Assembly (NCBI GenBank): GCA_023515725.1
Contig: JALDTO010000251.1
Location: forward strand, 248,001 to 312,000
Reading direction: 5' to 3'
Origin: Amoeboaphelidium protococcarum X5
Taxonomy: Eukaryota; Fungi; Aphelidiomycota
DNA length: 64,000 nt
In this document: positions 1 through 64,000 of the stretch, one piece after another
How the letters are laid out: every line of letters begins with the position of its first letter
Position numbering within the stretch: the stretch's first letter is position 1
Position numbers and translations under genes: made by a program
Notes under the pieces: generated by a model
Databases searched by the model: none
The model's input: the letters and a program-made list of their open reading frames with translations, nothing else
What the model was told of the DNA's origin: nothing

Positions 1-280
1 TGCCTCCCATGCCAGGCATCCCAGCACCACGGTCACCCATCAGACCGCCGCCGCCACCGGGACCGCCCATACCTCCCATACCGCCTAGAGCTCCGGCACC
101 TTTTCCAGCGCCACCCATTCCGCCTCCTTTAAGACCGCCCGCACCACCTTTGTCTTGTCTTTTAAAGAGGTGGACATCGCGTACTCCGTCATTTAATTAC
201 AGATTTTACACAGGAATACAGTCTGTTGTAATGCTCATCATCATCACAATGATAAGCAGCATCCATTGTTTCATTTACAT
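1..280 (-). CDS. Secreted Gly/Met-rich protein, 5' part (runs off the window start)
   Basis: With TAR=Gln: MQMKQWMLLIIVMMMSITTDCIPVQNLQLNDGVRDVHLFKR-QDKGGAGGLKGGGMGG... Hydrophobic N-terminus, KR site, then Gly-rich tract. An alternative in-frame ATG lies at 325. Confidence 0.65.
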
Positions 281-680
281 CGCGCTCGATACTCTCTGCA
301 TTGTCTTCAATTCAGTCATTCCCATATCAGTTTCAAGTCAGATTAAATACAGTATAACACACAGGATATGAAATGGATAAATGGATAACAAAAAATAGAT
401 AAGTAATAAAAAGCAAAGCTGAGCGATTATGGATGGTCACAAAGCTAGTTTCAATAAGGCAAGTCGATGGGTGACACAACAAGTCATTTCACTAGTCAGA
501 TGTTACACCAGTACACAAACCTTTTTAACGCCAATCAGTGACTCCCAAAATAAAAATACGCCATCAGAGGAGATAGTAAATGCAGCATTATCCATAAAAG
601 TTTATTACACGTACCAAATCAGACTAAGAGTTTATACCAGGTACCAGAATTCTACCATATCATACTATGATCTTTTCTCC

Positions 681-714
681 TCTCTCTCTCTCACACACAC
701 ACACACTCACACAC
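681..714. repeat. (CT)n(CA)n microsatellite
   Basis: tctctctctctcacacacacacacactcacacac. Confidence 0.8.
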
Positions 715-884
715 AGACCCAGCGGGCCTTTCATTTAAAAGGGATGAAACAATCTAGAACAATTTTGACGCGTTTTCACTGAGAGAATCTTACAACGTTT
801 GATCATCAGCTATTGTATTACTGCAAGCTTTAATATTTTTGGCTCCATTAAGCTGCACTCTAGTATTATAAATCGGATAGAGTA

Positions 885-2648
885 ATGTCTTTTAAAAATA
901 AAAAAGTGCTGTCACCGCGTCATTTAGCTTTCAAGTCAATGACCAGATTGAATGAGTATATTAGACAGCGACGTATACCTGAGGCAATTCAGGCAGTGGT
1001 TGGTCCAGATGTCTAGATTCTGTCTGCAGGTGAAAAAAGAGTGGAATTCTACGCTGATAAATGTAATTTCAAATTTCCTAAACATCAAGATTAAGAATAT
1101 TACTCCATCGTCCGCGATAGCCACGATGATGATGATGATGCCGCTGTCGTTCAGTAAAATGGTGTACATGCAGATGGTGGAGAGGCATCACTGGGTGAAA
1201 AGCAGACGCGCACAATTGCTCGATCTGCAGCCAGACGCCCTGAGCCATATAACGTTCTACTCAGAACTCTATCATCACATGGTCTATATAAGGAGTGTTT
1301 TAAGCTGTACAGTGAGATGCTATAGAATCGAGTCAGGCCATCTGGTGAGACTTTTACATCCCTATTCGAAGCATGTAGTCGAAATTTGTCGCATATTCAA
1401 AAGGAGAAAGGTGTTGTACCTAGTGCCATGAGTAATACAGCATACAGAAAGGCTGTGCATTTATTCTCTCACCTGGACTCTTCACCCTCGTCTACTCAAA
1501 GGTCCTCTCAACTTAATCGGTATCATGTTAATGCTTTCCTCAAGTGTGCTGTACGCGTCAGAGATTATCATACCATATTTGATGGTGTGTATAAACGCAT
1601 GAATATTGTTAATAGTTAATAGAGATCGCGTGAGATTTTATCTCTAGTTGATTATCTGGAGACTACTACCAAGTCTGGTAATAATGATGCTGCATAGATT
1701 AAAGAGTAACATGAAGATATAAGAAATCGGCTCTTGCAATCTCTATCAGGCAATTCATTATCCTCCAATACCATATTGTCTGACTGCGATATAGACGATA
1801 AGAATGTAGATTTATTACAAGATGATGATAACGATAAAGGCATCGAAAACTCAGTACAGTCTTCTTAGCTATGTGGAATTAGACCAGATGTAATCACGTA
1901 TTCCATAATCTTAAATGCGTGCTCATTAAGAGGCGGAGATGCGGCTTTCGAAGACGCCAAAGTGTTATGGAAGCACATTCACGCCGATCTGGCACAGAGT
2001 AAAGATCAGACGTTGAAGTTAAGGTTGGATGCTCTCTAGAATTTCAGTCATCAGGGAACTGATCAGAAATCCGAGAAGTAATAGAAAGTTACGCGCAGTC
2101 AAAATAAGAATAACAAGAGCACCGATAGACGGAGAGAGATTGTGTTGGATCAGCAGAAGTACAAAACTTGGCAAGAGATTGAATAGGACAATCAGAATCG
2201 ATTCAGTGACAAGTATCCCATTATTAGTGTGGACTGTGATTTGATTAATTCAATGCTGATGGTGTGCAAGAATGCATAAGCTCTTGGCAACATAACATAC
2301 GGTCTTATGGTGGCATAGTAAGAGTTTGGATAGGCGTTTTAGTGGTAGTAGATTGACCGACAATGTGGAACAAAGTTATCACAATACCTTCCGCGTTAGT
2401 CTGTTGGTAAATAGAGCTCTGATATCAATTAGCAATCTCTTCAAAGTTTATCTATTGCTCCGATATTACCAAATTCCAAGACTCTTATGGTATTACTTTA
2501 AATATTGAAGAAGATCGGCGCAGATGGTCAGGATGTTGCAAAGTTTTATCGTTACATGACTTCTGGTTCTATCAATGTTGTAGTTAAGCCTGACGATGCA
2601 CTAACTCTGTATGCTTAACGCTGTCTTAAATAGGTCAGTGAATAGTGA
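885..2648 (+). CDS. Pentatricopeptide repeat (PPR) protein, probably mitochondrial
   Basis: Continuous frame with TAR=Gln ending at TGA 2646-2648. PPR motifs YNVLLRTLSSHGLYKECFKLYSEMLQNRVRPSGETFTSLFEACS and GIRPDVITYSIILNACS. Start codon uncertain. Confidence 0.8.
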
Positions 2649-2841
2649 TGTGATATACAATAATGTAGTATCTTGTGAGTCCTGTCAGAAATCCTATTTA
2701 CTTGATGCGATATGTTTCTGCATTAGACTGCTTGAAGTGTTATAATGAAAATTATATAGTACAATATAAAAAGAAACAATATCATCAAACTATGAGTGTA
2801 TTTTAATGAAATTTGAACTCACTTCATCATAAATTGCATCA

Positions 2842-4791
2842 TCAAATAGCCATTGGTCCTTGCTGCAAGAAAGGCACAGTATCATCAATTTTAGTCAAAC
2901 CCTTGATGTCTGCCTCTTTTTGTGCTTGACGGTAAGCATCAAGGAAATGATCAGTATCTTTCTTCTCATCTGCAGTCAGTTCACCAGACTTCCACTTGTT
3001 GTATCGGGTGATACCACCTCTGTGATACACGATGAAGCCATAGATTCCTTGGGCTTTCACAGCTTTGCAGAATGCCTGTGCAGCAAGCTTATATCCAGCA
3101 GCATTAGGCTAATTCATGATGTTGATGTCCGACATATCGTATCCAAAATCAGTGAGATGCTTGATGTTCATGCGGAGCGGGCCAATTTCTTGACTCTCTT
3201 GACCAAGTTTGCCAATATCCTTCTGGTTTTGCTCAGTAGGCCAGTTTTTGGTGCAAGTAGTTTCCACAGTAGCACCGCCAATGTAGAAGGTCTTGATTGG
3301 TTCACCTTCACCACATTCAGAAGCCAATCCCTCGAAACTAGCCTTCTTAAACTCTGCAGCACCAGGGACTTGCATAGTACCTCCATTATTCTATTCGGAG
3401 CAACTCTGCTAAGAGTGATCATAATCCCATTCAATAGCTCCACCGTAGGCAGGCGCATTAGGAGTCTTGTTATCAGAAGAGGGCTTTGGAGCGTATGCAG
3501 GAGCATTAGCAGGACCAGGAGAAGGTGAGTCTTGGTTGTAAGCAGGTGCATTCTGCTGTTAATCTGACTTTTTGTCATCTTGGTTGTTATATGCGGGAGC
3601 ATTGGCCTGTTACTTGTCATCCTTCTTATATGCAGGAGCATTTTATTGAGCAGGAGAGTCCTACTTATAAGCAGGAGCATTGGTCTTTCCAGCGTCAGGA
3701 GAAGTGTTATTTCCATATGCAGGGGCATTAGCCTTGCCAGCGTCAGGAGATGGGCTACTTCCATATGCAGGAGCATTGGTCTTGCCAGCGTCAGGAGATG
3801 GGCTCTAACCATAAGCAGGGGCATTAGCCGGTGGTGTACCAGCAGAACCAGGCTTCTGAGCAGGGATGTTAACTGGAGCAGTGTTATTATTAACAGCCAC
3901 AGGAGCAGTCATATTCTTACTAACAGTCTGGTTATAGGCCGGAGCTGCAGTAACATTACCACTCTTACCAGCACCGGCTTGAGTAGAAGGACATGGAGCA
4001 TCACCGGACGGCGAAGGGACAGGTGATGGAGAAGGAGAGGGACTCGCTTTAGATGGACTAGGACTAGGACCGCTTTTAGGCGAAGGAGAGTCGGTAGGAC
4101 AAGGAGCAGCTGGACTTGCCTTAGGTGATACAGAAGGAGGTGTGGAAGGAGAAGGAGAAGCCGGCTTAGGTTGAGGGACTGGAGCAGGTGCAGGAGATGG
4201 TTGAGGCTAAGCCATAGGTGCTGGTACAGGAGCAGTATTACTATTGCTAACAGGCACCGGAGTAGGTGCACCAGAGTCTGGACAAGGCGCTTTAGGAGCA
4301 GGTGCCGATGATGGAGAAGATGACGGCACAGGTGCAGGAGACGGATTAGTGGCTGGAGCACCAGGAGCACCATAACCAGCAGGGGCCGCAGGAGATTGTG
4401 ATGGCTGTGGTGCAGGTGAAGGAATAGCTGCCGGAGCTCCATAGCCAGGAGCAGCAGATGGGGAAGTAGAAGGCACTGGCATTGGTGCCGATGGCTAATT
4501 GACGCAATTACCATCACACGCAGACTGATGCGCCTTTGCAGGACTCGAGACTGGAACATACACCTTACATGGTGGTTTATCCGGACGATTACTAGCATCC
4601 ATCAGGGAAGAGGAAGGACGCGGTCTGCACTTCATAGGAGGCAACTGGGGAGTACCTTGAGCAGGAGCAGCAGCAGGTGCCTTTGAAGACTCTGCGCCAT
4701 AAGTCTACGCGTCAACAGACTGCACAGCAAAGAGAGCAAATGCAATCATGACAAATTTCTTTACACTTACACTAGACTAAACACGATGCAT
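2842..4791 (-). CDS. Secreted protein: signal peptide, Pro/Ala/Ser-rich repeat stalk, C-terminal putative lysozyme-like domain
   Basis: ORF-track pieces 2842-3060, 3109-3375 and 4207-4482 share one frame and join under TAR=Gln. N-terminus MHRVQSSVSVKKFVMIAFALFAVQSVDA; PAYG/PSP repeats; C-terminal ATVET...GPLRMN...YHRGG. Confidence 0.75.
3660..3830 (-). repeat. Coding tandem repeat, ~48 bp unit (YGSSPSPDAGKTNAPA-like)
   Basis: Recurrent gcagg(a/g)gcatt...ccagcgtcaggaga... units on the + strand, about 3.5 copies. Confidence 0.75.
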
Positions 4792-5385
4792 CTTGTGATC
4801 AATAATAGTTAATCTATCTATAAAAATAATATATATAAAGTTAGTGTGTGTTGGATGATACTAATAGCACAAACTATAGATGTGTGAATTTTATATATAT
4901 ATATAATGATTGTTGAAGATGGAAGAAGAAGTACAATCCAGGTGCACACATTACATCAAATGCAGCATTCAGATCCGGTGTGCCTTCATGTAACTTCATG
5001 GCGGTCAGCGGTGCCAATAAGATCTTGCCAGCAAATCAAACCGTTACACAAAATTAGATCACGCACGTTACTATTTAAACGAGAAGTTGCAGTTACAGAC
5101 GATGAGTAGTAAACTCTTTGGTTGAAGATGTGAAATTATTGCAAATCATTGATATAAATTTTTTTTAAAAAATGCAAATCTTACATACAATACATAGATG
5201 ATTCCAATCTTCGTTTTGATCATTAAAATTGTATGCAAAATACCTGTAACAACACTCGTCTCCTCTCGCGTTTCGTTCATTTTTAGTTCCCTTTATACAG
5301 TACAAAGCGAGGTACTTTTCATCTCAGCTGTTATTACCCAATCCACCTCAAGAAATTTTATCTTTTAGTACTATATATACTTGAT

Positions 5386-6402
5386 ATGAAGTTAATATCC
5401 TAAGGAGTCATTCTATTAGTAATCGCTATATTCAGCCAAGTTGTTTATGGTTACACGACTGGGTACAAGGCGAATAAGCTTATTAAAGACTTGAATGCCC
5501 GGATCAAGAGCCAGGGCAAGTACACTTTAAAGGTTAATAGTCATGCGTACGATATGTTCACAGAGTCACCTCGCAATTACTCGCTTATCCTGCTGATTAC
5601 AGCGACTGATCCATAGGTCAAGTGTTAGCCTTGTATTCTATTTGCACCTGAATTTGAACTTGCAGCCAAGAGTTGGTATTTGACTCATAGTAGGGCGTCC
5701 GCTGAGCCCAATCCTCTCTACTTTGGAGTTGTCGATTACTCTTATGCCAAGGAGGTGTTCCAGAAGAACAAGATTGAGACTGTGCCTAGTGTGTAGTATT
5801 TGCCACCAACTGAGGGTGACAACAAGTAGCCGGATGGAGTTGTGCAGTCGTACCAGATTAAATCGTTTGATGCTGAAGACTTTGCCAACTGGGTGGGTCG
5901 TGTATCTAGTCATGGCTTTAAAATCTAAAAACCAGTTGACTATACAATCTATATCGTTGTGCCGGTAGTTATTGTAGCATTGGGTGCTTTTATCAAAGTT
6001 GTTGGTGCTTAGTTATCATCGGCTGCTGCATAAATTCTAACTAACCGTCATATTTACATGTCTGCGTCAATTCTGTTTATAATAAGTATGTGCTCTGGAA
6101 CCATGTGGAATTCTATTCGCGGTGCTCCGTATGCTGGGCGTGGATAGAATGGCTAAATGGAGCTGTTTAATGGTAATTTCTAGGCTCAGTATCAGGTTGA
6201 GAGTCAGATTATAACTTGTTTGTATGCAGCACTCGCCGCCTGTATGGTGATGTTTAGTAAAAGAATCCCGCTGATTAAAGATGCCAGCCAGCAAAGACTA
6301 GCAGTGTACATTCTGCTCGGAGTCTTCTTCTTCTTGTACTCTGCTCTAATGGCAATATTCCGCATGAAGAATGGCGGATATCCTTTCAAATTATTCTTAT
6401 GA
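5386..6402 (+). CDS. OST3: Oligosaccharyltransferase OST3/OST6 (MAGT1/TUSC3) subunit
   Basis: Signal peptide, PRNYS motif, thioredoxin-like KCQPC, SGTMWNSIRGAPY, QAQYQVESQI, C-terminal FRMKNGGYPFKLFL then TGA. One frame under TAR=Gln. Confidence 0.9.
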
Positions 6403-6840
6403 CTATTCTGAATTAAATTTACTAATACCATAATCCGTTATTGATAATTCTTCTTACTGTAGGCATTTTGATCTTACACGGGGTACATCTTGAATGAATC
6501 GTTAACTCGTCTCTACAGTACGTGTGATTTGATTGATTGATAAAGTGGAGTGAGTAACCGGCGGAATGATGACTGATCCTTGTCTGAGTCGCCTTTGACT
6601 CTGGATTTGAATCGACGCGTCGGCTCATCCCTTAATCTCTTTAACTTCTAAGTGAACAGGATCGCCAAGACGCGTGTGAAATTGCTGTAGACTGTTTTGT
6701 TTCTTTGTCTTATTTTACCGAAAAGTCTGCTACTAAACAAATAATTGATAGCTGTAATTTACATTGTCATCTTTTGATATATAAAAGTATCAGTATTTGT
6801 ATTTTGATCCTTAAAGTAGAGTAAAGGGAGAGTAGTAAAT

Positions 6841-8247
6841 ATGACAGAGACCGTGGTGATCGAGGATTATAGATTCCCGGTGGTGAAAGGGAATGAGCAT
6901 AGATTGATTTTGATGTCTGCAGTTGGCGCACTAACAGTACAAGCTTTATTTAGATGGAATTTTGTGTGGTTTGTTCTGTTCTCGTCCTTATTCGTATTCC
7001 TATTCATTTACACATATACCCGTAAACTGCTTGCTGATTATGCTCACGTACACTATGGCGGTTACAAGATTGAGTGGAAGCGGCCAGAGATTTTGATCAA
7101 GATTGTTAATATCACCACGTGGATAGACTGGTTTGATATTCCATCACTTGGTCACTTGCCCGTTCCTTTAAATCTTGTCTACAAACCATTGCCTTGGGAG
7201 AGACGTCCTGATAATAATCGTTTTTAGGCAAGAATTCCTCTGGAGCGGTGGGAGGAGAAGATTCGCTTGATTCTGACTTGTATCGGCGAGATTGATATCT
7301 CCATCAGGATGCCCAAAGCGGGATAGAAACTGATGAAAATATGTGTTTAGGACGTGCGATAACACATGCCTCAAGAGACTGCTTAGATATCTTCAGAGTA
7401 GAGAATTCTATTCCCAGATGGGTATCCTAATTTGATTGAACCTCTGTATAGATGGTGGATGAGAATTGGTGCTTTCGGAGGACACGTGCTGGCTAAGAAT
7501 CTTGGTAGACTGGTTGAAGTGTCTATCAAGAAGGTGGAGATGCACAATCTACCTAATCCGGCTAGTTTAACATTTGTTCTGAATGAAGAAGATCCACAGT
7601 CTGTTAGTCCATTGCATCGCATTCTGAATGAAAGTGCCGAGTCTTTAAAGTAGCCAGAGTACAATACGGTGCGCAACGACAAAGACACACTCACTGTGTT
7701 GATTAATGAAGTTTAATTGGAGTTACCTGTTACGGAAGATTATATGACGGTGAAAGCATACGGTATTTCTGTATATGAAGGTAGAAATTACACTCTACAT
7801 ACGTCCTCTAATGGTAATATGAATAGCAGTGCCGTGGCAGCAGTTGTCAATGGTGCCATACTTTAAATTTCATTGTCTGATTTTGAACGCAAACTTCCGT
7901 TAGAGTATAAGCCGAGTAGACATACTGTGGTCCTGGCCTAGGATAAAGTATTGTCTAGGCGATTGTTGAGTGTCAAGGTTAGCGTGGAGAGTATTCCTCC
8001 GTACTCTGTAAACAGCAAGTACATGGATACACTGATCAGTACTACCAAGACTGTGTTTATCAGAAAGTTTTAGCGCGACTCAGAGTCACAGTCTATCATG
8101 AAATCTAGTATTCCTATAATTGGACGTCTTTGGGAAGGTAGTGGAATGAGTTATCTGACGCGTCATGCTTTATCAGAGACTGTTAGCAGTTTGGCTAAGC
8201 GGAGTGGCCCTGTAAGTGTATCTGGCCACATTAATCTAATGTGGTGA
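6841..8247 (+). CDS. Hypothetical membrane protein (N-terminal hydrophobic helices)
   Basis: ATG 6841 to in-frame TGA 8245-8247 under TAR=Gln. No recognised family. Confidence 0.6.
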
Positions 8248-8406
8248 TTTAACATGACTGGTTAGAGTGCATGTCATTTATCGTCAAGTAACTATGAGTA
8301 GAATTAAAGATATCAATATAGCAACTATATATCTACGTTTACTAACCAATTCAGTATTAATCACTGTTAGCCATAAAGTTTGTAATGTAAGGATTCGTAC
8401 ATCAAT

Positions 8407-9804
8407 TCATAGTACTGTGGCAACAGCTTTCTCCAGCAACTCTAGCATGATCGCATTCAGCACGGCGTCCATCGTCTTGGTGTCCGTGGCATGAGTTTCT
8501 TTAACATAAATCTTTCTCTTCTTGTACTTGTTGGTATCAGAAAAGGCCACCTTGAAAATATACTTTAGGCAATTCAGCGCATCATCACATGAACTAATCT
8601 TATGAATTTTGGCAGCCAGTTGCTCATTGGCAACCTGTGCAATGAACACTTTAAACTTCTCCACATCGAATCTACTCTTGAATAGATCAACCTTGTTTAG
8701 AAATAAAATCACAGGCCTAGTGCTCAGAAAGTCATCATGCATACACTCCTTGAACGTGTTGTACGCGTCCAACATCTAATTAGTGGTCTTATCTTCTAAC
8801 ATCACTTGATCATATGACGATATCGGGGCAACATAGAGCACGAAATCTACTTGATCAAAAAATGATGTCCACTTCTTGCGCAGATGCACCTGCCCGCCAA
8901 CATCAAACACTTTCAAGTCGTGATTTGGGCGTACATTCTAGAACAACACCTCCTGACTGGCGCGGGTGGAGAGACGACAATACAAAACATCCTGATCAGT
9001 GGCAATAAAGTCATCATCCATCACTCTATCCGCATTCTCTATCCAGTACTGAGTGGCATCAGCAAGACCAAGTTCTGAGGATCTCTTCAGCATTTCAGAC
9101 AATTCCGTGCTCAATCTCAACTTCTTTATCAAATTCGTGATATTCTGGTGATACTTTTACTAAAAATCCATTTCACTGTAATGTTGGACATACTCATCAG
9201 CAGCACTCTACACATTGATGATATAATCAGAAAATGGATTGCAACTTGCACTATAGATGTGTATGATAATAACAACAATTTACCTCTAAAAAGTGATCAG
9301 CAAACTTGATCTGAGCATATTTTCGCTTTCTCAAGACGTCGTACACGCAACTTAGCAGATTGTTCTGACAAGACTGACTTTGATGTCTTCTGATATCATC
9401 CAAACCATGTGAAGTGTACTTGATCTTCATCTGTTTTAAAACTGTAGACTTTCCAGCCGCTGAGGGACCTACATATTAATACATAACAGACAGTTGTATA
9501 GTAAGAATCAAAAGTGATAGTGATAATTCCCACCCAACAATAAGATTGACGTTGATCGTCTGTTGATCTCGATGATTGACGTTCTGTCTCGTCTGATCAC
9601 CTTATCGATGCTCTTTGCTCGCTCAGCCCGTCCCTCTGGAGTTACTTCAGATCCAACAGAGTCATATATAAACTGAGATCCACTTAATTGACTCTTTCCT
9701 AGTTCATCTACCTATAATAAAAAGAGTAATCAAGATTTTGTGAACATGAAAATGATAACAGGAATCTTACGCATTGGCTCAGCTCGCATGTCATCTTCGC
9801 TCAT
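8407..9804 (-). CDS. Divergent heterotrimeric G-protein alpha subunit (about 3 introns)
   Basis: LLLG|PSAAGKSTVLKQMKI (P-loop split by an intron at about 9469-9533), CRLST (switch I), DVGGQ, LFLNKVD, THATDT. Start and exon limits approximate. Confidence 0.85.
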
Positions 9805-10202
9805 TTACCGATAATCTCTACCCAATGGTTATCTTGCTAATGGAATTAATTTTCCACCTGATATCCAGCTGTGTGGTATACATTTGCTTATCAATGCCCC
9901 CATTATGTTAAAAAGTTATCAAAGCGATTTTAAATCAGATGTCAAAGTTATACAATAGGCGGGGCTAGACTGAAACAAGTAAAGATCAGCAAACAGTTTG
10001 TTGATCTTTGGTTTTGTTTTGTTATCGCCTAACGGTTTGCGTGTCGACAGCTCTCGTTGACAACAGCAGAGCTGAATGTGATCTACATCAAGTAACATTC
10101 AAATGAACGAGGCTTTTGCCTTTAACATTTTAATAAAAGACCAAATTTTTTAATTTATTTGAAAATAATATAAGAGCGTATTCATAATTTCTACTAATTT
10201 GT

Positions 10203-12545
10203 TCATTGGATCTGTTAGTTACAAATGAATGCCCGGTATCTCTCGTTCTACTACAATGCCATCTTATAAGCATCATCGTCGCCTTGCAAACTGATACCAG
10301 CTAGATTTAGATTTTAAACAGGTAGTAGACTTGATAAAAATGATCCCAGCACAGATGACATTGATAACATAGTCTATGCAAAACTATTTCCTTGAGTATC
10401 ACTCGTCACCTGATCGTCAGAGTGGAATAACAATCTCTTTAACTCATCGTTCATCACATCGCGCTCGTCTACTTCTAAAGATGCAACATACTATGAGAAT
10501 TTTGAAAACTAACGTTGTTGCTAACCAAATGCCTTGTACAGCTCAGGAAGCAATACCTGAGGATATTTGTTGATGACAATACTTCGGTAAATACCAGCAT
10601 AAGGATGGATAGACCATACAGATTCAGCATTTGACGTGTGTAGTATATACTAAGTAGGTGGATACGGATCATTGGATTGAGCCAACTACATTCCCCAATA
10701 GTTTACGCCATGAACATAAATGGAACTATCGATTGAGAGTAACATGGAGTTCCAGCCTTTAGTTTTATTAGTTGGTCTCTGAGAGTCACCCAAGTTACCA
10801 TTCTGTAGAAACTATGGAAAATATTAATGGCTGTACAAAGCAGTAGGAATAGGCGTACTATCAACAAGATCCATCAACACAAGGTGTCTATTTAGACTTA
10901 ACCGATCTTCTAGCGTTATAGTACCATCAGCCAGTTCCAAATCAGAAGCTAAAGACATTAAAGATCTCAGCCATGATAGCGGAGTATCAAAAGACTCACC
11001 ATCAATTGACAGCACTTTGTCAAATGGTCTATTCCACAATGATGACGCGTAATGAACATACAAATCAGCCAGAACATTATGATGATCATCGACTGAGGGC
11101 AACTATTGGCATATTGACATTTCGCTAGGAGACAATCGTAAATTCAACTTGTCAACAATACGAGGAGCAATATATATCCTACCACGCACAGAAGCACCTA
11201 CATTTTTCAACTTGGTCATCAAGGTATCACGCTAAACATTTTTATCCTTCCGGCCAAACTATAAAGTGGATAATTGTGTAAGATGCGACAGAGCAAAGCT
11301 ATACACCAAGTGAGGATACCTTTAAATAATAATTTAGAAGCCTTCCTAATCAGCAGAAAGCGCGTCATACAGTTGGTTCAAGACATCATAATCTTCACAT
11401 CTATAGGCAACAGTATCAATTAAGCATAAAACCGCCAAATCATCTGTTAATTAAATAGACGCAGTCATCTTCAAAGGCATCTAAATGTCCAAGCAATACT
11501 TTAGAATACGCAGCGACTCTTCCAAGTGTCCTTATCGCATCTAAATGTACGCCCTCAAGAATAAAGACTCTAGGTATATTCTACTATGATAATCAAAGAA
11601 AGACAACTTCAATGGGCTACCACCACGCCAAGTCTTGCTCAAGGAAAAGAGACGCTCATACAGGTACACAACTTTGCCCACTTGACGCGTAAGAGAGTCC
11701 AAGTCTATCTATTACTAGACTCCAGAGGACTATCTAGACAGAGCCATGATCATTTTGGAGTGAATAACAAAAGGCTAGAACGCACCTCCTTACTCGGTAA
11801 AGCTCAATTCTTCTATAATCTGAACATTATTCAGCATTAGAGCATGTACGCACAGCTTTGTCACGGATAGAGACTCCTTATGCTTTAGTGGATCTACACT
11901 CAAATAATACACACACCGCTCATCATCAAATTGCAATTCCAGATGCTTTTACAGTACACTCATCACTGGATATCCATTACATTCTGCATTAGACAGAAAT
12001 TGACATTTCTATATCTGCTACTTTCCTGCGCGTTATTTGCCTTGACGATTAGCACTGGACTACTAAGGCTGATGGCTTTTAAATACATTTTACCATTAAG
12101 ACATTGCACCGATATCTTGATCATTAGAGTCCATGCCATTCGCCTACCCTTTAACTGAATGAGATTTAGCAAATTACTCCAAAAGATCCAAATCATTATC
12201 TACTTTTTATTATTACTATTACTGATCTTGACTCTCATTCTTTTGCAACAACTATTGTGGTTAATTCAAACTAAATGACTTTGAATCCTTGGCGTCTTTC
12301 TAGCTTGATTCAATGCTAGAGGCGATAATACTTTCTTTATCATCTTCAGTCAAACTGCTGTCATCCTCATTGTCCATAGTGAGTAAATCGAACGCATTCA
12401 CTGCAGGCGCAACCACAACTTCATCATCACCATCACCATCATCGGTAGGAGAAGAATCAGAACCATCGTAATCAGACTTTGAATGATCAACCAAGTCTTG
12501 TTAATACTTGAGCTTTCTCAACTTTTTCAAGTGCCTTGAAGACAT
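10203..12545 (-). CDS. Ribosome quality control Rqc1/TCF25-like protein
   Basis: MSSRHLKKLR...NAFDLL N-terminus with acidic tract; GHLEESLRILKYCL..DDLAVFMLIDTVAYR; YPHLVYSFAL; LADLYVHYASSLW. Single frame to TGA 10203-10205. Confidence 0.65.
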
Positions 12546-12910
12546 TCTATTAAATTAAGATTACTTAAAAGAACTAGTAAATATCGCGTCTTTTTTGTTA
12601 AAGAAGTTTAAACAGGAAAGAACAAGAGTGAGGAAAGCCCGTAGTTTCAGTTGGATTTGCACTGGAGAAAGGAGAAGAGTTGAAGAACGACGCGTATCTC
12701 GACCGTCGCCAGTACTGAACGAGAAGACACAAAGACAACGTATGAGTGAATGTGCGCGTTCAATTCCTATCGTTTCTTGTTGTTCTTGAACGAGTTCTTT
12801 CTTTCCTTCGACTAATTGAATAAAGTCGGGTCATCCTTTTCATTCATTTATTTATTTAGAAGTTATAGTCTTTATAAATAATAGTAATTAACAGTAGAGA
12901 AGAAGCAGAA

Positions 12911-13834
12911 ATGGAAATATCTCCGCTTGAGGAATTATAGTTTAAGAGACCGTTTACTCTGCCAGAGGCGTAGAAGCAGATATTGCGGATCAAGAACACC
13001 TCATCCACCAACCCGATGGTTTTCAAGGTGAAGACCACTGCACCTAAGCAGTATTGTGTTCGGCCTAATGCGTCAATTGTACAGCCATAGTAAACCAAGG
13101 AGATTGCCATTCTGCTGTAGCCAATGAAGGAAGATCCACCAGAGGATGTTCGCTCCAAAGACAAGTTTTTGATTCAGAGCTATCTGGTGGATTCCAAATC
13201 TGCAGACTATCAGTAGATGGAGGTCAGTGAGGGTGGTGCTGGTACATTGGATATCTGGTCCATGGCTGAGAAGATCAAGGTTGGAGATTTGATGTAAGAA
13301 AAGTTGCGTGTATTGTACTTGCCAGCTGATGGTGGAGTTAAATTTGATTCTCCTTCCATGGCCAGTAGTAGTGGCGGCGTTCAGAGTGTACCAGCTTCCA
13401 GTGCAGTCCCATCTACAAGTAATACTCAGTCGCCATCTTTTAGTTCTTATGTGAATAAAGCACCGGCTGTCGAGAATATTGTACCTATTAAAGCGGAAGC
13501 TTCACCTGCAGTCAAGTCGCCAGTTGTGGAGTCAACTAAGGTTGCACCATCTACTTCAACTGATATTGCCAAAAAATAGTCAAGCGAGTCTGAATCTGCT
13601 GAAATCCTTCGCTTAAAAGCTCTCGTATAGTAATAAGAAAAGTAGATTAAAGAATTAACTGCTGCGTCAAAGGAGAATGAGCTGCGTAAGCGTAATACTA
13701 ATGCGGTCAGTGATACTAAGGATGGAAAGCCTGCGCAATAGAGAATGGTTATCCAGAAGATTGAAGGTTATCCTCTAGTTATGGTGATACTAGCAGCTAT
13801 ATTGGGACTCATTCTTGGTATTGCTCTATTTTGA
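12911..13834 (+). CDS. SCS2: VAMP-associated protein (VAP/Scs2; MSP domain, coiled coil, C-terminal TM anchor)
   Basis: FKVKTTAPKQYCVRPN signature, KDKFLIQS, hydrophobic tail, TGA 13832-13834. Confidence 0.92.
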
Positions 13835-14148
13835 TTCGTTGACATACTAAAAACTGACATTGATACTTGAAATTGAAGAGATTGAGAAAATACAGTATTT
13901 ATTACATTTACGGGCGTATATTTATTTTACTGTCAATTAATACCCCTTAGACTTTTTCAATTTGCGCGTAAATACAATTGTACTCTTATCTCCAAAATAC
14001 AAAAGTGGGGCGATCAATGTTTTCGCGAAGAATAAAACACGTCACGGGATTCAACAACTTTTCAAATCAAAGGAACTGGAGTAAAAACAAAGCTATAACA
14101 TCAAAAGTCAAAAATATGTCTAACCATATGGTAAAATTAAAAAGGAAA

Positions 14149-14221
14149 CGCCCAGTAGCGGGCTCGAACCGCTGACCTAATGATTAAGAGTCATTCGCTC
14201 TACCGACTGAGCCAACCGGGG
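14149..14221 (-). tRNA. tRNA-Lys(CTT)
   Basis: Cloverleaf CCCCGGT TG GCTC AGTCGGTA GAGC G AATGA CTCTTAA TCATT AGGTC AGCGG TTCGAGC CCGCT ACTGGGC G, followed by a TTTCCTTTTT Pol III terminator. C1:C72 mismatch. Confidence 0.9.
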
Positions 14222-14249
14222 TATTCAGGTATTTCCTTACTACGATGGA

Positions 14250-14547
14250 TGTTAGCACACGCGTCGATCAAGTATCAACAGAAGACTCTATGGGGCTTAG
14301 ATGATCAACATTGTTTCAAGTGCGCGCCTCTTTCATCAATTAGATCTCGAATAGGCAAGTATCTGCAGTATATATGCGCGCCTCTTATGAACATTGATTT
14401 CTTCCACTTAACGTGTTAATTAGAGTATTTATCTTATTAACATATTTTATCTTCCCGTATTTCTGTTAGTGTCTCTGCTTGACTCCTAGTCCTTGTATAT
14501 AACTTCCTGTCTGTTCCTATTGTGTATATAATCTGTCCTAAGTTAAA
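14250..14547 (+). repeat. 5' LTR
   Basis: TGTTAGCAC...CCTAAGTTAAA; matches the copies at 19301 and 19604. Confidence 0.95.
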
Positions 14548-14567
14548 ACTTAACACGTTCTGATATT

Positions 14568-15527
14568 ATGAGTGGTTCTGGTTCCTAAACTCCTGCCGTT
14601 GATGTTAATCAGTTGATGTTGATTAATCAACAACTCCAGTAACAGATACAATATTTATCTGATTAAATGCAATAATTGTAAACGCATGTTGCTTAGACCG
14701 CTGTGCCGCCTGCTATACCTCTGGTCGCCCCGACTTCATAGAAGAAGCAAATAATATATCCTGAAAAGTTTGATGGATCTGTGTCGGAGTTCCGTTCGTT
14801 TGTAAATTAGTGCTAACTCATGTTTGAGTTACATCCGGACGCCTTTGCCACTGACGACATTAAGATTAAGACTGTTGGATCGCTTCTGACTAAGAAAGCC
14901 AGCAAGTACTACGACCCTATTATTGAGAATCCCTCTCAGTATAAAGAAGAGTTGAAGTCCTTTGACACCTTCATCGCGTGTTTCAAGGAGTGGTTGTGTC
15001 CAGCTAGCCAAAGAGACTGCGATGAGAAAGCTCTGAGAAGACTAAAGTAAGGCTCAATGACGGTTTCCGCCTATGCGGCAGAGTTTAGATTCCTGTCGTC
15101 TGGAATAGGGTGGAATGATATCTCGCTGAAGTCCGAATTTAAAGAAGGACTTAACAATGATGTACGCATAATGATGTTGTCCTCTGATGAGCCTAGTACA
15201 CTAAGTGATCTGGTGAAACTTGCAATCCGTTGTGGTGAACGAGTTGCTGACATGAAAGCTTTAAGCGGTGGTAGTAACTACTCTAAGAAGTAGTATTCAT
15301 CTGTCAGGTCTTCCTCCACTTAGTCGGCCTCTGCTTCTACCAATTCGTCTGCCTCTACTCCTGGCCCTCCTAATCCAGATAATATGGATATTGATCAAGT
15401 TAAGCGTGGGCCGTTGTCCGCAGAGGAGCGTCAGCGTCGTTTGTCTTAGAGACTGTGTCTATATTGTGGTGGCTCTGGTCATATCAAGGCTAATTGCTCG
15501 TTATTGAATACTCGTACTTAAGGATGA
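14568..15527 (+). CDS. gag: Retrotransposon Gag (capsid plus CCHC zinc knuckle)
   Basis: ATG 14568; PEKFDG, TVSAYAAEFRFL, PDNMDID, CLYCGGSGHIKANC; in-frame TGA at 15525-15527. Confidence 0.9.
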
Positions 15528-18500
15528 CTAACTGAGAAATATATTTTAAGTCTGAATTATGAGGTCTCTACTAAAATGATCCTTCCCACAGTCTTAAAAT
15601 ATGGAGCTAAAGAAATTTCTGTCCCTATGCTTTTAGATTCAGGCGCTGATAGTTGCTTTTTAGATGAAAGTTTAGTGGCCGAGTTCGAAATTCCTGTAGT
15701 GAAATGCAAGCGTAAAGTCTGTGTATCCTTTGCTGATGGTGACCGTAATACTAAGACCTTTATTACTCATCAAACTGTTCCGCTGTAAATGCATATAGCT
15801 AATCATATTGAGACGGTCACATTCTACGTTATAAAACTTGCTCAAAAGGGAATTATTGGTTTCTCATGGTTAAGAATGCATAATCCTGATATTGATTGGT
15901 CAGCTGTGACTGTAAAATTTGGTTCATAGTACTGTTTAACTAATTGCGTAACCTCGCCGGAGTTAATATCATTGTAGCCCGATTAAGTATCAGACCTCTA
16001 GTCCAGTTCCGTTAGTGATCTTTCTGTCTCTGCTGATCATAAGTCTGTCTCTGTCTCCGACCATGTCTCTGTTTCTACTGTTGCTGATAATAAGTCTGTC
16101 TCTGTCTCCGAACATGTCTCTGTTTCTACTGTTGTTGATTCTGTTTCTGATTCTAACTCTGCCTCTGTCTCTACTCTGCCTGTTACTTTAACTGAGTCTA
16201 CTACTATTAACGCTTCTACTTCTGTTTCTGACTCCATCTCTACTCCGCCTCTTGTTTGCATTAATGCCACTGTATTAGACATGTATTAGAAGGACGAAGA
16301 GAATACCATAATTCCAGGATTTGTCTATGAGGATGAAGATGGAATCATAAATTATCATTGCCTATCAGATATCATTCAAGAGTAGATTTGCTTAATGTAA
16401 AAGGATACTGAAATAAGTGATCCTGTTCTTCCTGACCAGATACAAGAGTTTGGCGATGTATTTATGAAGCAACAGCTGAATGAGCTTCCACCTCATCGTG
16501 AATAAGACTGCACTATAGATTTAGAGCCTGGGGCTAAACCTCCTGTTGGTAAGTTGTACAAACTGACTTAGGAAGAAGATGCTGTCATGCGCGACTGGCT
16601 GTAGAAGAATGTGGATCGTGGATTTATTCGCAAGAGTTAATCACCATATGGTGCTCCCTGCTTCTTCGTCCGTAAGGCTGAGTGGACATAGGATTCCAAG
16701 TTGCGTCTCTGCATGGACTATCGCGGTCTGAACAAGATCACTATCAAGAATCGGAATCCTCTACCTAACATTTCTGATCTATTCCGCTCTCTTTAAAAAG
16801 GAAAGTTGTTTACTGCATTGGACCTGGATGGTGCCTTTGAGCTTTTGCGTGTCAAAGCTGGTCATGAAGCTAAAACCGCATTTCTCACCAAGTATGGCTA
16901 GTACGAATTTCTGGTGATGCCCTTTGGATTGGCTAACGCTCCTGCTTAATTTCAAACATTCATGAATGATCTGTTTAAGAATTAGATTGGCAAATTTGTT
17001 GTGGTGTATCTGGATGACATTGTTGTATATACTGATGGTGATGAAGAGGAACATTGGTAACATGTACGCGAAGTTTTGTAGATTCTCCGTTGTAACAAGC
17101 TCTACTGCAAACTGTCAAAGTGCAAGTTTGCGTAATCCTCCACGTCTTTCCTAGGTTATATTCTTTCTAAAGATGGCATTCTCATGGATCCTAGAAAAGT
17201 CGAAGCTGTTACTCAATGGCCAACGCCAAAGAATGTAAAGGATGTGATGATGTTCCACGGCTTTGTGAATTTCTACCGTAAATTTATTCCGCACTTTGCA
17301 GATCTGACGCGTCCTCTGACTTAACTACTGAAGAAGGATGTTGCTTTTACTTGGGATGCTGAGAAGTAGCATGCATTTGATTCACTAAAGAAGATGTTTA
17401 ATAGTAATATTGTACTAAGTCATCCGGATGAAGAGAAGCCTTTCGTGGTCGAAGCAGATGCGTCTGATTATGGCATTGCTGGTGTATTGTCTTAGTAGTC
17501 TGACTCTGGAGAGTTCAAACCTGTCGCCTTCTATTCAAGATAACTCAATCCTGCTGAGCGTAATTATGAGATCTATGACAAGGAATTACTGGCAATTCAT
17601 CAATGCTTCAAAGAATGGCGCCACTTTCTGCAAGGTGGTAAGCATCAAGTAACAGTCTTGACTGATCATAAGAGTTTGCAATATTTTATGACCACAAAGC
17701 AACTGACAAGGAGATAGGCGCGATGGTCTCTATTCTTCTCTGAATTTGATTTTGTCTTGACACATCGTCCTGGTGCCAGAAATGGTAAAGCTGATCTGCT
17801 CTCTAGACGCTCAGATTATGCGGTTGACGAAGAGAAGTACAATTTCAGATGCTTGTTAGATCCTTCAAAGTTTGTGACTCCGTAAGAGTTGGATCTGTTT
17901 TCCATATCCTTTGACCAAGATCTGTAATGTCAGCTGATCAGAAGTGATGTGCTCAATAAGGAATTTGATGAAGAGCATGACTGGCCTCTGGTAATTGCGC
18001 ATTTCCTGTTGACGGACGAATGGCTGGATGTATCTAGTGACATATTGGACAAATGTAAGTAAGAGTGTCAACATTTCATCATGGTGCATGGAAAGTTGCA
18101 CAGAATTCTGGCTGATAATAGATCGAAGAGACCTTACTTGCTGAAGTCTGATAGAGATGCTCATATAGCTCGATTCCATGATGGGCTTGGTCATTTTAAG
18201 TATGATTCCATAGTTGATCTCATTGAACGCCGTTTCTGGTGGCCTGACATGCATGCCGACATCAAGTAGTATATTAAAGAGTGTGCGCAATGCTAACTTG
18301 ATGCTTCCAAGAATTAGTTCACGTAATAGACTCCTCTGCGTCCTATTCCTCCCGTTGCCCTCCCATTCGAGAGATGGGGTATCGACTTTGTTCAGGATCT
18401 GTAAACGACTAAATCTGGTAATAATCACATCATTACCGCCATTGATTACGCTACTCGTTGGGTGGTTGCTAAAGCTGTGAAGTTTAGAGATTCTGATACT

Positions 18501-19355
18501 GTTGCAGATTTCCTCTACAATGATATCTTTATGAATTACGGTGCACCTTATGAGATCTTGTCTGATAGAGCGAAGTCATTCTTAGCTGATGGTATAGCGA
18601 AATATGAAAGAATGCAAGGCGTTAGACCAATTGCTACTGCACCTTATCACCCTTAAACTAATGGTATGGTAGAGAGAATGCATTCTATGCTCAATCACGC
18701 GATAACTACTTTAACTAATGGGCGTCCGGAAAGATGGGACGAGTATCTGAAGCAGGCTTTGTTTGGAATACGCTGTCGAACTCATGCAGTGACCAAGAAG
18801 TCACCATTCTACATGCTTTATGGTGTGGAGCCTCGTTTACTAGGTGATTCACGTCCTCCTGAGTGCACTTTGCAGCCGTTGGATGAGATTGAATAACTTG
18901 AGGAGAAAGGAGAAATTATGGCAAGAACTTTTGAAGCTATGGGAGATTCCAGAGCTGCTGCATATGAGAGATCTAAGACTTAGGCTGAAAGTATGAGAAG
19001 ACGTCACAATCTTGATCCGAATGCTCCAGAATATTACTTCAAGATTGGTGATTGGGTCAAATTAAAGCATCATAGCATGAATAAGTTTGAGTTCGATTGG
19101 AAGGGACCATATCATGTTGTCGACGTTGGATTTCCCGGTACTTACTGGTTGATGTCACCTGATGGAACACGATTTGATGCTACAGTTAATGAAAGAGATC
19201 TTGCTCCTTTTCTGGCAGCTACTGAAAAGAATAAGGACTACTTTTATGATGGATCTTCAAGGAGTTCTGTGAATCAGCTGCCATTTAGAGAGGGGGGTAG
19301 TGTTAGCACACGCGTCGATCAAGTATCAACAGAAGACTCTATGGGGCTTAGATGA
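15528..19355 (+). CDS. pol: Retrotransposon Pol (protease, RT, RNase H, integrase), same frame as gag
   Basis: LLDSGA (PR); [26 protein letters not shown] (RT); [17 protein letters not shown] (RH); HDGLGH...CAQC, WGIDFV, ILSDRA, YHPQTNGMVER, WKGPY (IN). Stop TGA lies inside the 3' LTR. Confidence 0.92.
16032..16133 (+). repeat. 51-bp tandem duplication in the Ser/Val/Thr-rich PR-RT spacer
   Basis: Two units encoding [17 protein letters not shown] and [17 protein letters not shown]. Confidence 0.85.
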
Positions 19356-19598
19356 TCAACATTGTTTCAAGTGCGCGCCTCTTTCATCAATTAGATCTCG
19401 AATAGGCAAGTATCTGCAGTATATATGCGCGCCTCTTATGAACATTGATTTCTTCCACTTAACGTGTTAATTAGAGTATTTATCTTATTAACATATTTTA
19501 TCTTCCCGTATTTCTGTTAGTGTCTCTGCTTGACTCCTAGTCCTTGTATATAACTTCCTGTCTGTTCCTATTGTGTATATAATCTGTCCTAAGTTAAA
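19301..19598 (+). repeat. 3' LTR
   Basis: Same sequence as the 5' LTR; preceded by the PPT. Confidence 0.95.
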
Positions 19599-19603
19599 AT
19601 GGA

Positions 19604-19901
19604 TGTTAGCACACGCGTCGATCAAGTATCAACAGAAGACTCTATGGGGCTTAGATGATCAACATTGTTTCAAGTGCGCGCCTCTTTCATCAATTAGATC
19701 TCGAATAGGCAAGTATCTGCAGTATATATGCGCGCCTCTTATGAACATTGATTTCTTCCACTTAACGTGTTAATTAGAGTATTTATCTTATTAACATATT
19801 TTATCTTCCCGTATTTCTGTTAGTGTCTCTGCTTGACTCCTAGTCCTTGTATATAACTTCCTGTCTGTTCCTATTGTGTATATAATCTGTCCTAAGTTAA
19901 A
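19604..19901 (+). repeat. Third, tandem solo LTR flanked by ATGGA on both sides
   Basis: Same LTR sequence; ATGGA at 19599-19603 and 19902-19906. Confidence 0.93.
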
Positions 19902-19908
19902 ATGGAGG

Positions 19909-20149
19909 TTCTACTTAGCACAGACTATATACGCAGTAGAAACAGACGGGACGCAATATGCAAAGATTGAGAGTCGAGCAGAGACAATAACAGAAGTACA
20001 GAAAGATAAAATGTGTTAATAAGATAAATACTCTATTAACACGTTAAGTGAAAGAAATCAATGTTCATAAGAGTCGCGCACTTGAAACAATGTTGAGCGC
20101 CACAGAGAGCCAGCTGTTGATACTTGATCGACGCTTGTGCTTGCTTACA
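19909..20149 (-). repeat. Degenerate solo LTR of a related family, inverted
   Basis: Reverse complement reads TGTAAG...gcgtcgatcaagtatcaacag...caacattgtttcaagtgcgcg...tcttatgaacattgatttc...cacttaacgtgttaa...gagtatttatcttattaac..., colinear with the young LTR but with substitutions and internal deletions. Confidence 0.88.
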
Positions 20150-20580
20150 TGTGTTGAAACTAAATATTACTTAATTACTGTGAAATCGCTGCTCAGTAAA
20201 CTACAGTAAAGCACAATTATGCACCATCTTTAAAAGTTTATGAGTTAAAACCATCCATAATATATCTACCTACTGATTTTAAAATGGGCCGTATGAATTT
20301 TTACATGGATTAGTTGAAACGCGGCCGCATCGTCGGTGAAGCAACTTTTCTCTCTCTCTCTTTGATTTAGTCCAACCTCGCTTACAATCTCATACTTCAT
20401 ATTCAAATGAGATGACTAAGAAATGAGCTTCAATTCAGCTTTGTCGTCTTTATTACCGGCTGGAATTAAGAAGCCTTATGCCAATTCCCAAGTTGCCAAC
20501 CAAGTGGTTCTTTTTGCTGATTACTCCAATGTGGCCATTGATTTTATGAGTCTCCGTCTGAAGCGTCCCAATTATTTTAG

Positions 20581-20740
20581 ACACCCGCAAGAGAACCTGT
20601 TGAATAAATGTAGTTGGGCATTGTAAAAGAATGTAAGTATATTCCGGCGACAACGTGTATAGTGGAACGTCTGTTTAGTCATTGCAAGTTGCTTTTGACT
20701 GAACGAAGATCCTCAATGACAAACTGTACAGTATAGCTGT
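20581..20740 (+). pseudogene. hAT transposase C-terminal dimerization domain remnant
   Basis: CKYIPATTCIVERLFSHCKLLLTERRSSMT matches the hAT IPaTS..vERlFS....l..rRs.m motif. Confidence 0.7.
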
Positions 20741-21230
20741 GTTCGCCTATGTTTACTGTTAAACTGCGAAACATCGCTGCATCTGGAAGTTAATAGATGG
20801 CACTTCATGGTAATGTGTGTTCTTTTTCTGTCAAACAAGGTGATGCATGGAGTGTTTATTAATTGTATCCCTTTTATCCCAACCGACTGAGCGAGTTTTT
20901 ATACGTGCACTTTTGCTCAACGAAACCAGAGAAGTTCACGGCAGAGTTGCTACCTCATTATAACAGAAATATGTAGTGTAGTAACACGACGAGGTAGTGA
21001 ATCTTGATGCTGAAGTACCTAAAGAAGACTAAGTAGCTGAGGGCGCGACAATACGTAAAGATGTGAAAGTGTATGATGAAGAAGAGGCTCTGTGATACGC
21101 GTTCGCCGAATAGTTGTTTTAAAGTGGATTTATTGGCTAATCAAGCATAATCCATTATATAGGAATATCTAACTTGATATACAAGTTCTACAATAGCTCC
21201 CCGACGACGAATTTGCATAACGTGTATTGC
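20740..21230 (+). pseudogene. Helitron-associated DUF6570-like domain remnant
   Basis: QQMALHGNVCSF...LSEFLYVHF; after a frameshift VIRVRRIVVLKWIYWLIKHNPLYRNIQLDIQVLQQLPDD. Confidence 0.7.
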
Positions 21231-21639
21231 ATTCTGGTGAATTTTTGGAGTGTGGCGAGAACGCCGCGTCTATGGAGCATTTTTCACACGTTGATGATTT
21301 ACAACAAGCATCTGGAACTCTCGGAGACGATATGCAACTACATTTAACTGGTATGGTCGAAGAGCACATTCAGGATAATGCGTTCATCATATTTACATCA
21401 CTTAACAAGAGTTGCCCCCTACTGTAGCGACCATATCACCAAAAAGAAAAAGACTAATGTTATATCTCTTAGTAAAGAATGTAGTGAAGTTAAGTTTGGT
21501 ATTTATTCTCAATGAGGAAGAGAATATAGGTAAGTAAAATCTGTGTCACCGTCATTGATCAGCTTATCCTGATACGCTTCTCTAACTACCCTGTTACGCG
21601 ACTAGTCAGACTGGGTAGAATAACACAACTCAAATTCCA

Positions 21640-22725
21640 ACAGTAATGGCAATACAAGTGGCGTTTCGAATGAAGAAATTGACTTTGCCGCTCTAGTACC
21701 TGTCGAATTGAGAACACTCGCCCCTGATCGACAAAGTTTTGCCGATGTCGCAACTGTAATTGCTTAGTAAAGTATCGGTGCATCCAATATTCGAATCGAG
21801 GAGCACGTTCTGGAGAAATTGATATGGCGTTTAATATAAAAAGATAATTGAGTCTTCTGGTGATGGTTAGGTGTCCAACGCGGCTGGATTCTAATGTTGC
21901 AAGAATTAAAGAGGAAGCGAAGTGTTGTATGCAGATAGCCACTGTTACTCATGCAAAGGCGTTTCTTATAAGCCGAGTGGCAAATGTTGTTTCCTCAAGC
22001 GCCAATGGAGTAAAGTTTTGCATGGACTCTGTGAATATACTGACTGCAGTCAACCGCCTCGCAGTGGCTGTATAGTTTGCATGGAGCATTTGCAGTACAG
22101 TTTCGTAGATTAACAAAGACCGAATCGATTCAACTTAAGCCAACGGTTGGAAGATACAGATTTTGATGAGCTATATTTCTGTAATGGCTTAACAAAGTAA
22201 ATTCTTCAATTCTTACTCCCTCACCTCAGATAGTATGCTGCTGTCCCTGTCAATCTAGCGCAATGTGGTGACGTGAAAATGTCTGTTGATCTTCCCTGGA
22301 CAAATTGCGCAAGAGTGGACTTCGTTCTGAATTTTTCTGTTTGTATTTTGTGCCTAGAGATCGATTAGGGAAACCATTCAACATTATCGCACAAACTCAA
22401 CCAGGAGGGTTACTAGAAGATTGCATTGTACGATCCAGACGTAGAAAACGCGCGAATGCTATCTGTTTCCCATGTACTAAGTGAAATGACTGGTAAAAGA
22501 GTTAATTGTCTACGAGTACGTTTTAACTAATAGACTATATTACAACTAAAGGATGATTACCAGGCTGAAGAAGCCTTACAATTCATTGTAAATTAGTAGC
22601 ACGACGCGTCCTCTATTTTTGTGGTGCATATCACTGCAGGAAGTGCTGTAAGAGTGTTGTCTTGCTCAATTTCATAATAAGCAGATCTGGAAACTTCAAT
22701 CGAAACCATTTAAAAAAAAAGATGA
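21640..22725 (+). pseudogene. Frameshifted Cys-rich plus Vsr/DUF559-like PD-(D/E)XK endonuclease gene
   Basis: Frame open 21841-22725 under TAR=Gln: CEYTDCSQPPRSGCIVCMEH then RVDFVLNFSVCILCLEIDQGNH...Y...ENARM...KRVNCLRVRFN. The upstream segment is in another frame. Confidence 0.55.
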
Positions 22726-22799
22726 AAATATACGAATTTTGTGGCATAGTATACTGCTTAAACTATTTCTTATAGAGGTATTATTAAATATATCGTATA

Positions 22800-23200
22800 T
22801 TAAATTAACTCACAGAGACCATCTAAAATCATTTGCAATCACACCTCAGATACCCACATTGACAACTTTACTTAAAGGATGTGCCTTTGTAGGAGTAGCA
22901 GTGGCTCTCGGCATACAATACACCTTTGCCATTCTTGATCTTTTTATAGCACTAGAATTCAGCAGCGTTGAAGACTGTCCCACCGTCATCGACTAAATTA
23001 CCTTGCAAGTATTGAGAATGCAAGGTAACATTTCCAAACGTGCTCCTACACCCTGACATGCACCGATGCAATAATCCACATTTACAGTTGCGACATCGGT
23101 GAACCTTTGTTTGTCAGGAGCGATTGTCCTATTCTCAATAGCTATGACAGCGGCAAAGTCATGCTCGTCATTTAGAACGCCAACAGAAATTTCATGCCAG
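22800..23200 (-). pseudogene. Diverged inverted paralog of the 21640-22040 segment
   Basis: NDEHDFAAVIAIENRTIAPDKQRFTDVATV vs NEEIDFAALVPVELRTLAPDRQSFADVATV; VLYAESHCYSYKG vs VLYADSHCYSCKG. Confidence 0.75.
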
Positions 23201-23573
23201 TAGATTCCGAAAGTGCATTAGCAACTTATCAGGGCTTCAGTGTTAATAACAACTTTTCATTATTAGACTCAGCCATGTTATACCTTGCAATATTAAGTAG
23301 TTGCAGACTGCCAAAAAGAGCCAACGGTAATATTTCGCACACAGTGGATCTGTTGTGTAAGCGGTCAAAGTCAGTTGCTGTACCTAACCATTTAGAAGAC
23401 TGATGCCCATACAATACCGTTGATTGACATATTTTTCAAACAATAAGATCTGACCGCTAATACTAATAGATAAAAAATGCCTTTTAACTACTCGAATTGT
23501 TGATAGAACCAGACTGATGCAAATTTCGCGTGACTTCATATAGTTGATGAGAGCCAGTTGAAGTTATAATCTA

Positions 23574-24335
23574 TCATATAATCAGATATATTATCAATCC
23601 AGTAAGGAGAGATGATACAAGGTTGACAGCTTCATTGGATAAAAGAGGCACTCCCTATGTTCTTCTAATACCTTGCCCCGGATGTTTGCATATTTTACCA
23701 GATTCAACATGAACATACGTCGCTTGTAGTGTTGCACCTAATACAGCATCCAGCAACATGCCAAGCATTGCCGCACTAATATGAATACCAAGCATTTCAC
23801 TCGGCGCATAGTATCTAGTAGTAAAATTCAACAACAAGGCTGAGAGAAGACACGCGACACACCCCAAGACACTAATTGCACCATTAGTACCTCTAGGAAC
23901 GCGACGCATTGTCCAGACAGAATATGGATCTCCTTGACTGAGCATTCCTATCTCTGACGCGAGGGTGTCTCCCAAATTGCAAGCATAAATTGCAGTGAAT
24001 GCTTCGCACAGTCCCGGTAGTGGATATTACATATACACCTGATACAATGACAATAAAGCGGGTACACCAGCTATACACAAAACTTGCGTCACGGTCCTAC
24101 CAGACGTCGCACCATCAGTAGATTCAAACTGTGCTTTACTCTACTTCTTATACTTAGTAGCAATAGTTCCATACGCGTACATTGCAACCATAGTCAGAAT
24201 GTAATAAGTTCCAGCGAGACTATGCAGCACACCTAGTATCCATCCCACAACGGCGGCATTACAAGTCAATGATTTCCGCTTATACCCATGCCACATCATA
24301 ATCGCTCCCAGAGTTATCCATACCAGTTGATTCAT
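23574..24335 (-). CDS. TMEM19/DUF92 membrane protein
   Basis: GDTLASEIG, VPRGTNGAIS, DAVLGATLQ, LSNEAVNL motifs. Single frame to TGA 23574-23576. Confidence 0.9.
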
Positions 24336-24589
24336 TTATAAAATCATTAGTAATTCTCAAACTACACTTTCTCACTGCTAATCAATTAAAGATTACAGTA
24401 GTTTTGATAGTGGCGCAGGAGTGAACGGAGTCTTCGCTTATCAATGAACTCGCCTTTATCTCGCCCTCACTATACCGGTAGGTCGAATGTACTTTTATAA
24501 GGACAAATAGGCTTACAGCCTTTTTTTAAATTATAAAGCGGTCAATGAAGCTATTTTATTGAGAGATTGAAGTTTCCACGCTTGACAAA

Positions 24590-25007
24590 GATTGTACTAT
24601 AGACTTGGAGCCTGGTGCCAAACCTCCTGTTGGTAAAATGTACAAATTGACTCAGGAAGAAGATGCTGTCATGCGTGACTGGCTGAAAAAGAATGTGGAC
24701 CGTGGCTTTATTCGTAAGAGTTAATCGCCATATGGTGTTCCCTGCTTCTTCGTGCGTAAGGCTGACTGGACATAGTACTCTAAATTAAGACTCTTTATGG
24801 ACTATTGCGGTTTGAATAAGATAACTATCAAAAATCGGAATCTTCTGCCTAATATTTCTGACATTTTCGCTCTCTATAGAAAATAAAGTTGTTTACTGCC
24901 TTGGATTTAGATGGTGCATTTGAGCTTCTGCGTGTCAAAGCTGGTCATGAAGCTAAACCGCTTTTCTCACTAAGTATGGTCAATACTATTTTCTGGTAAT
25001 GCCATTA
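24590..25007 (+). pseudogene. Degenerate RT fragment of the same gypsy family
   Basis: Colinear with 16505-16925 (gagcctgg..aaacctcctgttggtaa...gctggtcatgaagctaaa) with 1-bp deletions. No LTR seen nearby. Confidence 0.88.
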
Positions 25008-26265
25008 GTCTCAGTATACTGTTAATCAGGTTTTGAGTATGGACATAATAATGCAGATTTATATAATTGTGTTGAATGGAACATAGTAGTGTCTCATTGT
25101 GCGCCTTGAAGGATGACCTCACTAAAACCAGGATCAAGAAGAAGTCAATGCTTGAATACAACAAAACTCTCCTTGTAGGCACGTTGGAGTTTTAGAATGA
25201 AGTCACATATCGTAGCTTTGTGGACCTCCATGACTCCGCGATTTAGAGCAATAAGAGACTCGTCGATCATAGAGAGTTTTATATTCATGCGTAATAGTGG
25301 GCGCGTCACGGCAATGTGTACTTATAGTAACACAATTAATAGCGTGTTTTGAGTATATAGCAGACGGCTCGTTGGTTGCTCAGACAAATGTACAATGACT
25401 TTGGTGCCTTACGCCGTGTAACAAATGAAAACTTTGACTAGTATCTCGTGCTAGCATATTGAATGTCGCGACATGTTGAAGACTTGGCGCACTAAAATGC
25501 TTAGACTGCCTCATTGCCATTTCTACTGCCACAATTCAGTGTCGCACATCATCACATCAAGCTGACGGACGCAATGGTCAGAAGATGTCAGTGTTGCGGA
25601 GACGTGGGTGGGTATCCAAAGGTTTTAACACTAGAAGCTTCTAGGCCAAATTGACCGGTCATATAGTTACTGAGATGCACTCGGTCAGTTTTATCATCCG
25701 CGCTGGCAATCACAGAGAAGTCATTGGCGAAGGTTAATTGCAATAGTTTCTCAACGAGGAGAATATTGCCGTTGGCGATACCATGCTGGAGGAGTTTGAT
25801 GATGGCCAAGAAAATTTGGTGGTTGACAATCGCGTCCCGTCTCCTCAATGAGAAAATTTTTTTTTGGACCCCAACCGTTTGGACAATCCAGAATTTGCTC
25901 GCCTGTTTTAAGCATGAGATACAAAGTATATGGTTTTTGACGCTGGAATACTGAGTAGCTTGTGTTTGGTTCAAAATACTAGTTGACGTGTCAGTCTTGC
26001 TTTGTAATGTTCAATGTTCTGAAATAACGATAGGAGCTGGCAGTAATCTAATAAATTAAACATGAGTTAACAAGATCTGCGCCTTCATACCTTGAATCTT
26101 CTTTCAATTTTGAGTGTCGTTTTCTCTTTTGAGATAGTACAAGTAATCGTGAACCACGAATAGGAACTATAAAAAGTCAAAATGCTAATTAGCAAGTAAA
26201 ATCACAGTAAATAGTATTAATAAGCAACAACTTTATAAAACAACAACTTAGAGAGGCAAGGTTAA

Positions 26266-29200
26266 TCAATCTTTAGAGGACATGGAGATTCGCCTTAATT
26301 TGTTGGCGACTTGCTAAGTCTTACTAGGCTACTATTTCTTATCGCCAACATCTCTGGAAGGAGGCAGTTGAGGTGGAGAAGTAGCCGCCGTCTGAGAAGT
26401 GGACTTTATACCGGGATTTCCAGGCAGAGCATTATTAAGAGCATCGCCGAGATTCTTGCTGGGAGCAGGCGCTTTGCTCTTCTTTCTTTATTGAGGTGCG
26501 AATCCAGAGTGTATGAACGCTTTACCGCTCTTAATAGATGATATTAAATCATCCAACTCTCCATCTTTACCAGCATCACCACCACCACCATTATTGTCAA
26601 CGTCATTCTTACTATTACCAAGAACAGATTTGCCAGGCGCACCGCTCTACGCGCCCTTCTTCAATGTCATCATCTTATTACGCTCCATCTTCTCCTTCTC
26701 TTTCTTCTCCAACTCCAACTATCTCTAGATGAATGCTTCATTGTCGGCCTTCGACTGATTATACGCGGCAATAAATGCTTGCACTTTTCCAAAGAACTCG
26801 GACGGTACAGCAGTCTTACCATCCTCACAAAATAATTTACAGACTGAAATGTATGCAGCATCTGCATCCTTGAACGCACTGTCCAGCTGCTCTTACTTTT
26901 TCTGTGCACCTTTCACCCACTCTGACATCACGGATGAAAATTTATCAGTAGGATCTCGCGGATCTTTTGCAATATTGTCCAATAAGACACTGATGTCCTT
27001 AATTCCATTCTTCAATTGAGCCAGAGTCTATCGAAGAACCGGAAGCTCAACTTTCACAGCCAACTCGACTGATTTCAGCTCATCCTACCATCCTTTGGCA
27101 TCGGTAAGATTCTAATCTACAAGATCGACCAGATAATGTAGCAGAGTATGCCTTCTGTTCTCCATCGTCGATCTAACATCACCTAGCTTGAGAAGTGACT
27201 CCAACTTGTATCCATATGCACCACCTTTCTGGCCAGAGTTCATATAGTTACCGAGTGCGAGAATAATCTGCAACAACTCTCTAAACTTCTTACTAGTCTA
27301 AAGCTCTTTCGATCCCATAACCCAACTCTTGATCATCCTCTTGGCATCTTCACACCACTCATCGTACATGCCGCGCACGTACAGCGCTTTAATTCTATCA
27401 CCGTAACGATTGATGCGAGAAAGTTCCCAGAAAAATTTCTCCGGAGCAGCCATATTCTGGACATCATTCTCAAAAGGCTGGAGCATTTACACTTCATCAG
27501 CAGTTGGAACAATCTTGAGCAGCTCAGTGATCAGTGATGGTGGAAGAAGTTTACTATCGACGTTAAATATACCGCGTCTAATGTCTTCAGATTGTAATTT
27601 AAGAGATTTTAAAAGGATATTCACATTCTACGATCTCTTAGAGTCGAGCACTGTAATCTTTGGAGCTTCTGCAGCGACATTGTCAGACGATAGAGCTGAA
27701 GATAAATTGGCCTTACTTTCAGCGCGGTCAACATCCTTCTTCTAAAATGCACTGAACAGAGACTCAAAAGCATCATAATTCATCTTCTTATGAACAGGAG
27801 CATCATCCAGCTATTTCCATACGGTATCTGCAATCTCAGCATTATTCACTTTCGTCCATTGGAGAGGTTTCAACGGCTTCTGGGACAATTTGTTCTTCTT
27901 AGCTGGGAGTCCACCCGGCATCGCACTAGCAGCTTATCCGAAAGGAGGTGGAGGAGGTGCACCACCCATTCCCGGAGCTGGCGGCGGCGGAGGAGCACCA
28001 GACATTCCAGGAGGAGCCGGTGGAGGTGGAGGAGGTGGACCTGAAGGGACAGCAGCTTCCGACTGTGTTGGGCTACTAGGACTTGCGGAATCAGACGACG
28101 ATTATTTATCACCACCAGCACCGGAAGATGATCCGCCACCTCCAGAACCAGCTGTTACCAGAGAACTATCCTTGATAGCCTGCAGGATGGCATCATTATT
28201 AGCGAAACGCTCCTTCAGCAGATTTTCAAGTCTCGCCAATTCCTTCTTATGATTAACCAGATCAGTGTTCAATTCTTCCTCCCGCTTCGTCTTGGCCTTG
28301 ACAGTCTCCTCAGCCTTGGATAACTCTTTCATAAAAGTCTCCTTCTAAGATTCAACTTCCTTGACAGCTTTATTAGCGCGATCAGACTGCTTCTTCATCT
28401 TATCCTCAGCATCACGCACCTTGTCTGAATCGGCCATATCATTAATTAGCTAATCACGGTCAATCTTAATCGCGGCAAAATCAGGATCTACATCTTGACC
28501 ATCTTTCTGCAAGATAATCTATTTGGTCAGAAGCTCAATAATTGTCCAGTATTTGGTCAACTTCAATGGATTTTATGGCACCAGAAGTGCATGCTTCAGA
28601 GACCCGAGAAAGTAAGTGTATGATCTTGTATTCTTGAGACTATTGTTTAATACTCTAAATACTTCTTCTGCATCATCAACTCCATCTACAGACTTGCCGC
28701 CTTATGAGAAAGCGTAATCATAACGCTTGGCCAGCTCCTCCTCATCAGCAGCCTGTCGATCTTGAAAGACTGACAGCTGCAGATCCAAGAAATCATGTTC
28801 AGCCTCACTCAATCGATCCACAATTTCATCAATACCCAGCTTTATAAACTCCCATCTCATACTCAATCTGAAATCCAAATCTTTGCCGGGACCACCATTA
28901 ATGACGGAATTCATAAATGACAATGCAGCAATCTGTAAATCGATGATACGCTCAAATTTTTCATCAGGCCGACCACTAACACTTCCACTGAGATTACCAC
29001 CTCGCATAGTGACATCATACGCCAGACAATTAACAACAGTTTCAAATCTGGCCTTTTCACCAATTTTCTGCTAAAATCTTCGCATACATTCCAGAATTCG
29101 TTTATGTCCACCAGGTATGAGACATACGGCAGCCAGCATCTCCAACACCAAAGTCCTCGTCTTCAAAGATGGTGATCGCATAGAGAGAGTGATAACAAGC

Positions 29201-29736
29201 AAAGACTCTGGATGAGCCATGACATGACTTAATCCGGCATTATTATTCATGAGAGATTTCAGACACTTTATACACAACTCTTCATGCTCGATATCCTTCT
29301 TACTCACAGTATCCCGCTGTTCCATACTACTCAAATAATTCAGCAATAGAGTCAGACCTTCATTCTCTACAAACTTCATAATCCACCTAATGGGCCGCGC
29401 ACGAAGAGACACCACCAAATCTGATAACAGCTATGTTGTAGGCTCATTCCGCAACTGTGTGATAATCTACTCATAATCATTCTCAGAGCTATTCCCCTTA
29501 CGTTCATTGATATGCGCCTGCACAATCATCCACTTTCTCTCAGCTGGAAACTGTCTCATTGCCTCCTTCTTATCACGGCCAAGATTCAAATCTTCCAACA
29601 TGGCATCGAATAACGTATTCAGCTCCTCCACCGGCGGCATTGGCGGTAATTCATGCGGAGACAGCAGACTTCCATCTGCAATTGGTTTTCCCACAGACTC
29701 TTTATAATGCTTCTTTCCACTGAATATATTCCCCAT
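26266..29736 (-). CDS. Diaphanous/DAAM-like formin (GBD/FH3, FH1, FH2, DAD)
   Basis: MGN start, KWMIV, LRARPIRWIMKFV, poly-Pro FH1, PLKPLQWTK, LALGNYMN...GAYGYKL, DAD-like GELDDLISSIKSGKAF. One frame to TGA. Confidence 0.93.
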
Positions 29737-30043
29737 AAATATATATACAAATGTATTATTAAATTATCTAAAATTTTTATACAAAGAGAACTACAGCACT
29801 AAAGCACCCCTTTATCAGTTACATACAAACTATGCTTTTGAAGTGTGAAATGCAAAGAGGAAAACAAACAACGAGACAATGAACGAGCGAGCGAGCGAAA
29901 CAAAAGACTAAACAATAATGAAACGCGCCCGTTTGAAACGAATCTCTGAGCATTTTATTGTGAATATTGTATTAACAAAATTAGCAAAGTGATGGGGGAG
30001 TGAATAAAAGATACGTACATAAAATCGTATAATATTTATACAC

Positions 30044-30667
30044 TCAGTATGAAGCATCATTGTCACCATCTTCGGATAAATCATCTCCTTCGCCATTATC
30101 AAAGTAGGACTCTATGTAATCATTCTCCTCCTCTTCATCTGATATATCCAACTCCTCTTCTTGCTATTATTGCTAATCATCATCTTCATCATCCACCCCT
30201 TGTCCATTATCCTACTCATCACCACCGCCACTTTATGTATTCTTGCGACCACCTGCAGATTATGCAGTAGATCCACCACCTTAACGCGCCTGTGCCACAG
30301 TATCGTTCAGTGCCTTCATCATATCGAGCTGTCCGAAACGCGCCTACTGCTGTTACTTCATCCGCCGTTGAGCTGACGCGGCAACAAACAACTCTGTCGG
30401 GAATAAACTCTAATCTGCCACGACTTGGTCCAACGGCCGCCTCTCTAGCTCTTTGACGCGAAACATGTCAGAGTATCGTTCCACTTAATTATTATTATTA
30501 CTATTATTATTCTTGCTTTATTGTTGTTTCTGGTAATCATCTATAAATGTGTAAAATGGACTCTATCGCCACTGTTCCACCAATTCAATCTACCACTGCA
30601 CCTCTTCCCTGAGTTGATCTAGAGATACATCTGGCACAAAATCAATTGGCTACACTAGTATGAACAT
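30044..30667 (-). CDS. RPC31: RNA polymerase III subunit C31 (RPC7)
   Basis: QSPFY, VERYSD, LFPTEL and acidic tail ENDYIESYFDNGEGDD. Missed by the ORF track because of many TAR codons. Confidence 0.82.
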
Positions 30668-31058
30668 TTGTATGTATTTGGTTAATATCACTACAATCAA
30701 TTAAATTGACTTACTGGATAGGTTTATCGAGGTCCTTGAGGCTGTAAATCAGCATTCTTGTCTTTATTTCCCCATTTATTTTAGCTCTTTAAACGCGACA
30801 TTTTGAATTCGTAATTAACTAAACAAATTTAATGATATTCGTACCTTCTCACTTACTGAATTGATCAGAGCAGAACAGAGAGGGCCGAATGATGATCGAC
30901 AACCGAAAGCTTTTTGGGATTTTCATTTTTTCATGTTTTTCTTCTATTCGCTTGTACACCTACCAGATCCACTTCACTCTATATCAATTATATCATCTCA
31001 CAGTTCTTATTGGACTGCTATTTTACTATACTTTTTATATCGATTCTACCCTCTAGTC

Positions 31059-34000
31059 ATGTTTGCTGATGATTCTGATGTTGAAGATGGATAGTCGTAG
31101 TTGAAGTAGGTGAATGCTGGTAAGTAAGTGCCATCTGGTGATAAGAAACGCGTACATGATGGTGACTCTGAACATACTATTGCTGGCTAATCATAATAGT
31201 CTACTCTCAAAAAGTAACGATCCACTGTTAATTAATAATAATAATAACAGGCTGATAATACTTCTCATCAATCTAAAGAAGCTGCAGTGGTTGGTGACTA
31301 TTTTGAGACGGAGGCAGAGAGTCAGTTCCAGTAGGCAAAGGTTGATGCCGAAACTGGAAAGATCATGTCTAGTAAGGAGCAGTAGGAGACTATTAAGCTA
31401 CAGCACGCCATCAGACACGATGTTGCTATTCCTCCTGGCTATGCTTATGTTCCGATGAATCAGCACATTCCGTGGGATCCTCCTGCCAAATCGTATCCCT
31501 TCACTCTCGATCCTTTCTAATAGACTGCCATTGCGAGTATTGAGCGTAATGAAAGTGTCCTCGTTGCTGCTCATACCAGTGCTGGTAAGACTGTGGTGGC
31601 AGAGTATGCTATATCTGCTGCCCTCAAGTAAAAGCAGCGCGTTATTTACACTAGTCCTATTAAAGTATGTTTTTATTAACGCACTCTCACACACACATAT
31701 CCTGTTGGTGAGTATCGATTGAATGTATGTCTCTTAGATTCCTTAACTATATAGCTGTAAGGCTATGTACCTTATAACCAGCTTAACAGATAGTCAATGG
31801 AGTGATGACGAATACTGCGTTCTTCATGAGCCATACTTTATTGCTATTTAGACGGCGATGAAATTCATATATCAATTGTTCCTTCTGACTATTGACTATC
31901 TGTTATGTATCTGCGTGTATCAGACTATATTGGAACAGCTCTGAATGTACTCAATCATACCATTAATCAGGGATGTGTGTGTGTTTGTGTAATTATTTAT
32001 TAACGATATACTAACTCCTCTTATTTAAATGTAGGCTCTGTCTAATCAAAAGTATCGAGAAATGGCTGAAGAGTTTGGCGATGTTGGCCTCATGACTGGA
32101 GATGTTACTATTAATCCATCAGCATCGCTCCTGGTTATGACTACTGAAATTTTGCGCTCAATGATGTATCGCGGCTCTGAGGTTATGCGTGAAGTTGCCT
32201 GGGTCATATTTGATGAGATTCACTACATGCGCGACAAGGAGCGAGGTGTGGTGTGGGAGGAGTCTATTATTCTACTACCTCACAAGGTGCGATATGTATT
32301 CCTCTCTGCCACTATACCTAATGCCAAGTAGTTTGCTGAGTGGATTTGCAAGACTCATAACTAACCTTGTCACGTTGTATACACCAATTTCCGACCTGTG
32401 CCTCTATAACATGTAAGTATTCTCTATATATGTGTGCTGCGTCTATCTCTCTCCTCTCTGTCTCTCATAATGATAGTCTTATCATGGAGTGGTGTTTACA
32501 ATGATGAAAACTGTTATGGAGCTAACTGCTTCAAGGCTTGTATTTAGTCTTTGCAGTGATGCAGCAATTATATGTCATAGTTATTCTGAGTATACACTTC
32601 TCTTTTACTAGATGCTATTTGATGGAGTAATTGTATAATGATTATGGAGAGAGAATAGATGCATAAGCACCAGTTTATAGTTCTTAATAGATACTAATTT
32701 GTGTTTAATGTGTAGTATGTATTTCCATAAGGTGGTGATGGTATTCACTTGTGTGTCGATGAGAAGGGAACTTTCAAGGAGGAGAACTTTGCTAAGGCCA
32801 TCGCCAATGTACAGACAACTGTTACTGATGGCAAAGCCAATGCTGCACGTGGGCGCAAAGGAGGTAAGAAGGATTTGAGTCGAGACTCGGACTTGTTCAA
32901 GTTGATGAAGATGATTTGGCTTCGTAATTATTAGCCGGTGATTGTTTTCAGCTTCAGTAAGAGAGAGTGTGAAGGATATGCCATGCAGTTATCTAAACTC
33001 GATTTCAACAATGACACGGAGAAGGAGTTGGTGTCTGAAATTTACAAAAATGCCATGGCTGGTCTATCTGAAGATGATCAGTAATTGCCTTAAATTTTAC
33101 ACCTGCTGCCTCTACTACAACGTGGTATTGGTATCCATCATTCTGGTCTCTTGTAGATTTTGAAAGAAGTCATCGAAATTCTGTTCCAGGAAGGACTGAT
33201 TAAAGTATTATTTGCCACGGAGACATTCTCCATTGGTCTCAATATGCCAGCCAAGACTGTAGTATTCACGTCTGTTGAAAAGTTTGATGGTGCTCAGACT
33301 CGTCCGCTTGGTAGTGGAGAATATATTCAAATGTCAGGCAGAGCTGGTAGACGTGGACTTGATGACAGAGGTATAGTTATAATGATGGTTGGTAAGAAGC
33401 TGGAACCCGATGTGGCCAAGACTATGCTCAAAGGTGAGCCAGATGTCCTGAACTCGGCATACCATCTCACTTACTCAATGATTCTTAACCTCATGCGCAT
33501 TGAAGGTCTAAGTCCACAGTACATGTTGGAGCGATCATTCTATCAGTATTAGCACAGCGATAATGTTCCGCATCTATTGGAATAAGTCTAATCCTTACGG
33601 TCAGAAATGGAATCGCTTTAGATTGACAGTGAGGATGTCGTCAAAGAGTATTATGATGCCTCATAGAAAGTGCTGTAGCTGTATGATCAATTTAGAGCTG
33701 TTATCACCCATCCTGATTACTGCTTACCATTTATTAAGCCTGGCCGATTGGTGGAAGTTAAAAAGTCTATTGACAATGGTCAATAATTGCTCAATTATGG
33801 CTGGTGTACAGTTGTTAATTGTAATAAGAAGACTGTGAAGAGAAAAGGTTGTGATGATGAAATTGTGTATCTTGTTGATATCCTGGCCAAGTGTGACGTG
33901 TCTAATCCTCAAAAAGTCTCATCTGATGGAGATTATCCGCCTGCTGCTGTTGCCGTTACTGATAGTTATTCCTCATCCTCATCTAATCGGACTGAAATTA

Positions 34001-34962
34001 TGCTCATGGTCATCAATCTGAGGGACATCTGCAACATTTCTAGTGTCAAAATACATTTACCTAAAGACTTAAACAGTTCCCTATCTAGAGGGCAAGTTGG
34101 TGCCACTGTAGATGAAGTTTGCCGCAGATTTGATGGCTCTGTCCCATTGCTGGATCCAGTGAAGGATATGAATATCAAAGATGATACTTTCAATCAGCTG
34201 CTCAATGATATAAAAATGCATGGTGAGATTGTTGCTAATAATGCTTATGGAATTGCCGGTGAAAGAGATCCGTAACTGCACCAAGATTATTAGAATTACT
34301 TGCATAAAATGGATCTGAAAAAGAAGCATGATGCTTTGTAAAAGACTTTGGATGATACTCAGTCCATATTACAATTGGATGAACTGAGGCATAGAATAGA
34401 TATCCTCAGGCGACTTGAGTATCTGGACGAGCGCGATTTGGTCAGCTTGAAGGGTAGAATAGCCTGTGAGATTACAACTGGCGATGAGCTGGTCATTGGT
34501 GAACTGCTGTTCAATGGTGCCTTTAATGATCTGTCCATACCACAAATTGTGGCCCTTCTATCTTGTATTGTCACTTAGGAACGGTCCAACAATGAAGTTG
34601 TGCTGAGATCAGAGATGGTTGACTGTGTGAGATTGTTGAAGGATACGGCGCGTAAAGTGGCATAGCTGTCCGTAGAGTGCCTTTTGCAGATTGACCCTGA
34701 ACAGTACGTGAATGATTTCAGAACTGATATGGTCAACGCTCTCTATGCGTGGGCTGATGGAGCCAAATTCAGTGAAATCTGCAAAATGACAGACATCTTT
34801 GAAGGTAGTGTAATTAGGATTATTCGTCGGCTGGAAGAGTTGCTACGCCAGATGGTGGCGGCTTCAAAGTAGATTGGAAATCAGCACTTGGAGTAGAAGT
34901 TTACCGAGTGTGGTGACAAGATAAGACGCGACATTGTATTCGCTGCCAGTTTATACTTGTGA
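31059..34962 (+). CDS. MTR4: Nuclear exosome RNA helicase Mtr4; introns 31665-32034 and 32413-32715
   Basis: [12 protein letters not shown]|ALSNQKY, DEIHY, LSAT, PLQH|[15 protein letters not shown]-terminal [16 protein letters not shown] introns restore the motifs. Confidence 0.97.
31795..31895 (+). ncRNA. Intronic C/D box snoRNA with guides for 5.8S and 18S rRNA
   Basis: Box C GTGATGA 31802-31808, D' ATGA 31826-31829, C' GCGATGA 31855-31861, D CTGA 31885-31888. Guides CTGCGTTCTTC and CAATTGTTCCT. 15-bp closing stem. Confidence 0.85.
32495..32595 (+). ncRNA. Intronic C/D box snoRNA, snR63/SNORD46-like
   Basis: Box C ATGATGA 32501-32507, box D CTGA 32586-32589. Guide GTCATAGTTA is complementary to LSU rRNA TAACTATGAC. 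Confidence 0.82.
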
Positions 34963-35171
34963 AAATAATATATAGAGTTGTTTTGCTGTTTAATCTTCAT
35001 GTTATTCTCAGTGTGGCGTCTACTACTTTACATTTTCGACAGTGATCACTTGACCACTTCTCAGAAGGTGGCGGCCCCTTAATAAATACGGCGGCTCCTA
35101 TCACTACACTCCTTCTAATTACTTTTCTATATCTTACTGCGATCTTAGATTATTCTAACAGTTACATCAAA

Positions 35172-35430
35172 ATGGATTCATAATCTCAATCTCCGTCTTA
35201 ATTGCGCGCTTATTTTGAAAAGGTACGTAGTACGGCGTCTCATATTTTAATGATGAACAATTATTGTTACGTTATGCGATCATTGAGTGTAGCTGGCCAA
35301 TCCCCCAACACCAAGCAAGTCGAAGTGGTCTCCGTCAAAGTGCTCCTCTCCTGAAGGCTTGTATGTGAAGAATCCAAATCATTTGTAGAAGGGACCTCCT
35401 CCTAAGAAGACTTTTGCTGAACTTCCATGA
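35172..35430 (+). CDS. Small spliced 62-aa protein (intron 35223-35292)
   Basis: MDSQSQSPSQLRAYFEK|LANPPTPSKSKWSPSKCSSPEGLYVKNPNHLQKGPPPKKTFAELP*. A GTACGT...TAG intron keeps the frame. Confidence 0.55.
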
Positions 35431-36063
35431 ACCGTAATTAAATGAATCAGCCCGTTTTAAATTTGTGAATTGAGTGATTGATCAAAAGTTGAATTTTTAT
35501 ATCAGAGATTGATTTTTACTGACATGGTTGTTTACAGTATCTTTTCGCCCGAAGTATCTCTCAGCACGCCAATTATTTGCTCTGCGCATTAGCTGGTTGC
35601 TTTAAATGATTCAATATGGTTAATGGATTACGTCCAAGTAGTTTTCAATTGAGCTGAAGTTGGCAACTCGCTGGGCTGTCACATTCTAACCTGTAGAATT
35701 AGTGGCATAATTGAAAGAAATACGAAATTGCATTATACGCATGTGATTGAGTTAGATACATACCTGCCAAAAGGCTTAACTCACCGAGTAAAAGCAAAGT
35801 TCAGCCCATAAGACTCTTTATGGACGAAGTAGTTGGAAAGCTATTATCCCGACTTTGTTAAGAAATTCAAGGCCCCATCTGCCAATTCGAAGGCTACTAA
35901 ATCCATTCTTCAGGATCGTATGTGATTGATGATTTCTCTCATGTCTGAATAAGTACGAGTTGTGTGTGTGTGCAATTATCAACAACGGGACTAGTATTGA
36001 AAGTAGATAGTGTCAAGAAAGCAAATCGATTTTACTTTCAATAGATTAACAGTCGAAAGCAAT

Positions 36064-37060
36064 ATGGTCAAAGTATCTGCACAAGTTAAGCTGGCATGCG
36101 AACCTCTTGATTAGGAAAATTATATCGCGTGGTGTCGCAAGATAGAATGGCACCTAATAGAGATGGACTTATGGCATGTAGTTGATCCTGACATTAACAC
36201 GCGTCATCTCATATAGAGTATCATAAAAAGCAGCAGTAGAGAAGATCCTTCACTGGCTATGTTAAGGCTTCTAGACCTCTCATGACGCCGTTAACTCCTC
36301 GTGGTAATCAAGACGGTGGTCAAGGTGAAAGCTAATATTCATTTGCGGCTGCTTAAGGTGGTACTATGAATTATGCCGATGACAATAATGCTTAGAGCGC
36401 GTGGCTTCAAAAGGTTGATCGTAAGGCAAAGGCGATCATTGGCAAGCACGTGTGTCAGGAGTTCAAACAAGCTGTACAGCAGGCGAGTTCAGCCTCGGAG
36501 GCGTGGTATGCCCTTGAGGATATGTGTATGTAGCAAAAGTGCTACGTTTATCAGCAAGAAAACCTAAAAGCTGAAAGATGCTACTATCAAGACTGAAGGA
36601 TCTGTCTTGAAGTATTTGGCTAAGATAAAGGATGTCTTAGCTGAGATTCTAAAATGTGGTGGGACATGTTCAGAAAGCGATCTTATGCAGGCTATTACAC
36701 ACTAGTTGATGGTTGTTGATGGTTATACTGATTTTGCTCGTAACCTGAAGTTGATTAAGCCAAGTGATATGAGTTTTGCTAGACTACGTCAAATCCTGAT
36801 TGAAGATGAAATTGACGTTAGTAAACTGAACAAGTCTTAAGCCATAGTTGCTCATTCTGGATAGTCTGTCAAGTCCAAGTTGAAGTGCTCCAACTGTAAT
36901 AAGACTGGTCATGAGCATGCAAATTGTTAGGCGAAAGGCGGCGGTACTGAAGGCCAAGGACCGCGCAATCGTAAAGCAGACAAGTCTTAAAAGAAGAAGA
37001 GCAATGGTAGCAAGAAATCTGACAAGGCCAATAAAGCTAGAAACTAAAGTCATGAATGAT
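36064..37060 (+). pseudogene. Ty1/copia-type gag remnant
   Basis: LDQENYIAWCRKIEWHLIEMDLWHVVD N-terminus and CSNCNKTGHEHANC zinc knuckle, with frameshifts. No intact pol seen. Confidence 0.72.
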
Positions 37061-37929
37061 TTAAATAATGCCGAAGGGGAAGCCCAAGATATTTCTGACC
37101 TAAACACTTGCTTCTTCATTGCATAAGAAGAGTGCCCCTACCGATGATGGCCATAATCAACCTACGGCCTCTGCAATGAACGATCTACAGGAATATCTTC
37201 AACAGCTGGTACTAGGTGAACAATCAAGTGTTAATATCTAAAGGGAAATGTGGACTCTAGCCGTCAATGCAACAGGACATTCAGAGAACAAGACCCTTAT
37301 AATCTATATATTAGCCGGCTCACCCATACAACATCAATGCTCATGCTACGCATTCGCTAACTGCTGTGAGTTGTTTAAATGGTATATAGCGAATATCTAA
37401 GAAGTTAGCGAATGTACTGATTGAACATATAGACGCGTCGGGAGTTCTGTAGTGATGATGCAGAGATTGATGAAGATGATGTTGATCCATCTGGTAGTAT
37501 GGAACAGGTCGTTGATGAAGAACAATCTACGGAGATCGAGAATATCATTAGAGCTGGCTTACAGGGATCGAATTCTGACAAGAGGGCTCTGAGAAATAGA
37601 GAAAGAGTCAATTATAAGTAAATGCTAATAAGTGAATTAATACGAATGAGACTAATAGATCTAGATGGTTACTACTCGTACTTCTAATTATAACGTTCAT
37701 CAAGCAAATACTTTACCAAGACGTTAGTCTCAATAAGTACTAATGTGATAATAAGCTGCTTTACAACTACTTAGACGATCTCCAGCTGTTAAGGAAAAAG
37801 AAATAGTTTTCACAGTGATTTGATTAAAAGTACTTGTTATACACCTTTATTCAGAGTATTTTACTACGATCTTAATCAAAGAGCAGGGACAAATACTGCG
37901 AATAATGCAGTAACGATCGCCCCACATGC

Positions 37930-40900
37930 TCAACCAAACAACCCATTCACTTCTTCATCATTCAAAATCTTGGTACGAGTCCTGGTGGCAAACTTCTTTG
38001 GAAGGTGTGTGGTGTCCAGCTGTGTCTTGAAGAACTGCCCACTGCTGATTCCCAGAGCTTCTCGCAGCACCTTTCGCTATGCGTTAGGAGCATTACTTGC
38101 ACCCAGCTTCTGCGCAAACGTCTACCACGCAGCGTCCGTCTACAAACTACTAACCGCTTACTGCAAACTGGCCTTGATGACTAGCGGTGCAGTCTTGTTT
38201 ATATTCTTGATAATATCAAGTATTAACGCGATAACCGTGTCGTGCACCTCCTTGAAATACTCCTCAGATAAGCATTTCAATGTTCCATAGAGAACGTCAG
38301 TGCATAGAAACTACTGCAACGCCGAAGACTACTATTGTTACTATTATTGTTACTATTGCTGCGACTACTCAGCCAGAATAGGGACAAGCTTCGAGAGAAT
38401 GCGGCAAGAAAGAGTAATGCATCTACAATCCTTCCAGTTGAATGAGTACAATAGTCCATATAGAAGAGGCTCAAATACAGCCTAATCTGAAAGTATAAAT
38501 CCGGCCAGAGACTTGTATACACCAAACTCTTCAGATAGACGACGTTACAACGAATCTTTGGCCAAATTATGAGTATGCTATGGAACATCCACTAGAACAC
38601 TCTATTTTCCGCCTTTAACATCAAGTAGTCGATTCTGCACAAAGACACAATTCCAAACGTCAAAGTATGCGCGGCTTAAGTCTCTCAGCAGCTTAAGATT
38701 AACAACTTCATCATTAACAGTTTATCCACTAACAGTGATTGATTACTATCTCTGTTATACCAGGCCACTTCCATCTTCCGTATCTGTGTCAACCAACACT
38801 GAGGCTGACACGGCTCCCCATTCCCTATTCAACTTTTCGGCAATGAACTTTGTAACAGATGGCAGGATGGGGTGCAGGAAGTCCTGATAATGTTCAGGTG
38901 GACAATTTAAGATCAATGGCTTCATAATGACAAGTAGAATCTACTTCCAATGATAGATTGGTAATTCTTATGCCACCTCAAACATATTTTCCATTATAGT
39001 CTATGAGATTGAAGGAATGCCATAGAAATAGTCTCCTGGCACCAGATACATACACTGTCCAATGAGTCCATACAACTACTCTCTCAGATTACGTAGCCAA
39101 TTCTGCATAAATCCTACCCACTCAGGCAGAGTCTTCAGCTATACAATTGGCTTTCTCTGTGCTTTCTCTTAGGATTACTGGCTTCCAGTATGGTCAAAAT
39201 CATCCCCACCATCAGCGATACCTAGAATCATCTGCTTTTCCATTTCAGTAATGGATAAGATTTACTTCAGACTCTAATCAGAAGCATCGGCAAACATACT
39301 CTAATGCCACAGATACTGAACATATCGCATCACCGTAATGTAAACTGGAAACATAGCTCTCAGATTGCACACCCACGGAGATTACGATAGCACGGCAAGT
39401 CGTTCTTCTGCACTGACACTTCTACCCATTTTCACACTGCGAGCCAGACAAGACTTATACACTGAGATGCTAAAAGTCAGCTTACTTTGAAATTAACGAC
39501 AAGCGATCAACTACTCAACGGAGCCGGCGGCATTACAAGCCAGAAGTTTAAGAGCGTCTATACCAATCGCTTTATAGAACGAATCGCGGCTAGATATAGC
39601 ACTTAAGAAAGCCTAATCAGATTAAATATCGCTGAGAGATTACTCATATATGATCTAGTACAGCTATTACTTTCGCTAAGCATCCAGATTTTTCGAGTTG
39701 AAAACAATTGCAACGAGGAATTCTACCAAGTACGCCTTCTCTCCATGATGCAAAACATTACAACCATATAATCGATCAACCTCAGCCTTGATTTGATCAT
39801 AAATGCCGACGAATATGTCACTAAGTTCAATGCCTAACTTGAGGACACAGACACCAGCTTTACGACGCAGAGATAAAGTGTCTTCAGAGAGCATATCTAC
39901 ATCAGCACCGGCCTCCTAATTATCGCTCCTCCTATAAACCACAAACCCAAAGACTTTCTACAGGACCGACAGTGCCAACGAAGGTGGATGATCATTCAAT
40001 AGCAATGGGGCAAATGCCACCATACAGTCAAGTTATTTTCCCAATATCATCGTATCATCACTTTTATACTCAAACTTGAAAAGAGCGTCTAGTGACTACT
40101 CAGTGAAGGCAATAAGAGCCTACTTGACCTCGGCATTGTCACCCGCATTTTTGAATCCACCAATGATAGTCTAAAGAACGACCGCCAAGCATTCCCATTA
40201 CATATAGAATTTAGAATCCGTACTCGACGCCTTGTTAGAATTAATCTATTGCGGTTTGACAGCTCCTTACAAATTATGCTAAACAATACTTGTTAGCAGC
40301 TGAAAGCTTTATTGCATAACAATCAATGGACAATTGGCAGTAAATTGAGCCAATAAAGGACACATGAGACTCTTGTAGGCTCCAAATCCATTGTAAAATG
40401 CAACTGTAGAATCTCCATACTCAATGTAATTATAGAAATTACTCATACACCTTTGGGATTATCCATCTGCGGCAGTACCACTAGCAGCATCAGACTAATC
40501 TTCCTCATCGTCTGGATCCTTTGGCACAAACTAATACTTATTCATCTTGGATATCAAGAGACTAATCAGCTGATTTTGAACAGCATGGAATAATGAGCTC
40601 TCACTAAGAACTTGTGTTCTCAGCATACTCGTCCATACTTATAAAGCTATTTGAGATACTTCCATAGACTAATGAGACGTCAGTAGAAGCAGGAATGACA
40701 GATAAGGTTGCAAATACTCAGGAACTTTGTCAACTCGTTTGTGACAAATCATGTGCACACCAACAATATTCCATAATTCTGCAAATCTCAACTACAATTA
40801 ATAGTCCTCCTGAATGTACTAGTCAAAGTCATCAACCTGAGACGCGTCTCCTCTGCACAACTACCAAGCCTACTGCAGCAATACCATTCCATCATTACTC

Positions 40901-41922
40901 AACACATATTTCAACACTAGCTCATAATTCAGCGTGATGTCTGAATACTTTCTAGAACATATAGAAAGGATACAATCCAGAGAGGCGGCTCGAATTTTAA
41001 ATGACGGATTAATGGATAGTGACCACAAATTCTTAACCAGCTCCGTATCTCTGATAACATCAATGGGCACCCACTCAATGTAAGCATTTATAGTTTCGAG
41101 GCACTATACAGACATCAATTCACCACCACCAGACTATGACACCTACAAGCTAGAAGCCAGCAACTTCATAATCCTCATAAACCATCCCTCATTCCCAGAA
41201 GATATGCCACACGCTTAGTATACTTCTGCTGGAACATTCAAAGAATTGGCTTGTGCATAATCCACAGGTGCCGGACAGAATATAGCAATCATGGCATTAC
41301 GTAGATCATCTTTTCGTTAAGAGGTAATCGGGGTCACGTAGACAAATGTATCCTGAGCAATGTACTGAATGATGCTTAACACCAACGACTTTTGAAGATC
41401 ATCAGTAGACTAGAACATCTTCATGAGCCAGGCATCTAAATCAGACCAGTTTTGAGGCCATTCCCTCTCAACAATCTCAGCAAAGACGTGCGCAGCTTTA
41501 TCAATAAGGAACTTGCTGGTAGTTGCCACGTCCATTCCACTCTCGAGCAAGTCCACAAGAGCCTATTTAATCTGCACCTACTACTCCTAGCTGTACATGG
41601 TCCATTGATAACGGATGCAATCTTCAAGCAACTACAGACCAAAGAATCTAACAGTATCTGGTTAAGAATTGCCTTTATGAGCCAGAAAATGTCCATACAA
41701 CGGTGCCACGGGATCTTTTTTTACTTGTTCACAAAACTACACGTAGATGGTTCACATACCATACACAAGTGAGTGATATTTGATGATATAACCAAGTTAT
41801 GGAACCAGTAAGGTAACTTTAAATCTTACATCCTAGGCAGCTCTACGTTCAGAACTACTAGTATTCGGTGCGTATATAGTCTACAAAGCAAGTACAATAC
41901 GTTCCAACTGTTCTTTGTTCAT
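37930..41922 (-). CDS. MSN5: Exportin-5/Msn5 (importin-beta family); one short intron near the 5' end
   Basis: LERIVLALQTIYAPNTSSSERRAAQ start, EREWPQNW, WLRNLRESCYGLIG, PLILNCP. Stop TGA 37930-37932. Confidence 0.78.
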
Positions 41923-42308
41923 AATATAACCGTGCGATATATGTCTGATGATGATGATATTAAAGAAAGCTGTAATAGAAAAGGTGAAGAAGAAAGGGCG
42001 CGGTCAGAGAGAAGAAGAAAAAATCTTTTCGCGTTCCCGTTTCACCGGTGACAGCGCTCTTGTGAAGAAAGAAGAAGATTTGTAGCTCGTTAACCTTGCA
42101 GATCCCGTTCATTTCTGGCGATGTTTCATCATTTTAATGGTCTTCGCGCGTAACACTACTTTACACCGCGCATTTCAGTACTTTGGTATAGGCAAACTTT
42201 ATCAATCATTACATATTCCATTGGATCATAATGGGAGAAATTTAAAAAACAAATCATAGATTTAATATAAATATAGTATCGTAACGCTTAGTGGTTGCAT
42301 TTTTGTAT

Positions 42309-43522
42309 TCACTGACTTGATCTAAAGCGAAGATTGCTAATTATTTCGCGCAAAGAGCTAAATCTTGAAAGGACGGGTAGACGCGTGTTAAGATACACAA
42401 ATCCAGGGCCAGTGATTCTATACAGAGCATCTTTATCACCCAGAACGCGTCCTTTAACTTGATAATATGAACCGTACATGAGCGATCTAGCCTTATTTAA
42501 GGCCCAGTACTGAAGATACTGTGAAAGCGAAGCGCCAGGCAAAACTTCGTCCTGATAAATGTTCTGATCAAACAACGCAACTGGTTTACTGGTTAAACTC
42601 CACGCCAGCATATGACGCGGATTGACGCAATACTCTTCATTCTCACCAAGTTGAATTCTAACAATGGAACCATAAGGCGACTAAATGAACACTTTACCAC
42701 CACCAGATACTTACAAATGTCCAATTTTGGCCTCAACAGATAGTCCAAGAGGAGAACCAAGTCTGTAACTCATTTCCACACCATCAGTCACACCCAAAAA
42801 AGCCTCACTCTTCACAATGACAGGAGAATTGTAATTACTAGAAAATTATGACTCGGAATCCACACCGAGATCCAGAACTTGACAATCTCCAATAGAAGAT
42901 GGTCTCAGAAGCAATTAGACGGGAAAGTTTAACTTTTCACCCTATTTCGATATGTTTTCAATCTACACTCATTTGCTCATACTTTATATAATACATTCAC
43001 ACAAAATATAGGCGCAATAAGGTACCTTTGATAAAGCGAATGGAAGTCCAGCAAGTTTACGCATAATACTCTTGTCATCAACCACCGTACTCATTCTCAA
43101 CTACCAATACTCTCAATTAATAAATAATACATAAAAGACGTTGATATCATAGAGCATAATGTACATTGACAAAACTTACTTCAGCTGAAGAGCCAAGCAC
43201 GACACGCGGCCGAGTTATCACACCCTGCCCAGTTGATAAATTGACTTTAATCAAGGATCCTACTCAATAATACTTATCGCTGAAATATTAATTGAAACTC
43301 ATACTATCAACACATTTAATATAATAGAATACCATGTCCTTAGTTAATAACTTCACATTATGGCAGTTAATTAGGTTGATTATCCACCACTTTAATATCC
43401 TCAGCTTAAGAAGTAGCATATTTCACACCTTGTTGGGCCTGACTACTGCTGCCATAACGTCTTGAAGAGACTGCGCACCTGCGACTGACATAACACTTGA
43501 CCAAACTAGTATATTTTATCAT
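42309..43522 (-). CDS. AIM24: AIM24-domain mitochondrial protein (spliced)
   Basis: Arg/Ser-rich presequence MIKYTSLVKCYVSRRCAVSSRRYGS, GSLIKVNL, VNPRHMLAWS, RITGPGFVYLNTR. Exon limits approximate. Confidence 0.65.
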
Positions 43523-45140
43523 CTAAAATGTATATATATGAGTTTATATAGGAGTATATATATACCACAAAAATTTTGATAACAAAGACAATTGATTTTC
43601 AGTATGAAAAGAAAGAACAATAGTTTAAGCCGGGCATTGGTTCGCGTAAAAGTATCACTAAATACGGAGCAATCGAATAAACAGTACGTTAGGTGCAATA
43701 ATTCGACGTCTTACCGTCAAAGACCTTGCGATTGACTATCAATGACAGTAGAAGGATAAATAATGTAAGAAGCTAGCGGGGTTAAGGGGACAACCAATAG
43801 TTCGCGCTTCACATTGGCTATCAAGTGCCTCGTATCAGCGTAAAACTGAAACAGCAATCTGATCACTCACTGTATCGACATGAAACATGCATGGTGCTTT
43901 AGCAAACCGTCCATGTCATGCTTGATATTTTCCCATAGAAATTCGTACTTAAATTTCAGCATTGATCTATTTTCACTCAGCGTATCACTTCTATCTTCTA
44001 TTACTCATCTGTGGCACTTTGTGACGTGGTCTGATCTGGCGGTGGTATTGAGTTAATCATTGGAGCTATAAACCGATGAATATTGGCGTGTTAGTTCTCT
44101 TCTGGTATATGGTGAAGTATTTGATGCTGATATTTTGAGATATGAGTGAAAGCAATAATATCACATTTACATTTTCCGGCTTCGTCCCCAACGAAACTGT
44201 AACATATACAGTAAATTGGAGGACGAACGTGAGATTAAAGTCCGAGTTTATGGGCGTGAACAAACAATGGACGATGCCATTTCTAGTGATCAATAATCTG
44301 CTGTCAGCTAAAATCTGGAAGCTGAAACGCTGAAGAAACAATCACTGCTCTAGCCACTTGCTTAGAGGTGTACAGTATGCTGCGAGAAAATTAGAGTTTG
44401 AAGAGTTCGTACAAGGCCCTAGATGCACAATTGAAACACGCGTCGACACTGTGGATGGATATGCTCCTGGTAGCTTGAAGTTCATCAAAAGGCCTGGGGC
44501 TTCAAAACTCACCCATACACTGTTTCACCCATCCATATATAGGTCTGGGTAATCTTTTGGGTATGGTAGTGACGGCCTTGATGGTTTGGCATCGTTTCTG
44601 GATGTGGGTGAGAACTGGAAAGCTGCAGCCGCCTATTGTGAGGCTGATAATCGAGTAGGTTCTGTGAGAAAGCTCCAGCCTAGATATTGGTTCCTCAAAC
44701 ATCATCTATCTGGGTACGCTCCGCAGCAAGATCGTGTCAATGACTCTGGAGTGCAGGGATTGCATGCTCTATAAATCCCCAATGCCTTTGCTGCTACTGT
44801 AACTAAAGAAAAGCTTTGATAAGATAATTTTACCAGTTTTTGCTATAGCGCGTGTTTAGCAGTGAATGAATGAGTCTTATGTTGGATGTAAAGAAGAGCT
44901 GTCCAGGTGGGTGGCAACACTGGACTCGATGATCAATCGAACAGCTACAGCGGCTCTGTTCTCGGAGCTACATCGATCTAGTAACATATCAGATGTAACT
45001 CTGATGTTATAAGCCTTGCAATTCGGTGTACTATTTACAAGAAACTATTATAATTACCGGTGAGATACAAAGTTCGTCAAAAATATTGTTTAATGTATGG
45101 AGCATTATTATCAAATTCACGCATCTCACTTGTTTCAATA

Positions 45141-48100
45141 TCATAAAGACGCGAGGGCATCGTTAATTTACTGCTTCAACATTAAACTGCTTTCTTACGA
45201 TAACGCTAACTAGAGCAATGTACGACATTGAGCAATCTATTCTTTCGACAGTTTAGATTGACCAATTGCCAGTAAGCCACGAATAACAGCGAGGGACTAC
45301 TCGCGCAAATTCAAGTGTTTGGAGTTGGTTAAATGCGCCTAAACGCTTTAAATCAACTTCATAATCATTGAGCCATCAAGTGCAGCTTTCAATCCACGAC
45401 TTACTTGCTTATTAATGTACTGCAAATGCTCAAAATGAGCATCCCATTTTAAGCTCGAATTCTACAGATCATTGCACAACAAGTTGACAACAGGCTCACT
45501 TTAGGCATCTCTCAATTCATAGCAAAGTAATGCAGCAGCGCATTTGAAAGCACATACGACTAAATCATTAAAACTGCTAGATTAAACGTCCATATCATCA
45601 CCATTAGCGCTCTGATTTTATTACTATTGAACACCAGCGCAAAGATTGATAACAAATGGAATAGAGTTTTAAGATAGCTTACCAGTAGAGAGACGCAACT
45701 AAAGACTTTAATACGCAGATGTACGGTATTGATATCCGCCACGCGAACATTCTTTCAACAACAATTACTCATAATCCTTTATTAGATGCATATTGGACAT
45801 AGAATCTACTTTATTCATCAATTAAGCAAGTGCGTGATGAAACTTTTCTTTGCCACTGAATATTGGACCAGAGAGATTACTAACTGTCAATTCAGTTAAA
45901 ATATTTACAGTGTCAGAATCTAATGCCTTTACTTACGTCAACAGTTGGGCAATCACAGAGCCAGCCTGAGCGCGCATATCCCACTTTGTGGTTGTGCCAG
46001 CTATTTTCAATATATCTACCAAATCAGGAGTGCAGCTATTCAGAGCTCCTTCAACAGAAACAGATTAATCATTCCAAATTTATTTATATAGCTGAGAAGT
46101 TTCTGAATGAGCATCTCCCATTCCAAAGTAAGTCAAAGCAGTTAGAAGGGGATGCGATTAGACACTGACGGAGGAGTGTTTAGATATCTCCAAAATGCAT
46201 AGAGACGCACCATGCTTGCTTGGAGTAGAATCACGCTCTACATACAACGTCTTCAGATGCTTTACAAATTTCTGTTATACGTCCAGTGAGCAATACTTGA
46301 ATATGTAGCCGACACAAACCGCCACTGATTATCTAACAATCTCATCACCATCTCCAACTGTACCACTCAGGGCTTTCAACAGTGTGTCTAGAGAAGACTC
46401 GTGTTATTTAACAATATTCTGATGCTTCAACACAATGAACTGAATGATCCTAAATGTTCCAACTTTAGTTGGTAGCCCCACGCCACGTCTGACAAGATCA
46501 GACAACTTTACAAAGACCTCGTCCACATTATCATGTGATAATGCACCAGCAGCGCACTACTCAATGATGTCCATGAGAGACGATTATTTGACGGCACTAG
46601 ATCTTGCCTAATTCAACTGCTACTCAGTAATACCATACTTTTCAGTGTGGAAAGAGAGATAATTCACCTATTATGGTTCAAGTTCAGTCAATTTGGATAC
46701 CAGCAAATATATAATCTCGGCACAGTATTGACTGAGAAGTGGTGACACTTACTTGCAGAGCTAACGCAGAGCATCTAAGCAAACTTTTTAAGCATCTGCA
46801 GAGTAATTATGAGCCAGAGCTTTGAGCAGAAATGGAAGCAAAAGATTAATCAGCCTTTACTTTTCACTGAGCGAGACAGCTTCATCACATATCTGCTTGA
46901 CGCAGACATTAAGCAGACACTTCAATATTCCAAAAGCCGCAACTCGAACACTTTCCTTATCATCCTCTAAACTAACAAGACACCTAGACCAAATTTGATT
47001 TAAGTACGGAGAGAACGAGTCAACAGAATGCATCATTAACAAATCTTGTACTGCATACGCTGAAGCTTCTCTTTGTCGCCAAGAGTCACTTTAAAGACCA
47101 TGAACCACAAACTTGACAACATCAGAGAAGTATTACTAAGTAATTTTTTGCTTGCTTTCAAACAGATTATTCCACAAACGCTTCATTGCCTACTTCACCA
47201 AATTATTCGCATCAAAAGACATACAGTATAATTTCGGAACCAACTGAGACTAGTTGCTCAGTAAACGCATTCGACTTTGATTTAGCATCTATCCAACTAA
47301 CAAGGAGGAGCTCAGATTGGATTGTAGGCTCAAAGGATCACTTGATAAAGCAGCCAAGTCAAAGAATAGATTGGACGCCTGAACATCAAGAGAAAACTGC
47401 AATAGCTCTCTTATCACCATCAACGATGAAGTTTTAAGTTCAAACTTGGACAACTTACTAACTAGTGGACTAGAATGATCCGCAGTCTTGGTAAGCAGAT
47501 TTTGAATTTAACCAAGAAGATCAGATTAAGCAGATGAATCCATAACATTTGCATGCAAAAGAGCTATGCCTAATAATGATAAATCTGCCAAATCTCTTAT
47601 ACAACCCAAATGAAGCAGCGATTGCAGTAACTCGATTGATAACTCATATAAAATTTGCCTAGGAGCGAAACGAGCAAATGCAAGCATAAAAATAAGCATA
47701 GGCCGCTTAATGGCTGCAGGGGACGACTCGCTGGTGATGTGCTGATCAAGAATTTTTACCACTTGAGATTTTACAGCCTCGCCATCCTCATTTTCGCCCC
47801 GCCAAGATTTAGGAATCAGAGCATCACCCATTTCATTGCAGTAAATTAAATACTATTGAACTTGCCTAGATTGTTGACCAAAAAGAGCAGTGATCATCAC
47901 GCAAGACCACTTGTATAACAAATCATCATCTTTATTCCACTGGCTTACAATTTTTAAAGTCTCTTCCACCACTTTAAGGGCCACATCGGATCTAATGAGG
48001 CATACTGATAACAACAAATCAAACTGAGCATTCAATAAAGCAACATTGGTTGATACTTTCAACTGAGATAATATAGCGTCCACGGTTTCATTGACGGTAG

Positions 48101-50522
48101 CAATATCGTCTTCATCAATCCCATATCGCCAAAACTCTGCCAACAAAATGATATCGTCAGCACTATCAAGCGATTTCACGTTACCTGTCAGACGCTTAAC
48201 AGTGGACTACAGCACTTGACCATATTTCACAGACAACTAGTCAACACCATATAGATACGCAAAATTACGCAGTGTAAAAACTTACGTTTTTTCAGAAACT
48301 TGAGCATTATTTGACATGCTTTAAAAGTAATCAATACCTTACACGGCAACTATATAGGCAACACATTAGGACAATTTGGTGCATATCAGAGCATTAGATT
48401 TAAATTTACGCTCAACATTTAATAACGTGTCAACAATCTCTATAGGCATAGGTAATGGCTTTCCATTACATAATTATAGCAGCAGTAAAAAACAATCTAA
48501 AACAGCGATAACGGCAGTACCACTGTGGCGCTCATCAATGGACGCTAAGATTTTAGAAACCAAATCCAGCACATTCTAAAATTACTGTTAGATGGTGGGA
48601 TTCTGATTAGAGTTAACTAGAGACCTCAGCCTTTGTATATCTTATTCATTTGACCACAAAGTGCTTAAACTCAAATCCTCCAGCAAAACACCCTCCTGCC
48701 CAAATAAACGTTAATTCATAACAACTTTCTTATCAATCATGTATAGCAAAAACCAGGTAACCATTAATGATGATTGTCCGACAGCTCTATGCTTAACAGT
48801 TTCATTAATACCTTAACCGATACCTTGAGTAGTCAACTCATCATTACAATAAATTTGACTTAAAACTTTCAATACTGAAGGAACGTCGCACTTGATATTC
48901 AGAGTAAAGTTTAGAAAATGCTGAGAGATTTTCACAATTTCCGTGTTGTCATCCGCAGTTCCCGCAACACCAAGCAGATACTTCTTCTCGGATGTATCTT
49001 CAAACAATCGTTCAGCCAGTCGAAATGCACACAGTCTGACATCTTGATTCTCACTCATACAATATTTAATAGATACTATTTCCTATAGTTCCAGAGAATC
49101 CCCTATAATCTCAGATATTTACGAAATGGACAACATGATTTATTGCTTCAAATCCTTGTTAGCATCTCCTAAACGATCAAAGCAGAGCTAAATGAAATCC
49201 TGAATGCTTTTAGAATCAAGCAAGGATGTAGAACTACCCAATGAACCAATTTGAGCAATGATCTAAAATGCGAACCCAAGCAAATCTTCTTTAACTGCTG
49301 CAGAATCATCTTACAGTATACGCATAGCCATTTGATAAATACTTTACAATACGGCCGAATCATCACAACAACTTACAAAGTGACGAGTGAAGGCAACTAT
49401 AGATTGAGCACCCTTCTAATTATCGCGCATAAGCCCATCATCCACTAGCATTTGGATAACATTCACTGCTAAAGGATACTATTCTTATGCAATTTGGAAT
49501 CGACACAATTCATTCATAAGTTTTACGAACAACTGATTGCTTATGCGGCAAAACGCTTCTTCAACTCCCTATGGCCTCTAAGCACACAGACTCAACATTT
49601 AACCATTGACCACTGAATAAGATTTCAATCTGGACAAATTCCTCTTTCTGTAATCTTCACATTTAGCTTAGATTTCATGATTTCCATCGATCGATCCGAT
49701 AACAGCAATAACATAGTTCATCTACTATGCAAGTAAAAGCTTTTCATTCATCATAGCGTTGTCATTTTCACCGTCTTAGAACTATATCTTAAATACATTG
49801 GACAAAAAATTCATCTTGAGAGTAGTCAAATGTTAATAAGATTGATCAATACCATTCGATCCTCCGTCAGTGATCAAGTCCACATCACCTTTAGTTAATC
49901 CATCAGGTTATCTTGAAATCTCCAACTGTTAGCCTTGAGAATTCAAAAGACCCCTCATCGACGGATTTAAAGTCATTTGCTAAATAGATGGTACTCTAAC
50001 CTTGTAATACATGATAAACATAATCTGCCATTTAAATAGTAGCTCCAAATCATTGACTCCGACAGCATGATCTCCCTCGAATAGAGCCAATAGTTCCACA
50101 TAAGAATCAGAGCATAGAGTATGCAATACTACTATCCTGAACAGCCGATTAAGCAGAGAGATATCTACAGAAGATAGGCCTGAAACGAGCATAGGCAATA
50201 ATTTTTACTTGAGAGCCATGTCAGGCACTCTATTCCATCCAATATCCACAAATAACAGACTGATACTCTTCAACAGCAAAGATCTGCCTTTTGCATATAG
50301 CTGAACCAATTGTCCCAAAGGCAGAGTTACACTGTCATTAAGTCTGGCTTTTAAATGATCAACAATAACAATAACTTTATCCCTGACAGCTTAATCTTCA
50401 GAATCCAACTTCAAGAGCATAGCAGCCAGAAACTAATTAACGCAAATCTAGAGCTTCTCATTCGAATCAGCCAGAGCAAACTTGAACTCTACTTGTTCTA
50501 ACAACGAAAGATCTGCAGACAT
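45141..50522 (-). CDS. ECM29: Proteasome adaptor ECM29 (HEAT repeats)
   Basis: N-terminus LLEQVEFKFALADSNEKLQICVNQFLAAMLLKL; LSFHTEKYG; GVGLPTKVG. ORF-track pieces share one frame. Confidence 0.85.
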
Positions 50523-50820
50523 ATTAAAAAGAAATCTGTATGATAGCTTGATAAATAACTTTTAGTTTAATAATAATCTAAACTAGATTGTCTATCAAAG
50601 CAGAGATTGTTGAGAAAGGAAGAAATGTGAAACGGAACGGGATGGTGACGGTCAGAGGCCTCGCTGGTTTAAAGTCAGTCTGAACGCGTCTCGGTTAGGA
50701 ATGTTAAGCTACCTGTTCTGAGCTGAAAAAGCTGCCACATGCAATTAAGATAAATGAACACTCGAGCTCAGATAGAAACTTGCAATGTCAGTGCGAAATT
50801 AGAACTGATGCAAAACAGAA

Positions 50821-52251
50821 TCACTTTTTCTACTATTGATTCATGAGTTTATCAACATACTTGAGCAGGAAACTGTCACAGCCATAATCGGCAATCAACT
50901 GTGCGGATTTCCAAGAATCTTGACGGAGAGGTACACATATCGACGGACGCCCCGCAAGGCTAGCTGGAGTTGTAAATACGTCATTCAGATACTCATCTAC
51001 ACTTGCGGATGACGTCTACAACGATGAGGAGGTGCGATTACCACCGTTCACGTTCTCAATTAAGGGAGGATCACCTATGCTCACTGGAGTGAGTAATACA
51101 TCCACCTTTTTGAATGCTTCCGAATAATCATGCGCAATCAGTCGCCTCACCTTCATAGCATTCATGTAAAAGTCGTGATGTTCTGCTGAGCTAGTCACAT
51201 AGTTCCCCAGTAGTATTCTCCGCTGAACTTGACTTCCAAAATACGTTGATCTAGTCTCAGCAATCTCAGCCTAATACTACATATCCAGTTTATGTGTTCT
51301 CTCACCAAATCTTATACCGTCATACCGTGCTAGATTGCTAGCAGCCTCAGAACTAGCTATGGTGTAATAAGTAGACAGAGCATACTTTGTATGAGGCAAT
51401 GTTATGGGTACAAGATTCAAATTTAATTCTTCAACATCGTGCAAAAATTGCTCATAATCAACTTCAGACGGGAAGTACTCAATAGGTATACCAACTTTAA
51501 TAACGGAGGCATTATTATCTGTGTCAACTTCTTACTGATTAAGACGAGAACATAGAAGATCACACTTTTATTTCAAAAGCAATCTGCTTTCAACCGTTAA
51601 TGAAGTAGGATCTTAAGAATCGTAGACATTCATTACATTGAATGCACGGTCGATAGTGCTGATATCTCTAGCGAAAATGCCAACAGTGTCCAGCGATGAC
51701 GCGTACGTGATCAGTCCCCAACGCGAGAGCATACCATAAGACGGTTTGAATCCATAGACACGACAATAAGCAGCAGGTAATCGCGTTGATCCGCCAGTAT
51801 CTGTCCCAAGTGCAAAGTCACACTGTTCAGTACTTACCACCACAGCAGATCCACTACTTGAGCCACCAGCGACCCGCCTTTGATCATGAGGATTGAGGAC
51901 GGGTGGGCTAACACTATTCAAACCGTACGAACCCATTCCAAACTCGTCCATACTTGTCTTTCCGGTGCATATCGCGCCGTTCGCCTTGAGCAGCTTTATC
52001 ACTGTAGATTCAGTCTCAGAGGGTGGATTGTAATTTGAGAGAAACCGAGAATCTGCACCAGACGGGAACTCTGGCGTGCAAAATGAATCTTTCGCCATGA
52101 ATGTCATTCCTTTCAGTGGTAGGCTATCATCATCCAGGCCGTGTTATATTTGTGATAATACATCGGAACGCGACTTACTATGCAGGACAGCATTAAGCGA
52201 CCTATACCGCGATATCGATTCAAGTTATTTTGAGATTTTCTACATCATCAT
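50821..52251 (-). CDS. QRSL1: Mitochondrial Glu-tRNA(Gln) amidotransferase subunit A (amidase signature)
   Basis: [64 protein letters not shown]. Confidence 0.92.
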
Positions 52252-53857
52252 CTATAGGCGAATATAACTTCAAAGCGAGTAAAAGTCGATTGATCGCTGC
52301 TGTCAAAAACCAGTTTGAACTTGCTGAGTGTATATTTTGATATACAAAATTATCAAATTGAATCATTATATTAATCATTGGGCTTGCTGAGACTATGTAT
52401 TAGAACTTCTGGCAGTACTCGCTACTAAACTATTAAGAGTTACTACTTAAGATGACGCAGGAGAGTCTTCAATTTCAACCCATCCTTAAATCTCGGCTCG
52501 ACAAGCTACGCACTGTGTGACGCGAGATTATTGTTACTACACTTCGAAAAATCCATCATCAGTTCTTTACGCGACTTGTGACTGAGGAACTTTAAAGCAA
52601 TCTAGACACATGCAATTATGTCTGCAAGGAAGTGTGATTATTCTGGCATAGTCTGAAAGACAGACGACGCATTGAGGCAAGTTTTGAGAAGTTGCTTTGT
52701 TTTCAAGAGACTATAGCGATTTCATAGATTAAGATGATGATATGAATATGTCTTCCAATAGCAGCCATTGTTCAGTCTCATTATCCTATATAAGCATTTA
52801 CTCGTGTTGTAAATTGAAATGGACATCATTGATTGAAGCACTTCTCCGCCGTTCTCCATGATCCGCGTCTTGTCGCAACTGCCCTTGAGCAATAAAGACC
52901 ATCCTAAATCGAGTGTCATTTACAATGCTTAATTCTATGAGACTTGTTACGGATGAATTCTTATCAACTTTCTATTATTATATTGGAATACTTATATCAT
53001 TGACTCCTTGTTTTAGTTGAACTTTGCTTGAGCTTTAGGATCTAATTTACTACAACTCAACTTACTCTGGACGATTGTCTGATGACTTTTAAATGTCCAG
53101 ATTATTACCATTAGAGTTGCTATTTTACTACTCTATGAGAATCTTTTCAAACTCTTTCAGCGTGATATCGTGATGGAATACATATTCAATCTCACAATCT
53201 TAAACAGATTGGCATTGCAGTTGTACATGATAACACTATTCCGGATCATCTCCAATAGCTTTAATCTAAAATGTATTCTTCGCCACCACGAAAGGACATT
53301 ACAGAGACGGGCAGCTTAATGACGGTATCGGAATGGAAGATTTTCTCATAGAATTCAAATGAAATGCTGACAACTGCTTGAAATACTAGTACGGCAAAGA
53401 TATTCCAGATATCAGATCACTCTCAAACTATAATGTAGTATACTTGTTACGGAGATAGAGCCTCTCAGCAAAGTTAATGTGACGATTATCCACCAACTTT
53501 CGATATACCATCATTATCAGAAATGTGACTATCAGCGATGAGATAAACTAAGTCCAGCTACTACTATTCATATCAGACCAGAGAACGTCATTCCAATTAT
53601 ACTTTGAACTCGCCATATTGAGTGTTAGTAGAGGTATCGTGAATATTGTTTCACAAGAAGCGTATCTTTGAAGAACTGTTCTTTTCGCTGCCCGTCAATG
53701 AGCGATTTATTTCTAGAGCGTTCCTTTCCAACAATGTTAACGCAATTAAAATTGTGTCAAGAGAGCAATGTGGTTTCAAACGGAAGGGGGATATAGAGAT
53801 ATCGTCATGTAATGGAGTCAACGCCGTCAGTAGAATTGTATCAATTAGCTGAAAGAA

Positions 53858-55481
53858 ATGAGCGTAGAGGATTAGAGAAATTATGTCATGTTATAGAGTC
53901 AACAACAACAGGATAACCGTTTGAAACAAATGGAGTCTATGACTGAGCAAGAAAGGAGCAAGAACTGACATTGTGAAACACGAACAAATGCTTTAAGACG
54001 CAATTAGATGTTAAGTAGCATGACGGAAGAAGAGATTACACAGTTAAAATAGAACCGAAATGAGGCAGAAAAGTAGAGTGGATTGCAGAAGAGACTTGAT
54101 GCGGAACGTATTGATACAACATTTTTAGCAGATGGTGATTTAGAGAAGAAATTGAACTCTTTCAAGAAGCTGGATCCGATCGGTTGTTTCAAGATTCTGA
54201 ATGAGGGGCGTAATTATATCATTCATCTGGCAGACGATAGATTTACCTGTATCTGCTGTGGTGTGACAGGATATGATTGGATTAAGTAAGTTTTGAACAA
54301 ATTAGTCGTCTAGTCGCTGCAAGTCTCAACATCGCGTCAGATTTAATTCACTGATAGTTCAAGAAAGGCAGTTAATTACATTCAAGGGACTTTACCGAAA
54401 TCTTTGCAAGATAAAATTTTGAATCCGCATGGGATATCTCCCTGATTCCAGACAAATGGTAATTTGTTAATCGTGTTAAAAGAGTCTTTGTAAGAAATAG
54501 TGACCATCTCAGAGTCTTGCCAACGGTAATTTGATTTGACGGGGCCATGAATGTCTTAAACAGATTACTTATATTGAAAGATTGTGCATTGCGTTGGTTC
54601 GTCCTCGATGCGCTGTCTTCCGATTATACCGGTAATCTGTTCTGGGTAAAACCAGTGCTGGATTGCAGCGTGCTCTACGCGGGAATTTGTGTTCGTTCCT
54701 TTAGGATGTTAAAAAAGCAATGACAGTAGCTGAAGTAATTCCACTTCCGTGTAAGGATTTGAGTGATTTTTTCTATGTTTATTTGGTTGGCTCAAATGTT
54801 CCTGATCATATTACCCGGAAGAACTTACCTTAATTGCTCCATGTGCGCCGGGCTGTGATTGATCAGAGACGCGTTAGTTTCCAGACAAGCATCACGTTAG
54901 AATGGCGTCACGTTTTTGACCAGTCTGAGCGCTCCTAACGTCTACTACACCAGAAGGTACAAATTGTCAAGACAACCTGTGCTCTGGACGTTGATCCTTC
55001 GTCTGTAAAAGTAAAAATCCATCCACGGACAGAAGTGGTAGATTTGAGTGGTCAGGAAGATGTCGCAGTACACGCCAAGGTGATCATTTGTTGGCAGTGT
55101 GTCAAGTGAAGAGCATACTAATGCCTGACAGAAAGCTAAATGGCCAAGCCCTGCATGAGACTATATTTGCAAGTTAAATAATCATAACCAAGCGCGGAGA
55201 AATGCCAAGCGTATTGCCACAACCACCTCCAGACGTCGAAATTGCACCAGCACCGACAAAAAGACTTAAATTTATACATTGACTGATTATTACCGAAATA
55301 AGAGTCGCTGATACTGAGCTGAAAATGCCTTGTAATAAATTCGATGAATATGGTGCATAAATATTTGAATGATTTAAAATATTTCACGTTATGTGCAATG
55401 CAAAACGACATTATGGTCAATGTCACTGCATAAATTCCAACTAAGAAAACACACGGTTCTGGACGGGCCGCATCTGACTAG
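53858..55481 (+). mobile_element. Degenerate Helitron remnant (DUF6570-like) with candidate 3' terminus
   Basis: CICCG; ICQSCQKSL...SLANG; LKQITYIERLCIALVRP...QRALRGNLCSFLQD...DLSDFFYVYLVG...LLHVRR. Hairpin CGGTTC-TGGAC-GGGCCG then CTAG|T at 55478-55482. 5' end not located. Confidence 0.68.
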
Positions 55482-56381
55482 TCGCACAGGCTTTAATAAT
55501 TAATAAAAAAAAAGTTTATATTGATTTAAATTAGGGGCATATTGTAATCAATTAACAAATGTGTTACTTAAATGAAAATCTGCTAGTAATGTGCCACCTG
55601 TGAACAGTCACCTCCATTCAACAATGTCGTCTTAGTGACAGATGGATTATCGTGGAGTGTCTCATGAGTCTGTTACAAGCTATCTGGAGGCAACGGAATA
55701 AGTCCAGCAAATGGAGTGAAATATGTGCACAGATCAGAGAGTTAAAACTGTCTAAGTCAAATTCCACAGTCGATCCTAGAGTAAGAATAAGGAATGAAGA
55801 GTGTACTGCTGACGATAGTACAGGGAAGAGAAGAAGACTGAACTCATCGCAGATCTCGGTGGTCATCACTAGATAATCAGACCGAATAGTGAACGGCAGG
55901 ACTGGCATCACGCTTAGATTTAAACGTAAGTACAATGATGAGCAAAATGTCGAGGTGCAAGAAGTGGGTGGCAAGAGAAGGAAAATGAACGTGGTTTGAA
56001 GCAAGTTGGATGCGAAAGAGAGCTATCCAGGTTCCGGTTCGCGAAAGTGGATTGTGCTTACTGATTTAATCAAGAAGATCTTTAGATGCTTCTTCCTGCA
56101 AGGGCGGCTGATGGGAGCTCACCCAGAGTACTCAGACGGACAATCAGTCTTTTGACATAGCTACAAATAAAAAATTTAAATTTATTCAACAATGTCGTCG
56201 TTGTTTGACGATTTCACCTCGGACGATCGTTGACAAAGTGAAACAACCAACAACAACTCTCATCATTAACAGCCGCCGCCCCTTATTCCTTCTTATTCGC
56301 AGCTTTATTATTCACCTGGGACTTTATTGTTGGTTTTTTGTACTGTGTCTAGTGGAATATAAAATATTTACTGTAACAATA

Positions 56382-56831
56382 ATGCCTGTATCAGAAGATC
56401 AAGTTAACGAGTATAAGGAAGCTTTCAGTCTGTTCGACAAGAAGGGAAATGGTACTATTGAAGCTGGCAGTCTGGGAGATTTACTGCGCTCTCTGAACCA
56501 GAATCCAACTCAGAGCCGTTTGAATGAACTGGTGCAACAGTTTGGCGGCGATAAGGCCTCATTGGTAAACTTTGATCAGTTCCTAGCTCTGGTCACCAGT
56601 GGAGAGGAATTCAAGCCATCCGGTACTTTGGAGGAGTTTATTTCCGCCTTCCAAGTGTTTGACAAGGAGAGTAACGGATCCATCAGCAGTGGTGAGTTGC
56701 GTTATGTTCTGACATCCCTCGGTGAGAAGTTGAGCGATGCTGAGGTTGATGAATTGCTGAAATGTGTTGAAGTTGACAAGAGTGGATTTGTGAATTATGA
56801 AACCTTTTGCAAGACCATTTTGGGTGCTTGA
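56382..56831 (+). CDS. MLC1: Myosin essential light chain (Mlc1/Cdc4-like EF-hand protein)
   Basis: [54 protein letters not shown]. Confidence 0.9.
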
Positions 56832-57003
56832 TTTGATTTGACTACTGGAATATATATACTTGTTGTTTGTATGTCATGTTTTGATATTTTATTTCATTTC
56901 AAGATGGCTATTTTATTCAAAACAATATACTAACCACTATAGAGTATTGAATAGATACTATCTTTGAACCAATTACATTACAGTACTCTATGCACGGTAG
57001 AGA

Positions 57004-57936
57004 TCACAAAATATTTAGAAATCTAGTCTCTTTCACCACCCATTACTGGTCAGAATGCATCGGATCGCGTGAACCATGTAAGGTGATAACCATCAGATTT
57101 CCATCTTTGAGTGAACCTGGATTAAGGATACTGATATTACCAATTTACTATCTACCAATACCATAATGAGTGTGACCATGAATGTTCAAACAGACTGTTG
57201 ATTGAATATACGAGTGCATTATGTGTTAATTCAAGGCAAATGAACCAGAGTTGATGCGCGAATTCTAATCTAGAGGTTACCGATTAATGTCAGTGGTGCT
57301 AGCATAAGCTGGTCCACAATGAGTCATTAGAATAGTATTTCTTCCACCATGGCCATTTTAGTGCGACATTTGCAATTGTTATTAACTTAACAAAGATCCC
57401 AAATCACTGCTCATCCACTCTTCAGGGTGATGATGAAATTTGTATGGATACCCATCCCATTCAAAGTAATTGAAATCATGATACTTGTATCCAGGCGTAG
57501 ATCCTCCGAGTCCAGCTATATACAGAGACACATCTTTGCAATGTGGTGGTGTGATATCAAGTACTCTTTTATGAACATTGACAACATTCTTGAAATGATG
57601 ACCACCACGCGTTGAATTTACTTAATTATTACCATTACTGCACACTCTAAACGCAGACTCAACATCATGATTACCAGGAATCCAATAGAATTTAATGTCA
57701 TTGACGCATAGATGTTCATCTATATACTCTAGCATTGAATGGAGCTGAGTTTCATGCTAGTCAATCTCGCGTTGGCTAATGTTTACTTTATCATGGTATA
57801 CGTTCCCCAAATCTCCTGGACATAAAATCATGTCATACTTCAACTTGTTATCCAGAATAAACTCCTTCAATCGCTGAAGATTCTACATGGAGAAGTGTAT
57901 ATCAGAAATGACTAGTATTGAGATTGGAATCGCCAT
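57004..57936 (-). CDS. Calcineurin-like metallophosphoesterase
   Basis: ISDIH, PGDLG, IPGNHD, THCGP, IHGHTH, LNPGSL motifs. One frame under TAR=Gln. Confidence 0.88.
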
Positions 57937-59125
57937 TTCTAAATAGCATTTGACTAAATGATAAGCGCGAGATTAACTGATCTGCCAAAGTGAAAACCAG
58001 ATTGAACTTGTTTGGACCTGTCTGATCTTTAAACACGATTATGTTGATATCAAGTTTCCATTTTGATCATTAAGAAGCTGATGATTAATTGGAAGACTTT
58101 TTGTTATGAGACAGCTGACTATAAAGTTGAAAGTAGTAGACCAAATGTAAATTGCAATGGTTGCTTTAATGAAGTACGTTTTAGCTGCAAGGTGCCAAGT
58201 CGAGGCATACAGGTCTGAGATCAGTAACTCGAGAGTGAGCTGTTGTAGTGCATAAAAGGTTGGTTTGGCGTGTAAACCTTCTATTTTCGGAAGGAATTGT
58301 GATTGTGAATAGCTTTTTAATATAATGAGTAATAATAATACGTCTCTTTCGGATGTCCCTATGAATCCTTGCGCTACAGGTCATATCTGACGATTGGCGG
58401 TTGATTACGAATTGTATCATCTCTATGAGTTCACTGTTGCATAAGTATTGACTTGGTTGGTATATCCAAGTGTAAGTCTCTGCTTGATTGATATAAAAGG
58501 CGTAAACTGACATATATTTTAATTTTAAATAAAAGTGCGTGTGATTAATGTGATTAGCGTGAATTATGAGTGAACACAATAATATTGCTTCTACATCGCC
58601 TGTCTGAGTGACTGCATCCCCAATGAAACTGTAACAATACTCGTTTCCTAGATCCTGAATATGCTTCTTTCTAACAGCTGCCACAACATTGGACTCATAA
58701 AGTGGCAAACAAGGATGAGGATAAAAGGTTGATTAAGAATACAGCCATCAAACTGTTCCCAGGTGGTCACCCTTATCAAGATGCTTTCGCTGAGCTGTGC
58801 GCGGTGTTTACTGCAAAGGACGGTTATTGTTTTGCATTCAAGTCACGGGTCCAGGATCCAACGCGTCACTTTTGGTAATCGAATTTATAATGTAGTGATT
58901 AAAATAAAAATCTATGTGCGCGAACTACAATGTTCACCTGATGTTATTGTTGAACTTATCAATCTTCGACTAACAGTTATCAATCACCTCTGGTATGCGA
59001 GTGCGGTGAAAATTGAACATATGTTGATGATCTAACAGATAAACTGAATGTAAATCGAAAGTAGATTCTTCCATTAAAACTATAAGAGCAACTGGAACTT
59101 GATATAAGTTAAGTAAATGAAATAA

Positions 59126-61963
<2,838 letters not shown>

Positions 61964-62399
61964 CCTTACAAACACTTCTAAAATTCAATATAATCAATTC
62001 TTCTTTCAACGTTAAAACGAAGTGCCGTAGACTATGATACTAAATGGATATATAGATGAGCAATCGATAATTCTGCCGACCTGTGCTCTGTAATGTCTCT
62101 CTCCTCTGAGCGAAAGAACAAAAAAAATTCTTAGAAAACATTCTACAGAAAAGAGCCAAGCGAGCGTCGCCCTTTCAGTCAGTCAGTTGTTCAAACCATC
62201 TGCTTCTTCTTCTCCTCGTTAGAACAGTGAGCGATCGTTGTTTCTCTCATTCAGCGGCGTTGTTGTTGTTGGTGCCTCTTGAAACTTGTCCCTTCTCTCT
62301 TATAGTTTTATTAGCGTTCTTACCTCTTAAGTTCCTACCAACTGCTTATTTCTCGCTGTATTCTTTACGCTAGTTTAAGCAACCTGAATAAGACTCAAA

Positions 62400-63362
62400 A
62401 TGGCGATTGTTGATACTGTAACTTCAAAGGCACCGGGGGAGCGAAAGCCCATCTCATTCAGTAACTTGGCGCTAGGTGCCGGGTTGAATATATTTGAAAT
62501 CTCTACTCTGGGTCAGCCGTTCGAAGTGCTCAAAACTTATATGGCCGCAAATAGGGGCATCTCTATGGTGGAATCTATGAAGTAGGTTTACAGTCGTGGT
62601 GGTGTTGTCGGTTTCTACCAAGGCCTGATTCCGTGGGCATGGGTGGAAGCAAGTACTAAGGGCGCAGTGTTGCTCTTCACTGCCAGCGAGATGGAGTATA
62701 TATTCTCATCCAAGTTTAAGTTCAGTCCTGGAACTGCTGGCATTCTCGCCGGATGTTGTGGTGGTATTGCATAGGCGTATACTACCATGGGCTTTTGTAC
62801 GTTCATGAAGACGGTGGAGATTACCCGTCACAAGAGTCCGCCTGGTACCGCGGATGTTGGCTCCATCCAGATCGCAAGGGATATTCTGAGGCGGGAAGGT
62901 ATCCGCGGTATCAACAAGGGTGTCAATGCCGTCGCTCTGAGACAATGTACCAACTGGGGTAGTCGTCTCGGTCTGTCGAGAATTGCTGAGAACACCATCA
63001 GGTCGCTGAGAGGTGACAGTGAAGATGAGATTAGAATGAAGAAGGCGCTCACTCCAGGGCAGAAGATTTTGGCTTCCACCATTGGAGGAGGTTTATCCTG
63101 TTGGAATCAGCCGATCGAGGTGATCCGAGTTGAGATGTAGTCTCAGGTGGCAACAGAAGGTCGCCCTAAGAAGATGACTATTGCTAATGCTGCCAAATGG
63201 ATATATCAGAATAATGGCTTGAAAGGATTCTTCAGAGGCGCAGTTCCAAGAGTTGGACTAGGTGCTTGGTAGACAACCTGTATGGTTGCATTAGGTGACA
63301 CTCTGAAAGAGAAGGTGGAACACTGGAAAAAGTCTAAGATTGTTGCCCCTATTAAAAAGTGA
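62400..63362 (+). CDS. YHM2: Mitochondrial citrate/oxoglutarate carrier
   Basis: [68 protein letters not shown]. Confidence 0.95.
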
Positions 63363-64000
63363 TTTACTACACTATTTTCGTCGATAAAGATCTTGTTATA
63401 TATTGTCCAATTTAACAATTATTGCCTTATGAAGCGTGTTGGGTTTGAAGTTGGTCAGATAGATCTTCTACTTTTATTTATACCGAATAAAACTAATGTT
63501 ACCAGCGCTAAACTGAGCTTTGATGAGACTTCTTCAGGAAATGCCAAGACTTTTTCGGTCAGACGCGCCACACTGTTCCTCGCTCGTTTCACTTGACCAA
63601 ATTCATCTCTTACTTCCTCGTGTTCCTAGTAGAGAGTTGTCATCAGTCCAAGTGTTCATTTCTGTAAAGACGCTCCAGACGTGGCTTGACTTCAAGAAGA
63701 GAAAGAGAGATTTGATTCATTCACGAACTCTTCTTCACCTAAAACTTCGTGTTGTTGAAGCTATTGATTTTGCACTTTACATTTGACCTTCTGAAGTTAA
63801 AGTCTTGGCTGTTATTAAATTAGTTTCAAGGATTGTCACACTAAGATTTGTAAAGTTCTGTAGTGGTAATAATGTCTGAGAATAGTTTGGACGCGAGAGA
63901 TAGTACGGCTGATCTGCTGGCGACTGGCTCATAATAAAGTGCGTCTGTTGGATGGAGGCCTTTGGAGCAATTGTCCTCGTCAACGTAGAATTTGAATATG

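Follow-up and report, generated by a model that had tools for sequence, protein, structure and literature searches.

Organization of the tRNA-Lys Locus

The window, i.e., the whole 64-kb stretch of Amoeboaphelidium protococcarum DNA that was analyzed, contains a tRNA-Lys(CTT) gene that is flanked on its 5' side by an LTR retrotransposon and two additional LTRs (Table 1). The acceptor stem of the tRNA has a C1:C72 mismatch, and C1 is also present in the tRNA-Lys paralogue at C207. The retrotransposon is encoded on the plus strand and is divergent from the tRNA gene, with 28 bases (14222-14249) between the tRNA 5' end and LTR1. Both the coordinates and the orientation agree with the original prediction, which placed the start of a divergent element 28 bp from the tRNA. 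Within this interval, comparison with L055, L056, and L082 shows that the tRNA-Lys genes of the genome have a conserved leader between the mature tRNA and the target site.

The three directly oriented LTRs are each 299 bp long, 100% identical to one another, and arranged in the order LTR-gag/pol-LTR-LTR. The tetramer TGGA is present at every LTR junction. Read in the sense of the tRNA, the first copy is TCCA and falls on a start-like motif, TCCATC. The duplication had been described as a 5-bp sequence, ATGGA, that occurs three times. While ATGGA is indeed found at all three positions, its A may instead be the base that ends the LTR. Among the sister copies whose LTRs end in GTATCA, four (the full-length copy C146 as well as L014, L015, and L007) have duplications that are perfect only if taken as 4 bp. 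The duplication at the window locus is therefore most likely TGGA, and the A is probably the last base of the LTR.

The third TGGA is adjoined by an inverted LTR of the same superfamily. This LTR is diverged, with identities of 82-96% in blocks and gaps of 54 and 6 nt, and would have been the first layer of the stack to form. A paralogous copy of it lies next to the tRNA-Lys gene at C207.

Table 1. Features of the tRNA-Lys locus and of the retrotransposon inserted upstream of it (positions in the window).
Feature	Position	Strand	Remarks
tRNA-Lys(CTT), Pol III target	14149..14221	-	ARAGORN; Rfam tRNA match at the same genome position
Upstream leader, target site to mature tRNA 5' end	14222..14245	-	
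Target-site duplication, copy 1 (TGGA)	14246..14249		
5' LTR (LTR1), TGTTAGC...GTTAAAA	14250..14548	+	299 bp
Segment of 10 nt in LTR complementary to PBS	14410..14419	+	Columns invariant in four aligned LTRs
Primer-binding site (PBS), Tf1/Tj1 self-priming type	14550..14559	+	Starts one base past the LTR
gag	14568..15527	+	Ends in the sole in-frame TGA (15525-15527)
pol	15528..19355	+	Same frame as gag; Pfam on stop-free pieces, frame analysis
51-nt tandem repeats, Ser/Val-rich linker between protease and RT	16031..16177	+	
Polypurine tract	19287..19300	+	
3' LTR (LTR2)	19301..19599	+	Same sequence as LTR1
Target-site duplication, copy 2 (TGGA)	19600..19603		Between LTR2 and LTR3
Solo LTR (LTR3)	19604..19902	+	Read as remnant of an earlier insertion
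Target-site duplication, copy 3 (TGGA)	19903..19906		
Inverted, diverged LTR of the same superfamily	19907..20149	-	Adjoins the third TGGA

Coding Capacity and Classification of the Element

When the standard genetic code is applied, the coding region of the element contains 52 in-frame TAA or TAG codons, and the 64-kb window lacks any open reading frame of at least 300 codons. Many such frames appear if only TGA is read as a stop. tRNAs with UUA and CUA anticodons were found, and the reading of TAA and TAG as sense codons fits the genetic code of Amoeboaphelidium protococcarum (PMC10608142). Because the host reads TAA and TAG as sense, gag-TGA-pol constitutes one intact frame. Decay of the element, as its 53 in-frame stops might suggest, was rejected: 52 of them are TAA or TAG, there is no frame shift, and the whole window is alike in this respect.

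A Cys-His knuckle is located near the end of gag. In pol, the order of domains is protease, reverse transcriptase (RT), RNase H, and integrase, the last with a zinc-binding domain, a core, and a GPY/F C-terminal domain, and the frame ends inside LTR2. Pfam matches on the stop-free pieces comprise Asp_protease_2 (15528-15785), RT_RNaseH (17544-17714), Integrase_H2C2 (18063-18266), and rve (18405-18653), and the RT motif YLDD lies between the protease and RNase H. This domain order, together with the direct LTRs, the polypurine tract, and the short target duplication, places the element among the Ty3/gypsy elements (Metaviridae). The same polypurine tract is found ahead of the 3' LTR in every full-length copy. 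The LTR termini vary between subfamilies, ending in GTATCA in the sister subfamily and in GTTAAAA in the young subfamily to which the copy in the window belongs.

The PBS is complementary at 10 of 10 nt to a segment of the element's own LTR, a match with a chance probability of about 3 in 10,000. This segment, located about 35 nt downstream of a TATA-like run, is probably the self-primer at the beginning of R. In the sister copies L009, L017, and L019, the 5' LTR is followed by the same PBS. The PBS is conserved in the sister subfamily despite an identity of only 75% in the leader and gag. A single TGA separates gag from pol, and pol has no open reading frame led by ATG. This layout would fit expression of pol by readthrough.

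In all five full-length copies of the genome, gag-TGA-pol is a single frame that contains no further TGA, and the numbers of bases at which the paired LTRs differ are 0, 0, 0, 0, and 6. The element in the window has a twin at C158, which is 99.6-99.9% identical and has one extra 51-nt unit in the linker. The element family is young and intact.

The C-terminus of the integrase was examined further. At the sequence level, it has a weak MLVIN_C match, and a second domain like the vestigial chromodomain of Ty3 is not evident and would have no room there. Conservation stops at an FYDG motif, and the long homologues, for which a cluster look-up gave metagenome contigs of about 5 kb, end 5-20 residues further on. 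As in these homologues, about 45 poorly conserved residues follow the GPY/F domain before the integrase ends. A comparison of the integrase core and RNase H pieces with solved structures gave no matches, the pieces being too short for this result to be informative.

Insertion at Pol III Genes

Throughout the genome, the LTRs are concentrated at genes that RNA polymerase III (Pol III) transcribes. Of about 36 LTR sites, 27 are no more than 45 bp from a tRNA or 5S rRNA gene on its 5' side, as are all (5/5) full-length copies, and both orientations are represented. A sample of tRNA genes was also picked without regard to LTRs, and it comprised 63 Rfam tRNA matches, about 57 of them nuclear. Ten of these nuclear genes have an LTR 14-42 bp upstream, and almost none is found elsewhere in the 900 bp examined.

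The position of the insertions is also precise. The duplicated bases usually fall on a motif of the host, TTCATC, within about 1 nt, and at no fewer than six independent sites the duplicated tetramer is the TTCA or TCCA of a TTCATC-like motif. LTR sites directly adjoining the 5' end of 5S genes number three for the element's family and one for family B. For three independent 5S insertions, the duplications are TTTC, TTCA, and TCAT, which corresponds to a 3-nt window around the 5S 5' end as defined by Rfam. Based on this 5' end and on the shared motif, TTCATC probably marks the start of Pol III transcription. The suggestion of a tRNA-targeting gypsy family with nucleotide-level specificity is supported by both the number of sites at Pol III genes and the hit on the motif. 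Such a family had been expected to show a sharp peak at -23 to -33. This holds for tRNA-Lys genes (-28 to -30) but not for most other tRNA genes, where the LTRs lie at -11 to -16 (about -13), or for 5S genes, where they lie at -3 to +1. It seems probable that the position of insertion follows the transcription start and not a fixed distance from the gene.

The TTCATC motif is common to tRNA genes, 5S genes, and a repeated gene of 350 nt. This 350-nt unit adjoins four LTRs. When it was searched against Rfam at a loose threshold, only sub-threshold matches were obtained (U6atac, 20.8 bits versus a cut-off of 33).

Empty Sites and Recurrent Stacks

If the arrangement in the window arose by insertion, empty sites carrying the target just once were anticipated, and these were found in two places. 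One is the paralogue at C207, in which the leader is the same and ATGGA occurs once. In addition, a 156-nt contig from another organism, present in run X16, skips exactly 5657 bases at the window locus. This length equals the whole insert plus one TGGA, and to its right the contig matches perfectly over 99 nt. Within the genome, each of the homeologue pairs L038/L039 and L096/L097 has one empty and one occupied site.

Stacks of LTRs separated by repeated target duplications recur at other genes. At a tRNA gene in C200, the arrangement is GGAA-A-GGAA-B-GGAA, in which A and B are two unrelated LTR families, and the homeologue is empty. At a 5S gene in C192, the arrangement is 5S-TTCA-B-TTCA-B fragment. 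Further stacks are found at C162 and C233, and in these the third duplication is imperfect. A genome search with the pattern GTATCA-N4-TGATAYKG returned 7 matches versus 0 for the reversed control, and the same genome gave no match to GTATCA-N4-TGTTAGCAC, the pattern for a tandem of sister-subfamily LTRs. The presence elsewhere of the order target-LTR-target-LTR-target with heterologous LTRs argues against an artefact of assembly or local duplication as the general cause. No description of a triple duplication at a Pol III gene was found in the literature searched.

Origin of the Stack

Considering the observed anatomy of the locus, the distribution of the family, the empty sites, and the recurrence of stacks, it is likely, with a probability of roughly 0.8, that separate insertions of a Pol III-start-targeting Ty3/gypsy element are stacked at one tRNA-Lys gene. 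An element and an identical lone LTR would share the same four bases because the family inserts almost to the nucleotide at Pol III starts. The integrase would be positioned by a factor bound at Pol III promoters, which by analogy with Ty3 may be TFIIIB. A 4-bp staggered cut would then be made on the start motif, here the TCCA of TCCATC, 25-28 bp before the mature tRNA. However, the integrase C-terminus appears to have no room for a vestigial chromodomain, so the tether may differ from that of Ty3.

In the proposed order of events, TGGA would have been duplicated by a first insertion of the young subfamily, which LTR-LTR recombination would later have reduced to a solo LTR. The TGGA closest to the gene would have kept its distance to it, and a second copy of the same subfamily may then have cut and duplicated the same four bases, yielding tRNA-TGGA-[LTR-gag/pol-LTR]-TGGA-[LTR]-TGGA. 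Since the three LTRs are identical, their divergence cannot order these events. The inverted LTR farther out would represent a still earlier hit, such that the youngest layer is nearest the gene. The original prediction had likewise proposed two integrations at one position, one of them now a solo LTR, and the targeting, the empty sites, and the recurring triple duplications support it.

A single integration could also have produced the locus if LTR3 and its TGGA were a local tandem duplication of 303 bp, formed by slippage or unequal exchange on microhomology, or an artefact of the assembly. At the window locus alone, a duplication of LTR plus TGGA would look identical, and LTR3 matches LTR1 and LTR2 at every base. 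The LTR2-TGGA-LTR3 junction is seen in the assembly; the k=31 Logan contigs of four runs break at the repeated LTR, none of those listed bridges the junction, and a scan of metagenome contigs for an LTR end-N4-LTR start was blank. Nevertheless, neither duplication nor misassembly can create the same layout with two unrelated LTR families, as in C200, or at a 5S gene, as in C192. The C158 twin was assembled with two LTRs only, and contigs of up to 2.5 Mb suggest a long-read assembly. Exchange on 4-5 bp of homology is, moreover, far less likely than the re-use of a site that is hit within about 1 nt. For these reasons, an origin of LTR3 by duplication or misassembly is considered unlikely.

Other explanations concern the cause of the targeting itself. 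Many of the duplications are the same tetramer (TTCA, TCCA, or TGAA), and new LTRs often lie exactly against the end of an older LTR, as might be expected if the DNA sequence, either TTCA/TCCA or the LTR ends, directed integration in place of the Pol III machinery and proximity to tRNA genes were secondary. This is very improbable, given that chance alone would place a 6-nt motif at thousands of positions in 23.6 Mb while the copies are almost only at Pol III genes. The duplications AAAT, AAAC, AGTA, and GGAA lack the motif and are still located 11-16 bp before the mature tRNA, and a fixed distance from the gene also predicts abutment on an older LTR. The least credible possibility is that integration is random and that selection in a compact genome spares only the copies in harmless positions near tRNA genes. 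The genome is gene-dense, and old copies are known to be confounded by survivorship bias. Selection cannot, however, give an agreement of 1-3 nt across tRNA genes, 5S genes, and another repeated gene. The five youngest copies, with identical or near-identical LTRs, are all at Pol III starts, and the other intergenic DNA examined contained no copy. Serial targeted integration at the tRNA-Lys gene is well supported.

Comparison with Known Elements

The gypsy element Tj1 of Schizosaccharomyces japonicus is self-priming, and its gag ends in a stop codon. Its insertions lie 1-10 bp from Pol III starts, among them those of 5S genes (PMC4600332). By described features, the aphelid element resembles Tj1 in its length of about 5 kb, its short LTRs, and a PBS complementary to the start of its own transcript. 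Additional similarities are the gag stop codon followed by pol in the same frame without an ATG of its own, and insertion a few bp from the Pol III starts of tRNA and 5S rRNA genes. In contrast, the target duplication is 5 bp for Tj1 and 4 bp for the aphelid element, and all 16 mapped Tj1 events have one orientation while the aphelid family has both. Unlike Tj1, the young aphelid subfamily has LTRs that end in AA and not CA, and its host, unlike that of Tj1, has TAA and TAG as sense codons.

Ty3 of Saccharomyces cerevisiae inserts by means of TFIIIB at the Pol III start, into a stretch of 2-3 bp (PMC8632968) or, taken more broadly, 1-4 bp (PMC8632968, PMC5911963). The aphelid element shares with Ty3 the gypsy order of domains and a start-site window upstream of tRNA and 5S genes that leaves the gene intact. 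It differs from Ty3 with respect to the initiator tRNA primer, the +1 frameshift, and the 5-bp duplication of the latter. Furthermore, the integrase C-terminal domain of Ty3 together with its vestigial chromodomain binds TBP/Brf1, whereas this second domain is not evident in the aphelid element.

DGLT-A of Dictyostelium discoideum is likewise a gypsy-type element of a compact genome, inserted in either orientation 13-33 bp upstream of the sequence of the mature tRNA, and its targeting has been taken as convergent evolution (PMC5911963, PMC5006619). DGLT-A differs in having a single ORF, no full-length active copies, and less sharp positions. With Tf1 and the sushi elements, the aphelid element has in common about 10-11 nt at the start of R that are complementary to a PBS directly past the 5' LTR. 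However, Tf1 is directed to Pol II promoters and possesses a chromodomain, while the aphelid element is directed to Pol III starts and none is seen. A search of the literature on retrotransposons of aphelids or Amoeboaphelidium found nothing relevant.

Implications

The targeting of Pol III genes by retrotransposons is a textbook case of safe-haven integration in compact genomes. The kind of element described here and its Ty3- or Tj1-like behavior are already known, so the finding extends current knowledge and does not introduce a new principle. This genome adds a Pol III-targeting lineage outside of the yeasts and dictyostelids. Two or more LTR families are present, several copies are intact and very young, and the start is hit within about 1 nt. 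The stacks with repeated 4-bp duplications provide a natural record of the repeated use of one site. In addition, the TTCATC motif could help to annotate Pol III genes in a little-studied group.

It is disputed whether Pol III targeting has multiple origins or was passed on by descent (PMC5006619, PMC6101501). It is conceivable, albeit rather doubtful, that the aphelid elements and Tj1 belong to one ancient lineage of gypsy elements of the fungal stem group, self-priming and expressed by readthrough of a stop codon, which would have targeted Pol III starts before the split of Fungi and Aphelida. An integrase tail lacking a chromodomain would recognize the Pol III pre-initiation complex, as a tether unlike that of Ty3. 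If so, Pol III targeting in the Holomycota would have been inherited and not repeatedly invented.

Structure of the locus

The tRNA-Lys(CTT) gene is the sole tRNA gene that ARAGORN finds in the window, and the element begins 28 bases from its 5' end, as the original prediction had counted. The three 299-bp LTRs are direct copies without a single base difference. The spacer between the tRNA gene and LTR1 ends in TGGA, and the same four bases make up the whole gap between LTR2 and LTR3 and directly follow LTR3, where a diverged, inverted LTR adjoins them. The original prediction described a 5-bp target site duplication, ATGGA, in three copies. The pentamer is indeed present three times, but the duplication is better read as the four bases TGGA, because four insertions of a sister subfamily with LTRs ending in GTATCA (a copy on contig C146 and loci L014, L015, and L007) have duplications that are perfect only at 4 bp. 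The preceding A possibly belongs to the LTR as its terminal base. The window tRNA-Lys(CTT) and its paralogue on contig C207 (L082) have C as their first base, which gives a C1:C72 mismatch; two further tRNA-Lys(CTT) genes of the genome begin with G.

Coordinates of features in the window and of selected loci in the assembly (G000)
Feature	Position	Strand or size	Remark
tRNA-Lys(CTT)	14149-14221	minus	ARAGORN
Counterpart of (A/T)TTCATC motif	14244-14249
LTR1	14250-14548	299 bp	repeat finder and alignment
gag	14568-15527		ends at only TGA; TAA/TAG read as sense
gag/pol joint	15519-15530		single in-frame TGA
pol	15528-19355		in frame with gag; TAA/TAG read as sense
51-nt tandem repeat	16031-16177		Ser/Val-rich linker between protease and RT
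LTR2	19301-19599	299 bp	repeat finder and alignment
LTR3	19604-19902	299 bp	repeat finder and alignment
Fourth LTR, diverged	19907-20149	inverted	adjoins third TGGA
350-nt unit, L021	C249:551.7 kb
350-nt unit, L026	C214:184.4 kb
350-nt unit, L027	C69:39.4 kb
350-nt unit, L028	C264:291.8 kb
SRP RNA gene, L114	C264:281559-281791		Rfam Protozoa_SRP, 76.7 bits

Coding region and host genetic code

The internal region contains 53 in-frame stops, 52 TAA or TAG and one TGA, in one single frame with no frameshifts. In the entire 64-kb window, no ORF of 300 codons exists under the standard code, while about 25 appear when TGA is the sole terminator. Because these ORFs need a TGA-only code and the genome encodes tRNAs with UUA and CUA anticodons (L005 and L007), the host is taken to use TAA and TAG as sense codons, which they are throughout the window. 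Pfam searches of the stop-free pieces recovered the gypsy order of protease, RT-RNase H, integrase zinc domain, and integrase core, followed by a weak C-terminal SH3-like match. The single TGA at the gag/pol joint and the frame around it are kept in all five full-length copies. This layout is of the readthrough type of Tj1 and the gammaretroviruses, with the sole stop codon of the genome at the joint. Additionally, the 10 bases starting one position past the 5' LTR are perfectly complementary to 10 bases within the LTR, which is the self-priming layout of Tf1 and Tj1. A near-identical copy on contig C158 (L032) carries one extra unit of the 51-nt repeat.

Past its GPY/F domain the integrase continues for about 45 poorly conserved residues, and its long homologues, encoded on metagenome contigs of about 5 kb, terminate at this point too. 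A vestigial chromodomain of the Ty3 type is therefore not evident in the integrase tail when it is compared with these homologues. We infer a tether to Pol III genes.

Distribution at Pol III genes

The assembly has a size of 23.6 Mb and a GC content of about 40%, and many of its genes form pairs that are about 90% alike. When the LTR was searched against all of it, 46 matches resolved into about 36 sites, whose flanks were scanned with Rfam and, both allowing and not allowing introns, with ARAGORN. At 27 of these sites, a tRNA or 5S rRNA gene begins no more than 45 bp from the LTR and has its 5' end towards it; both orientations of the LTR are found. A further four are at the start of a 350-nt unit that has four copies in the genome, one has a tRNA gene 260 bp away, and the remaining four either showed no gene in the flank in these scans or are located at a contig end. 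Each of the five full-length copies abuts a Pol III gene (tRNA-Lys, tRNA-Gln, tRNA-Gly, tRNA-Pro, and 5S), and their LTR pairs differ by 0, 0, 0, 0, and 6 bases. In the reverse direction, the 900 bp upstream of 63 Rfam tRNA matches, about 57 of them nuclear, were fetched. A family A LTR, that is, one of the family in the window, lies 14-42 bp upstream of 10 of the nuclear genes; the only other family A matches in these regions are the neighbouring element's far LTR and one weak match. These results bear out the predicted tRNA-targeting gypsy family. Two further loci were noted. The SRP RNA gene lies 444 bp from an LTR fragment, which is not in the usual abutting position. Contig C346 (28 kb) carries a closely spaced cluster of tRNA genes in AT-rich sequence and is probably the mitochondrial genome.

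The motif TTCATC or a close variant, read in the gene sense, precedes many tRNA genes, the 5S genes, and the 350-nt unit. Specifically, for many tRNA genes (A/T)TTCATC is found 10-30 bp ahead of the mature sequence, and for 5S it is at the 5' end, which Rfam places at the A of the motif (loci L035-L097). It is a probable Pol III initiator of the host, which would give leaders of about 18-25 nt for tRNA-Lys, tRNA-Gln, and tRNA-Asp. Three independent family A insertions at 5S duplicated TTTC, TTCA, and TCAT, and an LTR of a second family (family B) duplicated TTCA at another 5S gene. The tetramer TTCA or TCCA is also duplicated at tRNA-Pro, tRNA-Gln, tRNA-Asp, the 350-nt unit, and the window tRNA-Lys, and tRNA-Lys has three insertions, at -28, -29, and -30. 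The insertion point tracks the probable transcription start, with a scatter of about 1 nt. The nucleotide-level precision originally proposed is thus upheld, but it is linked to the probable start and not to a fixed distance from the mature tRNA. The four copies of the 350-nt unit are 93-97% alike, begin with TTCATCC, and contain a B-box-like GGTTCGAGAC; a family A LTR sits exactly at the start of all four, and T-runs follow two. The unit matched no Rfam family; it could represent a SINE or a Pol III gene that has not been annotated.

Serial integration at one position

Suppose that the distance from the gene determines where integration takes place. The copy of the duplication next to the gene would then still be the target once a first element has inserted, and a further insertion on the same four bases would yield target-new-target-old-target, the youngest element being closest to the gene. 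Outward from the tRNA, the window holds the full-length copy, the solo LTR, and the diverged inverted LTR, which is the layout predicted. Similar layouts recur elsewhere. Contig C200 carries tRNA(UUA)-GGAA-family A LTR-GGAA-family B LTR-GGAA, and the homeologous gene has one TTCC; contig C192 carries 5S-TTCA-B LTR-TTCA-B fragment. On contigs C162 and C233 and at the four 350-nt units, an A LTR, four bases, and a B-type LTR follow each other, with imperfect outer duplications. A junction pattern of an LTR end, four bases, and the start of the 235-bp family B LTR had seven genome matches versus none for the reversed control. The family B LTR (L007, L015, L020, and L100) is about 235 bp, runs from TGATAC to GTATCA, and sits right at Pol III starts, in both orientations, usually as the outer, older layer of a stack.

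In k-mer contigs of four sequencing runs, which break at the repeated LTR, no piece spanned the window junction of LTR2, TGGA, and LTR3, and a scan of metagenome contigs for an LTR end-N4-LTR start junction gave no match. The identity of all three window LTRs would also be expected if LTR3 and its TGGA were a 303-bp duplication of LTR plus TGGA. We consider this unlikely, since stacks of different LTR families can arise neither by such a duplication nor by misassembly. The window stack, as assembled, is instead supported as the product of serial targeted integration, and the layouts in the window and on C200 and C192 agree with the two separate integrations originally proposed.

Empty sites, which had been named as a check, were also found. 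A paralogous segment on C207 (89% identity to the right flank of the window over 812 nt) has the same tRNA-Lys and leader, followed by a single ATGGA, beyond which comes the equivalent of the old inverted LTR. Furthermore, in X16, a sequencing run that carries the label of another organism, a 156-nt contig passes straight from 14250 to 19908. The 5657 bases it skips correspond precisely to the three LTRs together with the internal region and one TGGA. This contig matches the window perfectly over 99 nt on the right side, shows one changed base at the joint, and has a low depth of 4.7. Another X16 contig leaves the tRNA flank at 14250 into a different sequence starting TGTTAACG, which could be a further LTR at this position or could derive from a paralogous tRNA-Lys gene. 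Homeologue pairs with one empty and one occupied member include L038/L039 (tRNA-Gly) and L096/L097 (UUA tRNA). Many tRNA genes are paired with upstream regions about 90% alike (L035-L097), several with an LTR in one member only, and this pairing fits a duplicated or hybrid genome.

Comparison with known elements

Ty3 integrates within a 2-3 bp window at the transcription start (PMC8632968), and Tj1 insertions lie 1-10 bp from the start, with 5S genes among the targets (PMC4600332). The position of the window family is likewise tied to the probable start. Ty3, however, uses a vestigial chromodomain on Brf1, and none is evident in this integrase. The family further differs from Ty3 and Tj1 in its 4-bp duplication, its insertion in both orientations, the lack of a terminal CA in the young-subfamily LTR, and a host that reads TAA and TAG as sense. 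Literature searches found no description of aphelid retrotransposons or of a triple duplication at a Pol III gene. Overall, the element appears from its sequence to behave like Ty3. This kind of element is already known, and the window family adds another member.

Follow-up and report, generated by a model that had tools for sequence, protein, structure and literature searches.

In the genome of Amoeboaphelidium protococcarum, the gag and pol regions of a Ty3/gypsy LTR retrotransposon form a single reading frame that is interrupted only once, by a TGA followed by C. Judging from how this stop and its context have been conserved, programmed, context-driven UGA readthrough that joins Gag and Pol is the best explanation and, in our estimation, a quite probable one. 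The element, referred to as the family A copy, occupies positions 14250-19599 of the window, that is, the whole stretch of 64,000 nt that was analysed, and it is a complete, recently transposed Ty3/gypsy retrotransposon written in the code of its host, where UAA and UAG encode Gln.

Anatomy of the family A element

The hallmarks of Ty3/gypsy elements are all present, namely, direct LTRs, a target-site duplication, a primer-binding site and a polypurine tract, together with the expected order of a gag with a CCHC knuckle followed by protease, reverse transcriptase (RT), RNase H and integrase; in a phylogenetic tree the element groups with Ty3/gypsy polyproteins. All features given below lie on the forward strand, except for a tRNA-Lys(CTT) gene on the reverse strand (14149..14221; ARAGORN; Rfam tRNA, 60.5 bits), whose 5' end points at the element and is separated by 24 nt from the target-site duplication. 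This duplication, TGGA, was read off the sequence at 14246..14249 and is found again at 19600-19603 and 19903-19906. The 5' LTR (14250..14548; 299 bp, TGTTAG...TTAAAA) was located by repeat search, with its boundaries set by sequence, and the 3' LTR of the full-length element (19301..19599) also by repeat search; the 3' terminus of the LTR is AA in family A and CA in families B, C and D. Immediately 5' of the 3' LTR lies the polypurine tract AGAGAGGGGGGTAG (19287..19300). A third LTR (19604..19902), identified by repeat search and sequence, is a solo LTR and the remnant of an earlier insertion into the identical site: TGGA sits between it and the 3' LTR, and once more after it.

The primer-binding site TTAACACGTT (14550..14559) has a 10-nt complement in the middle of the LTR, which in the 5' LTR is AACGTGTTAA at 14410-14419. 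A 10-nt complement occurs at mid-LTR in the copies of families A, B and C and in one of the two family D copies, the other having 8 nt. Such a mid-LTR complement to the primer-binding site is the layout of Tf1/Tj1-type self-priming.

The gag region (14568..15524) comprises 319 codons under code 6, covering capsid and nucleocapsid, and was assigned by translation, by a Pfam zf-CCHC match that places the knuckle at 15456-15497, and by its similarity in blastp to the gag regions of outside relatives (E 3e-42 and 3e-38); Pfam returned no match on the two longest stop-free gag pieces. The pol region (15528..19355), with 1,275 codons plus its terminal TGA, was defined by translation and by Pfam searches on stop-free pieces. 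It contains, in this order, the protease DSG (15636-15644; Asp_protease_2), a Ser/Val-rich repeat linker (about 15990-16290), RT (16695-17165; RVT_1 match, C249:264695-265165), RNase H (about 17544-17714; RT_RNaseH), the integrase zinc domain (about 18147-18266; Integrase_H2C2) and the integrase core (18405-18653; rve), with no chromodomain detected by Pfam on the stop-free pieces. The terminal TGA of pol, at 19353-19355 and in the context TGA-T, falls inside the 3' LTR.

The copies of the element look active, as judged from their sequences: their LTR pairs are identical, 4-bp target duplications are present, and the insertions are at different tRNA genes, with the 5' end of such a gene about 9-30 bp away in six of the nine copies.

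The single internal TGA and its conservation

With code 6 applied, frame 0 extends over 1,595 codons between ATG 14568 and the TGA at 19353-19355, and its sole interruption is the TGA at 15525-15527 (TGA-CTA), the proposed readthrough site; the conserved context is the C at 15528 that follows it. The sequence thus confirms what the preliminary description of this DNA had reported, namely, that gag and pol share one frame broken only by ACT TAA GGA TGA CTA ACT GAG. This TGA lies 9 codons past the CCHC knuckle and 36 codons ahead of the protease DSG. TGAs number 44 and 99 in the two alternative frames of this stretch, as opposed to the one internal TGA of frame 0, so such a long open frame is not due to chance. 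Within it, 52 in-frame codons are TAA or TAG and 36 are CAA or CAG.

That UGA is the only stop codon of this genome is borne out as far as it was tested. Full-length HSP70 matches contain 4-18 TAG/TAA codons each and zero TGA, and the RT domains of the genome likewise have TAG/TAA in frame and no TGA; TGA is therefore not an ordinary sense codon. The further proposal that all three canonical stop codons are decoded as sense in this mRNA holds trivially, UAA and UAG being ordinary Gln codons here, and carries no significance beyond that.

Comparison with sister copies, in which a sense codon at this site would have pointed to a private mutation, revealed TGA-C at all 11 of 11 junctions of families A-D, seven of them from families A and B and the other four from C and D, always at the common nucleocapsid/protease boundary. 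Furthermore, contigs from three independent studies cross the TGA site unchanged. In each of the five full-length copies of the sister families A and B the internal TGA occurs just once, at the identical codon and in the context TGA-CTA or TGA-CTC, and everything else in the 1,595-codon frame is intact. Around the conserved TGA, families A and B differ by TAA to CAA, GGA to GGG and CTA to CTC, and between their gag-protease regions pS is about 0.75, which is saturated, with pN at 0.16. Because synonymous sites are saturated while the TGA is unchanged, we conclude that it has been kept by selection in these families. The 16 codons 3' of the TGA show a dN/dS of about 0.2, and the protease one of 0.08, as expected with translation in frame 0. 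Families C and D fall into one clade with A and B (SH-aLRT 99), at a distance of about 0.7 substitutions per site; they have TGA-CGT and TGA-CAG-TTA at the boundary, and a peptide motif after the stop, [IL]L[SN]LN, is common to the whole clade. In all alignments the TGA was scored as X.

A single internal TGA was found in 10 of the 13 LTR families sampled in this genome, gypsy and copia included. The base that follows it is C in nine of these ten families, as compared with none of the ten terminal TGAs of the same families (Fisher p = 1.2e-4). In a rough background set of long TGA-bounded non-TE ORFs within about 290 kb, some of them probably spurious, C follows the TGA in 20 of 111. Copia family L027 has the full UGA-CUAG, of which family A has UGA-CUA, and in deeply diverged copia families, where further copies were compared through identity tables from searches, the single TGA occupies at least three distinct positions. 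An internal stop is not obligatory in this genome, as gypsy family L021 lacks one at its gag/pol boundary.

Proposed readthrough and its alternatives

The idea that programmed UGA readthrough sets the ratio of Gag to Gag-Pol, already advanced in the preliminary description, is supported by the TGA-C kept in families A-D, by the intact copies and by the lack of alternatives in the sequence; both the occurrence and the efficiency of readthrough are what we infer from this pattern. For most ribosomes translation would end at UGA 15525, yielding Gag (319 aa, capsid and nucleocapsid), and in a minority of cases a near-cognate tRNA would read this UGA, with insertion of what, by analogy, would be Trp, Cys or Arg, so that translation goes on in frame. 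The product would be a fused Gag-Pol polyprotein, about 1,595 aa long, with protease, RT, RNase H and integrase, and occasional readthrough of this kind would leave Gag in excess over Pol. The signal appears to be local and short, a UGA with C as the next base (UGA-CUA here), rather than a downstream pseudoknot. Indeed, folding of the 120 nt 3' of the stop in the four families was not better than that of shuffled sequences (z = -0.43, +1.30, -0.58 and +0.95), nor was folding of the 60 nt 3' of the stop in families A and B. Without significant downstream structure, readthrough efficiency would rest on a very short context.

Termination of Gag at the UGA could instead be combined with separate synthesis of Pol, for which ribosomes would reinitiate or enter internally at ATG 15576 or use a spliced or subgenomic mRNA. 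This ATG, 16 codons past the TGA, is shared by families A and B, and the catalytic Asp follows it by about 20 residues, which would give a workable protease N-terminus. Moreover, RNA contigs (Logan; one metatranscriptome, X19) match the element in five short patches, none of them over the junction, where splicing or editing may conceivably take place. We nevertheless regard separate synthesis as unlikely, since the ATG is not a conserved start: families C and D carry Phe and Ile, respectively, where Met 15576 aligns, and the interval from the TGA to the catalytic Asp of D[SC]GA has no ATG in either. In addition, the codons between TGA and ATG encode the common peptide motif under the constraint described above (dN/dS about 0.2), the shared frame and the conserved C at +4 would be purposeless, and Tj1, which has the same layout, also does without a pol AUG (PMC4600332). 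Passage of the stop by ribosomal frameshifting or hopping is hardly credible. It would be in line with the nearest outside relatives, which use -1 frameshifting at GGGAAAC or AAAAAAC sites, but here pol shares the frame of gag. Within a few codons, ribosomes shifted into -1 or +1 would meet a stop in most families (within 3 and 9 codons, respectively, in this element), and the stop is not flanked by codons that match as take-off and landing sites. The earlier remark that no obvious slippery site is present also stands, as no in-frame X_XXY_YYZ heptamer occurs in the 90 nt upstream in any family; together with the common frame, this speaks against programmed -1 frameshifting.

Efficient reading of the internal UGA as an amino acid, by a dedicated tRNA or because termination is tied to the mRNA 3' end, would yield one polyprotein and set no ratio. 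Position-dependent stop/sense codes occur in other eukaryotes (PMC5304391; 10.1101/2022.04.12.488043), and in three copia families the TGA interrupts the integrase zinc-binding domain, where a terminator would be unexpected. Yet the conserved host and RT domains hold many TAA/TAG and no TGA, and each element has exactly one TGA, at a functionally sensible boundary and followed by C, unlike the terminal TGAs. No UCA anticodon was present among the tRNA genes of the sampled loci (14 ARAGORN predictions, some double-counted in overlapping loci), and no tRNA-Sec was found, there being no RF01852 match in the 23.6-Mb assembly. We thus consider this explanation unlikely. Selenocysteine recoding was rejected in view of this absence of tRNA-Sec from the assembly together with the absence of SECIS among the Rfam matches at E up to 1 within 14000-20000, where the scan returned only the tRNA and two sub-threshold miRNA-like matches that we took as chance. 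As for a disabling nonsense mutation, in copies that are dead or mobilised in trans, nothing speaks for it other than the mere presence of a stop. This explanation is very improbable and is already contradicted by the identical codon kept in four families despite saturated synonymous divergence, by the otherwise intact 1,595-codon frame of the five full copies, and by their identical LTR pairs and target duplications.

Related systems and meaning for the host

Readthrough at a gag/pol boundary is less unusual for Ty3/gypsy elements than the preliminary description had it, which overstated the novelty: TGA-CT at this position is documented for Tj1 of Schizosaccharomyces japonicus, Tcry1 and Tosmo1-3 (PMC10085805, PMC4600332). 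In these fission-yeast Ty3/gypsy elements GAA-TGA-CT is conserved (PMC10085805), and transposition of Tj1 requires its gag TGA (PMC4600332). As published, the Tj1 group resembles the element described here in its size of about 5 kb, its short LTRs, its one gag-pol frame split by a single TGA-CT, its lack of an obligatory Pol AUG, its primer-binding site, of the self-priming type there and putatively so here, and its insertion upstream of tRNA genes, at distances from a few to about 25 bp (PMC4600332, PMC10085805). The differences are that the present host reads UAA and UAG as Gln, which makes UGA the only available stop; that the codon before the stop is GGA or GGG in families A and B, instead of the conserved GAA; that the +5 and +6 bases vary between families (CTA, CTC, CGT, CAG); that target duplications are of 4 bp rather than 5 bp; and that a chromodomain was not detected.

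This likeness is drawn from published descriptions, whereas the nearest relatives found by sequence use -1 frameshifting. An integrase search identified as the nearest outside relatives the loci L033-L036 and the proteins P0012, P0046 and P0079. They belong to the same Ty3/gypsy subgroup, with integrase core identities of 55-65% for the three with a canonical slip site and of 59% for L033, and they have a homologous gag with a CCHC knuckle just ahead of the junction. They differ in having pol in the -1 frame, with G_GGA_AAC (L034, L035) or A_AAA_AAC (L036) read in the frame of gag, or gag and pol fused, and none has an in-frame stop.

Beyond this subgroup, Moloney MuLV, a gammaretrovirus, likewise keeps pol in frame with gag behind one stop codon, and makes a minority of Gag-Pol by readthrough (PMC5009743), but it uses UAG and a downstream pseudoknot, as opposed to the UGA found here, with no significant downstream structure in any of the four families. 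Closer in this respect are systems of short-context UGA readthrough, where UGA is followed by C, CU or CUA and structure is not needed; they are described for Sindbis virus (UGA-C), for fungi and animals (UGA-CU) and for mammals (UGA-CUAG) in work cited by PMC10085805. All of these are from standard-code hosts, whose eRF1 reads all three stops, and an effect of C at +4 with the release factor of the present host is assumed by analogy.

The mechanism is thus already known, and what is new is the UAR=Gln host, A. protococcarum, and the breadth of the pattern, 10 of 13 LTR families; a literature search for Amoeboaphelidium together with retrotransposon found nothing. Taken alone, the family A copy represents an ordinary recoding device in a new host, and its chief use is in annotation, where the element should be recorded as one gag-pol unit and not as a pseudogene or a pair of genes. 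More can be gained from the wider pattern, with two retrotransposon superfamilies having repeatedly placed one UGA-C inside their polyproteins in a genome with a single stop. It is tempting to speculate, at somewhat less than an even chance, that LTR retrotransposons of this UAR=Gln host generally rely on UGA-C readthrough for their expression, having gained it several times independently; if so, the gypsy clade of families A-D may have switched to it from the -1 frameshifting of its nearest outside relatives. Previous work has addressed the leakiness of a sole stop, and what tunes it, only by indirect routes, one being the surplus of tandem stop codons in UAR=Gln ciliates (PMC6879139), and the roughly ten natural contexts found here offer a way to examine this question in a code-variant eukaryote. 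If such a general strategy were true, a property of the host would be indicated, namely, that termination at its sole stop is unusually easily tuned by the +4 base, perhaps as a side effect of the release-factor change that came with the change of code.

Anatomy of the element and the host genetic code

The reassignment of UAA and UAG to Gln, which leaves UGA as the sole stop, has been published for Amoeboaphelidium protococcarum (PMC5304391). In the genome assembly (23.6 Mb, 346 contigs), full-length HSP70 matches contain 4-18 TAG/TAA codons each and zero TGA, and the RT domains of both superfamilies, gypsy and copia, likewise contain TAG/TAA but no TGA. Next to one element copy is a tRNA gene (locus L010:1456-1529, minus strand) that ARAGORN labels 'Pyl'; its anticodon is CUA, and it is presumably the host's tRNA for decoding UAG as Gln.

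Translated under this code, frame 0 of the window's Ty3/gypsy element (family A) runs from ATG 14568 to TGA 19353-19355, and the only internal stop in these 1,595 codons is TGA 15525-15527, which we read directly within ACT TAA GGA TGA CTA ACT GAG. The preliminary description, in which gag and pol share a frame interrupted only here, was thus correct. The in-frame codons of gag-pol include 52 TAA/TAG versus 36 CAA/CAG, and the other two frames contain 44 and 99 TGAs over the same stretch. As had also been described, the stop separates nucleocapsid from protease: the CCHC knuckle (15456-15497; Pfam zf-CCHC) ends 9 codons upstream, and the protease DSG (15636-15644; Asp_protease_2) begins 36 codons downstream. 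Pfam searches of the stop-free pieces also returned RT_RNaseH, Integrase_H2C2 and rve, with an RVT_1 profile match at 16695-17165. Protease and RT are joined by a Ser/Val-rich linker (window ~16000-16290; L010:5504-5707) that consists of 51-nt (17-aa) tandem units. Copies vary in unit number: the two family A copies differ by a 51-nt indel, and one metagenome contig shows a 'goes back 102' step at 16132>16031. Elsewhere in the window, one minus-strand frame (45144-50594) runs for 1,817 codons without a TGA and is presumably a large host gene.

Three identical LTRs of 299 bp each are present (14250-14548, 19301-19599 and 19604-19902), and the 4-bp duplication TGGA flanks the set on both sides and also separates the second LTR from the third. 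This LTR-internal-LTR-TGGA-LTR layout indicates that the TGGA site was hit twice, the full-length element having inserted at the exact site of an older insertion that is now a solo LTR. The insertion site (14246-14249) and the 5' end of a tRNA-Lys gene (14149-14221, minus strand) are 24 nt apart. Several features point to activity of these families: the two LTRs are identical to each other in six copies, 4-bp duplications are present, and six of the nine copies are inserted ~9-30 bp from tRNA 5' ends, at different genes (Lys, Gln, Gly, Pro, Met, Gly); the gypsy elements are targeted just upstream of tRNA genes (window 14149-14249, 19600-19906; L010, L011, L012, L016, L017). The fission-yeast Ty3/gypsy element Tj1 integrates 5-11 bp upstream of such genes (PMC4600332). 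No tRNA-type primer-binding site was seen after the 5' LTR in the four gypsy families; all four carry (C)TTAACACG[TA]T just 3' of the 5' LTR, with an 8-10-nt complement mid-LTR (window; L010-L014, L016, L017), which suggests Tf1/Tj1-like self-priming. The primer-binding site of the window element, TTAACACGTT (14550-14559), has its 10-nt complement at 14410-14419, a position consistent with the Tf1/Tj1 layout.

Conservation of the stop among gypsy families

Family A includes a second full copy, on another contig beside a tRNA-Gln gene (distinguished by 7 mismatches plus a single 51-nt repeat unit), and a third, partial copy; its sister, family B, has three full copies and one partial. Each of the five full copies of A and B carries a single internal TGA, and the codon concerned is the same in all of them. 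Families C and D, whose loci were fetched after an RVT_1 search of the genome, have GAA TGA CGT and CAA TGA CAG TTA (a stop-CARYYA context), respectively, at the same NC|PR boundary. A private mutation is therefore ruled out, no sister carrying a sense codon here. What is invariant is TGA-C rather than the TGA-CTA first emphasized, where CTA gives way to CTC among A and B copies, to CGT in C and to CAG in D. Between A and B the flanks also change (TAA to CAA, GGA to GGG), in a gag-PR region where synonymous sites are saturated (pS ~0.75, pN 0.16); dN/dS is ~0.2 over the 16 codons 3' of the stop and 0.08 in the protease. Identity between A and B is 91% in LTRs and RT-IN and only 73% in gag-PR. 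This mosaic (window 14250-19599 versus L011, L012, L013; RT-IN/LTR pS 0.27) suggests recombination between old lineages. The junction is also spanned, with 15525-15530 unchanged, in contigs from three independent studies (a 2013 biofilm metagenome, a 2025 sediment metagenome and a 2021 'organism B' run).

The Pol tree groups A-D in one clade (SH-aLRT 99) and places A/B ~0.7 substitutions per site from C/D, so the gypsy TGA arose once, long ago, and has been kept. The internal stop is not used by every LTR family of this genome: in L021, a gypsy family on a 2.8-kb contig, gag CCHC and protease DSG lie in one unbroken frame.

Proposed readthrough and its alternatives

Translation of pol from ATG 15576 is disfavoured, since the residue opposite the Met of A and B is Phe in C and Ile in D, so that this Met is a hydrophobic protease residue rather than a conserved initiator. 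Downstream of the stop, neither C nor D has an ATG before D[SC]GA, and both have the peptide motif [IL]L[SN]LN directly after the stop. Frameshifting is very unlikely on sequence grounds: no in-frame X_XXY_YYZ heptamer occurs within 90 nt upstream in any of families A-D, as the preliminary description had noted for this element, and the -1 and +1 frames shut within a few codons in most families. As for selenocysteine, tRNA-Sec was not found in the 23.6-Mb genome, nor a SECIS or other Rfam element in the searched stretch (14000-20000). Pol may instead come from a spliced pol mRNA, a formal possibility given that none of the RNA contigs on the element crosses the gag|pol junction.

Context-driven readthrough of UGA is the best-supported reading: a near-cognate tRNA would decode UGA 15525, driven by the stop context, with Gag as the main product and Gag-Pol as the minor one. 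Anatomy, conservation, context and copy integrity were observed directly and support the programmed readthrough originally proposed; its occurrence, its level and the residue inserted are inferred. The 120 nt 3' of the stop gave no significant RNA structure in the four families (z = -0.43, +1.30, -0.58 and +0.95), and MuLV differs in having a UAG stop with a pseudoknot (PMC5009743). The mechanism is not new, because the same gag-TGA-pol layout is known in fission-yeast Ty3/gypsy elements: GAA-TGA-CT is strictly conserved in Tj1, Tcry1 and Tosmo1-3 (PMC10085805), and Tj1 loses activity once its gag stop is removed (PMC4600332).

For relatives outside this genome, the integrase core was searched against 1.84 billion protein representatives, and the DNA of four Pol-only matches (L033-L036) was fetched. 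Pol is in the -1 frame in all four. Classical slippery heptamers lie in the gag frame just 5' of the gag stop in three, which come from metagenomes and one NCBI assembly: G_GGA_AAC (L034:1120-1160, L035:1010-1030) and A_AAA_AAC (L036:330-360). L033, sister of A-D in the tree, is without a canonical heptamer; in three other relatives, the predicted protein is a gag-pol fusion. With the nearest outside relatives in the -1 frame, the aphelid clade seems, on a midpoint-rooted tree, to have swapped frameshifting for readthrough.

Internal UGA in copia families

Exactly one internal in-frame TGA is present in six of the eight copia families sampled. It lies at gag|PR in three (GAA TGA CTT, AAA TGA CGC, GAA TGA GAT) and in the integrase N-terminal HHCC domain in the other three (CCA TGA CTT, GTG TGA CTA G, TTA TGA CAA), between the His and Cys pairs (L025:3303, L027:3154, L032:3206), which is an unusual location for recoding; the motif in L027 is the complete TGA-CTAG. 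Divergence among the six families is deep, and a six-row tree, which has long branches and no outgroup, does not recover position type as monophyletic. In three of these families, a 121-nt segment with the TGA at its centre recurs at 100% identity in four or five genomic places, some maybe allelic contigs. A further locus, L018:1755-7166, encodes a CCHC in ORF1 and an RT in ORF2; the two ORFs share a frame, are split by a pair of in-frame TGAs 21 codons apart, and may belong to a non-LTR element with double readthrough or reinitiation.

Taking gypsy and copia together, C follows the internal TGA in 9 of 10 families versus 0 of 10 terminal TGAs (Fisher p = 1.2e-4), or in 4 of 5 when five events replace the ten families (p = 0.0045); a rough background estimate is 20 of 111 long non-TE ORFs. 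The interest of the system lies in the genome-wide, apparently repeated uptake of UGA-C by LTR elements where UGA is the only stop, which fits earlier hints of more readthrough in UGA-only organisms (PMC6879139).
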